From contig JBGTGT010000098.1 of the NCBI GenBank assembly GCA_041746575.1, positions 104,729-168,728 of the forward strand: DNA of 64,000 bases. The letters run 5' to 3'. The translations under genes were made by a program, and so were the position numbers. The notes beneath the pieces were generated by a model, which saw only the letters and a list, made by a program, of their open reading frames with translations, was not told the origin of the DNA and did no database searches. The stretch's first letter is position 1; each line of letters starts with the position of its first letter. Source of the stretch: Microcystaceae cyanobacterium (lineage in GTDB: Bacteria; Cyanobacteriota; Cyanobacteriia; Cyanobacteriales; Microcystaceae). Shown here piece after piece: positions 1 to 64,000 of the stretch.

Positions 1-387
1 GATAATGACTTTCCCTTCGTATTCTACCCACGCATGGGCTGACATTTTCCCTTTTGGATGTCGGGTAAACCCAATACAAAGGTCAGGTGAATAACCCCGT
101 TCTTCTAATAGCAATTGAGTCGCTAATGCACGTGCTAAACATCTAATTTTTCGTACATAGTGACTCGCAGTTCTCACTGTCCATAACACCCTATCTATCT
201 CCACAGAAGCTTGCTCTGCATCGTATAATTTAGGGTTAGACGGAAAGACTTTCGCTAAAAGAAAACGTAACCTTTGAAAAGGTAAAAACTTCAGTCCGAC
301 TCGAATACTTCCTAGTAAAATAAACGCCTTAATCAGCAACAATTTTTCCGAGAAAGTGAGTTGTAGAAACTTAAGTAGCCTTTTCAT
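1..387 (-). CDS. Lasso peptide biosynthesis B2-type (transglutaminase-like) leader peptidase; runs off the left edge
   Basis: Manual translation from ATG 387: MKRLLKFLQLTFSEKLLLIKAFILLG...IRCLARALATQLLL...CIGF...MSAHAWVEYEGKVII. The CL-x-RA and AHAWVE Cys/His motifs are typical of Transglut_core3/lasso B2. Not in the ORF track. Confidence 0.85.
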   Translation of the reverse strand, partial: MKRLLKFLQLTFSEKLLLIKAFILLGSIRVGLKFLPFQRLRFLLAKVFPSNPKLYDAEQASVEIDRVLWTVRTASHYVRKIRCLARALATQLLLEERGYSPDLCIGFTRHPKGKMSAHAWVEYEGKVII

Positions 388-410
388 GTTCAATGAGTCT
401 TGGTGAATCG

Positions 411-481
411 CTTCTACTTATTACTCGGAAACAGTCACTGACTTTGTGACGCCTTCCGTTAAAGTTGTTACAAAACTCAAC
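411..481 (-). promoter_or_regulatory. Conserved upstream element, copy 1 (also at 27891-27961)
   Basis: 59/71 ungapped identity to 27891-27961; lies 23 nt upstream of the B2 ATG. Confidence 0.75.
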
Positions 482-589
482 AATTTATAGCCGACAGAAT
501 AACAAAACAACCCCTGCAAAAGACGTTGCTAAGTAGGGGAGGAACAAGCAATCATTAAAAATCAAAGAAAATACCGTCTTTTGCCACTG

Positions 590-668
590 ATGAAGTATTT
601 GATTGATGGTAGGGGTGCAAGGTTTGCGCCCAAAGTGCAAGGTTTGCGCCCAAAATGCAAGGTTTACG
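590..668 (+). repeat. GTAG-type REP-like palindrome with tandem 20-nt expansion
   Basis: GTAG-GGGTGC-AAGGTTT-GCGCCC followed by further GTGCAAGGTTTGCGCCCAAA units; relatives at 49579 and 51374. Confidence 0.7.
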
Positions 669-1493
669 CTAATTATTAATGATTGTATTTAAGCTTTTTA
701 AAAGAGTTTCGAGGGGAATTGCCCAACTATATTGACTCATCTCTTGTTTTTCCGTTAAGGATGCCCGTGTTCCGTCTGTAAACACATAAGGATTCCCCCA
801 CAGCGGATATTTATGAATGCCGTTAATGCCAATAATTTCGCCAAATTGATTAAATAGCGCACCACCGCTCATGCCTTTTCGTACCGTACTCGTATAGCCA
901 ATTTGATAACCTCCCGCAAAGGGTTTAGGACTCCATTGACTGATAATTCCCGGATTGAGGACGAATTGCCCCCTAGAATCTCCATCATCCTCTACGGGAA
1001 ACCCTGCCGCAAATACCGGTTCACCCCTTTGTGGTTGACTTGAAACGAATAAAGACGCAACCGAATAGGAGAGAGGACTGGTAAAAGTGACTAGGGCTAA
1101 ATCTTGATCTCGAAAATTAACGTTTTTTAGGACATTTGCCGGATGAACTTGACCGTCGGGGGTGACGATTCGATAATTTTGTTGAGGTTCACCATAAATC
1201 ATAACATGACGATTTGTTACGACCATATAACGGTTACCCCTTTGTTGAATAATAATCCCTGATCCCCACGTTTGGCCGGATAAGACTTTGACAGTTACCC
1301 TTCTGGCGGTTTGATAAATCTCATTCTGCTCAAATATAGGGGGGAATCGTGGGGAGGGAGAGGTTAAAGAACGGGATGGAAACGGTTCATCCATTGGCGT
1401 ATCGCTAAAATCAAGGGGTTCTTCAATCGCACACCCCGGATTGAAAGATAAAAACGACCAACCCATGAGGAATAAAACCTTTTGCCATTTCAT
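669..1493 (-). CDS. Trypsin-like (S1) serine protease, probably exported
   Basis: GSG, TNRHV, DLAL and GMSGG catalytic-triad motifs; hydrophobic N-terminus. Confidence 0.9.
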   Translation of the reverse strand: MKWQKVLFLMGWSFLSFNPGCAIEEPLDFSDTPMDEPFPSRSLTSPSPRFPPIFEQNEIYQTARRVTVKVLSGQTWGSGIIIQQRGNRYMVVTNRHVMIYGEPQQNYRIVTPDGQVHPANVLKNVNFRDQDLALVTFTSPLSYSVASLFVSSQPQRGEPVFAAGFPVEDDGDSRGQFVLNPGIISQWSPKPFAGGYQIGYTSTVRKGMSGGALFNQFGEIIGINGIHKYPLWGNPYVFTDGTRASLTEKQEMSQYSWAIPLETLLKSLNTIINN

Positions 1494-1611
1494 TTGTCCT
1501 TTTTCTCCCCATACCCGTAAATTAACTGAACCAGCCGTTAGCTTTCTTTCCTTGATCTGAAGGTAGGGAATAAGGACTGAAACCTTCTCCCTAACTTAAT
1601 AATACGGCCGC

Positions 1612-2253
1612 TTACCAACGAGGTACTTGCGGGGAGTCTGTAGGAGGATTCTGGGGATTAAAGATGCCAGAAGGACGATTTTCAGGTTGGGTAGGTTGAA
1701 CGGCTTCAGGGGTAGAATTTTGCAGATATTCTTTCAAGTTTAGGGTCATTGTGCCATTAGCATTTCGGGATAAGGCACGACTCGGAGTGGCAGGAGATGA
1801 GGTACTTGGACTGAGTTGAAAAGAAGGACCTCCAGCACCTGAGCGATTATTTTCGATCTCTTGCAGAACTTGGTTCGGATTTTGACCGGGTTTGAGGGTA
1901 ATTAAGACATTATCCTGACTACAGCTTTGGCCGGCACAAATCACCGGTTGACGATTAACTACGCCACTGGTGAGATAATCTAAGCGTCCAGCAGAATAAA
2001 AACGATTCATGCGATCGGATACTTCAGAACAACGGCGAGCAGGGGTATAAGGCGGACGAAAAAAATTAGAAGTCCATTTGAAGACGGGAATATTACCGTC
2101 GGGAGTTTGAGCGTAGGTAGTAGGAGTGTTACTACTATCGCCATTGCAGATAAAGCTGATCGATTGCGCTTGAGCAGGACGTAGAGGATTCAAAGAGCCT
2201 AAAACGATTAGGGTTAAGACCGATAGAGACAATTTCATAGACATAAAAATCAC
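1612..2253 (-). CDS. COP23 domain-containing secreted protein
   Basis: Signal peptide (AQA); FIC...PTT, W-x-S, TPARRC-x-EVS-x-R and NRQPVIC motifs; upstream of the trypsin-like gene, a common cyanobacterial pairing. Confidence 0.85.
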   Translation of the reverse strand: MIFMSMKLSLSVLTLIVLGSLNPLRPAQAQSISFICNGDSSNTPTTYAQTPDGNIPVFKWTSNFFRPPYTPARRCSEVSDRMNRFYSAGRLDYLTSGVVNRQPVICAGQSCSQDNVLITLKPGQNPNQVLQEIENNRSGAGGPSFQLSPSTSSPATPSRALSRNANGTMTLNLKEYLQNSTPEAVQPTQPENRPSGIFNPQNPPTDSPQVPRW

Positions 2254-2472
2254 TTCTCCTTAAAGTAGTTAAAGTAAAATGACGCAGGATAGACTTGCAC
2301 TGATCCCAGTCTAGTAGAACAGAAAGATGAATTAATTTGATGGTAAAGTACTTGTTTCGTTTTTGAGTCTCTCTAGGGTTCACTTTAGGAACTGTCAAGC
2401 TATCCGAGTCTAAGGGATTGAGGTTTTTTCTCCCTTATGGCATAAGAGAGGGTTTATTCCTTCAGTCCCATT

Positions 2473-4452
2473 TTATCCCCATTCTTCAGGGAAAGCAGGA
2501 ATTGAATCAATAAGTTTATTGGTATAAGCACTGTTTTGATTTCGCTCATTAATAATTTTGTAGGCGGGTTTTACTTCAGGATTTTCGACCGCTTTTCCGT
2601 CTTTCATCACTAAAATGCGATCGCTCATAAATCTGACGACACTTAAATCATGGGAAATAAAAATATACGTTAAGTTTTCTTCTTTTTGCAGTTGTTTTAA
2701 TAAGTTCAATACTTCTGCTTGAATCGAAACATCTAGAGCAGAAACGGATTCATCACAGATAATTAAACTGGGTCTTAAGGCTAAAGCGCGTGCAATACAA
2801 ACCCGTTGTCTTTGTCCCCCCGATAATTCGTGGGGATAACGATTAAAAAAGGACGCATCTAACCCCACTTTATTGAGTAAATCTTTTGCTTCTGTCTCTC
2901 TATTTTTTATGAATTTACGATGAATAATCATGGGTTCTATGAGGGTTGCTCCAATCGTAATCCTCGGATTCAAAGAATTATAAGGATTTTGAAATATAAT
3001 TTGAATTTTGCGCCGTAAATCTCGTAATCTTTTATCTCTTAAACTTAACTGAGATAAATGAATATAATTGCCGACTTCTTGATCGTAAAAGTTGATTAAT
3101 CCTTCTGAAGGAATTAAGCGTAAAATCGCACGCGCTAAGGTCGATTTACCACAACCTGATTCTCCAACTAAGCCTAAGGTTTCTCCTTGATAAACATCAA
3201 AACTAATGTTATTTACTGCTTTTTTGAGAGTTTTCTGCTTGAGAAATCCTGATTTTTGGTAGATAACCGAAAGCTGAGCAACTTTCAAAATAATTTGACT
3301 ATTTTGGGACGCTACTAAGCGGTGAATTCGGCTCATTTCTTCGGGAAGAGAAATCACTTTATATTGCTGGAGATCGTTGGCTTTACTGGTAATGTTAACA
3401 ATATTATTTTTCTCATCTCTGGTGACTTCCATAAAATCGGAAACAATGGGTAATTTATCCAGCTTAATCTTTAATCGAGGACGACAGGCTAATAATCCTT
3501 TTGTATAGGGATCTTGAGGGGGAGTTGCAAAAATCCCTTGATGATTATCGCTATTCATTTGCTTAAATTCTCGTTCTTCTCCTTGATACATAACTAAGAC
3601 AGAATCGGCAATTTGATTAATTACTCCTAAGTCGTGAGAAATAAAAATCATTGCCATATCTCGGTGGGTTTTACAAAGCTTTTTAAGTAAGTCAAGAATT
3701 TCGTTTTGTGTAGTAACATCTAAAGCAGTGGTGGGTTCGTCGGCAATTAGAATACTGGGATCACAAGAGATAGCCATGGCAATCATAACCCGTTGTAATT
3801 GTCCACCTGAAAGTTCGTGGGGGAATTTATTGAGTAATTTATCTTCCTGTTCTTTTTGATATGTTTTAAAGGAAATTTTAGGTTTTATGGGAGAGGTGTA
3901 TTCTTGTTGATACTCGATTTCTAGTTTTTCTAGACTGGGAAACAAAGTCACTTCTCTGAGGCAATTGATCGCTTGCACTTTGGCTTGTTCTAGGGTAACA
4001 TTTTGATGTAATTTAACGGCTTCTATTAACTGAAAACCAATCGTATAAACGGGGTTGAATGCACTCATGGGTTCTTGAAAAATCATGGCAATTTTTCCCC
4101 CTCGATAGCGTATTTTTTGTCGTTCTCTTAAGGTTAACAGATCGACGAACTGGGACATTTCTCGGTATTTTTTGTCTATCTCTAGTCTTTGTAATTCTTC
4201 TCTGGTAAAATGACAATTAATTGTACCATTTGTAATTTGACCGACGGCGGGAATTAATCCCATAATGCCTAAGGCAGTAATCGATTTTCCGGAGCCAGAT
4301 TCCCCAACAATTCCTAATATTTCTCCCCTTCTGAGGATAAAATTAAGTCCTTTAACGACAGGTTTGAGGGTATTTTGTTCTTCGTGGGGAAAAGCGATCG
4401 CAAGGTTTTCAACTTGGAGAATCACGTCTGCTTCAGCCAAAAAATCGTTCAT
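2473..4452 (-). CDS. Peptide/nickel ABC transporter ATP-binding protein, two fused NBDs
   Basis: Two Walker A motifs (GESGSGKS, GESGCGKS), two LSGGQ signatures, DEPTTALD and DESVSALD. Confidence 0.95.
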   Translation of the reverse strand: MNDFLAEADVILQVENLAIAFPHEEQNTLKPVVKGLNFILRRGEILGIVGESGSGKSITALGIMGLIPAVGQITNGTINCHFTREELQRLEIDKKYREMSQFVDLLTLRERQKIRYRGGKIAMIFQEPMSAFNPVYTIGFQLIEAVKLHQNVTLEQAKVQAINCLREVTLFPSLEKLEIEYQQEYTSPIKPKISFKTYQKEQEDKLLNKFPHELSGGQLQRVMIAMAISCDPSILIADEPTTALDVTTQNEILDLLKKLCKTHRDMAMIFISHDLGVINQIADSVLVMYQGEEREFKQMNSDNHQGIFATPPQDPYTKGLLACRPRLKIKLDKLPIVSDFMEVTRDEKNNIVNITSKANDLQQYKVISLPEEMSRIHRLVASQNSQIILKVAQLSVIYQKSGFLKQKTLKKAVNNISFDVYQGETLGLVGESGCGKSTLARAILRLIPSEGLINFYDQEVGNYIHLSQLSLRDKRLRDLRRKIQIIFQNPYNSLNPRITIGATLIEPMIIHRKFIKNRETEAKDLLNKVGLDASFFNRYPHELSGGQRQRVCIARALALRPSLIICDESVSALDVSIQAEVLNLLKQLQKEENLTYIFISHDLSVVRFMSDRILVMKDGKAVENPEVKPAYKIINERNQNSAYTNKLIDSIPAFPEEWG

Positions 4453-4651
4453 AGGGGAAATTGAGGGATTAATCTTGATTTTTTAGTATAACTTCTGTTT
4501 ACGTTAATTGAAAAAAGATCGGTCAATTAAAGTAGCGATCGCTCGTCTAACAAATGTGGATTCAGGCGTTCTGATTAAGTACTTAAGGTCAAAAAATAAA
4601 GCTTTATGCCAGTATTTTTTCTGCCTTTTGATGGTTTAATCTGCTTTATAT

Positions 4652-4996
4652 CTAAAGACGATAGGCTACAGCGACGAATTGAGTCCGAAAGGCATTATAA
4701 AGACTTGCTGGGTTATTTTCATAAATTTGGAGATCTATCCTTGTATTTTTGACTTTTTCTCCATTTATAGTTAAAAAGGTGTCACTGAGGTTATCAAGTA
4801 TCATTAAGCTGGCTATTTTGTCGGTATCTGCAGGATCAAGTGTTCTCAGCCTTGAGGGAGTACCGATGGTCTGGCGATCGCTTTTATTGATTGTTTGCTC
4901 GGGATTAAAAGTGCTTTGAAACGGAACGTAACTGAATAACCCAAGGCAAATTATACTCAAAAAAATTACCCTTATCCGTCGTTGTCTAAGCCTCAT
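4652..4996 (-). pseudogene. Truncated, internally deleted peptide ABC substrate-binding protein (family 5)
   Basis: Signal-like N-terminus and TIGT...RTLDPAD motif, but only 114 aa against roughly 500+ aa for the family; lies upstream of the ABC ATPase. Confidence 0.6.
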
Positions 4997-5157
4997 CTTA
5001 TTTTCTCAAGTTGGATTGATTATTTCTTCTATTTTAAGGGGTATATTTAAAGCAACATCCTCAACAGATGAAACTTGTGATGCTTAATTTCGTCGGAAAG
5101 ACAGATGGTTCAACCGTTGATATACTAATTAGCACTAGACTTAAGGGATTCAAGGTT

Positions 5158-6069
5158 ATGGGAATTGTAATTAGTACCGTTAATATGAAAGGGGGGGTTG
5201 GCAAAACCACGTTAACCGTTAATTTAGCAACTTGTTTAACAAAATTTTATAATAAACGGGTGTTAGTTCTCGATTTGGATGCTCAAATTAGTGCAACCCT
5301 CAGTTTAATGTCTCCTCATAATTATGCCGTCACTCGCAAAAAACGTCGGACTTTAAGTTACTTATTGGACAGTATTATTCAACCGAATCCCTATCGCAAA
5401 TTAACTATTCACGATATTATTTGTAGCAACGTTTGTGAGGTTAATAATCTTGATTTATTGCCGGGCGATATTGAGTTATATGATGAATATGTAGTTTCTC
5501 AAACACTTCACGAACAATCTCTTTTGAAAGGAATGCCGAGTTTTGAAACGGTCTGGACAAACTTTGAAAAAGTTTTAGTCAAAAAAATTTTAGATCCCAT
5601 TATTGAAGAATACGATTTTATTATTATGGATTGTGCGCCGGGCTATAATTTATTAACCCGTAGTGCGATCGCCGCCAGTGATGGTTATTTGCTTCCTGCG
5701 CGCCCTGAACCTTTATCAATTGTTGGAATGCAATTACTAGAAAGACGGATTGCCAAGTTAAAAGAAAGTCATCAATCGGAACATTTAGATAATTTACAAT
5801 TGTTGGGAATTGTTTTTATTCTTTCGGGTGGGGGTTTACTGAGTCGTTATTATAGCCGCGTAATGCGACGAGTTCAAGATGATTTTCCGCCGCAAAAGTT
5901 ATTTAATACGACTATTCCTATGGATGTAAATGTAGCCAAAGCAGTTGATTTATTTCAACCGGTTGTTGCTGCCATGCCGAGTTCTACCGGCTCTAAAGCA
6001 TTTATTAAATTAACTGAAGAATTTTTACAAAAAACGCAAAATTTACCCATTGAAAATGAGGGTGAATAA
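5158..6069 (+). CDS. ParA/Soj family ATPase
   Basis: Deviant Walker A KGGVGKTT, DLDAQ and DCAPG; likely start ATG 5158. Confidence 0.92.
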   Translation: MGIVISTVNMKGGVGKTTLTVNLATCLTKFYNKRVLVLDLDAQISATLSLMSPHNYAVTRKKRRTLSYLLDSIIQPNPYRKLTIHDIICSNVCEVNNLDLLPGDIELYDEYVVSQTLHEQSLLKGMPSFETVWTNFEKVLVKKILDPIIEEYDFIIMDCAPGYNLLTRSAIAASDGYLLPARPEPLSIVGMQLLERRIAKLKESHQSEHLDNLQLLGIVFILSGGGLLSRYYSRVMRRVQDDFPPQKLFNTTIPMDVNVAKAVDLFQPVVAAMPSSTGSKAFIKLTEEFLQKTQNLPIENEGE

Positions 6070-6388
6070 TTGATCCTTTCTCGATTACGAAACGCAACAA
6101 TTAAAAGCTAATTTAGCAATTTGGAAATCAGGATCGCTGAGGATACGTCTATCACTATAAATCCTAAAGATCCACTGTCTGTAGCCAGATTAAATTTATC
6201 AATTTATTAAGCATAAAATTGCAGAAATTAGAGATGAATCTCAGCGAAATACCTCAAAGATGACTCTATCGTTAATTTGAACTTTAGTCGATGACTTATA
6301 ACAAATGGTAGAAATATCAGCGATTACCTTTACATTTTCTGATACTCACGATTATAATAAGGGCGAAACTTTAGCAAATGGATAAAAA

Positions 6389-6952
6389 ATGCGACTTTTT
6401 TCTCGTTCTTTCGGATTAGTCCTGCCAATCCTTAGTGTATTTGCCCTTACAGCTTACAATACGATGGCGCAATCGGAGACTTTCGCCCAAGTCCCCAATC
6501 CCATTCCCACCAAAGTCCCTAATCCAGTTCCTACCCAAGTCCCCAATCCCCTCGAAAATTTAACGCCTACGCCGACTTCCTCCCCTTCGCCGATGACAGA
6601 TACAGATATGTCAACTTCTGAAGATAAGGATACCACCGCCTCAGAAATTACTATCACTCCTTCATTAACCGCCGAACAAAAGGCGAAAATGCAGGTAATT
6701 GATGCTAACTATGATCCCAAGATCAAAGCCGCTTTAGAAAGCTACGAGATGAGTAAAAAAGCTTTTGACAGTTTAGTGGGTACAAATCCCCCGACAGAAG
6801 CCCTCCGTCAAAAGTACACCCAATTAGCTGATGACCGACGCCAATTATCTGATTTATTATTTGGTCAGATGATGGATATGCGGGAGATTCTCACGGAAGA
6901 GCAAAAAGCATCTTTATCTGACGAAATTCGCCGAGTTTTAGCAGAAAAGTAA
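6389..6952 (+). CDS. Spy/CpxP-family periplasmic chaperone-like protein with Pro-rich N-terminal repeats
   Basis: Signal peptide; two LTxEQ motifs (LTAEQK, LTEEQK); (Q/K)VPNP x3. Confidence 0.75.
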   Translation: MRLFSRSFGLVLPILSVFALTAYNTMAQSETFAQVPNPIPTKVPNPVPTQVPNPLENLTPTPTSSPSPMTDTDMSTSEDKDTTASEITITPSLTAEQKAKMQVIDANYDPKIKAALESYEMSKKAFDSLVGTNPPTEALRQKYTQLADDRRQLSDLLFGQMMDMREILTEEQKASLSDEIRRVLAEK

Positions 6953-6962
6953 CTTGATGAGT

Positions 6963-6993
6963 AAAAGGATGGGTTTTTCTGACCTCTCCTTTT
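6963..6993. terminator. Probable bidirectional terminator
   Basis: AAAAGGA...TCCTTTT hairpin between convergent genes. Confidence 0.5.
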
Positions 6994-7008
6994 ATTGGCT
7001 ATTTCGCA

Positions 7009-7437
7009 TTAAGTTGTAGTGCAGTAATTGTGTCCGAACCACACCCCTAAAGTGAGAGATTCCCCTCGGTAAGCTTTGACTTTCTCTATATCCATGAGAT
7101 AAACCCACGCTCGTCCGAGTGATTGATGATTTTTGGGGTTATACACCTCGATTAAAACTCGATAATACTCATTTTCTGTGAATCTTCCCTGAGAATTATA
7201 AGTTTCTAAGATATCCATTTGAGACAAAACCGTTCTATCCTCAAAGATTAATAAGTATCCTTGTATTTTATTGTTACCCTGTGTCATCGCGGGATATCCT
7301 AAGGCTCTCAAGTGGTAAATTTCCCCCCAAGCGTAAGCTTTGATGGCTTTAATGACTTTTTCAGCACAGTAAGCCGTATAATTTGCTTCTCCCGGTTTCA
7401 ATGTGCCATAAACAAAAACATTTAACGGTTGACGCAT
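7009..7437 (-). CDS. Gamma-glutamylcyclotransferase (AIG2-like) family protein
   Basis: VFVYGTLK motif. Start set to ATG 7437 because the longer ORF overlaps bciB. Confidence 0.85.
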   Translation of the reverse strand: MRQPLNVFVYGTLKPGEANYTAYCAEKVIKAIKAYAWGEIYHLRALGYPAMTQGNNKIQGYLLIFEDRTVLSQMDILETYNSQGRFTENEYYRVLIEVYNPKNHQSLGRAWVYLMDIEKVKAYRGESLTLGVWFGHNYCTTT

Positions 7438-7632
7438 TATCTTTAATCCGACTCTACTCAAATTGATTCTTCGCCGATTGCCTTGAGCAAGACACCTTTG
7501 AAATTTAAGGGGCAAACTTTCTTGAAAGCTAGAAAAGTTAAGTTTTGCAACAGTCCCACAAGGGTCAGCCAGACAATTATAAAGTAATCTAAAGAACTGT
7601 CTAACTGCAAAATCATCATCAATCAACCCGTT

Positions 7633-8826
7633 ATGACTGCTGTTGCGCCCCATTATAAAGCCAAAAAACTCAACCCCAATAGTCGTCGTCCTGCTAAAGC
7701 GTTGTGCAGTGAATGCGGACTGTGTGACACTTACTATATTCACTACGTTAAAGAAGCCTGTGCTTTCCTAAATCAGCAAATTGCCGAATTAGAACAAATC
7801 GCCCACGGAAAAACCCGAAATTTAGAGGAAGAAGACGATTTATACTTTGGGGTTCATACCCAGATGATGTCTGCACGGAAACAGCAACCGATTGAAGGCG
7901 CACAATGGACAGGCATTGTCAGTACCATCGCCATCGAAATGTTGACACAGGGCAAAGTAGAAGGGGTTATTTGTGTCCAAAACACCGAAGAAGATCGTTT
8001 TCAGCCAAAACCCATCTTAGCCACGACTCCTGCGGAAATTTTGGGGGCTAGAGTCAATAAACCAACCCTTTCGCCCAATTTATCTGTCTTAGAATTAGTC
8101 GAAAAATCAAGAATGAAGCGATTATTGGTGATTGGCGTGGGTTGTCAGATTCAAGCGTTAAGAAGCGTCGAAAAGCAACTCGGTTTAGAAAAACTCTATG
8201 TTTTGGGGACACCCTGTGTGGATAATGTGACGCGGGAAGGGTTACAAAAATTTCTCGAAACGACAAGTAAATCCCATAATACTGTGGTTCATTACGAATT
8301 TATGCAGGATTTTCGGGTACATTTTAAGCATGAAGATGGTTCAAGCGAAACAGTTCCTTTTTTTGGCTTAAAAACCAATCAACTCAAAGATGTGTTTGCT
8401 CCTTCTTGTATGAGTTGTTTCGATTATGTCAATTCCCTCGCCGATATTGTGGTGGGATATATGGGTGCGCCCTTTGGTTGGCAATGGATTGTCGTTCGCA
8501 ATGAAAAAGGGCAAGAAATGTTAGACATCGTGCAAAATCAATTAGAAACGCAATCCGTAACCACTCAGGGTAATCGTAAAGCGGCCGTACAAAAGAGCAT
8601 CCCTGCTTACGATAAGGGGATAACCTTACCTATGTGGGCGGCAAAGTTAATGGGAGTGGTTATTGAAAAAATCGGGCCCAAAGGATTGGAATATGCTCGT
8701 TTTTCTATTGATTCTCACTACACCCGCAATTATCTCTATGTCAAACGCAATTATCCCGAAAAATTAGCAGCTCATGTGCCAGATTATGCTCAAAAGATTG
8801 TCAGTCAGTATCAATTGCCGGATTAA
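7633..8826 (+). CDS. bciB: Ferredoxin-dependent 3,8-divinyl chlorophyllide reductase (FrhB/HCAR family)
   Basis: LCSECGLCDT Fe-S motif, GAQWTGIV and PSCMSCFDY; strong resemblance to the Slr1923 type. Confidence 0.88.
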   Translation: MTAVAPHYKAKKLNPNSRRPAKALCSECGLCDTYYIHYVKEACAFLNQQIAELEQIAHGKTRNLEEEDDLYFGVHTQMMSARKQQPIEGAQWTGIVSTIAIEMLTQGKVEGVICVQNTEEDRFQPKPILATTPAEILGARVNKPTLSPNLSVLELVEKSRMKRLLVIGVGCQIQALRSVEKQLGLEKLYVLGTPCVDNVTREGLQKFLETTSKSHNTVVHYEFMQDFRVHFKHEDGSSETVPFFGLKTNQLKDVFAPSCMSCFDYVNSLADIVVGYMGAPFGWQWIVVRNEKGQEMLDIVQNQLETQSVTTQGNRKAAVQKSIPAYDKGITLPMWAAKLMGVVIEKIGPKGLEYARFSIDSHYTRNYLYVKRNYPEKLAAHVPDYAQKIVSQYQLPD

Positions 8827-8897
8827 AAACGTATCCGATCACCCCTAAATATGATGTAAATCACCGTCACTCCCTAATCTAAGATTTAGACTAAAGA

Positions 8898-8990
8898 TAA
8901 CGCTAAAAACGCTCTCTTTTTAGCGCAAAATAAATTCATAAATCTCCTGCTTTCTCCTGCTATGACCCCTTGAATACGAAGGGGTTTTTT
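8898..8990 (+). ncRNA. Candidate small RNA (5' hairpin, CUCCUGC x2, terminator)
   Basis: -10-like TAGACT 8887-8892; hairpin 8901-8925; intrinsic terminator 8964-8990. Confidence 0.35.
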
Positions 8991-9015
8991 CATATTTAAA
9001 ATAACTGATTAAAAA

Positions 9016-9180
9016 AACGTGAGTTCGACGAGGGCAATTATCTCAATTTTTTTGTCCATCCTCGTTGGGATTAGGAAAAGAAAAACAAATTCTTGATTGG
9101 GGGACTAGCCCCCCAAGCCCCCTGCACAAAAAAATTAAAGAAAGAAGTCTCGTAGATTTTCGGATGGTCGAATTCACGTT
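9016..9180 (+). mobile_element. MITE-like element, copy 1
   Basis: 14-bp terminal inverted repeats AACGTGAGTTCGAC / GTCGAATTCACGTT; inverted copy at 39099-39260. Confidence 0.8.
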
Positions 9181-9323
9181 AAAATAAAGTCAGGCAGACG
9201 TAATTATTGTGGGGCAGGGCATAAATTGATGATGATGGGTGCATTTTCCGAAAAATTTGCCGAATTTTATTTTGATTGCCTCATTGACATTTATAATCTA
9301 TAATTCGTAATTTATCATTCATT

Positions 9324-10490
9324 ATGCTGAAGCCGCTTAAAATTATTAATGCACGCTTGCCGGGATATAGCGAACAACAGCAGATCATTATTGATGAACA
9401 GAGATTCATTAAAGATATTTTGGTTAATACAAGCAATTCTTACGCTAATTTACCGATTTTAGATATAGAGGGAGATTGGCTGTCGTTAGGGGGGGTGGAT
9501 TTACAGATTAATGGCGGTTTAGGTCTCGCTTTTCCTGATTTAAGAGCAAAAAACATCAGTTATCTTCATAAAATTGCCACCTTTCTCTGGGAAAATGGCG
9601 TAGATGCGTTTTTGCCGACGCTTGTGACTACTTCTGTCAACAATATTCATCAATCCTTAAGCGTAATTGAGGATTTTATGGCAATTCAAGCCTCTGACCC
9701 TACAAAATCAGCGAAAATCTTAGGGGCTCATCTCGAAGGCCCCTTTCTCAACCACGAAAAGCGCGGGGCGCATCCCTCGCAACACCTTTTAACCCCTAGC
9801 TTAGAAACGGTACAATGGATACTTGATCGCTATGCTAATGTCGTAAAAATTATTACCCTTGCTCCAGAACTCGATCTTACTGGAGAAGTTATTCCTTATC
9901 TGCGATCACTGGGTATTATCGTCAGTTTAGGTCATTCTCAAGCCTCGGTCAAGGAAGCAAGACAAGCTTTTGCCTTAGGAGCTACCATGGTGACTCATGC
10001 CTTTAATGCTATGCCTCCTTTACATCATCGTCGTCCGGGGTTGCTAGGAGAAGCTATTTTACAAGAGGGTGTGTATTGTGGTGTTATTGCCGACGGGCAG
10101 CACGTCAGCCCCTTAATGATTAATATTTTACTTCGAGCAAGCCATTACGAGCAAGGCGTTTTTCTCGTCAGCGATGCCTTAGCTCCTATCGGCTTAGAGG
10201 ATGGCATTTATCCGTGGGATAACCGTCAAATGGAAGTGAAAAACGGCACGGCGCGACTGGCAGATAAAACCCTAGCAGGGACAACGTTATCCCTCTTGGT
10301 GGGGGCGCAAAATTTAGTAAAATGGGGAGTATGTGAAATTGAACAAGCGATCGCTTTAGCCACTGAAGCCCCTCGTAAGGCGTTAGGGTTAAAAGGATTA
10401 AGCATTGGACAGTCTGCCAATTTCCTTCGTTGGCAAACAGAGAAATCGGGCTTAAACTGGCAACGTTTAACGATAAATAGTGACCTTTAG
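9324..10490 (+). CDS. nagA: N-acetylglucosamine-6-phosphate deacetylase
   Basis: HLEGPF, KRGAH, GHS, THAFNAM and DGQH motifs. Confidence 0.95.
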   Translation: MLKPLKIINARLPGYSEQQQIIIDEQRFIKDILVNTSNSYANLPILDIEGDWLSLGGVDLQINGGLGLAFPDLRAKNISYLHKIATFLWENGVDAFLPTLVTTSVNNIHQSLSVIEDFMAIQASDPTKSAKILGAHLEGPFLNHEKRGAHPSQHLLTPSLETVQWILDRYANVVKIITLAPELDLTGEVIPYLRSLGIIVSLGHSQASVKEARQAFALGATMVTHAFNAMPPLHHRRPGLLGEAILQEGVYCGVIADGQHVSPLMINILLRASHYEQGVFLVSDALAPIGLEDGIYPWDNRQMEVKNGTARLADKTLAGTTLSLLVGAQNLVKWGVCEIEQAIALATEAPRKALGLKGLSIGQSANFLRWQTEKSGLNWQRLTINSDL

Positions 10491-11467
10491 GCTAACACGC
10501 TTTTCTTTACCGAAAGAGGTCGTCCTGTGCCACCTCGTTGGACTAAAATTAATTCAGCCCCAATACTAATGGCAATTTCTTCGGGGGTTAATGCCCCAAT
10601 ATCTAAGCCAATTGGTGCATAAAAAGAAGTTAAATAAGAGGGAGAAAAATTTAACTTTGCTAAGGCTTTTTTAACGGCTTGAATTCGTTTCTTTGAGCCA
10701 ATCATGCCCAGATAGTTATAAGTTATTTGATGGTCTAAAATCGTTTTTAGAGCTTCTAAATCGTATTGATAACCTCTCGTCACCAAGGCTAAATATAAGG
10801 GTTGGTAATGGACAAATTGGGGTAACGCGACGGAAATAGAATCAGTGAAAATCTGTGTTGCTTGAGGATAACGAGATTTATTTGCCCATTCAGGGCGATC
10901 ATCTTGAATAAATATGTTAAATCCAAGCATATTGCCTACTTTTGCCAACTGTTCTCCCACATGGCCAGCCCCAATAATCAATAAGAGAGGAGGAGGGTGT
11001 ACAATTTCGCTAAACCCCGTTTCTGCTGAGGGTTCAGTCAGGTTCTTAAGAAGAAGGTATGGGGATTCTGAAGAAGAAAAAGGCGTAAAAAGAGTAATTT
11101 TTTTTCCTGATTTAAGATAATTAAGGATTTCCTGCCCTAAAGCGATCGCACTTTCCCCAGACCATTTTTCTAACCAAACTTGCATCGTGCCACCGCATAC
11201 GCCTTCAGTGGTTTTATGGCTTACCCCTGATAAATCAATCGTTAGTTTCTGCTTTTTACCCGTTTTTAGGACAGTTTGGGCAATTCTACAAACTTTGGCT
11301 TCTCCTGCCCCTCCCCCAATGGTATTAATCGTTTCTCCATCGGCACAGATAATCATTTTAGCACCGATTTCTCTGGGAACCGAACCGCTTGTTTGGATAA
11401 CCGTTGCTAATACCAATTCTTTTTTTTTAAGGGTGTTTAAAAGGTGTTGAAAAAATTGAACAGACAT
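10487..11467 (-). CDS. XdhC/CoxI family molybdoenzyme accessory protein
   Basis: GSVPREIGAKM, TIGGG, CGG, GAGHVG and APIGLDIGA-x-TPEEIA motifs. Confidence 0.9.
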   Translation of the reverse strand: MSVQFFQHLLNTLKKKELVLATVIQTSGSVPREIGAKMIICADGETINTIGGGAGEAKVCRIAQTVLKTGKKQKLTIDLSGVSHKTTEGVCGGTMQVWLEKWSGESAIALGQEILNYLKSGKKITLFTPFSSSESPYLLLKNLTEPSAETGFSEIVHPPPLLLIIGAGHVGEQLAKVGNMLGFNIFIQDDRPEWANKSRYPQATQIFTDSISVALPQFVHYQPLYLALVTRGYQYDLEALKTILDHQITYNYLGMIGSKKRIQAVKKALAKLNFSPSYLTSFYAPIGLDIGALTPEEIAISIGAELILVQRGGTGRPLSVKKSVLA

Positions 11468-11898
11468 GAATCAATAATAAATGATAAATAATAAATAACA
11501 ATAGACCCTCAAACTGATTAATAAGTCTGCAACAATCGAAAAACGATGAGGAATCCTCAGCACACCAAACCGATAGATACTTGAGCTATTAGGATTAAAG
11601 CAATGCCCCTCGAAATTGTTAGTGATCGCTATGATCCCGTATATTGAATAGGTATAGCGGGAAAAAGCGAAAATTTGTCCTTGTTTAATCCGTTCATTTT
11701 TTTACTCATTTCGGCCAATCTCTTTAAAATATGAGAAAATAAAGATTAAGCAAGCTTATACCATCTTTCTCTCAAAAAGTGTAGTCGTTGACACAATGAT
11801 TTTCCTTTGATAGGGACGAGTTTGCCTTAATTCAGCGACCCTCTATTCGACCTTTTTAGTCTAATTTGTAGTGAATATTTTGATTCCTTAAACTTGTT

Positions 11899-13251
11899 AT
11901 GTCTAACTTCTCTAATTTGAATCTTTTACCTTTACCTCCCGGTTCTTTTGGTCTTCCTATTATAGGTGAAACAATCCCTTTTTTTCAAGACAGCAAATTT
12001 GTCCAAAAGCATCGTCAAAAATACGGAAATATTTTCAAAACACATCTTTTTGGTTGTCCAACTGTTTTTGTGATAGACGAGCAAATAAATCGTTTTATTT
12101 TAATGAATGAAGAGAAATATTTTGTGTCAGCTTGGCCAAAAAGTACTCGTGTGCTTTTAGGGAATTATTCTTTAACCACTAATGCGGGAGAATTTCATAC
12201 CTCTCGACGACGATTAATATATCAAGCCTTTAAACCGAGAGCATTAGCTAGTTATATTCCCACCATCGAAAAAATCACTCAGCAGTATCTCCAAAAATGG
12301 GAAACAATCGCCAACTTAACTTGGTATTCTGAACTCAGACGTTATACATTTGATGTAGCCTGTACGTTATTTGTCGGTCAAGAAAAAGGGTCAAATACTG
12401 TCTTATTCTCTTTGTTTGAAGAATGGTGCAGTGGGTTATTTAGTTTACCGCTCAATTTACCTCAGACAAGATTTGGTAAAGCTTTAAAGTGCCGTTATAA
12501 ACTTTTAAATGTACTCGAACAAATTATTTTAGAACGTCAGCAACAAGAGAATTTAGGCAATGATGCTTTAGGAATTCTGTTAAATACAGAAGATGAAAAA
12601 GGAGAGAAATTATCGTTAGCAGAGTTAAAAGATCAGATCCTCGTTTTATTATTTGCTGGACACGAAACCTTAACGTCTTCAGTGACTTCCTTTTGCTTAT
12701 TAATGACACAATACCCTGATATTTTCATGAAAGTTGAAGCTGAACAAAAAGCCTTAAATTATCCTGAGTTCACCCTTGATACGCTGAAAGAAATGACCTA
12801 TTTAGAACAGGTTTTAAAAGAGGTTTTGCGTTTGATTCCGCCTGTCGGGGGTGTTTTTCGAGAAGTTATTCAATCCTGTGAGTTCAACGGTTTTCAAATT
12901 CCTCAAGGATGGAGAGTCCTCTGTTCGATTAAAGGAATGCACGAAGACGAAAAATTATATTTCCATGTCAAACAATTTAACCCAGAACGTTTTGCACCTC
13001 ATCTCGAAATTAACCCAAAATCGAACAATGCTTATATTCCTTTTGGGGGGGGTATAAGAGAATGTATTGGTAAAGAGTTTGCTCGTTTAGAAAGTAAAAT
13101 ATTAGCCGCTATGTTAGCAAGACATTACGATTGGACATTAAGACCCAATCAAAACCTAGAATTGGTGATGATTCCGAGTCCTCGTCCTCGTGATGGCTTA
13201 AAAGTCTGCTTCCAAAAAAGTTCATCAGTCAGTAAATCTTCATTGAAATGA
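11899..13251 (+). CDS. Cytochrome P450, CYP120-like
   Basis: PPGSFGLP, AGHET, EVLR and heme motif FGGGIRECIG. Confidence 0.93.
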   Translation: MSNFSNLNLLPLPPGSFGLPIIGETIPFFQDSKFVQKHRQKYGNIFKTHLFGCPTVFVIDEQINRFILMNEEKYFVSAWPKSTRVLLGNYSLTTNAGEFHTSRRRLIYQAFKPRALASYIPTIEKITQQYLQKWETIANLTWYSELRRYTFDVACTLFVGQEKGSNTVLFSLFEEWCSGLFSLPLNLPQTRFGKALKCRYKLLNVLEQIILERQQQENLGNDALGILLNTEDEKGEKLSLAELKDQILVLLFAGHETLTSSVTSFCLLMTQYPDIFMKVEAEQKALNYPEFTLDTLKEMTYLEQVLKEVLRLIPPVGGVFREVIQSCEFNGFQIPQGWRVLCSIKGMHEDEKLYFHVKQFNPERFAPHLEINPKSNNAYIPFGGGIRECIGKEFARLESKILAAMLARHYDWTLRPNQNLELVMIPSPRPRDGLKVCFQKSSSVSKSSLK

Positions 13252-13318
13252 AATTAGAATTAGTCAGAAAAACTATTTAGAATTATCCTAATTTACTTCT
13301 TAAAAAAGATAGATAATA

Positions 13319-14491
13319 ATGCTTAATTTTTCTTCTCGTATGCAAGCCGTTCAATCGCCAATTATTCCTCTTATTGGTCAACTGATTCAAGAGAATCCGG
13401 GGACTATTTCTTTAGGGCAAGGTGTGGTTTTTTACCCACCTCCGCCACAAATTCAGGAAGGCATTACTCGTTTCTTAGCCAATCCGAATCATCATCTTTA
13501 TAAATCAGTTCAAGGGATATCCCCTCTGCGGGAGGCAATGGCTGAAAAGTTACGTCAAGATAATCAAGTTATTCTTAATTCTCAGCGTGAAATTGTGGTG
13601 ACAGCCGGCGGCAATATGGCCTTTATGAATGCCCTCTTAGCCATTACATCTCCTGAGGATGAAATCATTCTAAATTTACCCTATTATTTTAATCATGAAA
13701 TGGCAATTGTAATGGCAGATTGTCATCCTGTTTGTGTGCCAACGGCTGAAAATTATCAACTACAACTCGATAAAATTGAAGCGGCAATCACAACCAAAAC
13801 TCGTGCTATTGTGACCATTTCTCCCAATAATCCAACAGGAGTCGTTTATTCTCAAGAAGCCTTACAGGCGGTGAATCGACTATGTCAAGAAAAAGGAATT
13901 TATCATATTCACGATGAAGCCTATGATTATTTTATCTATGAGCCTTATCAACATTTTTCTCCCGGTTCAATTCCCAATAGTGAAGCTCATACTATTTTGT
14001 TGTATAGTCTCTCCAAAGCTTATGGTTTTGCGAGTTGGCGCATTGGTTATATGGTTATTCCTGAATCCTTAAAAACAGCGATCGCTAAAATTCAAGATAC
14101 AATTTTAATTTGCCCTCCTGTAATTTCTCAATATGCAGCTTTGAGTTGCTTGAAGGTGGGAAAAAGCTATTGTGAACCCTATCTAAAACAACTCAGTACA
14201 GTAAGACAAATTGTTCTTGAACAATTATCAAATCTTGAAGACTATTGCACCCTTATTGCAACACAAGGCGCGTTTTATGTTTTTCTAAAAATCAATCGAC
14301 CCATTCATGATTTTTCTTTAGTTCAATATTTAATTGAAAAAGAGAAGGTAGCTGTATTACCCGGTCATACTTTTGGACTTAAGGAGGAATGTTATTTACG
14401 AATTGCGTTTGGGGCATTACAAAAAGAAACGGTGAGTGAAGGTATTAATCGCTTAGTAGCTGGTATTAAGAACTATATTTGTTATAATTAA
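13319..14491 (+). CDS. PLP-dependent aminotransferase class I/II
   Basis: SPNNPTG, DEAY and SLSKAYGFASWRIG motifs. Confidence 0.92.
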   Translation: MLNFSSRMQAVQSPIIPLIGQLIQENPGTISLGQGVVFYPPPPQIQEGITRFLANPNHHLYKSVQGISPLREAMAEKLRQDNQVILNSQREIVVTAGGNMAFMNALLAITSPEDEIILNLPYYFNHEMAIVMADCHPVCVPTAENYQLQLDKIEAAITTKTRAIVTISPNNPTGVVYSQEALQAVNRLCQEKGIYHIHDEAYDYFIYEPYQHFSPGSIPNSEAHTILLYSLSKAYGFASWRIGYMVIPESLKTAIAKIQDTILICPPVISQYAALSCLKVGKSYCEPYLKQLSTVRQIVLEQLSNLEDYCTLIATQGAFYVFLKINRPIHDFSLVQYLIEKEKVAVLPGHTFGLKEECYLRIAFGALQKETVSEGINRLVAGIKNYICYN

Positions 14492-14563
14492 TAGTGGTTT
14501 TCTAAAAGGTGAAATTTGTTTAGAAATCAAGCAATTGGACAATTACTTGAAATCATTAAAAAA

Positions 14564-14986
14564 ATGGATTTATTAACACAATTACATAGCAAAAAACTAT
14601 TAATCGTTAATCCTCGACGGAAAAATGGGTTAATTCTTATTAAAGAATATCATGCAGAATTTGCTGGGCCAGGTGCAGTAGTGGGCAGTGAATTTGATGT
14701 AGATGTAAAAAGCCTAATTGCCGTCGGTAAACTGTCTTTAATTACCCCACAAACCCCCAAAGAAACGATTAATGCCTATTTAATTCGACGACAATGGGTG
14801 AGATTAACCAAGCAAATTACCGATAATCCGATTCCTATTCAACGCGCCCAAGTTATTCTCAATCAATTTGATAACTGGTTTGATGCAAAAACCACGGCTC
14901 AACTACCTGATGACGCATTTGCCTTATTAGTGGGGGTACTGCCCCAAACCATTCATCAGATGCGGGAAGATTTACAGGCAATTTGA
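14564..14986 (+). CDS. Conserved cyanobacterial hypothetical protein, possibly a distant Crp-like regulator
   Basis: AEFAGPGA motif and C-terminal HTH-like segment (A-x-LVGVLPQTI); likely ATG 14564. Confidence 0.6.
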   Translation: MDLLTQLHSKKLLIVNPRRKNGLILIKEYHAEFAGPGAVVGSEFDVDVKSLIAVGKLSLITPQTPKETINAYLIRRQWVRLTKQITDNPIPIQRAQVILNQFDNWFDAKTTAQLPDDAFALLVGVLPQTIHQMREDLQAI

Positions 14987-15041
14987 GTCCTTTTAACGAT
15001 AAAATCAGGAACGATTAACCCTTATTTTAGGAGAACCTTCC

Positions 15042-15749
15042 ATGGCGAATCCCGATTTGATTAAAGTAATGAAACAGGAAGTGGGTAAAGCGGCTGCTTC
15101 TCGCGTTCAGTCTAACACGGTAGTGGGCTTAGGCACAGGATCAACCACAGCTTATGCGATTCAATACATTGGAGAACGCTTGAAAAAAGGAGATTTAACA
15201 AATATTGTGGGAATTCCGACCTCCTTTCAAGCGGAAGTTTTAGCTAAAGAGTATGGCATTCCCCTAACAACCTTAGACTTCGTTGATCATGTTGATTTGG
15301 CGATTGACGGGGCAGACGAAGTTGATCCCCAGAAAAACCTCATCAAAGGAGGTGGAGCAGCGCATACGCGTGAAAAAGTGGTAGATTGTCAGGCAAATAC
15401 TTTTATTGTTGTTGTTGATAGTGGAAAATTAGTAGATAAGCTCAATTCTACTTTTTTATTACCGGTTGAAGTGATTCCTATGGCGGTTACGCCTGTTATG
15501 CGCAAAATTGCACAATTAGGAGGCAAACCCGAATTAAGAATGGGGGTTAAAAAAGCCGGCCCTGTCGTCACTGATCAGGGTAATTTAGTAGTGGATGTTC
15601 AATTTGAAAGTATTGATGATCCGGCGAGCTTAGAAAAAACCTTAAATAATATTCCGGGAGTATTAGAAAATGGTTTATTCGTTGGTGTTGCTGATATCAT
15701 TTTAGTGGGGGAAATTAAGGACGATAAGGTCATTGTCCGAGAATTTTAA
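15042..15749 (+). CDS. rpiA: Ribose-5-phosphate isomerase A
   Basis: GLGTGST, DGADE and IKGGG motifs. Confidence 0.97.
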
Positions 15750-15789
15750 GAAAGATTGGAAGTCTTTTTATTAATAGCAATAAGGGCTT

Positions 15790-16296
15790 TTAAGGATGAA
15801 TAATAACAGGCACTCCAGTTTCTGCCCATTTGAATAACCACTCGGCATGATCAACAGCAACATTAATACAACCATGGCTAATGGGAGTACCAAAACGATG
15901 ATGCCAGTAAGCTCCATGAATGGCGTATCCTCTATCATAATACATGGCATAAGGGACATCTGAGATGTCATAATCATCCCCTCTCATGTGATCTTTCGCT
16001 CTTTTATTGTAAATCTCAAAAACCCCTGAAAGCGTTGGTGTATCTGCTTTTCCTGTAGAAACAATGACAGCGTAAACAGGTTTTTTCCCTTCCCATGCAA
16101 TTAACCGTTGAGTGGTTAGGTTAATTTCAATCCAGCGTTCTTTTGAAGTTTTAAGAGCTTGTAATTCTTGAGCAACTTGAGGGGGAATTCCTTGTGCTTG
16201 TAGAGGAGAAATATTATCTATTATTGATCCTAGTATAAAAAAAAGTACTATTCCCCTCAAAAAAGTTCTCGGAAAAAACCTGAGTAGATTATTCAT
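15790..16296 (-). CDS. L,D-transpeptidase (YkuD family)
   Basis: Catalytic AIHG...SHGCIN motif; signal peptide. Confidence 0.92.
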   Translation of the reverse strand: MNNLLRFFPRTFLRGIVLFFILGSIIDNISPLQAQGIPPQVAQELQALKTSKERWIEINLTTQRLIAWEGKKPVYAVIVSTGKADTPTLSGVFEIYNKRAKDHMRGDDYDISDVPYAMYYDRGYAIHGAYWHHRFGTPISHGCINVAVDHAEWLFKWAETGVPVIIHP

Positions 16297-16589
16297 GATA
16301 ACCTCTTCTTTAGTTAATAGGTAAACAAAAATAATAAATGTTTATTGCTTTAAAATTAACAATTAATCATAAAATTTCCTACTTAGAGCAGTTTCAAATA
16401 TTTAACGATTAATTATTGCTCTATAAGATCCATGTTAATTCTCATTTTGGGACTTGTCAGGTCAATCGTAAGATAAGTCCTAGAACTTTTACAATTCTTA
16501 ACTAACTTGATAAAACGTTAAGTTAGAATACTTAACGAAATTTTCAATATCTCCATCTGGTTTTTCAGGAAAATGCGATAAATTAATAA

Positions 16590-17474
16590 ATGAACCATAA
16601 ATGGGGTTTTTCTTTTATGCAATTCGATTACTTTGATGTCTTAAAATTTCGTCTGATTAATCATCTTCAGCATCTAGTCAGAGAGCGAGATCCCTACTTA
16701 AATCAAGGCAATCATTTTTATGTCAAAGAATATATTCGTCAAGAATTTCAATCCCTTGGTATGATTGAAATTCATTCTTTTGAAGTGAGAGGAAAACAAC
16801 ATGAAAACATCATTTTGAATTTACATTCTTCCTCGGAAACTGTACAAAAACCTGTAATTTTAGTGGGCGCGCATTATGATACTGTTCCTCGTTCTTCGGG
16901 GGCTGATGACAATGCCAGTGGCGTTGCGGTATTATTAGAAATCGCTCGTTTTTTTAGTCAAAAAGAAATAAATTTCCCGCTTAGATTTGTTGCTTTTGAT
17001 ATGGAAGAATATGGACTCTTAGGCAGTCAAGCTTATGCGCAATATTTAAAACAAAATCGGCAAGCTATAAGATTAATGATTTCCCTAGAAATGCTCGGTT
17101 ATTGTACTTCATCAGCCAATAGTCAAATTTATCCTGCTGGTTTAAAGTATTTCTATCCGTCAACAGGAGATTTTATTGCCTTAATTAGTAATTTAAGAAC
17201 CTTCAATGAGAGTAGAAAAATGAGTCAAGTCATGCGTCAAAATGTTCCTTGTCAAGGGTTAAGTGTTCCTTTCAATGGTTGGTTGGTTTGGGATACCCGA
17301 CGCAGTGATCATTCTCCCTTTTGGGATGCCGGATATAAGGCGATTATGGTGACAGATACTGCTAATTTACGCAATCCCCATTATCATCGCTCAACAGATA
17401 CCTTAGAAACCCTAGACTTGGACTTTTTAACAAGGGTTTGTTTGGGATTAATTCAAGCAATCAAAGAAATGTAA
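16590..17474 (+). CDS. M28 family peptidase
   Basis: GAHYD, GADDNASG, EE and SDH motifs. Confidence 0.92.
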   Translation: MNHKWGFSFMQFDYFDVLKFRLINHLQHLVRERDPYLNQGNHFYVKEYIRQEFQSLGMIEIHSFEVRGKQHENIILNLHSSSETVQKPVILVGAHYDTVPRSSGADDNASGVAVLLEIARFFSQKEINFPLRFVAFDMEEYGLLGSQAYAQYLKQNRQAIRLMISLEMLGYCTSSANSQIYPAGLKYFYPSTGDFIALISNLRTFNESRKMSQVMRQNVPCQGLSVPFNGWLVWDTRRSDHSPFWDAGYKAIMVTDTANLRNPHYHRSTDTLETLDLDFLTRVCLGLIQAIKEM

Positions 17475-17548
17475 ACTGTCTATAAAGGTTCGATACTTTA
17501 ATGATGATATGTTATCAAATTACTTTCAATTTCAATCCATAAATTATA

Positions 17549-19039
17549 CTATTTATTTAGGTTCGATTTTTGCCAAATTCCTATTAAACTAAAAATCCCA
17601 ATTATCAATAAGCCAAACGTCATAGAAGGTTCAGGAATTTTATAATCTTCAACTTCACCATGGGAAAGACAATCGGCTGAAGGGATAGGGCAATCTGGGG
17701 ATGAAAAGAATTCGCCTTGTGGGGTTATATCTAAGCTAAGGGGATCCCAAGTCAAACGAAAACGGTTATAGTATTTTCTGACGTCTCTTGAAATAGGATA
17801 ACGCTTTTTGAATAACCCCGGTGCCAGAAAAGTAATTGAAGGGTCATCAGGAATGGTACTCGGATTAAGCGTGAGTAAATCGTCAATCAACAACTCTTCA
17901 GGATGATCAAACATTTTATTTTCATTAAAATCTGTCCACGCACGCAGTTGATAAGGATGATCCCCTAACCGAGAAATATTAAAAATAACATCAATCCAAT
18001 GCTTACCAAAAATAACACCATCTTCATCGTCTAATGGGCGGGAAAAAACAAAAGGAGAAGGAATTAAATCATCTCCATTTGCGGGAATTGTTGGTCGACC
18101 ATTATGTTCTCCATCTTTAAACGTTCCTAACCGTTGAAACTCTCCTTCATAATAACGAGGTCCATTATTTTGTAATAGAGTGTCGTAAAAAAAATTGAGG
18201 TTAATAGGGCGATCAGGTGCATCGCCAAAATCCCTTTCCCAAACGGCTAATCCACTGGTAGCATCGCCAAAATCATCTACATCAACGATGCCAAAACTTA
18301 GGTCATAAATTCCGTCTTCTGTAATGTTAAGATTATAAATTCCTGAACTTTCTCGCACAAAAGGCATTTCAATCACTGGCGTAAATCCATCAATATTTCG
18401 TTCTCGAACACCTCCTGCTGTATTTGAATTAATAAATAGATTTAGGTCTTCGCTTTCATTAACACTGGTTAATCGGATGAAGTCATAAATTTCTTCTGTA
18501 TCTTCTTCTTCGTCGATAATTTTTTTCACCAGTAGAAAAGCGTAGTCACTTGCATCGATAAAATCAAGCGTATCAGGATTTAAAATATCACGTCGTTCAT
18601 CATTAGAATAAAATGTCCAGCCAAAATTATAGGTAAAACCTTGAGGAAAGAAAAATCGCTTTCTAGCCGCAGAGCCTTCAAACGCTTCTACAAAATTGTC
18701 AATATCTGGACTTAGAAAACCATCTGGAATTTTGAGTGCTGTTTCTAGGCTGAAAGCATCAATAGCCGGTTCTTCACCTGATAAATTATAAATATTACCG
18801 ATTTCGTTACCTAAATTACTATCCTCTTCTGCTTGTGCATTGGTTGATAAGAAAAGACTATTCCCTTCTGGGGTTAAGAATGAGTCGCCGAAGAAATCAA
18901 TATCTGAGGAAAGTGCAGGACGTTGATTTAATCTGATTTCTATACTAAGTCCTCCTAGTAAGATTATTAGCAATGTTATGAATTTTGACAAGTTATTAGA
19001 CTTTTTAAGATGCAACATAGTTAATTCTGGTGTTTTCAT
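17549..19039 (-). CDS. PEP-CTERM sorting-domain protein with GEVED domain
   Basis: DFGDAPD, DEDGV, AWTDFN, RFRL and GEVED, then IPEPS + hydrophobic helix + basic tail; signal-like N-terminus. Confidence 0.85.
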   Translation of the reverse strand: MKTPELTMLHLKKSNNLSKFITLLIILLGGLSIEIRLNQRPALSSDIDFFGDSFLTPEGNSLFLSTNAQAEEDSNLGNEIGNIYNLSGEEPAIDAFSLETALKIPDGFLSPDIDNFVEAFEGSAARKRFFFPQGFTYNFGWTFYSNDERRDILNPDTLDFIDASDYAFLLVKKIIDEEEDTEEIYDFIRLTSVNESEDLNLFINSNTAGGVRERNIDGFTPVIEMPFVRESSGIYNLNITEDGIYDLSFGIVDVDDFGDATSGLAVWERDFGDAPDRPINLNFFYDTLLQNNGPRYYEGEFQRLGTFKDGEHNGRPTIPANGDDLIPSPFVFSRPLDDEDGVIFGKHWIDVIFNISRLGDHPYQLRAWTDFNENKMFDHPEELLIDDLLTLNPSTIPDDPSITFLAPGLFKKRYPISRDVRKYYNRFRLTWDPLSLDITPQGEFFSSPDCPIPSADCLSHGEVEDYKIPEPSMTFGLLIIGIFSLIGIWQKSNLNK

Positions 19040-19178
19040 AATACGTTGTAGGCTGATGGATGTTAGAATGATAATCTCAAGAGTCTGATTTGGTTAATAA
19101 TTTTCCCAGAAGTTTGATGGTTTCAAGCTCTCATCAGAAAACTTTGTACGACTTGACTTGGCGCAAATCTGTACCAGC

Positions 19179-22100
19179 TCAAATAATAAAGTTCTCAGCC
19201 TGATCTAAGGCATTAATAGTATGATTTTCGAAGTAGATAAAAGGTCTGGCTCTGCGAATTCCCAGTTCGCCATCTTCGTCGTATAGAGCAATCGTTGTAT
19301 CACCTCGTTGTCCCCAACTCAAATAGCCTTGGTCGATGACATCTTGGTAACCTTTAAATGCTAGATCAAGATTCTCGAAGAATTCTGTTAAGACAATGTG
19401 ATCAATTCCGACTTCAAAATCTGTAATAATGTCATCTCTATCTCGAAGCTCAAGGTAAACAAATTGATCTAATCCTGCACCACCCGTTAGTATATCTCTG
19501 GCATCAGAGCCGATTAAAATATCGTTCCCCTCACCCCCAACTAAAACGTCTCGTCCATAACCTCCAATAAGCGTATCATGGCCTTCTGCACCTTCAAGGG
19601 TATCGTAACCTAACCCTCCATCCATCCAATCATTACCTGCTTCACCATAAAGCAAGTCGTTAAGATTATCGCCGAATAGGAAATCATCATCATTCCCTCC
19701 GTGAAGCGTGTCATTATCAAAGCCACCAGAAAGACTATCTATGCCGTCTCCACCTGATAAATAATCATTACCATCGCCTCCACTGAGAGTATCGTCTCCT
19801 AAACCACTGATAAGCGTATCATTGCCATTTTCTCCCCTTAAAACATCATTGCCGTCGTCTGAGGTGAGAAAGTCATCCCCATCTCCTCCACTGAGAGTAT
19901 CGTCTCCTAAACCACTAATAAGCGTATCATCGCCATTTTCTCCCGTTAAAACATCATTTCCGTCGTCTGAGGTGAGAGAGTCATCCCCATCTCCTCCCCT
20001 TAAAAAATCATCGCCTAAACCACCTATAAGGGTGTCGTTACCGGCTTCTCCTTCTAAAGTATCGTCTCCTCCATTTCCTTGTAGAAAATCATTGCCTTCT
20101 CTGCCTAACAAAAAACGACTTTGATCGTCATCAATGAAAGTATCATTAAATTGCGTTCCTTCTAATCCTTCGACTGATGTAGGAATAATATCACCAATTG
20201 CATCCCCTGTTGCTTCTCCTGTGACTAAATTGAGGAGAACACCAGTAGGAGAATTCCGATAACTAACGGTATCAATTCCTTTACCACCGTCATAATCATC
20301 GCCTCCTGCACTACCCATCAAGAAATCGTCACCGTTATCACCCGAAAGAGTATCATTATTGTTTCCTCCGACTAACGTATCATTGCCATTTCCCCCGGCT
20401 AAATCGACGGGGACTAAAACGTCTCTATCGACTAGGGTGATATTATCATCTCCTTCACCAGCGTCTCCAATAATTTTTTTAAGGCTTTTATAATCTTGAA
20501 CGACACCAAAAGAAGAAACTAAAATCGTTTCATTGGTAGCCGTAAAAGCTTCGTGCTGAATGACATAGACTTCGGCAACATCTCCTCTATTATCATTGCG
20601 GAAATGAGCATTTGCTCCAATATTTAGCCGTAAAATACCATCGTTAGCAAAGTTTTTAAATCCTAGATTGGTTGCCAAGAAAGGTGACTGACTATCTTTT
20701 TGATTTTCACCTCTAAAGTCAACTGTAAAATTGAGTAATTCTTCTTCGAGGATTCTGTCTTCAATAACGACAAATTGTTTTCTTGCTATTGCATATCCAA
20801 TTGAAGCATCTAGGATGAAATTAATCCCTCCTTGAAGATCGAACAGAGAAAGGGGATTCGCTGTAAATCCATCAATCAACTCATCTTTTCTGACTTTTCC
20901 TTTACTATTAGGAAGTGTATTAGGATCGATCAAGTCTAAACCTATACTGCCTTCAACACCACCAGCAAGTTCAGCATAAAAACTCAAAATATTGGCAGGA
21001 AAACCAATTCCACCTCTAGCAAACACTTCCAGTCCAAAAATTGCTTCGATAAGGGGATTTTCTCCTTCATCTTTGATATAAAAACCATTGAAAATATCGT
21101 CTATATCCTCGGTGTCTAAAAACTGAGTGAGTCCATAAGTGTCATAGCCAAACTCAATGTCACTCGTCGCTTTAAAAGTCCCTCTCATCCCCGCTTCAGC
21201 GAAAACAGGGCCAGACGAAGCAACAAAAAATAAGACTTCTCCTATATCTTTGTTGATCTGTAACTTTGGTAATTTATAGTTAAATAGTTCAACATTTTTA
21301 CCTAGTAATAAGCCAAAAGCTGTTTGTGGATTTTCGATAATTGGAAATTGTATTCCCAGTTTTTGAGAGGTATTTAGACTCTTTTTCTCATCAGTTCCAT
21401 TAGGCAGTTGTTGCTCAAGAGAAGCAGATGTTTTAGTAATAAAAGGAGTAACAAGGCTTAAATTAAAATTAGAACTTCGGGGATCATTTCCAGTTAAGTT
21501 AAAACTACCTAAATTAATGACTAAATCGCTATCAAGAGGAATACTATTAACAAAATTGACAAAATTTAATATTTGTTCGAGGGGAGTAATATCAATACCC
21601 AGTAAATCCTTAAGTATGAATTCTCCGATCAAAGAATCACTCGCTTCAATGGTTCGCGTTAAAAACTTAGCAATCGGTTCAATCGGTTTAGTAATTTCTT
21701 GAATATTTTTAAAAATGGGATCGGCAAAATTGTTAAAAAATGTTCCTAAATCAAGTTGGATCTCATCAAAGCTAATAGAAGGAATATTCCCATTTTCGCT
21801 TTCTCCATCAAATTGCCAATCTAAGGTAAAATCTGACATGATAGAAGGCAAAACTTTTGAATCACCAAAGCTAGTCGTAAGTCCTAAACTTAAATCAACA
21901 TCGGCATTAAAATCGGGAGTAAAATTGGGGGTTTCATTTAGTCTTAATTGATGATCGCCATCTTCTACATCAATCGATAAACTAATTTGAACTTCTGGTG
22001 CAGGATTTTTGTCTTCTATATCAAGTTGTAAAAAGCCTAATTTACCCCCTCCTTGTAAATCAACCCCTGCATTCAAGCGAAGATTCAACTCTGGATCATT

Positions 22101-25100
22101 AAAATAATTTGTATCAAAGTAAAATTGAGGTGAATCAGTATTTGTTTGATCAATCCCAAATGCTAAATTAAGCTCATATCCTACCCCAACAGTTGCATTT
22201 TGAGCCTCAACGCTAAATCCAAGATTCGGTAAACCTAACTCTGTGTCAAAACTTGTAGAAGCATTAAAATTACCTTCGAGTTTAGCAGCGATAAAATAAC
22301 CATCACTATTCAGTGTCAATTCAATATCTTGTTGATTGATATCTCCATCGTTATTAGTATCTAGTAAAGTAAAATAGCCATCATTACTTTCTGTTAACAA
22401 CTCAAATAAAGCTTGCTGAATAGCTGAAGTAGTTGAACTAGAAAGATTGATTAATTTATTATTAATGCCATTTTTGAGGTCTGTAATAAATTGAATAACA
22501 TCATCACTAAAATCGCCCAGTAGAGGAATTTTATCGCTTAGTTTTTCATTAACTATACCTCTTAATTGTTCCAATATATAATCTAATCCTAGGCTGAGTA
22601 ACTCTTTGGTATTGAAACTGCTAGCAAACTCTGTTAGGTTATTAAAGTTTTGACCTTTGTAATTTATATTAGTTGTACTAGGTTGATTTAGATTAATCTG
22701 ACTTAAAGCGGTGTTAGGAAATACATAGCCTAAATCTACATCGAAATCATTACTACCATTAATTATCCCTTGTAGATTTAACGCCGCACTGCCTGATAAA
22801 GTGCCATTTACTGTTAGCGATTCTCCGACTCGCCATTTGTTATCATTACCGTCACTAATATCAAGGGTAAATAAACTATCTAAATTACTACCATTATCAG
22901 TAATCCCGATGTTAATAATCTCAAAGAGTTGAGCATTAGCACTTAAACCCTGTAAATTGGCATTTAATCCTAAAATCAATTCAGAATTTGAAGAAGTATC
23001 GAGATAGAATTGAGGAGTTTGATTAGCATCTAAATCTATGCCAAATCCCCAATCAAAAGCATAATTTAAAGTAACATTAGCGTCTCCATTAATATTTAAT
23101 CCTAAACTGGATGTTCCTAATGAACTCCCCAAAGGAAGAATAAAGGTTTCATTACCATCTAAATTTATATCTAAAATATATCCATCTTGGGTTAACAAGA
23201 TATCGTTAATGTTAGTAAAATCAAGAATTTGAGCTTGTAAATTATCAATGAAATCTAAAACAATATCATCTAAATTTCTCAAAAGGGGAATTTTATTAGT
23301 TAAGGCGGTGGATAAACTATTTCTCAAATTAGCAAAAAAGAAGTTTAATCCTTCTGTCAATAAAGATTCCGCATCAAAATTGTTAACTAATTCAACAGTA
23401 AAAGTTTCAGGATTAAATAAATCAGTTGCTTGTAAAGCAATATTGCCAATCTCAAGACTAAGACTGGCATTAGTATCATTGATAGATATTGGTAAATTAC
23501 CTTGCAAACTGCCTGTTGCTGTAGATGTTAATAAAGTAGTGATAGGAGTATCTGTTATCTCCCTCAAAGTAAACTTACCATCTTGATTAGGATCATTAAA
23601 ATTAATATTAATTCCCGCATCAATGAGATCGATTGCACCCTTAACGATTCCCGCATTAATAATATTTCCTACATTAACACTCAAATTTAGATTATCTGCA
23701 TCTACATCAACTTGAAAAATCGCTCGATCTGCTCTAATATAAACTCTCTCACTTGAATCTATTTCTGGTGATAAATCAAAACCAACCGTAAATTTAGGTA
23801 CCTGAGCATCATTTGCCGAAAGAAAGCCAAAGTTCGTCAAAATATCAAGAGTAGCAGAAGCGTCAAAATTGATATTTAAGTCGTTGCCTTGCTCTCCTAA
23901 ACTAAAAGCAATAGTTTCAGTAATAATCTCTTGTAAATCTAGATCAAATTCGATAACAGGTTCTAAATTATTGGTACTGTTTCCGAATTGATTTTCGATA
24001 ACTTCAAAGAGTTCTCCAATCGTAGGTGTGGCATCATTGTTAAAATAGTTTTGAAAGGGAGTTCTTAATCTTTGATCTATTTGATGAGGTAAATTAATTA
24101 TTTCCGCTAATGTTTGATTGATAATTGGTAAATTAACTGTAAAAGGTGCTAAATCATCTAAATCATCTGCAAATTCAACTAAATCATTTAAACCATCAAG
24201 AATTAAGTTTTTTAAAGAATTTGGAATCGGAATAATAATAGGAGTATCAGGAATATTGGGACCAAATTCATTGGCATGAGAAGGTAGAGGATTAGCCGAT
24301 AAATTTGAGTTACTATTCGGATCATCGGAAGTTGTATCTCCTAAAGCAGGAAATTGCAGTCCATTATTTTGCCAATCAGTAAACAATTCCCGATAAACAG
24401 AACGCAAAATCTCACTTTCCCAGAGGGGAAAATTGCCTGTACCCGAATTATATTTTATATCTATCCAATTCGATCCTATTTCACGATAATTATCGTCAGA
24501 ATCAGCAATTAACGTTTCAGAATCTCTGGTCAATTTAATTTGTTGTACGCTACCATCTGACAAAGATAAAACTCGAATAGGACCAGCAACAACATTGCCG
24601 TCTGCTACATTTTCTAATTCGATTCTTAAATGACCGCTACTAATCGAAAATTCTCCTAGATTACCAAAAGATAATCCTCCATCTTCTGCATCGGCTTCAA
24701 AAATCCTTTGATCTTTACTAACTGTTGCAATTGGAGTCGCACCATCATAAATTTTATATTTAGCATTACTAGCAGGGGTTAAATTTTGATCGGGTAAAGC
24801 AGAATTTTCTAAATTATCTACTAATTGGGTAACATTCAATAGCCAAGTTGTCTGAATACGATAATTGCCCGGCGTTAAATTGGCTTCCCAAACTGCAAAA
24901 TCTCCCCCGTCATTACTGGTATTTACTCTGAATAAAGCTTTTATGGTCGTTAAACTATCCTGTCTCCAAGAATGATCGCTATCAATCGAAAGTAGCCAGG
25001 GTTTTGAATCGGCAATTCCGGGTAAAGTCGTCGTTAAAATATTGCCACCATGATTCCCATTTAAATTAAGCAGAGAGGCATCATAAATAACAGCATTACC

Positions 25101-27830
25101 ATTGTTTTGAGCAGTAAGAACATTTGAAAAAAGTTGACTCAGTTGATTACTACCTATGCTTTCCCCGTCAAAAGGAGTCTCTTGTAATAAAAGCAACTTA
25201 GATAAAATTACACTATTTTGATAGGCCGAAAACGCTCCTTTATCAAAATTAATTTCATCTTTTAATGCACCTGTAGGGTTTTCATGGAAATTAATTGTTA
25301 TACCCCCGACAGAAACTTTTAAATCTTCAGTAATGTCATCTGGAGCAGGATAGTAAATATCATCATCATTTCCAGCAATTCCAAGATATTGATTCAGCAG
25401 TTCTCGATCACCTGATTTAAAAATGGGTATTTCAACATCACCAATTTCGATACTAGCCAAATCCAGTTTAGCGTTTGTTTGAATAAGAAAATCAAAAAGC
25501 TCAAAATCAATGCCAAATACTTCTTCAATTTGATCTTTAATAAAATCGAAAACGAACTGTTCTAAAGTTTCAATTCCTACTAATAAAGGATTAATCGCTA
25601 ATTCTAAAGGCTGAATTACAAATTCATCTAAAGCTGAACCAAAAGTCTGCATAATAGTCCGTATCATTGCTAGTTCTCTTGGCACTCCTAACATAGGCAA
25701 AAGATACTTATTAATAAAAGAGTCAGTCGTTAGCCCATCTCCATTAAGATCATCCAATTCTTCAATTAAAACATCAAAAACACCAACATTATTTTCTTTC
25801 TCAATCCCAATCAAGTTATATTCTCCTAACAATCCTCTTTCTTTATTCTGTAAATCTCGACGGCTTTGGGGATCATAAAAAGCTCTCGTAAATGCTAATC
25901 CAAATTCTGACCAATGGCGTAATCCTTGATCTATATTATTAATCCAAGTTTGTAGATAACCTGTATAAAGATTCTCCAGTTCTTCGATTGTTGGCGTTTC
26001 TCCTTGAATAAATTTATCAATCAGATCAGCGACTAAGAAATTAAAATCAATTGTTTCTTTCCCTTCAACTTGCTTACTGAGTAATTCTCTTAATTTGAAA
26101 AAAGTATCAATAGCAATTCCTCTTTTTCCCTGTACGATTAACTGCTCATCGCCATTTGCTATTTGATCCCCACTCTGTAAATTTTCGACGACAATAATTT
26201 TTTGTTCAGTAACTTCTTTGACGGTATAGTCGCCATTATTTTGATTAAATCCTGATGCGCCAAAACGCATTCCTTGAACTATTCCGTCTTCGAGAAAATT
26301 TCCATTTTTACGATTAAAAGAATTGTCAGTAGTGTCAATTGTTAAGAATGTCTTTGCCGTATAGGGAATTTTGACAAATAATCTTTCATCTCCAGTAGAA
26401 TTGTCATCTCCTGCTAATAGAGATTCTTTAACCGTAATGCGACCCGTTGTTATCTCAGTAATCGTATAAACTCCATTATTACGATTAAAACCATTAGTCG
26501 TAATTTTTTGTCCCACTACAAAACCATCAAAATTGCCACCATCAGTTCGAATAAATTGACGCTCATCTGAATTAACTTTAATAGAAGCAACAATTCCTGT
26601 ATCTTCCAAATGAGTCGGATCAAATAAAACAGGACGAATTAAACTTTCGTATATGAAACGATTCGGCGCAGCATAAGAAATAGCTGGCGTGCTATCATCA
26701 CTCACATCGTCAGCGATACCATCATCATTTATATAAATAGGTTGACGATCAGGATTATTATCAAAGTTAATAGTGGCATCTTGAATATACTCTTCCACTA
26801 ATAAGTGACGCAGTGCATTCGCCACTTCACGTTTATCTTCACTAAGACTACTGGCAACATCACCAAAAGACGGAAAAACCCCTTCAGCAAATTCATTAAC
26901 TAAATTGTGCGCCCAAATATCTCCTGCGGCGTGAGTTAAAAAGCCATAAGTCCAAGCTAAGATTTGTGACTTTTCTATATTACTAAAACTCGGATCGTTT
27001 TGGGCTTGCCAAGCCATATCTAGCACTCTTGTTAACCATGTACCGGTTTCTTCAGGATGAATCACGCCAGCACCCATTAATATATCGGGAAAACCATCTG
27101 GTCCTACTGTTCCAGCATAATAATAATCAGGATAATTTCGTAGTGCCTGTGCAATTTTGGGATGTATATTATAATTTTGTCCGTTAATGTTTAACGCTCC
27201 ATCATCTAATAAATCTGAATGCACATCTTTAGCAATTTCTACATGAGTGTAGGGTTTAAAAGCAACGTCAGAGAAGGGGTCGTGATCATAATTATCTGCA
27301 TTCTTTTGCTTATATTGATGTTCAAATCCTAATAAGTGTTTAGCTTCGTGGGCAATAACTTCTACTAAGGTTTCTACACCGTCAGAAAAATTAATTTGAT
27401 CGTTAAATATGTTGTCAATAAAAACAAAAGCATTATCGCTATGATTTTGATTATCAAGATCAATTTTTTCTGCTAATCCATAATAATATCCATATTCATT
27501 AAAACTTAAATCAAAGTTACCCAAATAAATGGTCGAATATTTAATATCGCTTGGTTTTTCTAAGACAAAAACAGTCTTTAAGTCTTGGTGAATTTCGTTT
27601 AAAGAATTAACGATTTTGCTGAAAATATCGTTTGCATCTTGAGTGACATGAGTGGGCAGTGTAAACCCATCGCTCTTAATACCTTCAATGCGAATATGAC
27701 CTTGATAAGTTATATTTTCGACAGGATTAATCTCTAAATAAAAGACTTGATTAGAATGATCCTCCTGCGCCCCATCTGATAGGGAGATTTGAGCGTTAAT
27801 GGGCGGTGAGTTGTCTAAGTTTTTGGACAT
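19179..27830 (-). CDS. Giant RTX-type secreted protein: metzincin motif, Zn-dependent PLC-like domain, Golvesin-like module, Ca-binding repeats, T1SS C-terminal domain
   Basis: HEAKHLLGFEH; FKPYTH...GTVGPDGFPD...GFLTHAAGDIWAH; many GG-x-G-x-D nonapeptides; C-terminal DIITDFEVGIDHI. ATG 27830 has an AGGA upstream (the ORF track starts at TTG 27848). Confidence 0.85.
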   Translation of the reverse strand: MSKNLDNSPPINAQISLSDGAQEDHSNQVFYLEINPVENITYQGHIRIEGIKSDGFTLPTHVTQDANDIFSKIVNSLNEIHQDLKTVFVLEKPSDIKYSTIYLGNFDLSFNEYGYYYGLAEKIDLDNQNHSDNAFVFIDNIFNDQINFSDGVETLVEVIAHEAKHLLGFEHQYKQKNADNYDHDPFSDVAFKPYTHVEIAKDVHSDLLDDGALNINGQNYNIHPKIAQALRNYPDYYYAGTVGPDGFPDILMGAGVIHPEETGTWLTRVLDMAWQAQNDPSFSNIEKSQILAWTYGFLTHAAGDIWAHNLVNEFAEGVFPSFGDVASSLSEDKREVANALRHLLVEEYIQDATINFDNNPDRQPIYINDDGIADDVSDDSTPAISYAAPNRFIYESLIRPVLFDPTHLEDTGIVASIKVNSDERQFIRTDGGNFDGFVVGQKITTNGFNRNNGVYTITEITTGRITVKESLLAGDDNSTGDERLFVKIPYTAKTFLTIDTTDNSFNRKNGNFLEDGIVQGMRFGASGFNQNNGDYTVKEVTEQKIIVVENLQSGDQIANGDEQLIVQGKRGIAIDTFFKLRELLSKQVEGKETIDFNFLVADLIDKFIQGETPTIEELENLYTGYLQTWINNIDQGLRHWSEFGLAFTRAFYDPQSRRDLQNKERGLLGEYNLIGIEKENNVGVFDVLIEELDDLNGDGLTTDSFINKYLLPMLGVPRELAMIRTIMQTFGSALDEFVIQPLELAINPLLVGIETLEQFVFDFIKDQIEEVFGIDFELFDFLIQTNAKLDLASIEIGDVEIPIFKSGDRELLNQYLGIAGNDDDIYYPAPDDITEDLKVSVGGITINFHENPTGALKDEINFDKGAFSAYQNSVILSKLLLLQETPFDGESIGSNQLSQLFSNVLTAQNNGNAVIYDASLLNLNGNHGGNILTTTLPGIADSKPWLLSIDSDHSWRQDSLTTIKALFRVNTSNDGGDFAVWEANLTPGNYRIQTTWLLNVTQLVDNLENSALPDQNLTPASNAKYKIYDGATPIATVSKDQRIFEADAEDGGLSFGNLGEFSISSGHLRIELENVADGNVVAGPIRVLSLSDGSVQQIKLTRDSETLIADSDDNYREIGSNWIDIKYNSGTGNFPLWESEILRSVYRELFTDWQNNGLQFPALGDTTSDDPNSNSNLSANPLPSHANEFGPNIPDTPIIIPIPNSLKNLILDGLNDLVEFADDLDDLAPFTVNLPIINQTLAEIINLPHQIDQRLRTPFQNYFNNDATPTIGELFEVIENQFGNSTNNLEPVIEFDLDLQEIITETIAFSLGEQGNDLNINFDASATLDILTNFGFLSANDAQVPKFTVGFDLSPEIDSSERVYIRADRAIFQVDVDADNLNLSVNVGNIINAGIVKGAIDLIDAGININFNDPNQDGKFTLREITDTPITTLLTSTATGSLQGNLPISINDTNASLSLEIGNIALQATDLFNPETFTVELVNNFDAESLLTEGLNFFFANLRNSLSTALTNKIPLLRNLDDIVLDFIDNLQAQILDFTNINDILLTQDGYILDINLDGNETFILPLGSSLGTSSLGLNINGDANVTLNYAFDWGFGIDLDANQTPQFYLDTSSNSELILGLNANLQGLSANAQLFEIINIGITDNGSNLDSLFTLDISDGNDNKWRVGESLTVNGTLSGSAALNLQGIINGSNDFDVDLGYVFPNTALSQINLNQPSTTNINYKGQNFNNLTEFASSFNTKELLSLGLDYILEQLRGIVNEKLSDKIPLLGDFSDDVIQFITDLKNGINNKLINLSSSTTSAIQQALFELLTESNDGYFTLLDTNNDGDINQQDIELTLNSDGYFIAAKLEGNFNASTSFDTELGLPNLGFSVEAQNATVGVGYELNLAFGIDQTNTDSPQFYFDTNYFNDPELNLRLNAGVDLQGGGKLGFLQLDIEDKNPAPEVQISLSIDVEDGDHQLRLNETPNFTPDFNADVDLSLGLTTSFGDSKVLPSIMSDFTLDWQFDGESENGNIPSISFDEIQLDLGTFFNNFADPIFKNIQEITKPIEPIAKFLTRTIEASDSLIGEFILKDLLGIDITPLEQILNFVNFVNSIPLDSDLVINLGSFNLTGNDPRSSNFNLSLVTPFITKTSASLEQQLPNGTDEKKSLNTSQKLGIQFPIIENPQTAFGLLLGKNVELFNYKLPKLQINKDIGEVLFFVASSGPVFAEAGMRGTFKATSDIEFGYDTYGLTQFLDTEDIDDIFNGFYIKDEGENPLIEAIFGLEVFARGGIGFPANILSFYAELAGGVEGSIGLDLIDPNTLPNSKGKVRKDELIDGFTANPLSLFDLQGGINFILDASIGYAIARKQFVVIEDRILEEELLNFTVDFRGENQKDSQSPFLATNLGFKNFANDGILRLNIGANAHFRNDNRGDVAEVYVIQHEAFTATNETILVSSFGVVQDYKSLKKIIGDAGEGDDNITLVDRDVLVPVDLAGGNGNDTLVGGNNNDTLSGDNGDDFLMGSAGGDDYDGGKGIDTVSYRNSPTGVLLNLVTGEATGDAIGDIIPTSVEGLEGTQFNDTFIDDDQSRFLLGREGNDFLQGNGGDDTLEGEAGNDTLIGGLGDDFLRGGDGDDSLTSDDGNDVLTGENGDDTLISGLGDDTLSGGDGDDFLTSDDGNDVLRGENGNDTLISGLGDDTLSGGDGNDYLSGGDGIDSLSGGFDNDTLHGGNDDDFLFGDNLNDLLYGEAGNDWMDGGLGYDTLEGAEGHDTLIGGYGRDVLVGGEGNDILIGSDARDILTGGAGLDQFVYLELRDRDDIITDFEVGIDHIVLTEFFENLDLAFKGYQDVIDQGYLSWGQRGDTTIALYDEDGELGIRRARPFIYFENHTINALDQAENFII
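19778..19996. repeat. 108-bp near-perfect tandem duplication in the RTX repeat region
   Basis: CACTGAGAGTATCGTCTCCTAAACCACT recurs at 19781 and 19889; the unit equals 4 nonapeptides. Confidence 0.85.
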
Positions 27831-27890
27831 AATAAGCTTCCTACTCAATTATCAAAAGTCAATGAAAAGATCTCTTGAGTAACTTTGTCT

Positions 27891-27961
27891 CTTCTACTCA
27901 TTACTCGGAAAATGCAATTGACTTTGTGACATCTCACCTTAAAATTGTTACAAAACTCAAC
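27891..27961 (-). promoter_or_regulatory. Conserved upstream element, copy 2
   Basis: 59/71 identity with 411-481, same orientation relative to the downstream gene. Confidence 0.75.
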
Positions 27962-28033
27962 CGTTTTGCTAGTTGAATCGGAAAAAGTGAGAGAAAGCAG
28001 GATAAACTTGAGGCTTGAGTGTTCAAAATGACA

Positions 28034-29287
28034 TTAACTTGCTGTCGGCAACTTAACAATAAATGTTGTCCCTTGATACTGTTGGCTAAATCCATTGGGG
28101 CTAATCACCTCAATCGTACCGCCCATCTGCTCAATAAACGCTTTAACGATGGCTAAACCCAAACCCGTCCCCGGAATATCACTCTCTTCTTGGATTCCTC
28201 GATAATTTCTCTCAAAAATACGCTCTTTATCTTCTTCGGGAATACCATAACCCGTGTCAGCGATCGCCATACCGAGGTCGTCCTTCGTTTCCACAACAGA
28301 TACTGCAATTTTGCCACCCATTGGGCTATATTTAATCGCATTATCGAGCAAATTTGTAAAAACCTCTCGCAACGCCTTTTTATTTCCTTTTACAAAAATT
28401 TTTTTCTCTCCTAAATCAGTCTGAATCGTAATCTGCTTGCTTTCAGCGATCGCAACGGCAGAGGTTAACAGGGGTGTGATGAGTTCCTGAAGCTCGACGG
28501 TTTCAAGGGGTAATTGAGCAGAAGCTAACAAAAGTGGGGTGGAGGAGGGTAACACCTTCTGCTCTAAATCTGGATTTGCTGGATAACGATGCCAATCTTG
28601 TTCAAAAGTGACCAGTAAATCCTGTAGGCGATCGCTTTCTCGGGCAATTCCTTCGACAATACTTTGACTTTTTTCATCTAATCCCAAGCGTTTTAGCAGT
28701 AACTTACTAAACGTGCGTAAGGCGGTTAACGGATTGCGTAGCTGATGCAACAGGTTATCTAGATGATCTGCCTGTTGTTGTTGTAAATAGTATTGTTGCT
28801 GTAACTGGCGTTGATAGCGGTGTTGACGTTGGTCTAAAAAACAAGCGATCGCTAACGTTTCCGCCATTTTCTTGCCTTGTTCAATGTCTTCTCCTTGCCA
28901 TGGCTTCTCTTTCCGTTGCGTCACCCACAACCCAAAGATTGTCTCTTGATACATCAAGGGTAAAATCATCTGATGATACGGATTATTCATTATCCTATCC
29001 CCAAGGGGAATCGGTTCAGCTAACCCCAATGGAGATGAAGATGCTGAGGGCAAGGCTAACGCCGTACAGTCGGCGGCAATGGCATAGCGATCTCGGTCTA
29101 AATCGTTGCTATTAACAGGATACATCGCTACAGGAATCAAAGGTAAGTCATCCTCTGCACTTCCCTGCATAAGATAAACGGCACTCCAGTCTGCTTTTAA
29201 TCTATTTCCCCATAAATTGAGTTGAGATTGGCAGATTTTGATAAATTCAGTGCTGGGTGAGGAGAAAATAGGATCATGATAAGACAT
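28034..29287 (-). CDS. hik2: GAF-domain sensor histidine kinase, Hik2/CSK type
   Basis: N-terminal EF-x-x-ICQSQ conserved Cys, H-box LHQLRNPLTA, NLLDNAIKY, DTGYGI and GTGLGL. Confidence 0.8.
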   Translation of the reverse strand: MSYHDPIFSSPSTEFIKICQSQLNLWGNRLKADWSAVYLMQGSAEDDLPLIPVAMYPVNSNDLDRDRYAIAADCTALALPSASSSPLGLAEPIPLGDRIMNNPYHQMILPLMYQETIFGLWVTQRKEKPWQGEDIEQGKKMAETLAIACFLDQRQHRYQRQLQQQYYLQQQQADHLDNLLHQLRNPLTALRTFSKLLLKRLGLDEKSQSIVEGIARESDRLQDLLVTFEQDWHRYPANPDLEQKVLPSSTPLLLASAQLPLETVELQELITPLLTSAVAIAESKQITIQTDLGEKKIFVKGNKKALREVFTNLLDNAIKYSPMGGKIAVSVVETKDDLGMAIADTGYGIPEEDKERIFERNYRGIQEESDIPGTGLGLAIVKAFIEQMGGTIEVISPNGFSQQYQGTTFIVKLPTAS

Positions 29288-29528
29288 GAGAACTGATCGT
29301 AAAACACTAAAATAATAAAATTAATAATATTAAGTTTTGTATCGTAAGCTAATCGTAACAAAGTCAAGAAATATATACAAAAGGAAAGATTAATTGAGGG
29401 ATTACCCCTATTGTACCTTGCCAAATTTTTCAAGAATAGGTGTTGCTTTTTCAGTCATCAACCCTTATAATCCTAATAGATTTTGTAACTATCAATACAG
29501 CATATTCCTGATAGAGGAGGTAATTGGG

Positions 29529-29846
29529 TTGGCAAGAAAACGGAAGCGCAAAAGTCGACGTCGCCAAGAAGGACGAAAAATACTCGAACTCGTTCCTCAG
29601 TACTGCATCGAGAGCGGCGAAGACAAACCAGTAACTGCCGCTAGGAGGTACATCAAGGCTAACGAAATTACTGCCCCCGCCGTACTTATTGTAAAACGAA
29701 ATGAGCATACCACCGATAAATATTTTTGGGCTGAAAAAGGTTTATTTGGTGCGCAGTATGTAGAAGAAAATCACTTTCTTTTTCCCAGTTTGAAACCCTA
29801 TCAATCTCAAATTCCAACCCCTGTAACGGTTGGTATCGGAAAATAG
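29529..29846 (+). CDS. Conserved cyanobacterial protein (DUF3155-like)
   Basis: GAGGAGG RBS before TTG 29529; ARKRKRKSRRRQEGRKIL...KPVTAAR...FWAEKGLF. Confidence 0.75.
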   Translation: MARKRKRKSRRRQEGRKILELVPQYCIESGEDKPVTAARRYIKANEITAPAVLIVKRNEHTTDKYFWAEKGLFGAQYVEENHFLFPSLKPYQSQIPTPVTVGIGK

Positions 29847-29927
29847 GAAACGGCATTTTAACAAACTGGATATCTTGCTTAGATAGGAGGATTTATCATT
29901 TCTCCTATCTTTCTGCGGCTTGCCCGC

Positions 29928-30125
29928 TCAACGCTGATTGGCTCTCGTATCTTTAACCGCCGCCCAAAAAAAGAGTCCTGTCAGGGGAATACAAACAGCG
30001 AGAATAAGTCCTGTGATGGAAGTGCCTAAGTCGGGATTGCCCGATGACAGTTCAAAAATAGATCCCACCGCTGCGATCGCCGCAATACAAGATCCCAGTA
30101 AGAATATACCACTTTTAGGGGTCAC
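29928..30125 (-). CDS. Small conserved membrane protein
   Basis: Two hydrophobic helices, AAVGSIFEL motif, good RBS, downstream of def. Confidence 0.7.
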   Translation of the reverse strand: MTPKSGIFLLGSCIAAIAAVGSIFELSSGNPDLGTSITGLILAVCIPLTGLFFWAAVKDTRANQR

Positions 30126-30161
30126 GAATTCTTTCTCCTTTTCAGCAAAATAGCAGAATCA

Positions 30162-30734
30162 TTAAACAGGTTTAACAGATTGGACGGAAAAGCCATTTTT
30201 TTGTAATTCTTCCGTTAAAGCCAAGGAATTATCTACCCGATCTACAAATACAATACCATTAAGGTGATCCATTTCATGTTGAATGACTCTAGCCATTAGA
30301 TCGGCAGCCTGTAACGTTTGGGGTTTGCCATATTCATCTTTATAGGATACTTCAATGGCTTCGGGGCGAATCACATCCAGATAGACACCGGGGATACTCA
30401 GACATCCCTCTTCTCCTTTACACAAAGTGGAGCTATAACGAATAATTTTGGGATTAATCAACACTAAAGGCGGATTTTCGGGCTTATCGGGTTCACAATC
30501 AATAACAATCAATTGTTTATTGACAGCCACTTGAGGGGCGGCTAACCCAATGCCACTAGAGCTATACATGGTTTGCAACATTTCCTTCGCCAATTGTCGC
30601 ATCGAAGCATCCACTTTAGCGACTCGTTTGGCAGGCTGACGTAAAATGCGATCACCGAGATAATGTAGTTTTAAAGGGGGAGTTTCTAATTTCTTTTTTT
30701 CAACGGTAAGGGCAACACTCATAATAATCTTCAA
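30162..30734 (-). CDS. def: Peptide deformylase
   Basis: GIGLAAPQ, EGCLS and QHEMDHL motifs. Confidence 0.97.
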   Translation of the reverse strand: MKIIMSVALTVEKKKLETPPLKLHYLGDRILRQPAKRVAKVDASMRQLAKEMLQTMYSSSGIGLAAPQVAVNKQLIVIDCEPDKPENPPLVLINPKIIRYSSTLCKGEEGCLSIPGVYLDVIRPEAIEVSYKDEYGKPQTLQAADLMARVIQHEMDHLNGIVFVDRVDNSLALTEELQKNGFSVQSVKPV

Positions 30735-31041
30735 ATCGAACTCGTTATGTTTTTATCTTAACCAATCTGGGCATATTGACACTCAGGATTCGGTTTCATT
30801 CTGGGGGATGAGGGAATCTCCCAATTGGGGGGAAGTCAGGAAGTCAGGGATCTCGATAGGCTAGGGCTATCATCTTTTAAAAAGCGTTGCGCTTAAAGTT
30901 AGAGCCAGTCATCTACCTAGTCGAAAAAACTAGCTTTGTCCAATGATGTAGAAGACAATTGGGATTTAGCCAGTTGTCTAACATCTAGCGAGATTGAAGA
31001 ACGAACCTCACGCTTACTCGCTCAGTTTCAAGCGTTTCTCC

Positions 31042-32013
31042 TTAATAAAGGCGACTTAGCGCGTAGTCAACCAAATCGGCCAATACCTGAGCCGAAGGAG
31101 AAGCCGAAAGGCAATCGAGGTGTTTAATGGCTCTTTGTCCATGAAAATTCGCTAATTCACGGGAACGCTCAATGCCATTGCTTTGTTTAACAAAAGTCAA
31201 CGCTTGTTCGAGATCCCCTGCTTCGGCAAATTCCCGCTCGATGAGAACGGATAAATAAGGCTTTTCTTCCATCGCATAGAGGGCAGGAAGAGTAATAATA
31301 CCACTAACCAAGTCAGAACCCGACGGTTTGCCCAATACTTCAGTAGGTGAGGTAAAATCGATAATATCATCGACAATTTGGAAAGCTAATCCCAAATCTC
31401 GTCCATATTGATAGAGGGACTCTGCCACTCGCTCAGCACTATCGCTGAGAATCGCTGAAGCTTTGGCACTGTTAGCGATCAAAGAAGCGGTTTTGTAGTA
31501 GCTTTTTTCGATATAGGTGTCTAGGGTTAAACTGGTATCAAAACGGTTAATGCCTTGTAGAATTTCTCCTTCAGCGAAGTCACGAATTACCTCAGAAAGG
31601 AGTTTAACCACGGTTAGGTTATCTAGATTGGCCAAATACCAAGAAGATTGAGCAAAGAGGAAATCCCCTGCCAAGACGGCAATACGGTTATCAAATAGAC
31701 TGTTCACCGTTGGCACATTTCGTCTTAGGGATGCTTCATCTACCACATCATCGTGAACGAGACTGGCAGTGTGAATCATTTCGGTAATTTCCGCCAGACG
31801 TCGGTGACGGGGCGTGATTTCATTATCTAACATCGTCGCACGAGCAACGAGAAGAACAACGGCAGGACGAAGACGTTTACCCCCTGCTGAGAATAAATGT
31901 TCAGCAGCAGCCCCTAAAATAGGGTGTCTTGCGCTGATTAGGCGTTTTAGATTATCCGTCAAGAGACGTAAATCTTCCTCAACTGGGGCAAAAAGGGAGG
32001 TCGTTGATATCAT
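31042..32013 (-). CDS. sds: Solanesyl diphosphate synthase
   Basis: GGKRLRP, FARM HDDVVD, SARM IVDDIID and KTASL. Confidence 0.9.
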   Translation of the reverse strand: MISTTSLFAPVEEDLRLLTDNLKRLISARHPILGAAAEHLFSAGGKRLRPAVVLLVARATMLDNEITPRHRRLAEITEMIHTASLVHDDVVDEASLRRNVPTVNSLFDNRIAVLAGDFLFAQSSWYLANLDNLTVVKLLSEVIRDFAEGEILQGINRFDTSLTLDTYIEKSYYKTASLIANSAKASAILSDSAERVAESLYQYGRDLGLAFQIVDDIIDFTSPTEVLGKPSGSDLVSGIITLPALYAMEEKPYLSVLIEREFAEAGDLEQALTFVKQSNGIERSRELANFHGQRAIKHLDCLSASPSAQVLADLVDYALSRLY

Positions 32014-32033
32014 CGGTTAGCCAGAGTTGGCAC

Positions 32034-32061
32034 GTTACGAAAGTTTACATAATTTTATATA
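32034..32061. promoter_or_regulatory. HLR1-like (RpaB) direct repeat upstream of sds
   Basis: GTTACGAA-AG-TTTACATA-AT-TTTATATA compared with the consensus (G/T)TTACA(T/A)(T/A)-N2 repeat. Confidence 0.55.
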
Positions 32062-32220
32062 TATTTTAAGCTAAGCATCCCAGACAGGGGAAGAGAAAAC
32101 CCGCCAAATTAAGGAAAAAGTCTTAGAGGTTAACTTTGTACCGGAAAAATTCATAAGTAGAAAAGGGCGAATTCTCTAATTTTATTGCTTAAAAGCTGTT
32201 CTAAAACTGAATATCTAAGT

Positions 32221-32394
32221 TTATCTTCTTTGGGTGGGTTGAGGCTTGTCTGTGAGTCCCCATTCATTCAGAATCTTAACTAATCCGATAGACAAAATTG
32301 CTCCTAAGCTGATTCCAACAGCCAATAAAATGATAAAGAGTTTTCTGAAAGCTTTTTGATTTTCGTTGGGATTAGGGGGCGGCGATTGATTCAT
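32221..32394 (-). CDS. Small single-pass membrane protein (57 aa), not in the ORF track
   Basis: AAGGAG RBS; MNQSPPPNPNENQKAFRKLFIILLAVGISLGAILSIGLVKILNEWGLTDKPQPTQRR. Confidence 0.65.
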   Translation of the reverse strand: MNQSPPPNPNENQKAFRKLFIILLAVGISLGAILSIGLVKILNEWGLTDKPQPTQRR

Positions 32395-32474
32395 CGTAAT
32401 TGATCTCCTTGGTTTTTAAGGCAAAAACAGAACAAATTCAGCAGTTTTGAAGCAGGGTAAGGGTTTATTGTCCT

Positions 32475-34004
32475 TCACCCTAATCCTCTTTCATCGTAAG
32501 TATTAATAATTTGACTTACCACTTCTTCAAGGGTTAAATCATCCGTATTGATCACTACGGCATCCTCAGCTTGACGGAGAGGCGCAAAACGACGATGACT
32601 ATCGACATAATCGCGTTGTTCAATCTCTTGGGCAAGGGTATCTAATTCTACTGCATATCCCTGCTTTTCTAGGTCTTTAGCCCTTCTTTTTGCTCTTTCT
32701 TGAACAGAAGCCGTCAAAAAGATTTTTAATTCTGCGTTGGGAAAAACCACTGTTCCCATATCTCGCCCTTCTGCCACTAATCCTCCTTTTTTACCATAAA
32801 TTTGTTGATATTTCACTAACTGCTGACGTACCGCTTTTTGGGCGGCAATTTGCGAAACCTTAGCGGTGACTTCAGGACGACGGATAGACTCACTCACCTC
32901 TTGCCCATTGACTTTCAAGCCCCCTGTCTCAGGAATTAACACCAGCGTCAAGCTTTCAAGGTGATCAGCGATCGCTATTTCATCGTCAAGGGGAATCTGA
33001 TTTTCGATCACCCACCAAGTAATCCCTCGATACAACGCCCCCGTATCTAAGTATAAAAGATGCAATTTTTGAGCAATTTGACGAGTAACGGTCGATTTTC
33101 CTGCTCCTGCCGGCCCGTCAATGGCAATAATCGGTAACCGTTGCCCTAGAATTAGATTATCAATCAAACGGGTTTCGCCCACATAGGCAGCGATCGCCAA
33201 TAAACCCCGATCTTCAAGGGTTTCTAAGGGAATCAACGTATCGGGATGCACTAATTCGGCATATTGTAACTGAGTATCGGGATTTTTAGCAAATTCTTGA
33301 CGAACTAAGTGAAGAAGAGCATTAGCCTGTCTTTTTCCATTTAAAAAGGCTTCTTGGGCGCAAAATAAACTACGACTCAGGGTAAGGGCTTGCTCTCTTT
33401 CCTCTTCATTAAGATACTGATTACGGGAACTATAAGCGAGTCCAGAAGGTTCTCTAACGATGGGACATCCCTGAATTTTCACAGACAGTTTTAAATCCTT
33501 AACTAAACGCCGAATAACCGCCAATTGTTGAGCATCTTTTTCGCCAAAATAAGCCACAGTGGGTTGAATCAAGGACAAAAACTGAGTAACAATCGTTGCT
33601 ACCCCTGTAAAATGGCTAGGACGAAATTGACCGCATAATCCCGTCGTCATTGACAGAGGAGGAACAACAGTAGTGGTTAACCCCTCTTCAGGGGAGCAAT
33701 CGGGAGTCATCCCTAACGTTTCCCGACTAGGAGCAAAGACAACATCAACACCGAGAGTTTCACATAAGTTACAATCTTGTGTTAATTGACGAGGATATTG
33801 ACTTAAATCTTCATTTTGGCTAAATTGAAGGGGATTAACAAAAATCGTGACAACCGTTGACTGATTTTCCTGAATTGATCGTTGAATGAGACTTTTATGA
33901 CCTAAATGTAATGCTCCCATGGTGGGAACAAGGCCAAGAGCGTGATTAGAATCTAAGGTTTGTAAAAACGCCTGTAGTCCTGCGACTGTTTTCAATAACC
34001 GCAT
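32475..34004 (-). CDS. panC/cmk: Bifunctional pantoate-beta-alanine ligase / cytidylate kinase
   Basis: VPTMGALH-x-GH, FGEKD and SSRN, then AIDGPAGAGKST and EGRD. Confidence 0.96.
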   Translation of the reverse strand: MRLLKTVAGLQAFLQTLDSNHALGLVPTMGALHLGHKSLIQRSIQENQSTVVTIFVNPLQFSQNEDLSQYPRQLTQDCNLCETLGVDVVFAPSRETLGMTPDCSPEEGLTTTVVPPLSMTTGLCGQFRPSHFTGVATIVTQFLSLIQPTVAYFGEKDAQQLAVIRRLVKDLKLSVKIQGCPIVREPSGLAYSSRNQYLNEEEREQALTLSRSLFCAQEAFLNGKRQANALLHLVRQEFAKNPDTQLQYAELVHPDTLIPLETLEDRGLLAIAAYVGETRLIDNLILGQRLPIIAIDGPAGAGKSTVTRQIAQKLHLLYLDTGALYRGITWWVIENQIPLDDEIAIADHLESLTLVLIPETGGLKVNGQEVSESIRRPEVTAKVSQIAAQKAVRQQLVKYQQIYGKKGGLVAEGRDMGTVVFPNAELKIFLTASVQERAKRRAKDLEKQGYAVELDTLAQEIEQRDYVDSHRRFAPLRQAEDAVVINTDDLTLEEVVSQIINTYDERGLG

Positions 34005-34163
34005 CTATGTCTTAACTCAGTCTATGTCATTTTTAAGGTACCATATTCTTTCCAAAATGCCTTAACTCAATCCAAAGTGATAGCTATCACCTTAATGCGT
34101 AAGATGATTGAGCCCGTTTTTCTAGAGGCTCAACCCTTAAACAATTCTTTGAAACCATTGAAT

Positions 34164-35129
34164 TTACTTCCCTAAAACATAATAAAAAATCAACGGCGTA
34201 ACAATAGTCGCATCCGATTCAATCACATAATTGGGAGTATCCACTCCTAGTTTACCCCATGTAATTTTCTCACTGGGAACAGCACCACTGTAGGAGCCAT
34301 AAGAAGTCGTAGAATCGCTAATTTGACAAAAATAACCCCAAAATTGACAATCTTCAGACAAATCTTGTGTTATCAAAGGCACAACACAGATAGGAAAATC
34401 TCCCGCAATCCCTCCGCCAATTTGGAAGAATCCAATCGTTCCCGTTTGTGTATTTTCTTGATACCAATGGACTAAGCGATACATTTGTTCAGTCCCACTT
34501 TTCACCGTATCTAGGCGCTGAATGTTGCCTTTGATTACGTTGGAGACAAACATATTACCTAGAGTAGAATCTTCCCATCCGGGAGTAAAAATCGGTAAAT
34601 TCTTCTGCCATGCGGCGATTAACCAAGAATCTTTGGAATCTATTTGATAATTATCTTTAATTTTGCCACTTTCTAATAATTGATACATAAATTCGTGGGG
34701 AAAGTAGCGTTTATTTTTTGCTTCTGCCGCTTGCCAAAGGTCAATTAAATGACGTTCAATCACTCTCATCGCTTCCTCTTCAGGAATACAGGTATCTGTC
34801 ACTCGATTTAGATGATTTTCCAGCAAAGCCTGTTCATCCGCTAGACTGAGATAACGATAATGGGGAATGCGTTTGTAGTAATTATGAGCGACGAGGTTAA
34901 AGATATCCTCTTCTAAATTCGCCCCTGTACAGCAGATAGCGTGTACTTTGTCCTGACGAATCATTTCCGCTAGAGAAACGCCCAATTCAGCCGTACTCAT
35001 TGCTCCTGCAAGGGTAATTAACATCTTATTTCCGTTGGCGAGATGTTGTACCCATCCTTCCGCCGCATCGACGCAGGTGGCGGCATTAAAATGACGAAAA
35101 TGGTGTTGCATGAAGGCTTTAATACTCAT
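34164..35129 (-). CDS. Deoxyhypusine synthase-like protein (probable homospermidine synthesis)
   Basis: TGANLEED, DSTLG, IGGG and GSYSGAVPSEKITWGK with the catalytic Lys position. Confidence 0.88.
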   Translation of the reverse strand: MSIKAFMQHHFRHFNAATCVDAAEGWVQHLANGNKMLITLAGAMSTAELGVSLAEMIRQDKVHAICCTGANLEEDIFNLVAHNYYKRIPHYRYLSLADEQALLENHLNRVTDTCIPEEEAMRVIERHLIDLWQAAEAKNKRYFPHEFMYQLLESGKIKDNYQIDSKDSWLIAAWQKNLPIFTPGWEDSTLGNMFVSNVIKGNIQRLDTVKSGTEQMYRLVHWYQENTQTGTIGFFQIGGGIAGDFPICVVPLITQDLSEDCQFWGYFCQISDSTTSYGSYSGAVPSEKITWGKLGVDTPNYVIESDATIVTPLIFYYVLGK

Positions 35130-35283
35130 AGCTTACCCTGATGATGAGGGGGAAAAAGGACAACCTTTTATTATACTAGCAATCTAACCTTTGCTTTTTC
35201 CACTTTTCTTATTAACGAAAAAGGGAGTATATTGATCATAAGAATCCGAATACAAGTTAGTATTAACGAAACTAATAATAACA

Positions 35284-36010
35284 ATGAATCAAACAAGAGC
35301 AAGAAGATATATACAGCAAATTGAAGAATACCAGTCCTTTGTGTCTAATTTTCTGCCCCCATCTCCTGAAATTGTCATGGATTCGGAAATGTGGCAACTT
35401 TTATCCCAAGCAGATCGCGCTTTAGGACGATTAGACGGTTCAACCGATGTACTTCCTAATCCTGATTTATTTGTTTTTATGTATGCGCGTAAAGAGGCGG
35501 TTTTGTCAAGTCAAATTGAAGGCACACAAGCTTCTCTGATTGATATTCGTGAATTTGAATCTCAATCATTTATTAATTATCTTTTTACTCTGTGAACAAA
35601 AGATTTTAAAATAATTCTTATTTTATATTTCCTATTATTTTAAAAAATATCGCTCTCAATCTTATAATTATCTTCAATCTGTGCGGGATACTGGAAATTG
35701 GGAATTATGGCTAAAATTCTTCCTCAAAGGAATTTATGAAATGGTACAAGAAGCATCAAATACAGCTAGACAAATTGTGGCGATGAAAGAAACCCATTGT
35801 CAACTATTACTTAATCAAATGGGACGGCGATCAAGAAATGCGATTACTTTGCTAGAAAACCTTTATTTTCGACCGATTATTTCGATGGCTCATGTTCAGG
35901 AAATTACTAAATTATCTTATCCTAATGCTAATACTCTAATTAGAGATTTTTGCAATTTAGAAGAAATTACAGGACAAAAACGAAATCGAGCTTTTTCTGA
36001 TGCACCTTAA
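35284..36010 (+). pseudogene. Fragmented Fic/DOC family gene
   Basis: Fic N-terminal motif (ADRALGRL...KEAVLSSQIEGTQ) and a C-terminal fragment (W-x-x-WLKFFL, EITGQKRNR) in separate ORFs; the catalytic HPFxDGNGR region is absent. Confidence 0.8.
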
Positions 36011-36107
36011 CTTAGAAATTTTTCAAAATTAAGTTGAACATTTTTGAGAATAAACAGCAAAAACAGAAACTTACTCAAGTATTTTATGACCATCATCTCT
36101 ACTTATC

Positions 36108-37841
36108 ATGCAATCTGTTGACTATACGACGCTTATCGCCCTTTGTACCGATTTAGAAACTCAATGGCTTCCTGCTAAAGTCGAACAAATCTATCAACGA
36201 GATCCCTATACTCTTTCTATTGCTCTGCGTACCTTCAAAAAACGAGGATGGTTGACCTTATCTTGGCACCCACAAGCGGCAAGGATTCATATCGGCAATT
36301 CTCCCCCGAAAGAACCCGATACCTTCACCTTTAGCGATCAATTGCGTCATCAACTCAAAGGATATGCCCTTACTCAAATTAACACGATCGCACCTTGGGA
36401 ACGGGTAATAGATTTACAATTTGCCCACCGTCCTGATGATCCCTCGATTTGGCATCTTTATGTCGAAATTATGGGAAAATATAGCAATATTATCCTTACA
36501 GATGCAGATAATCAAATTATTACCCTTGCTCATCAAGTTAACGAAACTCAGTCCACTGTGCGGACGTTACAAACCGGACAATTCTACGATTATCCTCCCA
36601 AAATGACGGGAACGTTCCCTCGTTTAACGGAGTCTCAAGAACGGTGGAAAGAACGGATTTCTTTGATTCCAGGAGCAATTCGTCGTCAATTAATGAAATG
36701 TTATAACGGATTAAGCCCTATGGTCGTTGATACTCTTTTAGATGCTGTCAATCTTGATGGGAATCAATCGACTGAAGCGTTAACAGAAACCGACTGGCAA
36801 ACTTTATTTACTTATTGGCAAAAATGGTTGAATATCTTAGAAAATAAAGATTTTAAGGCAGGATACACTGAAAAAGGTTACACTATTCTCGGATGGGGTA
36901 TTATTCAACCGATTGGCGATATTCAGTCCCTAATTAATGATTATTATGGCGATCACTTAATCCGTCAAACATTCCAACAACTGCACCATCAACTGAGTCA
37001 GAAAATTAAATCAATTCTTAAAAAATCTAAGCAAAAAGCAGACCAATTTCAAGAAAAATTAGAGCAGTCTGATCATGCTGATTATTATCGATATCAAGCG
37101 GATTTATTAATGGCGAATCTCCATCAATGGCAACCCGGATTAACGGCTCTTTCCCTCAGCGATTTTGAAACCGAAGAAGCGATTACCCTAAAACTCGATC
37201 CTAAACTTAATGGTGTACAGAATGCCCAAGCTCTCTACAAAAAGCATCAAAAACTAAAAAGGGCAAAACTAGCGGTTAAACCCTTATTAAATGAAATTTT
37301 AACTGAAATCGACTATTTAGAACAGATTGAGGACATCTTAAATCAACTTGATAATAATGGCAGTTTAGAAGACTTACAGGCATTAAACGAGATTAAAGAA
37401 GAATTGATCGAACAGAATTACCTGAATTTATCCCAACGCATCCCCGAAAAGAATCCCACCTCTCAACCCTATCGCTATCATACCCCGTCCGGCTTTGAAC
37501 TGTGGATCGGGCGCAACAATCGTCAAAATGATGAATTAACCTTTCGCATTGCTAAAGATTACGATTTATGGTTTCATACTCAAGAGAGTGCAGGGAGTCA
37601 TGTCTTACTGCGCTTAAAACCGGGTACTGTCCCAGAAGACGAAGACCTACAATGTGCGGCAGATTGGGCAGCTTATTACAGTAGAGCCAGACAGAGCGAA
37701 CAAGTTCCTATCGTCTATACTCGTCCAAAACACGTCTATAAACCCAAAGGTGCCAAGCCGGGGATGGTCGTTTACCAACAAGAGCAAGTGCTGTGGGGAA
37801 AACCGGCCAACATTATAGCGTACCGAAAAAATTTAGGTTAG
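36108..37841 (+). CDS. rqcH: NFACT/RqcH (FbpA-like) ribosome quality-control protein
   Basis: EIMGKYSN, IGRNNRQND, WFH and GSHV motifs; PG-x-V C-terminus. Confidence 0.88.
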   Translation: MQSVDYTTLIALCTDLETQWLPAKVEQIYQRDPYTLSIALRTFKKRGWLTLSWHPQAARIHIGNSPPKEPDTFTFSDQLRHQLKGYALTQINTIAPWERVIDLQFAHRPDDPSIWHLYVEIMGKYSNIILTDADNQIITLAHQVNETQSTVRTLQTGQFYDYPPKMTGTFPRLTESQERWKERISLIPGAIRRQLMKCYNGLSPMVVDTLLDAVNLDGNQSTEALTETDWQTLFTYWQKWLNILENKDFKAGYTEKGYTILGWGIIQPIGDIQSLINDYYGDHLIRQTFQQLHHQLSQKIKSILKKSKQKADQFQEKLEQSDHADYYRYQADLLMANLHQWQPGLTALSLSDFETEEAITLKLDPKLNGVQNAQALYKKHQKLKRAKLAVKPLLNEILTEIDYLEQIEDILNQLDNNGSLEDLQALNEIKEELIEQNYLNLSQRIPEKNPTSQPYRYHTPSGFELWIGRNNRQNDELTFRIAKDYDLWFHTQESAGSHVLLRLKPGTVPEDEDLQCAADWAAYYSRARQSEQVPIVYTRPKHVYKPKGAKPGMVVYQQEQVLWGKPANIIAYRKNLG

Positions 37842-37896
37842 GGAAAAATTTTTCATAATTATTTACAAAGAGAGGTAGTCGATGTTACCATTTAGA

Positions 37897-38016
37897 CATA
37901 AGAAATTTAAACACCCGGTGCGAATTGGGAACGTGCCAAATCAGTGTGGATTTCCTAGAAGAACAACAACAAGTCTTGAACAAGTACGGATCGGTCTGAA
38001 ATAGGCTGATCTTTTT
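37897..38016 (+). ncRNA. Candidate ~120-nt sRNA or pyrB leader/attenuator
   Basis: TTTACA-N18-(TG)nTACCAT promoter 37862-37891; intrinsic terminator 37989-38016; no convincing ORF. Confidence 0.5.
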
Positions 38017-38057
38017 GCTTTAAGATGATTGAGGGGTGATTGCTTGGGGCTGAACCG

Positions 38058-39047
38058 ATGGATTGGACAAGACGACATATTTTAAGCTTAAAAGACTGGC
38101 AACCACAAGAATACGAAATTGTGTTACAAACAGCCTCGAGTTTCCGTCAAGTGTTGGGGAGTCGTACCAAGAAAGTTCCGGCATTACAGGGACAAGTGGT
38201 GACAAATATGTTCTTTGAGCCTTCTACCCGTACCCGTAGCAGTTTTGAATTAGCGGCCAAGCGTCTTTCGGCAGATATTCTTAATTTTGCGCCCGGAACG
38301 TCTTCTTTGAGCAAAGGAGAAACCATTTTAGATACTGCCATCACTTATCTGTCCATGGGAACGAATATCATGGTCATTCGCCATCAACAGGCGGGTGTTC
38401 CCCAACAAGTAGCGATCGCGATGGATCAATTAGGGAGTGGGGTGAGTATTCTCAATGCTGGAGATGGACAGCATGAACACCCTTCCCAAGCGTTATTAGA
38501 CCTCTTTACCCTGTGTCGGACGTTTGATCAGGATAATCCCTCCTTGAGCTGTTTAGCCGGTAAAAAAATTGCTATTGTGGGAGATATTTTACATTCACGA
38601 GTTGCGCGTTCTAATATTTGGAGTTTAACGGCCGCTGGAGCAAACGTTCACCTTGCCGCACCGCCTACTTTACTTCCTCTGTTATTTAAGGGAATGGTTA
38701 ACCCCAATTATTCAGGAAAATTATATCTTCATTGGGAACTCGAACCGGCTTTAGAGCAAGCGGATTTTGTAATGACCTTACGTTTGCAAAAAGAACGGAT
38801 GACCGACCATCTTCTGCCCAGTTTACGGGAATATCATCAATATTTTGGTATTACTCGCCAGCGTCTTAGCTTATGTCAACCGCACGTTAAAGTGCTTCAT
38901 CCGGGGCCAGTAAATCGGGGTGTGGAAATTGCCTCAGATGTCATGGATGATCCTCATTTAAGCTTAATTCCTCAACAAGTTACCAGTGGGGTGGCGGTGC
39001 GTATGGCTTTATTGTATTTAATTGGCTTAACAAGCGTAAACGAATAA
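38058..39047 (+). CDS. pyrB: Aspartate carbamoyltransferase catalytic subunit
   Basis: [16 protein letters not shown] and HPGP motifs. Confidence 0.97.
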
Positions 39048-39098
39048 GGAGAGACAAAAGGCAATTCCTCACGTGGCTAACCAGAATTCAGGTTATTC

Positions 39099-39260
39099 GA
39101 CGTAAGTTCGACCATCAGAAAATCTACGAGTCTTCTTTATTTAATTTTTTTGTGCAGGGGGTTGCTAGTCCCCCATCAAGAATTTATTTTTCTTTTCCTA
39201 ATCCCAATAAACGAGAATGAACAAAAGGATTAAAATAATTGCCCTCGTCGAACTCACGTA
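39099..39260 (-). mobile_element. MITE-like element, copy 2 (inverted)
   Basis: Reverse-complement match to 9016-9180 including the internal sequence; ends GACGTAAGTTCGAC / GTCGAACTCACGTA. Confidence 0.8.
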
Positions 39261-39342
39261 ATTCGGTTAAATTTGGGTTCTTTATCACGAGACTCACGTT
39301 TATAATAGAAATAAAGAGAAGCGTATTAGAGGAGTTCCGACT

Positions 39343-40065
39343 TTGCCAACGTTAGGGGTTAATATCGACCATATCGCCACGATTCGCCAGGCTAGACGAA
39401 CGGTAGAACCTGATCCTGTAGCCGCAGCCGTTTTAGCAGAATTAGGGGGAGCAGATGGCATTACAGCGCATTTACGAGAAGATCGCCGCCATATTCAAGA
39501 TCGAGATATTCGTCTTTTGCGCCAAACCGTTCGCACCCATCTTAATCTCGAAATGGCACCCACCGATGAGATGATTGCCATTGCCTTAACGATTAAACCC
39601 AATTATGTCACTTTTGTTCCGGAAAGACGCGAAGAAGTCACCACAGAAGGAGGAATTGACGTAATGGGGAATTTTCGACGCTTTTGTGAGGTAGTAGAGC
39701 AACTACAAAGGGCAGATATTCCCGTCAGTTGGTTTATTGACGCAGATGCGGCGCAAATTGAGGCTTCTGCTAAGACAAAAGCTAAGTTTATTGAACTTCA
39801 TACTGGAAAATACGCTGATGCATCCGACGAAACTACCCGTTTACAAGAACTGAAGCAACTCAAACAAGGATGTGAACAAGCGATTTCTGTTGGATTAAGG
39901 GTAAATGCGGGTCATGGGTTAACTTATTGGAATGTACATCCTGTGGCAGGTTTACCGGGGATGGAGGAGTTAAATATTGGTCATACTATCATTAGTCGCG
40001 CCGCTTTAGTAGGGATGGAAAGGGCTGTCAAAGAGATGAAACAGGCGATTCGAGGGATATTGTAA
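39343..40065 (+). CDS. pdxJ: Pyridoxine 5'-phosphate synthase
   Basis: [27 protein letters not shown] and ELNIGH motifs. Confidence 0.97.
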
Positions 40066-40197
40066 GCTGAAATTTGAATTTCTATCATCTAGATTTTAAG
40101 TCAGTAGAAATTCAGCTTTATGATAAGCTTTAAATCTTGAGCAGTTATCAATCATTGCCTTGAATAGGAGCATAACCGCAGTTATACCCCCTAAACC

Positions 40198-42201
<2,004 letters not shown>

Positions 42202-42405
42202 TTAAAGACTGCTTAGCGTAGGGCTAGTAAGGAAAATTTTTGGGGGATACAGCGTCAGTGACCCGTTAACTGGAATCCGTTGTCAGTAAACCGTCATTTT
42301 AACGCCTAAATCCGACCCCTATTTTTAAGTCTAGGAAGATCCACTTCTTAAAACGTTTAACTTTCCGAAAAGCAGTTGTCCATTTTTTCAGCGATCTTTG
42401 CCATT

Positions 42406-43503
42406 TTATTCAGGAATTTCGGCTATCGTTTCTAATTTTTCTGAGGAAACTTCCTTTTCTGTTTCTAGCGTTGTGCTGTAGCGTAAATCATCAACAATTT
42501 GCTTAATCACACTGGCAATGGGAACGGCTAAAAATAATCCTAGAATACCTCCTAGTTTACCGCCGATAAACAAAGAAATCAAGATCCAAATCGGGTTTAA
42601 GCCAATCAATTCACCCATTAAACGAGGGGCAATGACATTGTCAGTCACTTGGTCAATAATTAAAGCAGAAAGGAAGAATTTAATGCCTTGATCTACGCTA
42701 TTAAAACTGAGTAAAACAGAGCCAATAATGATAATGACAGCCGCTAAAAAAGGAACTAAACTGGCGATGCCAATGCCAAAAGCAAATAGCAAAGAATAAG
42801 GAATTCCGAAAATTACAAAAATTACTGCACGAAAGCCGCTAGCAATTAAAGCAAGTATAGCGCGACTAAAAAAATAGTCTTTAAACCGTTGATAAATATA
42901 AAAACGAACCCTTGCATTCCAAGGAGAAGGTAACCAACTAAAAAGTCCATCCCAAAAAGATTCCCCACCCGCTAATAAAAAAATGGTAAAAATAAAGATT
43001 ACTAACACATTAACTAAACTTGTAATTGTGCCGAAGGCAATATTTAAAGCTTGACCCCCTAGTGACTCTATACTCGCCGCTAATTTTTTGGTGGCTTCTG
43101 CTATTAGCGTATTAATATTAAGGGAGAATTTTTGAGCAAACGGTGTTGCTTGTAAGCTTTTGAGTTGCTGACTCGCTTGGCGAACCCAAGTAGGAGCATT
43201 TTGAATCAATTCGCTTAATTGATCAATCATGGTGGGGATGATAACGAGTCCTAACACTACCCCCAAAATCACGGCACTGAATAAGACTGTCGCGATCGCC
43301 AAACTTCGTCGAATGCCCCATTGTTCAAGAACCTTGATTAATAATTCCAGAAAAAAAGCCAGTAGGGTCGCAATAATTAGAAAACTAATGAGCGGTTGGC
43401 AATATTCAAGAAACACAACGAATAGCCAACCATTAAGACAGAAGAGAGGAAAGACTAGGGATAATTTTAACCATTTAGGAAGCTGATACAGCAGATCTAT
43501 CAT
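42406..43503 (-). CDS. AI-2E family transporter
   Basis: Multi-TM; C-terminal PRLMG...GL-x-P...GG-x-LGGILG-x-FLAVP. Confidence 0.88.
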   Translation of the reverse strand: MIDLLYQLPKWLKLSLVFPLFCLNGWLFVVFLEYCQPLISFLIIATLLAFFLELLIKVLEQWGIRRSLAIATVLFSAVILGVVLGLVIIPTMIDQLSELIQNAPTWVRQASQQLKSLQATPFAQKFSLNINTLIAEATKKLAASIESLGGQALNIAFGTITSLVNVLVIFIFTIFLLAGGESFWDGLFSWLPSPWNARVRFYIYQRFKDYFFSRAILALIASGFRAVIFVIFGIPYSLLFAFGIGIASLVPFLAAVIIIIGSVLLSFNSVDQGIKFFLSALIIDQVTDNVIAPRLMGELIGLNPIWILISLFIGGKLGGILGLFLAVPIASVIKQIVDDLRYSTTLETEKEVSSEKLETIAEIPE

Positions 43504-43602
43504 CGTTCTGTTGCCAAAAAAAGAAGAGGGATAGTTAAGCAGATGCTACTTAAGTTATCATCTCTTCTCGATGTTTAAGGTCAATTTATCGAATTTTTCA
43601 GT

Positions 43603-45144
43603 TTAAATTTCTCGGCTGGAGTGAATATCTACGCCACTGATGCTTGTGCCTTGAGTGCCAATTAAGACATCTGCTTCCTTGACGAAGCCATTATAGGCTT
43701 CCATGCCGTGTTCACCCACATCTAAACCTTCAAATTCTTCTTCTTGTGTTACGCGAATACCCAAGGTTGCTTTGAGGGTTGACCAGACAATCAGGCTAAA
43801 AGCAATAGTAAAGAGACCAACAGCAACAATACCGATAATTTGGTTGATTAACTGCTGAATCCCGCCACCGTAGAATAAACCCGTGGTTGTATTGAATAAA
43901 CCAACCGCTAACGTTCCCCACGTTCCATTAACAAGGTGAACAGAGATCGCCCCAACCGGATCATCAATGTGCATTTTGTCAAAGAAGGAAACGGCGTAGA
44001 CGACAATAATCCCAGCGATCGCTCCAATGATAAAGGCACCTCCATAGCTGACGCCATCACAACCGGCCGTAATGCCGACTAAACCTGCCAGAATCCCGTT
44101 AATAATCATGGTTAAGTCGGGTTTACCATCTTTAAACCAAGAAGTAAAGGTGGCAGTGATTCCACCAGCGGCGGCTGCCAAGTTAGTGGTCACAGCAATA
44201 TAAGGAACTGCCGTATCCGCCGCCAATTCAGACCCCGGATTGAAGCCAAACCAACCAATCCAAAGAATCAAACAGCCTAAGGTCGCAATACTGAGGTTAT
44301 GACCCGGAATAGCATTAATCCGTCCATTGGTATATTTGCCCATGCGAGGGCCGAGAATCCAAGCCCCGACTAAGGCCGCCCAACCCCCGACAGCATGAAC
44401 GACGGTTGAGCCTGCAAAATCTCGAAAGCCGCCATCTTCTCCTTGGAGGTTAAATAGCCAACCGCTACTACCCCAAACCCAATGTCCCGTAATCGGATAG
44501 GAAATGCCGACTAATAGAAGGCTAAAAATCAAGAAGTCGGTAAATTTGATTCGTTCTGCCACAGCCCCCGATACGATAGTAGCGGCAGTTCCAGCAAAAG
44601 CAACTTGGAATAGGAAGAAAACAGGAACGGGTAAGCCAGCAGGGAAAGGATCAAGTCCATAGGTGGCAGAATCCCCACTTAAGAACCAACCTCCGCCGCC
44701 CAATACGGAATTGTCGGGGTTGCCAAACATTAAGGAGTAACCAATTGCCCAAAAAGCAACCGTTGCTAGGGCAAAAACAATTAGGTTTTTCGCCAGAATA
44801 TTAACGGCATTCTTTTGACGACATAAGCCCGTTTCGAGCATTCCGAAACCCGCATTCATGAAAATGACGAGAATAGCGGCGACTAAAACCCAAATAGTAT
44901 TGAGATAGCCTTGTAGCGTTTCTACATCGGTGGCTGTTTCCGCCATAGTGGTCTTATCTTGGGCAACGACCGCACCATGCCACAAAACAACGATAAGCGC
45001 GGCAAGCGGAATACAAAGCAATAAAGGCGTAGAAAATTGTCTAGTAATGGCTTTTATGGCTTTAAAATAAGGAAAAATCCCTTTTTTTTCGTATTGCCTA
45101 CTCAAAGGCGAATTTTGTTCAGTTAAGGTTTTTGTTTTTGGCAT
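43603..45144 (-). CDS. amt: Ammonium transporter
   Basis: [21 protein letters not shown] and [10 protein letters not shown] motifs. Confidence 0.96.
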
Positions 45145-45453
45145 CTTTTTTTCGTAGTTTCAACATTTCAACAGTTAGGTTCGGTATGTAGAACTTAAGT
45201 TTTCCCAGAGCTATTTACTCATAACTTGAAGATAAAATTAGATAGTTATGGTAGAGATCAGTTTTAGAGATGACTTAGCCCTGAGTTGGGCAGAATTTAC
45301 GCCTCTAATGACTCTAGTGTGCCTAGAGATGTTTCTTAGTTCGATTCAGGATTTAAGGATACCTTAACCCGACTAAGGGGCAAGCACAATTTTAAATCGC
45401 CTCTGAACCGAGCCAAAGTCTCTAAATTGTTTATTTTTTCCTTAAAAGACTTC

Positions 45454-45469
45454 TGTAACTTGCGATACA
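45454..45469. promoter_or_regulatory. NtcA binding site upstream of amt
   Basis: TGTA-ACTTGCGA-TACA is a perfect GTA-N8-TAC, 310 nt upstream of amt. Confidence 0.8.
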
Positions 45470-45569
45470 TTTCACCCAATCTATAGCAAACTTTTAGATT
45501 AAAATCCGATTTGTCATAAACAGGGACCAGTCGCCTATCATTTTGACTTTTTTTGCTTAAAAAGACTGA

Positions 45570-46199
45570 TTATTCACTGATCACTGCATTATTATAAAGA
45601 CTCATTGCCTTTTCGACCCCTTCTTTTAAGCTCGTTTCGACTGCCTCAAGGGATAAGTCTAAAACCTTTGAGATGATTTTTTGTTCGGGTGGCGTAAACT
45701 TGCCTAGCACATGGGAAATTGTCTCTTTATCCGCCTTGGATTGGCCAATGCCGATTCTTAATCGAGGAAAATCGGGTGTTCCCAGATGAGAGATTAGGGA
45801 TTTCATACCATTATGCCCCCCTGCTGACCCAGACAGTCGCAAGCGTAACCGTCCGACGGGTAAATCCAGATCGTCGTAAATAACGAGAATGGACTGGGAA
45901 GATAGTTTATACCAGTCTAAAACGGCTCGGACGGATTGGCCTGAAAGATTCATATAGGTTAAGGGTTTCAACAAAAAACGCTTATTTCCGCTTTTTCCTG
46001 ATCCTTCTGCTATTAATCCTTGAAAACGACGGTGATTTTGCCAAGAAAGAAGCCAACGCTTCGACAAAAGATCAACCGCCGCAAAGCCAATATTGTGACG
46101 TGTATTTTCGTATTTGGGTTCAGGATTGCCGAGTCCCACAATTAACTGGGGAATAACCGCCGAATTTGCTTTTTTTTCGTCATTCAGTCGATGAGTCAT
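45570..46199 (-). CDS. pth: Peptidyl-tRNA hydrolase
   Basis: GLGNP, TRHNIG, KPLTYMN and GGHNG motifs. Confidence 0.96.
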   Translation of the reverse strand: MTHRLNDEKKANSAVIPQLIVGLGNPEPKYENTRHNIGFAAVDLLSKRWLLSWQNHRRFQGLIAEGSGKSGNKRFLLKPLTYMNLSGQSVRAVLDWYKLSSQSILVIYDDLDLPVGRLRLRLSGSAGGHNGMKSLISHLGTPDFPRLRIGIGQSKADKETISHVLGKFTPPEQKIISKVLDLSLEAVETSLKEGVEKAMSLYNNAVISE

Positions 46200-46437
46200 G
46201 CTGATGAAACAACGTTTCTAAATATACACGAGCGCAAGTCCGATAGTGTTCAGCGGATTGGGATAGGGGAACATTTTCCCGTTGTAAAAGAAATGAGGAG
46301 AGTGCCGCCACAAAAACCCGATCTAAATCCCAATTCGGATGATTTTCTAAGTAGTTGGTCAAGGAATCATGCAATTCTTCTGGAATGTCAGCTAATATGC
46401 TCACGGATGTCTTCATAGTTACCTCAAATAAACCCAC
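46180..46437 (-). CDS. DUF2811-family protein
   Basis: SILADIPEELH...YLE-x-HP-x-WD-x-x-RVF-x-AALS-x-FLLQ. True start may be the internal ATG (MKTSV). Confidence 0.8.
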   Translation of the reverse strand: MGLFEVTMKTSVSILADIPEELHDSLTNYLENHPNWDLDRVFVAALSSFLLQRENVPLSQSAEHYRTCARVYLETLFHQHDSSTE

Positions 46438-46683
46438 TGATTCTTCTCACCCGCTAACGTTCAAACGGGTTAATCGGACGTGGGTAAACTACATTTTGCT
46501 ATCTGGCTTTAGGCTTGTCAATGCTACGAAATGTTACAGAAATTGCCAGAAAGACAATCTTTGAACGAGAGAATAAGCCTTGTAGCCCATTTTTTGTTAC
46601 AAAACTTCAAATTATCTCCGTAGTGATTTCTTTGCTTAAATTAAGAAGCGCATATTCCCCACTGATTCGGCTTCATTATCCTT

Positions 46684-46769
46684 TGCGGAATTTTTCTGTG
46701 GAAAACTCCAATAAAGTTGTGGAAAACGTCGGAAAAGATTGGGGAATACTTGGGGAATGGATAGGAAAA
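46684..46769 (-). promoter_or_regulatory. Array of DnaA-box-like 9-mers
   Basis: Perfect TTTTCCACA (minus strand) at 46697-46705 and 46718-46726, plus degenerate copies at ~10-12 nt steps. Confidence 0.55.
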
Positions 46770-46850
46770 ATAGGGTCCAAAAAATAAGAATTACAAAGTT
46801 TGAACAATATGTAACAATTTACAGATAAACCCGCGAGTTTAAAGTACCTT

Positions 46851-47069
46851 ATGGCCAGTACAATAAAGAAAGGATCATTAGTCCATGTTGTTCGGGAACA
46901 ATTAGCGAATAGCCTTGAAGCGAAGGCAAGTGATAGTCGCTTTCCCGCCTATCTTTTTGACAGTAAAGGAGAAGTGGTCGACCTCAAAGAAGACTATGCG
47001 CTGGTGCGATTTTATGTTCCCACGCCGAACGTCTGGTTACGCATTGATCAGCTTGAATTAGCTGGATAA
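46851..47069 (+). CDS. ndhO: NAD(P)H-quinone oxidoreductase subunit O
   Basis: KKGSLV...[17 protein letters not shown]...PTPNVWLR. Confidence 0.93.
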
Positions 47070-47239
47070 GCCAGTAAAACGTAATTTCTTCCCCGAAAAC
47101 AGAGATTCAGCTCAGCCGTAACCCAGTTAACCTTAAATCTCCTACCGCTACACAGAAGACAAACGTCAAGCATTGACAGCTCCCGATCTTTGATGTGTAG
47201 TGGAGTGAAATTGATTTCTAACGCCAAAATTTTCAAAAT

Positions 47240-48214
47240 ATGACTGAATCTCCTGCTTTTCTTCCCTGTAAATCTCCTAGAGTCTGCGTCATCGGTGCAG
47301 GTAACGTCGGAAGAACCCTAACTCAACGCATTGCTGAAAAAAAACTGGCAGATGTTGTTCTCGTTGATATTGTCGAAGGACTGCCTCAAGGGGTGGCGTT
47401 GGATTTAATGGAAGCACAAGGCTTAGAAGACCACGATTCCTTAATTTCGGGGACAAATCACTATGAGGAGACGGCTGGCTCTGATATCGTCGTGATTACG
47501 GCAGGTCGTCCCCGCAAACCCGGTATGAGTCGGGATGATCTGATTGGAATCAATGCCAAAATTGTGCATGAATCGGCTCAAAAAGCGATTAAATACTCTC
47601 CGAACGCCATTTTTATCATTATTACTAACCCCCTCGATGTGATGACCTATCTAGCGTGGAAAGCCACCGGTTTATCTCCTCGGCGAGTCATGGGAATGGC
47701 AGGGGTGTTAGACTCGTCTCGTTTACAAACTTTTATTGCCATGGAATTGAAAGCATCCACCGCCGATGTTAGTGCCATGGTGTTAGGGGGACATGGGGAT
47801 TTAATGTTACCTTTAGTGAGATATTGTACGGTTCGGGGTGTTCCAATTACAGAGTTAATGGATAATAACACCATTGACCGCTTAATCGAAAGAACCCGCA
47901 ATGGTGGCGCAGAAATCGTTAAATTGTTGCAAACAGGGGGTGCCTATTTTGCTCCGGCTTCTTCTGCCAGTTTGATGATTGAAGCCATCCTACGCAATCA
48001 ATCTCGATTATTACCGACAGCCGCTTATTTACAGGGAGAATATGGCTTAGATGACATTTTCTTAGGTGTTCCTTGTCGTTTAGGTTGTCAGGGGGTAGAA
48101 GGTATCTTAGAAGTGACGTTAACAGAAGCCGAAAAACAAGCACTTCGTACCTCTGCTGATTCAGTGCGGGACAATGTTAAGGTTGCCTTAAAAAGTGTTG
48201 GACTGTCATCATAA
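47240..48214 (+). CDS. mdh: Malate dehydrogenase
   Basis: GAGNVG, AG-x-PRKPGMSRDDL, LDSSR and GGHGD motifs. Confidence 0.95.
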   Translation: MTESPAFLPCKSPRVCVIGAGNVGRTLTQRIAEKKLADVVLVDIVEGLPQGVALDLMEAQGLEDHDSLISGTNHYEETAGSDIVVITAGRPRKPGMSRDDLIGINAKIVHESAQKAIKYSPNAIFIIITNPLDVMTYLAWKATGLSPRRVMGMAGVLDSSRLQTFIAMELKASTADVSAMVLGGHGDLMLPLVRYCTVRGVPITELMDNNTIDRLIERTRNGGAEIVKLLQTGGAYFAPASSASLMIEAILRNQSRLLPTAAYLQGEYGLDDIFLGVPCRLGCQGVEGILEVTLTEAEKQALRTSADSVRDNVKVALKSVGLSS

Positions 48215-48309
48215 TAAGGTTATTTATAGCGTAGGCAATTATACAAGCAGTCTCCATCATTCTTTGATTTGCTTACCTTGCTGTACAAAATTTAAAAGTC
48301 AAAATTAAA

Positions 48310-49551
48310 ATGTCACTTGAAAACGTGCTAAAACCTTATCAACGCTTTGGTGTTAATTTAGGGCTAGATCGCATTATAATCTTACTTGAATTATTAGGAA
48401 ATCCTCATCGTCAGGTCCCAATTATTCATGTAGCAGGAACCAATGGCAAGGGGTCAGTTTGTGCTTATTTAGCCTCCGTTTTACAGGAGGCTGGCTACAA
48501 AGTGGGGCGTTATACTTCTCCTCATTTGATCAATTGGACAGAACGAATTCAAATTAATCATTTCCCTATTCCAGAAACAGAATTTATCGACATTTTTAAT
48601 ACAGTTGAAGCTGTGATTCAAAATACAGAAGATCCCCCGACTTTATTTGAAATCGTAACCGCTATTGCTTGGTTATATTTTGCTCAATCAAAGGTCGATA
48701 TTGCTGTGATAGAAGTGGGGTTAGGGGGGCGATTAGATGCCACGAATGTCTGTGATAATTCTCTTGTTAGTGTAATAACTTCCATTAGTCGGGAGCATTG
48801 GCAAGTTTTAGGCAACACACTTTCAGAAATTGCCGCAGAAAAAGCAGGTATCCTTAAATTTAATTGTCCTGCTGTTATCGGCCAATTACCGCCCGAAGCA
48901 GAAGAAGTGATCAAACAAAAAATAGAAACATTACACTGTCCTACGATATGGGTAGAACCGGCTACAAGAATTGACGATAATTTAGCTGAATATAAACATA
49001 TTAAATACACTTTACCTCTTTTAGGCGATATTCAACTTATTAATTCTGCTTTGGCGATCGCGGCTTTATCCATTTTGCAACAACAAGGATGGCAGATTCC
49101 GACAACAGTAATTGAGCAAGGCATGGCAAAAACGCAATGGTTAGGGCGACTACAGTGGATAGATTATCAAAATAGACGCATTTTAGTAGACGGAGCGCAT
49201 AATCCGGCGGCAGCGCAGGGATTAGCACAATATGTTCATGGATTGAATCAACCTGTCACTTGGGTGATGGGAATGTTATCGACTAAAGATCATCGAGAAA
49301 TTTTACAGACCTTATTAAGAAAAGGAGATAATTTATATCTTGTTCCTGTTCCCGATCATAGTACCGCAAACCCTGAAGAATTAGCACAGTTAGCTTTAGA
49401 AATTTGTCCCTGTTTAGCCAAGATTAAAATCGATTGCGATGTTTTTTTTGCGTTAAAAGCGGCAATTCATGAGTCAAAAAATGACTTAATTGTTCTTTGT
49501 GGTTCTTTATATCTAGTTGGCTATTTTTTAAAACAGTTACCCCATAGATAA
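48310..49551 (+). CDS. folC: Folylpolyglutamate synthase / dihydrofolate synthase
   Basis: AGTNGKGS, EVGLGGRLDATN, DGAHN and GSLYL motifs. Confidence 0.96.
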   Translation: MSLENVLKPYQRFGVNLGLDRIIILLELLGNPHRQVPIIHVAGTNGKGSVCAYLASVLQEAGYKVGRYTSPHLINWTERIQINHFPIPETEFIDIFNTVEAVIQNTEDPPTLFEIVTAIAWLYFAQSKVDIAVIEVGLGGRLDATNVCDNSLVSVITSISREHWQVLGNTLSEIAAEKAGILKFNCPAVIGQLPPEAEEVIKQKIETLHCPTIWVEPATRIDDNLAEYKHIKYTLPLLGDIQLINSALAIAALSILQQQGWQIPTTVIEQGMAKTQWLGRLQWIDYQNRRILVDGAHNPAAAQGLAQYVHGLNQPVTWVMGMLSTKDHREILQTLLRKGDNLYLVPVPDHSTANPEELAQLALEICPCLAKIKIDCDVFFALKAAIHESKNDLIVLCGSLYLVGYFLKQLPHR

Positions 49552-49578
49552 AAAGTAGAACCCGTTTCTAACTTATGA

Positions 49579-49596
49579 GGTGCAAGGTTTGCGCCC
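49579..49596 (+). repeat. REP-like palindrome copy
   Basis: GGTGCAAGGTTTGCGCCC downstream of folC. Confidence 0.6.
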
Positions 49597-49667
49597 AGAA
49601 GTGTATGAGATTAATTCACAATTTGCTACAGGACGCGTGAAATCTCGATTATTATTAGTTGATAGAT

Positions 49668-49710
49668 AATGAAAAAAAGATGATAATACAATGATAAAAA
49701 AATGACAAAT
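49668..49710 (+). promoter_or_regulatory. Four ATGA-nAA direct repeats with 11-bp period (ManR-box-like)
   Basis: ATGA at 49669, 49680, 49691 and 49702, upstream of mntP. Confidence 0.55.
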
Positions 49711-49768
49711 TTTTTAACAAATATCCGAATATAATAATAAATATTTTAAGAAATTTTTGATAACGATT

Positions 49769-50329
49769 ATGGAACTCTTGACAACAGGCTTAATGTCTTT
49801 GGGGTTAGCAGCCGATGCCTTTGCTGTCTCTTTAACCAGTGGTTTTGCGATTCGTCATATTAAAGTACATAAAGCTCTAAAAATTGCCCTCTTCTTTGGT
49901 ATTTTTCAAGGAATTATGCCCTTGATTGGTTGGTTAACTGGATTAACCTTTCGGGAATTTCTCGCCAATTTTGACCATTGGATTGCTTTTATTTTATTAG
50001 CATTTATTGGCAGTAAGATGATTTATGAAGCGTTGTACGAAGATGAAGAAAAGCCTTTTAATCCTCTCGACTCTTATACCCTTTTATTATTAGCGATCGC
50101 CACCAGTATTGATGCCTTAGCGGCAGGTTTGGGCTTATCTGTTATTAAAATGTCTATTTTATTGGCTTGTACCATGATTGGAGTGATTACATTTTTAGTT
50201 TGCTTTATTGGCGTTTATTTAGGTCATCAATTTGGCAGTTTATTTAATCAAAAAATTGAAATTTTAGGCGGAATCACGCTTATTGGCGTTGGTTTTAAAA
50301 TTTTAATTGCCCATCTGAGAATGCCTTAA
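49769..50329 (+). CDS. mntP: Manganese efflux pump MntP family
   Basis: L-x-ADAFAVS, FQ-x-IMP and ATSIDAL motifs; 6 TM helices. Confidence 0.9.
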   Translation: MELLTTGLMSLGLAADAFAVSLTSGFAIRHIKVHKALKIALFFGIFQGIMPLIGWLTGLTFREFLANFDHWIAFILLAFIGSKMIYEALYEDEEKPFNPLDSYTLLLLAIATSIDALAAGLGLSVIKMSILLACTMIGVITFLVCFIGVYLGHQFGSLFNQKIEILGGITLIGVGFKILIAHLRMP

Positions 50330-50399
50330 GTTTTTACGCTTTGATCATTAGAGTGAAAAATAAGGTTATTGTAAGATAATAGAAGTTTTAGGAGGATTT

Positions 50400-50630
50400 A
50401 TGTCATCTTCATCCATCTGGAAGTATAAGCCTTGGTGGTGTCAGCCTTGGACAATTCTGCTAACAGGCATCAGTATTATTGGAGGAAGTTGGCTCATATT
50501 TCAGAAAATATGGCTAACGTCTCTTATTAGCTTGTTGATTATGCTGTGGTGGCTTTATTTTTTGATTTTAATGCCCTATTTGTTGAAAAAACAAGAAATA
50601 ATGGCAATATCTCAATTCGAGTCCAAGTGA
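50400..50630 (+). CDS. Small conserved membrane protein (DUF6737-like)
   Basis: W-x-YKPWWCQPW-x-ILLTG motif; RBS AGGAGG. Confidence 0.75.
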   Translation: MSSSSIWKYKPWWCQPWTILLTGISIIGGSWLIFQKIWLTSLISLLIMLWWLYFLILMPYLLKKQEIMAISQFESK

Positions 50631-50632
50631 GG

Positions 50633-50905
50633 TTATCTTAGATGATCAATCAGAGATAAATAATCTGTATAGGTTGCTTGTTGAATTTCTTGAGACGCTT
50701 GTTTAAGAGAAGGTATACCGACTAAGAAACTAAAACTCATTAATCCTAAAGTCGCTAAAGCTCCAATCCAGTAAAGCCATTGATTTTGAGGAGGGGGAGA
50801 ACTCACAGGAGATTCTATCTCAAGAATCATGCCTAAATCAGGATATTGAAAGCTTAGAGGAATATAAGAAGAAGTGTAAGCTTGTTTACGATAGATAAAG
50901 TTCAT
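50633..50905 (-). CDS. DUF4278-like protein with a TM segment
   Basis: N-terminus FIYRKQAYTSS is paralogous to the neighbouring gene. Confidence 0.55.
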   Translation of the reverse strand: MNFIYRKQAYTSSYIPLSFQYPDLGMILEIESPVSSPPPQNQWLYWIGALATLGLMSFSFLVGIPSLKQASQEIQQATYTDYLSLIDHLR

Positions 50906-50971
50906 GATGAAGACTCTAGTGTTGTTGAGGTTGAATAAAGAATCAAAGGCAGTAAAAGGAATTTCGGAAAT

Positions 50972-51196
50972 CTAAGCAGAAAGAGGATAAGAAAAAGCTA
51001 CTCGATGAGATTGAAAGTCCATCATCATAGCGGATTTACTGGTATAAGAAACGCCCCGATAAACTAAATTAGTCTTAAACGTAACAGCGACAGAAGCCGA
51101 ACGTTGGTAAGATTGACCGCGATAGGTAAAAGATTGAGAATTAACAGCAGGGGTGTTAGAAGAGGTATAAGCTTGTCCGCGATAGGTTAGTTGCAT
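50972..51196 (-). CDS. DUF4278 family small protein
   Basis: Three (L/F)-x-YRG-x-x-Y repeats; RBS GGAG. Confidence 0.8.
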   Translation of the reverse strand: MQLTYRGQAYTSSNTPAVNSQSFTYRGQSYQRSASVAVTFKTNLVYRGVSYTSKSAMMMDFQSHRVAFSYPLSA

Positions 51197-51320
51197 CGTG
51201 TTTGTCTCCGTTGTTTTTCTTGATGCTTACAGTATGTCCCAAGTCTCCGACAGAAAAAATACGGTTTTGTTAAGGAAACATCAGGAAAAATGTCAGGAAA
51301 GTTCAGCATTTATTTGTACT

Positions 51321-51415
51321 AACGTGAGTTCGACGAAGCCTAAATTTAACGAGATATAGTGTTTGGCGACTTAATGAGGTATATGATTGATGATAGGGGT
51401 GCAAGGTTGGCACCC
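51321..51415 (+). repeat. Solo MITE terminal repeat adjacent to a REP-like element
   Basis: AACGTGAGTTCGACGA at 51321; 51374-51415 matches 590-631 at 37/42. Confidence 0.65.
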
Positions 51416-51446
51416 GAAGGTGTATTTTTAGTTACTTTATTTTTTA

Positions 51447-52070
51447 TTAACCCTTACCCGATTCCTTAGCAAGGAGGATTAAAGCATTTAAAATGGCCGA
51501 GGCGACGGCAGAACCCCCTTTTCGTCCATTGACGCCAATTTGAGGCACAGATAGCTCTTTTAATCTTTCTTTTGACTCTACAACAGAAACGAAGCCGACA
51601 GGAACACCAATGACTAAAGCCGGTTGAATCTGAGCTTGGGAAATCGCCTGACATAGAGCAAGTAAGGCAGTTGGTGCATTGCCAATGATATAAACGCCTT
51701 GGGGGTAGGCTTCAAAACAACGCATCAATCCTGTTTCTGTACGAGTTTTACCCGTTTCGGCTGAATCAGCTTGTTCAATGGCTGTGATAATCAGATTGTT
51801 GAAGGTTTTCTGCACAAGCGTCAAAATGCCCTGCTTGACCATCGTTACATCGACAATAATAGGAGTCTGTTGACGTAAGGCAGTGATTCCTTGAGTAATT
51901 CCCTTATGGGAAAACCAAACAAGATTTAGAAACTCAAAATCAGCCGTAGCGTGGATAATTCGCCGTGCGATCGCATATTCTGCAGGATCTAAAAGATGAT
52001 TGCCTACTTCTTTATCGATAATCTCAAAGCTTTGGCGTAAAATCGGATGATTTAAAGAAGAATCAGACAT
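51447..52070 (-). CDS. cobH: Precorrin-8X methylmutase
   Basis: RIIHATAD, IGNAPTAL, PVGFV and GRKGGS motifs. Confidence 0.95.
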   Translation of the reverse strand: MSDSSLNHPILRQSFEIIDKEVGNHLLDPAEYAIARRIIHATADFEFLNLVWFSHKGITQGITALRQQTPIIVDVTMVKQGILTLVQKTFNNLIITAIEQADSAETGKTRTETGLMRCFEAYPQGVYIIGNAPTALLALCQAISQAQIQPALVIGVPVGFVSVVESKERLKELSVPQIGVNGRKGGSAVASAILNALILLAKESGKG

Positions 52071-52144
52071 GAACATTAGTTCGGGTAAAGAAATCAAGCA
52101 GAGGTAAAAAGACTATAAATCAATTTTACTATCCCTAATTCTCT

Positions 52145-53047
52145 CTAAAGACCTAATTTATGCAAAACAGTCTGAGTAGAAATAATATGACGCTCTAATC
52201 CTAACGCTTTTGGCTCAATACCCAACGCTAACCCAATCAATTGGGATAAATGTAAGACGGGGATCCCTAACGATTTCTCAATCACTTTTTCTACCTCAGG
52301 TTGTCGAGAATCCAAATTCAGGTGACATAAAGGACAAGGCGTTACGAGACAATCTGCCCCTGCATCTATGGCTTCTAATAGGTGTTTTCCTGCCATTTTA
52401 AAGGATTCTTCCGTGGCGTAGCTCGATAACGGCCAGCCACAGCATTTTGTTCTACCTTGATAGTGAATGGGGGTTGCGCCCAGAGTACGGAAGACATCTT
52501 CCATAGATTGAGGAGCAAAAGGATTATCATAAGGTAAGGTTTCTTGCGCTCTGAGTAAGTAACAACCATAAAAAGCGGCGCATTTTAACTCCTCTAGCGG
52601 AAAAATAACTTTTTTCTCCAGATTTTCTAAGCCATAATCGGTGACTAACGCCCATAATAAATGTTTAACGTCTGTTATGCCTTGATAGGGGGAACAGTGT
52701 TCTTTCTCTAAGAACTTGTTAACTTTCGTTAAATAGTCAGGATTATTCGTCTTTGCGTGCTTCAATCGTTCATCTACATGACCAATCACGCCCTGACAGG
52801 TACTACAGTGGGTTAACAAAGGCAAATTGAGGGATTCCGCCAAGGCAATATTACGAGCATTTACCGTATCTTCTAAAAGTTGAGATTCTTCTTTGAATGT
52901 GCCAGAACCACAACAAGATGCTTTTTTTAGCTCAATTAGCTCAATTCCTAACGCTTGCGTAATGGCGTCCGTTGATATATACAATTCTCGGCAAGCACCT
53001 TGAGCCACACAGCCGGGAAAATAGGCATAGCGAAGTTGAACCATCAT
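52145..53047 (-). CDS. HdrB-like CCG-domain protein (cyanobacterial succinate dehydrogenase anchor type)
   Basis: YFPGC, CCG, CSTC, YGC, second CCG and CPLC motifs. Confidence 0.85.
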   Translation of the reverse strand: MMVQLRYAYFPGCVAQGACRELYISTDAITQALGIELIELKKASCCGSGTFKEESQLLEDTVNARNIALAESLNLPLLTHCSTCQGVIGHVDERLKHAKTNNPDYLTKVNKFLEKEHCSPYQGITDVKHLLWALVTDYGLENLEKKVIFPLEELKCAAFYGCYLLRAQETLPYDNPFAPQSMEDVFRTLGATPIHYQGRTKCCGWPLSSYATEESFKMAGKHLLEAIDAGADCLVTPCPLCHLNLDSRQPEVEKVIEKSLGIPVLHLSQLIGLALGIEPKALGLERHIISTQTVLHKLGL

Positions 53048-53299
53048 TTAAACGCTGTTCTCCTGAAGCGAGCAGTGAGATATTTTAAGATCCTTACTGT
53101 TCTTGATCATAACGGTTTTGCGGAAAGACGAGGTAAAAATGGCAAATTTCTTAAAGCCTGTGAGTTTAGGGTATGACAATATGTGAATTAATCCTGAAAA
53201 TACCTAGATTTTTTTAGGGAACTCTATTATCCTAAAGATCGTCTGGGTAATATTTGTCTGTAATTTATCCAAAAACAACATTAAAGTGAGGTTATTGTA

Positions 53300-53872
53300 G
53301 TGATTAATAAACTTCAAGCCGTTTCAGGACTGGCTTTAGCGGTAACTGTAACTGCGATTGCGATTGCACCCGTCAAAGCAGAATCGAAAGAAACCTTAAT
53401 CAGTCAATTACGGGGCTACGAATTCTATGTTCCTATTGAGGTTTATCAAGACGACTGGCTACAGTGGAAATTTACCGAAAATATCGTTGTAGGCCGTGTA
53501 GTGGCTAAAGTCGGCGATATCTGTACCGTCCGTCTTATTTCTCCTACTGATGTAGAAATCGGCCGGTCGTCTGGACTGGAACATCTTGGCTGTGGTTGGG
53601 AAACCAGTGCGGGGGATGATGTAATCTTGGGTTTTGATGATACTGGCTGGACAATATTGGACGAAGAAGTATATGCTGTACTCTATCGTACTGCCTTACC
53701 TCGTTGGATTACCCGTCTTGACCTCAAAGAAGAAGCAGAAGTCCAACGGACTGCCATTGACTGGGGTGATAACCGTGAAGTCGAACTTCCTCCTTTACGT
53801 CCTCAAGCTGCCACTCCTGTCCCTGCTCCTGTTTACGAACCTGAGCCTGAACCCATTCGAGGTATGTGGTAA
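53300..53872 (+). CDS. Secreted hypothetical protein with Pro-rich tail and C-terminal RGMW
   Basis: Signal peptide ending VKA; C-terminus EPEPEPIRGMW; own terminator. Confidence 0.7.
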   Translation: MINKLQAVSGLALAVTVTAIAIAPVKAESKETLISQLRGYEFYVPIEVYQDDWLQWKFTENIVVGRVVAKVGDICTVRLISPTDVEIGRSSGLEHLGCGWETSAGDDVILGFDDTGWTILDEEVYAVLYRTALPRWITRLDLKEEAEVQRTAIDWGDNREVELPPLRPQAATPVPAPVYEPEPEPIRGMW

Positions 53873-53925
53873 TATTTGTTGTTTGTTAAAGTTTTTTTAA
53901 GGACTTTCAAACATTCATTATTACA

Positions 53926-53968
53926 GAGCGTTGCTTGATTAAAAAGTGGCAACGCTTTCATTTTTTTT
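53926..53968 (+). terminator. Intrinsic terminator
   Basis: GAGCGTTGC / GCAACGCTT stem followed by a T-run. Confidence 0.7.
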
Positions 53969-54092
53969 AACGTCGTTATTATAACATTAGGTGAAAGATT
54001 AATGCGCACTCTCAATTGAGCTTTATATTCCCTGCTCTTTAAGCTTTTAGAATTTCTAAAAATTTGGACTATCGCAAGTTAGAGCATGCTGT

Positions 54093-54962
54093 ATGTTTAA
54101 AACACAAATGACAGATGATGGTTCTTTAACCTTTTTTTCTTTAGAGTTTGACGAATATTTTCACTCTACTTATGGCGCGAAACAAGAAGCAGAAAAGAAA
54201 TTTATTGAACCTTGTCAGTTATTAGAAAAAGCTCAGAAAAATAACCAGATTACGATTCTCGATATTTGCTATGGACTCGGGTATAATAGTGCGGCGGCTT
54301 TGGCTAGCATTTGGTTAATTAATCCTCAATGTCATATTAAAATTATCGCCTTAGAAAATGACATAAATGTGCCTTTGCAAGCCCTTAAAGAACAACTATT
54401 ATCCCAATGGACTGACCCTATTCCTCCATTACTTACAGACTTTATCTCAAAAAGATCAATTCGTAAAGCTAACTTTGAAGGACTTTTTTTACTGGGAGAT
54501 GCGAGACAAACCATTCAAGACGTATTGACTCAAAAGGTTAAAGCAGATGTCATCTTTTTAGATCCCTTTTCCCCTCCCCACTGTCCTCAACTCTGGACAG
54601 TTGAATTCTTAAAGCGGGTAGCAAATTGTCTAGAATTAGACGGATATTTAGCGACCTATTCCTGTGCCGCTTCCGTCAGAACAGCTTTACAAATGGCAGG
54701 ATTAAATATAGGTTCAACCCCTAATATCGGTCGTAAAACACCGGGAACAATTGCAAGCTTTCAAGTTGATCATTTACCGCCTTTATCTTTACAAGAAGAA
54801 GAACATTTAAAAACCCGCGCCGCTATTCCTTATCGAGATCCCACTTTAACGGCTACGACCTCAGAAATTATCGAAAAACGCCAACAAGAACAACAAACAA
54901 GCGATTTAGAACCCACCAGTCGCTGGAAAAAGCGTTGGTCAAAGATCACCACTCATTATTAA
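54093..54962 (+). CDS. MnmC-type (MnmD domain) SAM-dependent methyltransferase
   Basis: T-x-DGS-x-T, FHS-x-x-GA, D-x-CYGLGYN, FLDPFSP and LWT motifs. Confidence 0.88.
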   Translation: MFKTQMTDDGSLTFFSLEFDEYFHSTYGAKQEAEKKFIEPCQLLEKAQKNNQITILDICYGLGYNSAAALASIWLINPQCHIKIIALENDINVPLQALKEQLLSQWTDPIPPLLTDFISKRSIRKANFEGLFLLGDARQTIQDVLTQKVKADVIFLDPFSPPHCPQLWTVEFLKRVANCLELDGYLATYSCAASVRTALQMAGLNIGSTPNIGRKTPGTIASFQVDHLPPLSLQEEEHLKTRAAIPYRDPTLTATTSEIIEKRQQEQQTSDLEPTSRWKKRWSKITTHY

Positions 54963-55068
54963 TTTCCGTAAAAAATCGCCTCAATTCTCAAAGAAACGCT
55001 ACTATAACGATAGGATGGGAAAATTTTATCATTAATCATTCTCTGTTCTGCTTTAGGATAGTAAACGC

Positions 55069-56046
55069 GTGAATATTTTCGGTAGCTCTGATCCCGCTCA
55101 AATCTTAATCGTTGACGATAATCCCCATAGTCGTCTCTTATTGATGGATTTATTAAAAAAAGCGGAAGCGGATTACAATTTGCTTGAATTTGATGGGTTT
55201 GGCTCAGTTTTTGCTAAAATTCTGGAAGTCAATCCCGATCTCATTTTACTGGATATCAGGTTGCCCGAAGACAATGGATTTGATATCTGTCAACAAGTCA
55301 AAGCAGACCATCGGACGCAAAATATCCCCGTCATTCTGATGACAGTAGATGCGGATAATCAAGCACGTTTAAAGAGTCAAGAGGTTAAAGCAGAAGTTTT
55401 ATTAAGCAAACCCTTAGAAAAAATGGTTTTACTGCCAGAAGTTACCCTCTTAGTTCAAAGAAAGCGACTTTATGAGTGGTTAGAGCAGATTCAGCAAGTG
55501 TTATTCTTGATAGCAGAAGCGATTGAAAACCGTTATACGAACGGAACGAGTTCCCGCACCCGAATTGACCAAATTGCTCAATCTTTTGGACATTTTCTGA
55601 AACTTTCTCCTGTAGAAATTAATGATCTCATCCTCGCGTCTCATCTTCATGATATTGGCATGGTCGTGATTCCTGATTCAGTATTTCTCAAAAAAAACAA
55701 GCTCACCTCCGAAGAACGAAAATTAATTCAGCAACACGTCTTAATCGGGGAAAAAATTTGTAAACCGATGCAGAATCGCCGAGGGATCGCTCAAATCATT
55801 CGCCACCATCATGAAAAATGGAATGGAAGTGGTTATCCTGACGGATTAAAGGGGGAACATATTCCTTATTTGGCACAAATCTTTCAAATTCTTGATATTT
55901 ACGACGCCTTAACCAGTGAACGTCCCTACAAAAAAGCATTAAGTTCTCAAGAAGCCTTAACTATTCTTAAAGAAGAAAAAGAAAAAGGATGGCGTAATCC
56001 CGATCTTGTAGAAAAATTTGCTGCTTTTATGCAAAATTATCCTTAA
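55069..56046 (+). CDS. Response regulator with HD-GYP phosphodiesterase domain
   Basis: Receiver domain (VDD, LLD), LHDIG, HHEKWNGSGYPDGL and ERPYK. Confidence 0.9.
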   Translation: MNIFGSSDPAQILIVDDNPHSRLLLMDLLKKAEADYNLLEFDGFGSVFAKILEVNPDLILLDIRLPEDNGFDICQQVKADHRTQNIPVILMTVDADNQARLKSQEVKAEVLLSKPLEKMVLLPEVTLLVQRKRLYEWLEQIQQVLFLIAEAIENRYTNGTSSRTRIDQIAQSFGHFLKLSPVEINDLILASHLHDIGMVVIPDSVFLKKNKLTSEERKLIQQHVLIGEKICKPMQNRRGIAQIIRHHHEKWNGSGYPDGLKGEHIPYLAQIFQILDIYDALTSERPYKKALSSQEALTILKEEKEKGWRNPDLVEKFAAFMQNYP

Positions 56047-56052
56047 ATTATT

Positions 56053-56916
56053 ATGAAAATCGCAGTTTTAGGCACGGGTTTGATGGGGCAACCCCTTGCT
56101 GAACGTTTATTAATAGCCTCTCTTCCCGTCATTGTTTACAATCGTACCTTAAGTAAAGTAGAAGGCTTAAAGTCCGCAGGAGCAACGATAGCTGAGACCC
56201 CCTTAGAAGCGATCGCGACAGCAGATACGTTGATTTTGATGTTAAGTGATGCAAAAGCGATTCAATCGGTGATTTTAAGCCCAGAAACCACCCCTGCTTT
56301 ACAAGGTCGCACCATCATCCAAATGGGAACGATCGCTCCCTCACAAAGTCAAGGAATTCAGCAAAAAATCCAAGAAAATGGCGGCAGTTATTTAGAAGCT
56401 CCTGTTTTAGGTAGTATTCCTGAAGCAAAAGCCGGATCGTTATTGGTGATGGTGGGTGCAACGGTCAGTCAATTCGAGCAATGGCAGAGACTTTTAAGTT
56501 ATTTTGGCCCAGATCCGCAGTTAATTGGAGAAGTCGGAACAGCTTCCGCCTTAAAACTTGCACTTAATCAGTTAATTGCCGCGTTAACCAGTGGCTTTGG
56601 CTTAAGTTTAGGCTTAATCGAGCGTCAAGGAGTAGATATTCAGAAATTTATGGGAATTTTACGAAAGAGTGCTTTATATGCTCCAACCTTTGATAAAAAA
56701 TTGCCCCGAATGCGTGATCGCCATTTTACTAACCCCAATTTTCCGACGAAGCATTTATTAAAGGATGTCGATTTATTTTTAAGTCAAGCTGAAAAAATGG
56801 GTTTAAATACGCAAGGATTAACGGGAATTCGAGAAATTATTGCGAAAAGCATTGACTTAGGTCTTTCAGATAGCGATTATTCCGCTTTATATCAGGTCAT
56901 CAACAACAAGCCCTGA
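56053..56916 (+). CDS. NAD(P)-dependent beta-hydroxyacid dehydrogenase family oxidoreductase
   Basis: G-x-GLMG, YNRT, EAPVLGS, KL-x-x-N and KD motifs. Confidence 0.9.
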   Translation: MKIAVLGTGLMGQPLAERLLIASLPVIVYNRTLSKVEGLKSAGATIAETPLEAIATADTLILMLSDAKAIQSVILSPETTPALQGRTIIQMGTIAPSQSQGIQQKIQENGGSYLEAPVLGSIPEAKAGSLLVMVGATVSQFEQWQRLLSYFGPDPQLIGEVGTASALKLALNQLIAALTSGFGLSLGLIERQGVDIQKFMGILRKSALYAPTFDKKLPRMRDRHFTNPNFPTKHLLKDVDLFLSQAEKMGLNTQGLTGIREIIAKSIDLGLSDSDYSALYQVINNKP

Positions 56917-57070
56917 GTTAGGCAACCGTTTTATGATAAACTCACCCTACCGCCCTTGCCCCCTTTTCCTTTGAAAAACCTCAGTTTGCCAAACGATAGT
57001 TATTGCTTGAGGTTTCAAAGAGGATTAGAATATTAAGCAAATCCTAATGAGAGATTACCTTAATACACGT

Positions 57071-57265
57071 ATGACACAACGCACACGGTTGGGAGATATC
57101 CTAAAACCTTTAAACTCTGAGTACGGTAAAGTCGTCCCCGGTTGGGGAACAACCCCCCTTATGGGCGTTTTTATGGCTTTATTTCTTGTTTTCTTGTTAA
57201 TTATCCTACAAATCTATAACTCTTCTATCGTTCTCGATGATTTCACCGTTAATTGGGGTGGCTAA
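57071..57265 (+). CDS. psbH: Photosystem II reaction center protein H
   Basis: [28 protein letters not shown]. Confidence 0.97.
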
Positions 57266-57324
57266 CCATTAGCCCCGTTTTCATAACGATTTTTGTGCAT
57301 AGATCCCTTTTTACTCGTACCCTG

Positions 57325-57346
57325 ACCCGGTTTTTCCGGGTTTTTT
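57325..57346 (+). terminator. Intrinsic terminator after psbH
   Basis: ACCCGG-TTTTT-CCGGGT-TTTTT. Confidence 0.75.
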
Positions 57347-57436
57347 GCTGGTAGCGCAGCGATTGCAATTGTTGTGTTGAGCGTAGAACATCCTATAATT
57401 AAGAATAAGTGAATCTCAACAGTAAGTGTTTTCTTT

Positions 57437-57712
57437 ATGAATATTTTTGGTATTGGTCTCCCTGAAATGGCTTTAATTATGGTCATTGCCCTTTTAGTTT
57501 TTGGTCCCAAAAAATTACCCGAAATTGGCCGTAGCTTAGGCAAAACCATTCGCAGTTTTCAAGAAGCTTCTAAGGAATTTGAAACCGAATTTCAGAAAGA
57601 AGCCCAAAAACTAGAAGATTCTGTACAAATGAAAGCACAATTAGAGGAAAATACTGATTTAGCAGAGATTTCTTCTTCAGAATCCGTTGAACCTTCATCT
57701 AAAGAAACCTAA
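57437..57712 (+). CDS. tatA: Twin-arginine translocase TatA/TatE subunit
   Basis: FGIGLPE...FGPKKLPEIGRSLGK. Confidence 0.93.
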   Translation: MNIFGIGLPEMALIMVIALLVFGPKKLPEIGRSLGKTIRSFQEASKEFETEFQKEAQKLEDSVQMKAQLEENTDLAEISSSESVEPSSKET

Positions 57713-57823
57713 ACCGATCACCCCTACTGATCGACTTTGTTAAAAATCTTAAACATTCGGTTTTCCCCTTTTTTCCTACTTAAACTATTGAGTAATAACC
57801 ATCACCCATCAGGAGGTTCGTCA

Positions 57824-58444
57824 ATGAGCGAAAAGAATCCCTATGAACAATTGGGAGTAACTGAAAGTGCGTCTTTTGAAGAGATTCAATCGGCAAAAAC
57901 GCGTCTGTCTCAAGAATACGAAAATGATCGTGAAATTCTCGAAACGATTGAAACAGCCTACGATGCGGTGATTATGGATCGACTGAAAATGCGTCAAGAA
58001 GGCCGCATAAAAGTTCCTGATCGTATTCGTTTTCCTGAAAAAACGACCCCCCCTCCGACGCCGACTCTTTCTACTCCCTCTGTCGAAACCCCCTCTTGGT
58101 TACAACGTTTGATCGACACACCTTCCAAGGAAGACATCCTGTGGCCGTCAGGGGTTTTTGCTGGATTAGGGGCTTTTGCCCTCTTAGCGCAGAGTCCTTC
58201 TGTACTACCCTTACTATTAGTTGGGGGTATTTTTGCCAATATTATCTTTATTAATCGAAAAGAAAACAAATCAGGTCGTGCTTTTCTAATTACGATTGCT
58301 GTTTTAATTTTAGGGATTAGTCTAGGCTCAATACTAGGGGGAGTGCTAATATCATCTGGGTTAATGATTGAGGGAAGTCAAACCCAAATTTCTGCCCTTG
58401 TTACTCTTGTTTTCTTTGGGATAAGTAGCTGTTTTTTACGATAA
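57824..58444 (+). CDS. CPP1-like (J-like, DUF3353) membrane protein
   Basis: NPYEQLGV-x-E-x-ASFEEIQ, AYD-x-x-IM-x-RL and C-terminal TMs; AGGAGG RBS before ATG 57824. Confidence 0.85.
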   Translation: MSEKNPYEQLGVTESASFEEIQSAKTRLSQEYENDREILETIETAYDAVIMDRLKMRQEGRIKVPDRIRFPEKTTPPPTPTLSTPSVETPSWLQRLIDTPSKEDILWPSGVFAGLGAFALLAQSPSVLPLLLVGGIFANIIFINRKENKSGRAFLITIAVLILGISLGSILGGVLISSGLMIEGSQTQISALVTLVFFGISSCFLR

Positions 58445-58572
58445 TCTAACCTCAGTTTGAGAGAAGAGATTATCATGGGTGATTGGGTGTCAGCGGTAAG
58501 GGATGAGGAACACCGGGTAATGGTTGAAGTCGAACGCCTCAAAACCCAGAACCTAGCCTTTACCCGATTTTC

Positions 58573-59997
58573 TTATAGGGACGGTTCAGGCAATAACCCC
58601 CTCATTTCCTCTAATTTCGCTACTAGACTAATTAAAACCGTTTCTTGTGCAGGTTTTCCCACCAATTGAACCCCGATGGGTAATCCTTGTTCATCTAATC
58701 CCACCGGAAAAGCGATCGCCGGTAGTCCACTGGCATTAAAGGGAGGACAAGGCGCAACCCAGTTAATCATCTGCTCGATGGTTAATTCAGGGGATAAATG
58801 ATCCCACTCCCCGATGCGGATGGGAGCGTGAAGATTCACCGGTAGCAACAAAACATCGTATTGCTGAAAAAAAGCAACAATTGTCCGAGAAATAACTTGC
58901 ATTTTTTTAACGGCTCTTAAATATTCCCCCGCTTCGTCTGTCTGTTTAGCCAAATATTGATTTAAAGGACTCAACATTTCCAAAGGCAGTCCTGATGCCG
59001 CTACCCCCGCTTGCCAAATTTGTCTAAATGGTTCAATCAATCCATCGGCGGCTTGAAAAACGACAGTTTCTAAGTGATGACCTAAACTTTCTAGCTGTTT
59101 CCCCACCTTTTGCAACGTTGCTTGAATAGGTGGAGAGGCCGAGGGAAAAGGATAAATCGTATCAGCGATCGCAATATGTAAAGAAGGCAAAGATTGCTGG
59201 GTAGATTCGAGGAATGAAATCGTTGGCTCAGGCAACCAATAAGGATCACCAACCACATAACCGGAAATTACATCTAATAAAGCCGCCGCATCTGCTACCG
59301 TTCGCCCTAACGTACCGTTGCTAGCAATTCCATTTTGATAATCTCCAATTGGCGCATAAGAAACCCGTCCCCGTGACGGTTTAATCCCCACTAACCCACA
59401 ACAGACCGCCGGTGTCCGAATTGAGCCTCCGCCATCCGATCCTTGAGCAATTGGACATAATCCTGCCGCTACAGCCGCGGCCGCTCCACCACTTGAGCCT
59501 CCTGGAGTATAATCTAAATGCCAAGGGTTACGGGTAGGAGGAAAGTGGGGCGGTTCGGTGTAGGGAAACGATCCTAGCTGGGAAGTGGCCGTTTTTCCGA
59601 GGAGAATAAATCCAGCCCCTTTGATTTTGCTGACAATAGCTTCATCATAGTGGGGGATATTATCGGCTAGAAAAGAAACCCCATAGCGACAGGGCATGCC
59701 AGCGACGGCATTTAAGTCTTTAATCGCAGTGGGAACCCCAAAAAAGGGGGGTAAGTCTTCTGGGTTAGGACATTGGGCTAAATATTCGGTTTTTCGTTGA
59801 GCATCTTTGAGGGCAGATTCGACGGCAACATGGTGAAAACTGCCAATTTGGGAATCAAATTGTTCAATCCGTTGTAAATAAAATTGGGTTAATTCTAAGG
59901 GAGAAATTCGTCTTTGGCGAATCCATTTGGCTAAGGTTAACGCAGGGGTAAACGGGGAAAGATTGCTCATTTGAAAATTCGGTAAATTCTCGATCAT
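58573..59997 (-). CDS. Amidase signature family protein
   Basis: IKD, GGSSGG and GSDGGGSIR motifs. Confidence 0.92.
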
Positions 59998-60692
59998 GAC
60001 AAATTATGGTTAACTGAAATAAGTGCCTCGAAAAGTTTTCGCCCGTCTGTTGCTCCTAATAAAGGGTCAGCCGCTCGTTCAGGATGGGGCATCATTCCTA
60101 ACACATTACCCTGAAGGTTAACAATTCCCGCAATATTATTTAACGAACCATTGGGGTTACTATCTTCGGTCATTTTTTCGTTTTCTGAACAATAGCGAAA
60201 AACGACTTGCTGATTGTCTTCTAATTGCTTTAAGGTATCATTGTCTGCATAATAACGCCCTTCTCCGTGGGCAATGGGTAAGGTTAAAATCTGATTGGGT
60301 TGATAGGCTTTTGTCCACGTTAAATGATTATTTTCCACTTTAATGTGAATACGATCACAAATAAAATGGAGATCTCGATTGCGAATTAAAGCCCCCGGTA
60401 ATAACCCTACTTCTGTTAAAATTTGAAAGCCGTTACAAATGCCAATCACAGATTTGCCAGCTTTGGCATGATCGATCACACTTTGCATAATCGGCGAAAA
60501 ACGGGCGATCGCCCCACACCGCAAATAATCGCCATAACTGAAACCACCGGGGATTACGACCACATCAATATCTGATAAATCCGTATCTTGATGCCAAATC
60601 AGACGAGTCGGTTGAGAGAATAACCCATCCGTTACTGTCACAATATCGCGATCGCAATTTGATCCCGGAAAGACAACCACACCAAATTTCAT
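59994..60692 (-). CDS. purQ: Phosphoribosylformylglycinamidine synthase subunit PurQ
   Basis: FPGSNC, GGFSYGD, GICNGFQ and MPHPER motifs. Confidence 0.97.
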
Positions 60693-60751
60693 GACCTTTA
60701 AGAGTTAATCGTTAATAATGGATAGTGAATCGTTGATTTAGTTGAAATTAA

Positions 60752-61039
60752 TTATTGATTACTATAATTTATTGTTGTAGTAATAGGAGTTACTTCAAAA
60801 CAATAATCTTCGATGACGGTATTCGCTAAAAGTTGATCGCACATTTGATCCAGTTGCTGTTTTACATGATTTTCATCAATGGCAGTGAAATAGAGTGAAA
60901 TATATTTACCGATTCTCACGTTTTCAACACCATTATATCCCAATTGCTTTAAACCAGACTCTACCGCCGTTCCTGCCGGATCTAAGACAGAAGGTCGTAA
61001 GGTCACGTATATTCGACAGTGGTATTTTGAGGTCATCAT
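60752..61039 (-). CDS. purS: Phosphoribosylformylglycinamidine synthase subunit PurS
   Basis: LRPSVLDPAG, VRIGK and LLANTVIEDY motifs. Confidence 0.95.
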   Translation of the reverse strand: MMTSKYHCRIYVTLRPSVLDPAGTAVESGLKQLGYNGVENVRIGKYISLYFTAIDENHVKQQLDQMCDQLLANTVIEDYCFEVTPITTTINYSNQ

Positions 61040-61219
61040 TTTTCGCCTAAGACAATCAGCATTCATCATAAATCATTTTTATGACCTAGATGGTACCAAG
61101 ATCCTGCGCTCAAAGGCGATCGCTGAGGGACTTAATGTGTAATCTGAAAGATAAGGGCTGAAAAATAATAGCTTAAAATAGAAAACACACTAAATTAAAA
61201 TTAAAGGGAGCATTCTTTC

Positions 61220-62095
61220 ATGTTTTTAGTCACGGGTGCCACAGGATCAGTCGGAAAACGGATTGTGCGTCAATTACGGGAGCGAAATACCGAGGTAAGA
61301 GCGTTTGTTCGTTTACTTTCCCGTTATGAAGACCTAGAAAACCGAGGAGCAACCCTTTTTATCGGTGACTTACGGCAAGATAAAGATATTGCTAAAGCCT
61401 GCGAGGGAGTTGAATATATTATTAGTGCGCATGGCTCGGGGAAGGATGCACAAGCACTAGATTATCGCGCCAATATTGAACTAATCGACCAAGCAAAAAG
61501 CAAGAATATTAAGCATTTTGTCTATATTTCCGTCTTAGGGGTTGAACGAGGGTATCAAGATTCGGCCGTTTTCAAAGCTAAGCGAGAAGTCGAAAAATAT
61601 TTAATGGCGAGTGGTTTAAATTACACGATTTTACGTCCATCGGGGTTTGCGAATAATTTGTTGCCTCTAGCAGAGAGATTTCGTGAAACAGGGATTTATT
61701 TATTGATTGGAGATGCTCGCAATCGTTCTTCTATTGTCAGTACCGATGATTTGGCCAAAATTGCCGTTGATTCGGTTTATTTAGAACCTGCAAAAAACAA
61801 AATCTTTGCCGTCGGCGGACCGGATATTCTTACTAGAGAAGAGATTCCGCAAATTTTTGGCCGTATTTTTAATAAAGAACCGATTATCATCAATCCCCCC
61901 CTCTTAGTCTTAGATGGTATTCGTTCAGGGTTGGGTTTATTTAATCCCGAATTGGAGCGATCGCTGGGAACATTGCGCACTCTTTTGGCTAATGAATTTT
62001 TCTGCACTTCTGAAGAAATTGCTACTCTCGAATCAGTTTATGATCTAAAATTGGAGTCTTTAGAACACTTTTTGCGCCGTTATTTAGGAGCGTAA
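61220..62095 (+). CDS. Atypical SDR / NmrA-like NAD(P)-binding protein
   Basis: VTGATG-x-x-G and YTILRP motifs. Confidence 0.88.
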   Translation: MFLVTGATGSVGKRIVRQLRERNTEVRAFVRLLSRYEDLENRGATLFIGDLRQDKDIAKACEGVEYIISAHGSGKDAQALDYRANIELIDQAKSKNIKHFVYISVLGVERGYQDSAVFKAKREVEKYLMASGLNYTILRPSGFANNLLPLAERFRETGIYLLIGDARNRSSIVSTDDLAKIAVDSVYLEPAKNKIFAVGGPDILTREEIPQIFGRIFNKEPIIINPPLLVLDGIRSGLGLFNPELERSLGTLRTLLANEFFCTSEEIATLESVYDLKLESLEHFLRRYLGA

Positions 62096-62115
62096 TTTTA
62101 CGTTTATTTACCCGA

Positions 62116-62991
62116 TTGAACACCCTTATGACCCTTTCCCTTGCTTATCTTGGCCCGATTGGCACACATTCTTATGCGGCGGCTTCTCTTTATTGCAATT
62201 GGTTAGCTGAAAATGGACAAAAGGAGACAATGTTATGCGCTTATCCCAGTATTTCTCAGACTTTAAAGGTGATTGATCGGCAAGAAGTAGATTTAGCGAT
62301 TGTTCCTGTCGAAAACTCTACCGAAGGCAGTGTGACCATTACTTTAGATACTTTATGGCAATTGAAGCGGTTGCAAATTCAGCAAGAATTAGTTTTACCT
62401 ATCCAGAATTTGCTTTTTTCTTGGGGAAAATCGCTAGAGGCGTTAGAAACCGTTTACTCTCACCCTCAACCGCTTGCTCAGTGCCAAAAATGGCTACAGG
62501 ATAATCTCACTGATGTCCAGTTAATCCCGACAAATTCTACCACTGAAGCCTTACAACGCATTCATACTGATCCTACGGCGGGAGCGATCGCTTCTCCTCA
62601 GGCGGCAAAACTCTACGACATCCCAATTCTTGCCGAGCATATTAACGATTATCCCGATAATTGTACCCGTTTTTGGATTATTGGCTTAAAAGAGAATACA
62701 GACGGTCATCGGCTTTCTCTTGCTTTTAGTGTCCCTCAAAATGTACCGGGGGCTTTGATGAATCCTTTGGCGGTGTTTGCCCGACGCAATCTCAATCTGA
62801 GTCGCATTGAATCACGCCCTACTAAGCGTTCTCTCGGAGAGTACTTATTTTTTCTTGATTTAGAAGGAAATCTAGCTCAAATAGCTGTTCAAGAAGCGTT
62901 ACAAGAGTTATCGCACTATACAGAAGAAACGAAAATTTTGGGCAGTTATGACTTATTGGAGATGAGCGAGGAAAATTTAGCCACAATATGA
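62116..62991 (+). CDS. pheA: Prephenate dehydratase
   Basis: YLGP, PVENS-x-EG, TRF and ACT-domain IESRP. Confidence 0.95.
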   Translation: MNTLMTLSLAYLGPIGTHSYAAASLYCNWLAENGQKETMLCAYPSISQTLKVIDRQEVDLAIVPVENSTEGSVTITLDTLWQLKRLQIQQELVLPIQNLLFSWGKSLEALETVYSHPQPLAQCQKWLQDNLTDVQLIPTNSTTEALQRIHTDPTAGAIASPQAAKLYDIPILAEHINDYPDNCTRFWIIGLKENTDGHRLSLAFSVPQNVPGALMNPLAVFARRNLNLSRIESRPTKRSLGEYLFFLDLEGNLAQIAVQEALQELSHYTEETKILGSYDLLEMSEENLATI

Positions 62992-63018
62992 ATCTAGGTT
63001 AGGCCTAGACCCTGTAAG

Positions 63019-63657
63019 CTAGTCTAGAGCATCTTTTAACGCGGTTCTTGCCGCTAAGTGATTGCGGGTGGAAGAGAGGATTTCCACTTCCCGTTGTAGG
63101 CGTTCGACGGTGTTTTGCATCTCTAACAAGATTTGTTGTTCGTTAGCTACCCCATAAAGGTTTCCTGCCACCCAATAAGATAATTCTAAAGGAGAAATGG
63201 GGAGATCATCAGGAAGTTCGATTTTTTGATCGGTTAATTTGGCTGACAAATGAACGACATCGTTTAATAATTGGGTTACTTCTTTGCCTAATGGTCGCAA
63301 ATCTTGAGCGGTGGGTTCATCGTCTATCCATTCGACTAAACCCACTCGATAGGGTTTTTCTCGTTTATATTCAAGTAAACGGAAACGTTGTTGACCAATG
63401 GTCAGCATTTTAAAACGGTCATCAGGTAAACGCTGATAACGAACGATTTCTGCGCAACATCCCACTTTTGCAATCTCTCCACTGGTAGGGTCGATCATCA
63501 GTACGCCAAAACGTTGATCATCCTCTAAAATGGTGTTTATCATCATGCGATAACGGAATTCAAAGACATGAAGCGGTAGAGGACGACCGGGAAATAAAAC
63601 AACCTCAGGCAGGGGAAAGAGAGGTAATTCTCGGACAGCGATCGAAGAAAACGACAT
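63019..63657 (-). CDS. LON peptidase substrate-binding domain protein
   Basis: LPLFPL...VLFPG...LHVFE-x-RYR. Confidence 0.92.
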   Translation of the reverse strand: MSFSSIAVRELPLFPLPEVVLFPGRPLPLHVFEFRYRMMINTILEDDQRFGVLMIDPTSGEIAKVGCCAEIVRYQRLPDDRFKMLTIGQQRFRLLEYKREKPYRVGLVEWIDDEPTAQDLRPLGKEVTQLLNDVVHLSAKLTDQKIELPDDLPISPLELSYWVAGNLYGVANEQQILLEMQNTVERLQREVEILSSTRNHLAARTALKDALD

Positions 63658-63824
63658 AGGAGTTATGAGGGTTTAATCAGCTAAGAATTGGATGATTCTT
63701 TTACTACTTTAGCGAATTTTTTCTCATTCTATCCCCTATCTGAATGATAAAGAGTCATCTGAAGGCAACGGGCAACAGAAAAGGAAACCCGACATTTAAA
63801 GAAACAGCGTAGCACGATATTGAA

Positions 63825-63853
63825 TTGACATTTTGTGCTAGCATTGTTAGTAT
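63825..63853 (+). promoter_or_regulatory. Near-consensus sigma70-type promoter
   Basis: TTGACA-N17-TAGTAT with an extended -10 TG. Confidence 0.5.
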
Positions 63854-64000
63854 AAATATATAGGGTTTGCTGAAAAAGTTTTGAGAAAATTTATGCCGCC
63901 AAACCCTGATTAATCTCCGATTCATTAATAAGTCTGACTGTTATAAAAATGCTGCTAATATAATTTTTGATAATGTCTCGTTGATTTTTTAGTTCATTGG

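Follow-up and report, generated by a model that had tools for sequence, protein, structure and literature searches.

Gene neighbourhoods in which an EACC2-caspase system stands together with a sigma factor of the ECF type and with a DUF1822 protein have been catalogued computationally by Kaur, Iyer, Burroughs and Aravind in 2021 (PMC8195603), who proposed that the sigma factor regulates many genes; the accessible part of that paper gives neither a promoter nor target genes for these neighbourhoods. As far as the accessible text of the respective report goes, sigma-HetZ of Anabaena PCC 7120 is a divergent ECF sigma factor that was missed by standard annotation, has a two-box promoter and is encoded together with its anti-sigma factor (PMC13342950). 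The RpaB site HLR1, with the consensus (G/T)TTACA(T/A)(T/A)-NN-(G/T)TTACA(T/A)(T/A), activates when centred between -66 and -45 (Riediger 2019, PMC6525291; PMC11633204), and known RpaB targets are on in low light and go off once cells are moved to high light. In Synechocystis PCC 6803, SigF promoters are characterized by TAGGC (-32) and GGTAA (-12) (PMC2532724). For PEP-CTERM genes, Haft (2006; PMC1569441) described an upstream motif in Proteobacteria only and, in the part of the paper on which we draw, expected more regulators still to be found.

The window (that is, the whole stretch of 64,000 nucleotides analysed here) contains two copies of a 71-base element which an earlier note on this DNA had described as a module shared by two unrelated genes. 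We consider it likely that this element is a promoter, with two of its three conserved boxes (B and C) serving as -35 and -10 for an ECF-like sigma factor encoded on another contig (C133), and with box A serving as an HLR1-like activator site for RpaB or a paralogue. Re-alignment confirmed that positions 411-481 and 27891-27961 are identical at 59 of 71 positions without gaps, and that identity drops to background in the 60-nt flanks of both copies, so that the similarity is confined to the block. Both are minus-strand copies, each standing ahead of a gene of that strand, and the box sequences are as previously given: on the coding strand each copy reads box A GTTGAGTTTTGTAACAA, box B GTCACAAAG, box C TTCCGAGTAAT and then TAG. 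The features of the window are as follows.

1..387, minus strand: B2-type peptidase gene (PF13471), with its ATG at 387, continuing past the window edge
411..481, minus strand: copy 1 of the predicted three-box promoter element, 59/71 to copy 2, matrix score 75.7
414..416, minus strand: conserved TAG of copy 1, start region (A or G) as predicted from spacing, 27 nt 5' of the B2 ATG
420..428, minus strand: box C of copy 1 (CCGAGTAAT), predicted -10; conservation 0.95 in nine copies, YGA(G/T) at the equivalent place in relatives
442..450, minus strand: box B of copy 1 (GTCACAAAG), predicted -35; conservation 0.99 in nine copies, variable with the sigma clade in relatives
467..484, minus strand: box A of copy 1, an 18-bp direct repeat with 2 mismatches in 16 to the reversed HLR1 consensus; putative RpaB site
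17549..19039, minus strand: gene of a PEP-CTERM-tailed protein (IPEPS plus hydrophobic tail), separated by 140 nt from the giant gene upstream
19141..19149, minus strand: 9-mer GTACAAAGT, not a family member
19179..27830, minus strand: gene of a giant protein that carries RTX calcium-binding repeats at its C-terminus (PF00353, E 1.5e-43) and has about 2880 aa if counted from the likely ATG
27891..27961, minus strand: copy 2 of the predicted three-box promoter element, matrix score 72.0
27894..27896, minus strand: conserved TAG of copy 2, predicted start region, about 64 nt 5' of the ATG
27900..27908, minus strand: box C of copy 2 (CCGAGTAAT), predicted -10
27922..27930, minus strand: box B of copy 2 (GTCACAAAG), predicted -35
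27947..27964, minus strand: box A of copy 2, with 4 mismatches to reversed HLR1 in the far half-site and none in the near one

A partial site had also been proposed at 19141-19149, upstream of the PEP-CTERM gene. The 9-mer is indeed present, but it occurs 18 times in the genome, and at this place it has neither an upstream box nor a -10 box at the proper distance and gives no match to the three-box matrix; it is thus not a copy. Since the matrix scan likewise found no copy upstream of the PEP-CTERM gene at 17549..19039, this gene probably has no promoter of its own but is transcribed together with the giant gene from copy 2. Near the start of the window, immediately upstream of copy 1, lie genes for a COP23 protein and a trypsin-like protease (669-2253); three tandem copies of a GCAAGGTTT(G/A)CGC unit, spaced by 17 bp, are found 5' of the start of the trypsin-like gene (617-667), and short repeats resembling this unit are present elsewhere in the genome.

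An ungapped scan combined with a three-box matrix, the latter seeded on eight of the copies, yielded nine copies in the 4.2-Mb genome with scores from 55.6 to 76.6. In the reversed genome a single site scored 16.0, and the locally shuffled genome had no site above 16. A set of nine short copies that resemble each other and are spread over several contigs might be taken for a miniature mobile repeat (MITE) or a structured RNA leader. All nine are, however, co-directional with the downstream gene and place the TAG, that is, the predicted start, at promoter distance (27-76 nt before the likely gene start), their ends are not inverted repeats (3-8 matching positions of 15), and a search of five loci, which together hold eight of the nine copies, gave no Rfam match. 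Moreover, conservation is box-like: majority-base values are 0.91, 0.99 and 0.95 for boxes A, B and C, 0.71 and 0.62 for the two spacers, and 0.48-0.49 for the flanks. The contrast between boxes (0.91-0.99) and spacers (0.62-0.71) points to recent selection. We thus regard a mobile repeat or RNA leader as extremely improbable, and the preference expressed earlier for an activator site plus promoter over a mobile repeat is borne out by box conservation, common orientation and the lack of terminal inverted repeats.

The nine copies precede the following genes.

C133:102012: PEP-CTERM gene, split by a stop
C133:102985: PEP-CTERM gene
C133:104108: PEP-CTERM gene
C81:705: PEP-CTERM gene
gene of 117 aa whose product ends in a PEP-like tail; a sugar-transferase-like gene comes next
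C133:44913: gene of a signal-peptide protein
two RTX-repeat genes: the giant gene of the window and a small one on C88
B2 gene heading the B2/NHLP/LanM operon (ninth target)

The targets thus comprise six genes for signal-peptide proteins, four of them of the PEP-CTERM kind, together with two RTX-repeat genes and one B2/NHLP/LanM operon. Four of the nine copies are clustered on contig C133, where they adjoin the sigma-like gene and a DUF1822 gene, and two C133 copies have spacer sequence in common. One copy overlaps a TTG-extended DUF1822 frame, but lies about 95 nt 5' of the ATG that aligns with homologues. The PEP-CTERM gene behind the first C133 copy (L027:14013-14755) is broken by the stop into pieces of 125 and 104 aa, reflecting either a mutation or an assembly error. 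A scan of the C133 cluster for sigma-70 promoters and terminators gave results at chance level only.

The B2 gene behind copy 1 had been called a lasso B2 gene. It heads a run of genes for B2, a PEP-CTERM protein (127 aa), an NHLP precursor, LanM, an ABC transporter and a nucleotidyltransferase (NF033537, TIGR03793, TIGR03897, PF14907). Because the genome gives no PF05402 match for PqqD, and because only one weak match of 56 positions to PF00733, on another contig, was obtained for an Asn-synthase-like lasso cyclase, this operon, with NHLP and LanM behind B2, is not a lasso cluster. It may be described as a hybrid RiPP operon without PqqD, extending over window positions 1-387 and L028:2047-10122 (C98:97046-105121); its NHLP precursor has 230 aa and two NHLP leader matches, and its nucleotidyltransferase is of the NTP_transf_5 type. 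NHLP-like genes are likewise found behind B2 at loci L220 and L229. None of 29 B2 homologues elsewhere, many of them operon-internal genes, has an element within 1.5 kb, and this holds also for the two that are followed by NHLP-like and LanM-like genes. As judged from sequence, regulon membership is hence local and would have been recruited in this lineage. The giant protein encoded behind copy 2 is presumably exported by type I secretion, as suggested by its RTX repeats. A zinc-phospholipase-C-like stretch near its N-terminus is weak (PF00882, E 1.6e-4, below cut-off), and most of its length matches no family. It also contains a stretch HEAKHLLGFEH, which we take to be a metzincin-like zinc motif.

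The earlier proposal of a shared cell-surface regulon stands in a narrower form. Genes for surface, secreted and PEP-CTERM proteins are indeed found behind the copies, but only about 6 of 45 PEP-CTERM-like ORFs of this genome (regex count) lie in element-headed units, and neither of the two exosortase genes has a copy. The evidence supports a putative regulon that consists of a small set of surface and secreted protein genes, with PEP-CTERM genes among them.

Which sigma factor might read this promoter is suggested by the surroundings of the C133 copies. The genes beside four of them encode proteins of the TPS-domain, PEP-CTERM and TPR-CHAT types, a fragment related to HetZ, a sigma-like protein (about 200 aa) and a protein with DUF1822. 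The sigma-like gene (C133, 100.7-101.3 kb) is single-copy in this genome and its ORF is intact. The model of the protein (pLDDT 80.4) has two helical domains, which correspond to regions 2 and 4 only, with a linker of low confidence between them. Nearly all top Foldseek matches are sigma factors (sigma-E, SigK, region 2 of SigC; TM 0.80 by target length), with a best E of 0.012 and no match reaching E 0.001, while a profile of the family has ECF SigK as its best PDB match (E 9e-4). The protein itself scores below every sigma HMM cut-off (TIGR02937, 26.7 vs 42.9 bits; PF04542, 15.8 vs 24). Weak but consistent indications thus suggest, by domain make-up, a divergent ECF (group 4) sigma factor. 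Among 301 genomes of the order, 182 gave a profile match to this sigma family, the figure for the source genome's own family being 2 of 17; further members occur in both same-genus genomes and on 14 plasmids. The two closest relatives are 61% identical and have the helix 'VNLRKFW'; a metagenome scan for their context returned six short, weak matches only.

In 40 loci of relatives, most sigma-DUF1822 pairs adjoin CHASE2, DUF928 or CHAT genes. At locus L062, an 83-aa protein gene (L062:10709-10960) and, behind it, the gene of a giant unannotated protein (L062:11024-17542) are divergent from the sigma gene; similar 83-aa proteins, which give no NCBIfam match and often have such a giant protein behind them, are likewise encoded divergently from the sigma gene at L066, L088, L092 and L098, at several loci behind an element. 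In the present genome, a 122-aa N-terminal HetZ-related-2 fragment (L027:11919-12287) is divergent from the sigma gene. Two more such fragments are found on C54 and C66 and a full-length gene on C28, and related genomes repeatedly contain short fragments of this kind.

The exact motif of this genome was found in none of 40 relatives, and a one-mismatch motif gave at most two matches in any of 400 other genomes of the phylum, with no enrichment; 20 loci examined of the 40 such loci listed outside this genome are without box A and often lie inside ORFs. A GTDB scan, from which records near the source genome are possibly absent, returned six non-cyanobacterial single matches, taken as chance. The three-box layout, in contrast to the exact motif, recurs in the 40 homologue loci, where it precedes the sigma gene, divergent giant-protein genes and PEP-CTERM genes. 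When a matrix of boxes A and C was applied (score at least 15, within 450 nt upstream), 51 of the 108 homologous sigma genes were found to have an element (24 of the 58 that stood outside training), compared with 14 of 2869 ORFs of this genome, seven of the 14 being true copies. Control genes rarely reached the score (1/41 DUF1822, 0/36 CHASE2-labelled and 0/18 CHAT genes), and at the same loci it was reached by 5/5 giant-protein genes and 2/7 PEP genes. The sigma gene of the present genome has no copy upstream (score -8.0), unlike about half of its relatives. A generic pattern matches 67 of 301 genomes (reversed control, 3 of 301); the share is 57 of 181 where the sigma family is present and 9 of 119 where it is absent. 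The pattern was built from loci of some of the tested genomes, and kin are not independent, so that we attach no weight to the p-value; nine motif-positive genomes are thus without a sigma profile match, and 124 of the 181 sigma-positive genomes without a strict motif match.

The boxes behave differently among relatives. The first box is unchanged, and the second reads GCATAAAA, CGTAAAA, GCAGAAAA or GTGTAAAA; since this middle box varies with the sigma clade, it is likely to be a -35 and not half of a direct repeat. GTAACAA and GTCACAA do stand 21 nt apart in both window copies, as had been observed (20 nt in one other copy of this genome), but this apparent direct repeat has then come about by coincidence in this lineage. 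In the set of 56 sigma genes that have their own element, the recognition helix and box B pair as follows: (i) SD/ST helices with (G/C)CGTAAA (10/10), (ii) HN/HS with GTGTAA (3/3), (iii) SR with GCAGAAA or GCACAAA (5/5), and (iv) SS with GCATAAA, GCGTAAA or GCAGAAA. These pairs follow clades, so that they represent few independent events, and a counter-case is provided by G479, whose sigma factor has R at the helix position and yet goes with CGTAAAA boxes. The sigma factor of the present genome ('VSLRQFW') sits on a long branch and goes with the most divergent boxes. Its nearest placed relative is that of G572 ('VTLRQFY', 'LRQF'), with which it groups with a support of 94 in a quick tree in which this pairing was flagged as a long-branch join; beside its sigma gene, G572 carries elements of the GTAACAAA...GAGTAA type: four elements there show GTAAC(A/G)..., and in most of them the -10 is GAGT. 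An 'LRQF' sigma factor was predicted for, and not found in, G583, G559, G506 and G594 (g207), despite their GTAACAAA-type elements. An identical 62-bp element of this type occurs in three genomes of one genus (L124, L125, L126), where no matching sigma factor was found; it is possibly a relic on a mobile piece. If the pairing is true, the contigs of P0002 and P0003 are expected to carry GTCACAAA-type elements.

The boxes can also be compared with those of sigma factors that are present throughout the family. GAGTAA resembles the GGTAA box of SigF, YGAG resembles the TGnA -10 of sigma-HetZ (PMC13342950), and SigF-like, ECF-like and full-length HetZ-related-2 genes are all present in this genome, so that SigF, SigG or a HetZ-related-2 sigma factor might be considered as readers of the element. 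However, neither TAGGC at -32 nor TCCGGA at -35 is present, HetZ-related-2 matches are found in 13 of 24 genomes of the family while the element is found in none of the 24, and the element precedes DUF1822-linked sigma genes and varies with them; a family-wide sigma factor is hence very unlikely. In particular, the earlier suggestion of a SigF-type -10 is not supported: the SigF pair TAGGC(-32)/GGTAA(-12) is absent, the boxes being GTCACAAAG and YGAGTAAT, and the element tracks another sigma family. Other described promoters were compared as well. The sigma-HetZ (DIF1) promoter, with TCCGGA, a 16-17 nt spacing and TGnA, does not correspond to the element (PMC13342950), and the -24 GG/-12 GC motif, which PrsR/sigma-54 PEP-CTERM promoters combine with an enhancer some 60 nt upstream, is absent from the nine-copy consensus. 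The ECF41 promoter reads TGTCACA-n16-CGTC, and its -35 is similar to that of the element, the -10 and the spacing being different. We are fairly confident that the boxes constitute a promoter read by the sigma-like factor encoded on C133.

Box A may be the site of a second regulator. In relatives its consensus is WWTGTAAA-GT-TTTGTAAM, the reverse complement of the RpaB site, and its centre lies at -59.5 to -60.5 from the A of the TAG (about -61 from the predicted start in copy 1), within the range of -66 to -45 if the predicted start is correct. An HLR1 with at most three mismatches was found in 27 of 43 core promoters picked without regard to box A (15 of 28 held out), compared with 11 of 2743 background windows, and 35 of 51 sigma-upstream elements of relatives, in the selection of which box A was partly used, have at most two mismatches to the HLR1 consensus. 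At five further loci, all from one genus (L173, L174, L178, L179, L189), an HLR1-like box lies 10-11 bp nearer to the -35, and this shift by one turn fits a bound protein. The gene rpaB is present in the genome (NF045944 above cut-off).

The nine local copies fit less well, with 2-5 mismatches in 16 to reversed HLR1, the near half being exact in seven of nine and the far half drifted. It is thus conceivable that the same sigma-dependent promoter is combined with a box A that is read by another OmpR-family or otherwise different regulator, or by RNA polymerase as an upstream element. The local copies have a common drifted far half-site (TTGA/TTAA for TAAA), the spacer is mostly GT and thus more fixed than the 'two random nucleotides' of the consensus, and the near half is almost palindromic (TTGTWACAA). 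On the other hand, relatives fit HLR1 also when picked without box A, a GT spacer is likewise seen in other HLR1-like sites of this genome, including one before sigD, and the one-turn shift accords with a bound protein, so that we consider this alternative possible and rather unlikely. Binding of RpaB in this genome is, in view of the drifted far half-site, about an even bet, and for RpaB or a paralogue as the protein bound to box A we see an evenly balanced case, perhaps marginally in its favour. Sites of two further regulators were compared with box A: neither the LexA site TTTTG(A/T)TNAC (PMC4759255) nor the NtcA site GTA-N8-TAC fits its sequence.

DUF1822 is the candidate partner of the sigma factor. 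For the full-length pair of a relative (G569), folded in place of this genome's own pair, the predicted complex scores 0.88 versus 0.10 for the best control, with runs sharing at least 97% of contacts and a partner pLDDT of 84; among solved pairs, 116 of 157 reach this level, and among mismatched pairs 2 of 215, figures that are approximate with the present alignments. The predicted interface involves DUF1822 residues 8-155 and covers a region-2 helix and the recognition helix of the sigma factor, and DUF1822 is thus predicted to bind sigma as an anti-sigma factor would. In the present genome the DUF1822 gene (L027:13325-13786) is inverted relative to its relatives, stands back-to-back with the first element copy and is cut down to the predicted sigma-binding domain: the protein is shortened to 153 aa and keeps all 60 interface positions (17 identical). 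The remodelled cassette contains the sigma factor and the N-domain of DUF1822, and an EACC2-caspase-CHASE2 receptor was not found in the 134-contig assembly, which a relative's receptor matches only C-terminally, from residue 348. A cassette without receptor, a shortened DUF1822, a stop-split target gene and a spacer common to two C133 copies, as in tandem duplicates, might also indicate a relic, i.e. promoters that spread by duplication along with their genes while the circuit is dead in this genome. Yet the sigma ORF is intact, the boxes are far better conserved than the spacers (0.91-0.99 vs 0.62-0.71), and DUF1822 retains every predicted sigma-binding position, all of which makes a relic improbable.

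Our preferred reading, a promoter for the C133 sigma-like factor with an RpaB-type input, can be phrased as a mechanism. HetF of Anabaena PCC 7120 is reportedly a protease that cuts PatU3. By analogy with HetF-PatU3, DUF1822 would keep the sigma factor inactive via its N-terminal domain, as the predicted structure suggests, until a caspase-like CHAT protease releases it, for which the adjacent TPR-CHAT protein is a candidate. The free sigma factor would then recognise boxes B and C, with transcription presumably starting at the TAG, and RpaB bound near -61 would be the second input, acting as an activator. The output would be PEP-CTERM and RTX surface proteins as well as the lanthipeptide operon. 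It is tempting to go one step further and to propose, tentatively and at somewhat less than even odds, that this is a widespread and mobile family of ECF-like sigma factors whose promoters with RpaB sites are AND gates, requiring both sigma freed from DUF1822 and the low-light state of NblS-RpaB; the -35 would have diverged with the recognition helix while the box read by the host regulator stayed fixed, and in the present genome the gate would drive a PEP-CTERM/RTX/lanthipeptide programme.

To our knowledge, an ECF-type promoter with the site of a global activator at a fixed position is unusual. If the AND-gate reading is true, it provides a first candidate for the PEP-CTERM regulators that the 2006 study missed outside Proteobacteria, and thus a partial answer, for a minority of genes only, to its question of how PEP-CTERM genes are controlled in cyanobacteria. 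Biofilm-type surface proteins would be linked to the redox and light state, and a widespread cassette would gain a concrete promoter, a target list and a second input. The natural, clade-specific pairs of sigma factor and -35 might also serve as a resource for studies of promoter specificity and for orthogonal cyanobacterial expression tools. A literature search whose scope stopped short of supplements and subscription papers found no description of the cassette's promoter, of the HLR1 reading or of the sigma/-35 pairing, and a predicted motif for this sigma group may already be in print, e.g. in supplements to ECF classifications. Within that scope, the HLR1 reading and the sigma/-35 pairing appear to be new; the cassette of sigma, DUF1822 and caspase genes was already known, as a prediction.

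When set beside the known systems, the element is, like SigF promoters, a putative alternative-sigma promoter with a G..TAA-like -10 and a link to cell-surface genes (PMC2532724), but it does not match TAGGC/GGTAA and its distribution follows another sigma family. The PrsK/PrsR sigma-54 promoters likewise combine an activator site with an alternative-sigma promoter before a subset of PEP-CTERM genes (Haft 2006, PMC1569441); their -24/-12 GG/GC motif is absent here, and the present element covers only about 6 of 45 PEP-CTERM-like genes. With the EACC2-caspase system (PMC8195603) the locus has in common the set of sigma, DUF1822 and caspase-like (CHAT) genes, and it differs in that no receptor was found and in that DUF1822 is inverted and shortened. 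The system of HetF, PatU3 and sigma-HetZ provides the working model for the sigma-DUF1822-CHAT mechanism. In the element, GTCACA-17-YGAG is followed after about 12 nt by the predicted start, a register similar to the TCCGGA-16/17-TGnA of sigma-HetZ (PMC13342950). Sigma-HetZ is larger, has three insertions and reads TCCGGA-N16/17-TGnA, whereas the C133 sigma factor has about 200 aa and would read GTCACA-N17-YGAG. Finally, HLR1/RpaB promoters have, like box A, a direct repeat within the activation window of -66 to -45 (PMC6525291). The known RpaB targets are photosynthesis and stress genes, with no dedicated ECF-like sigma factor mentioned in the accessible part of that paper (PMC6525291), whereas here the HLR1-like site is always reversed, is fixed to the core promoter of an ECF-like sigma factor, and stands before genes for surface and secreted proteins.
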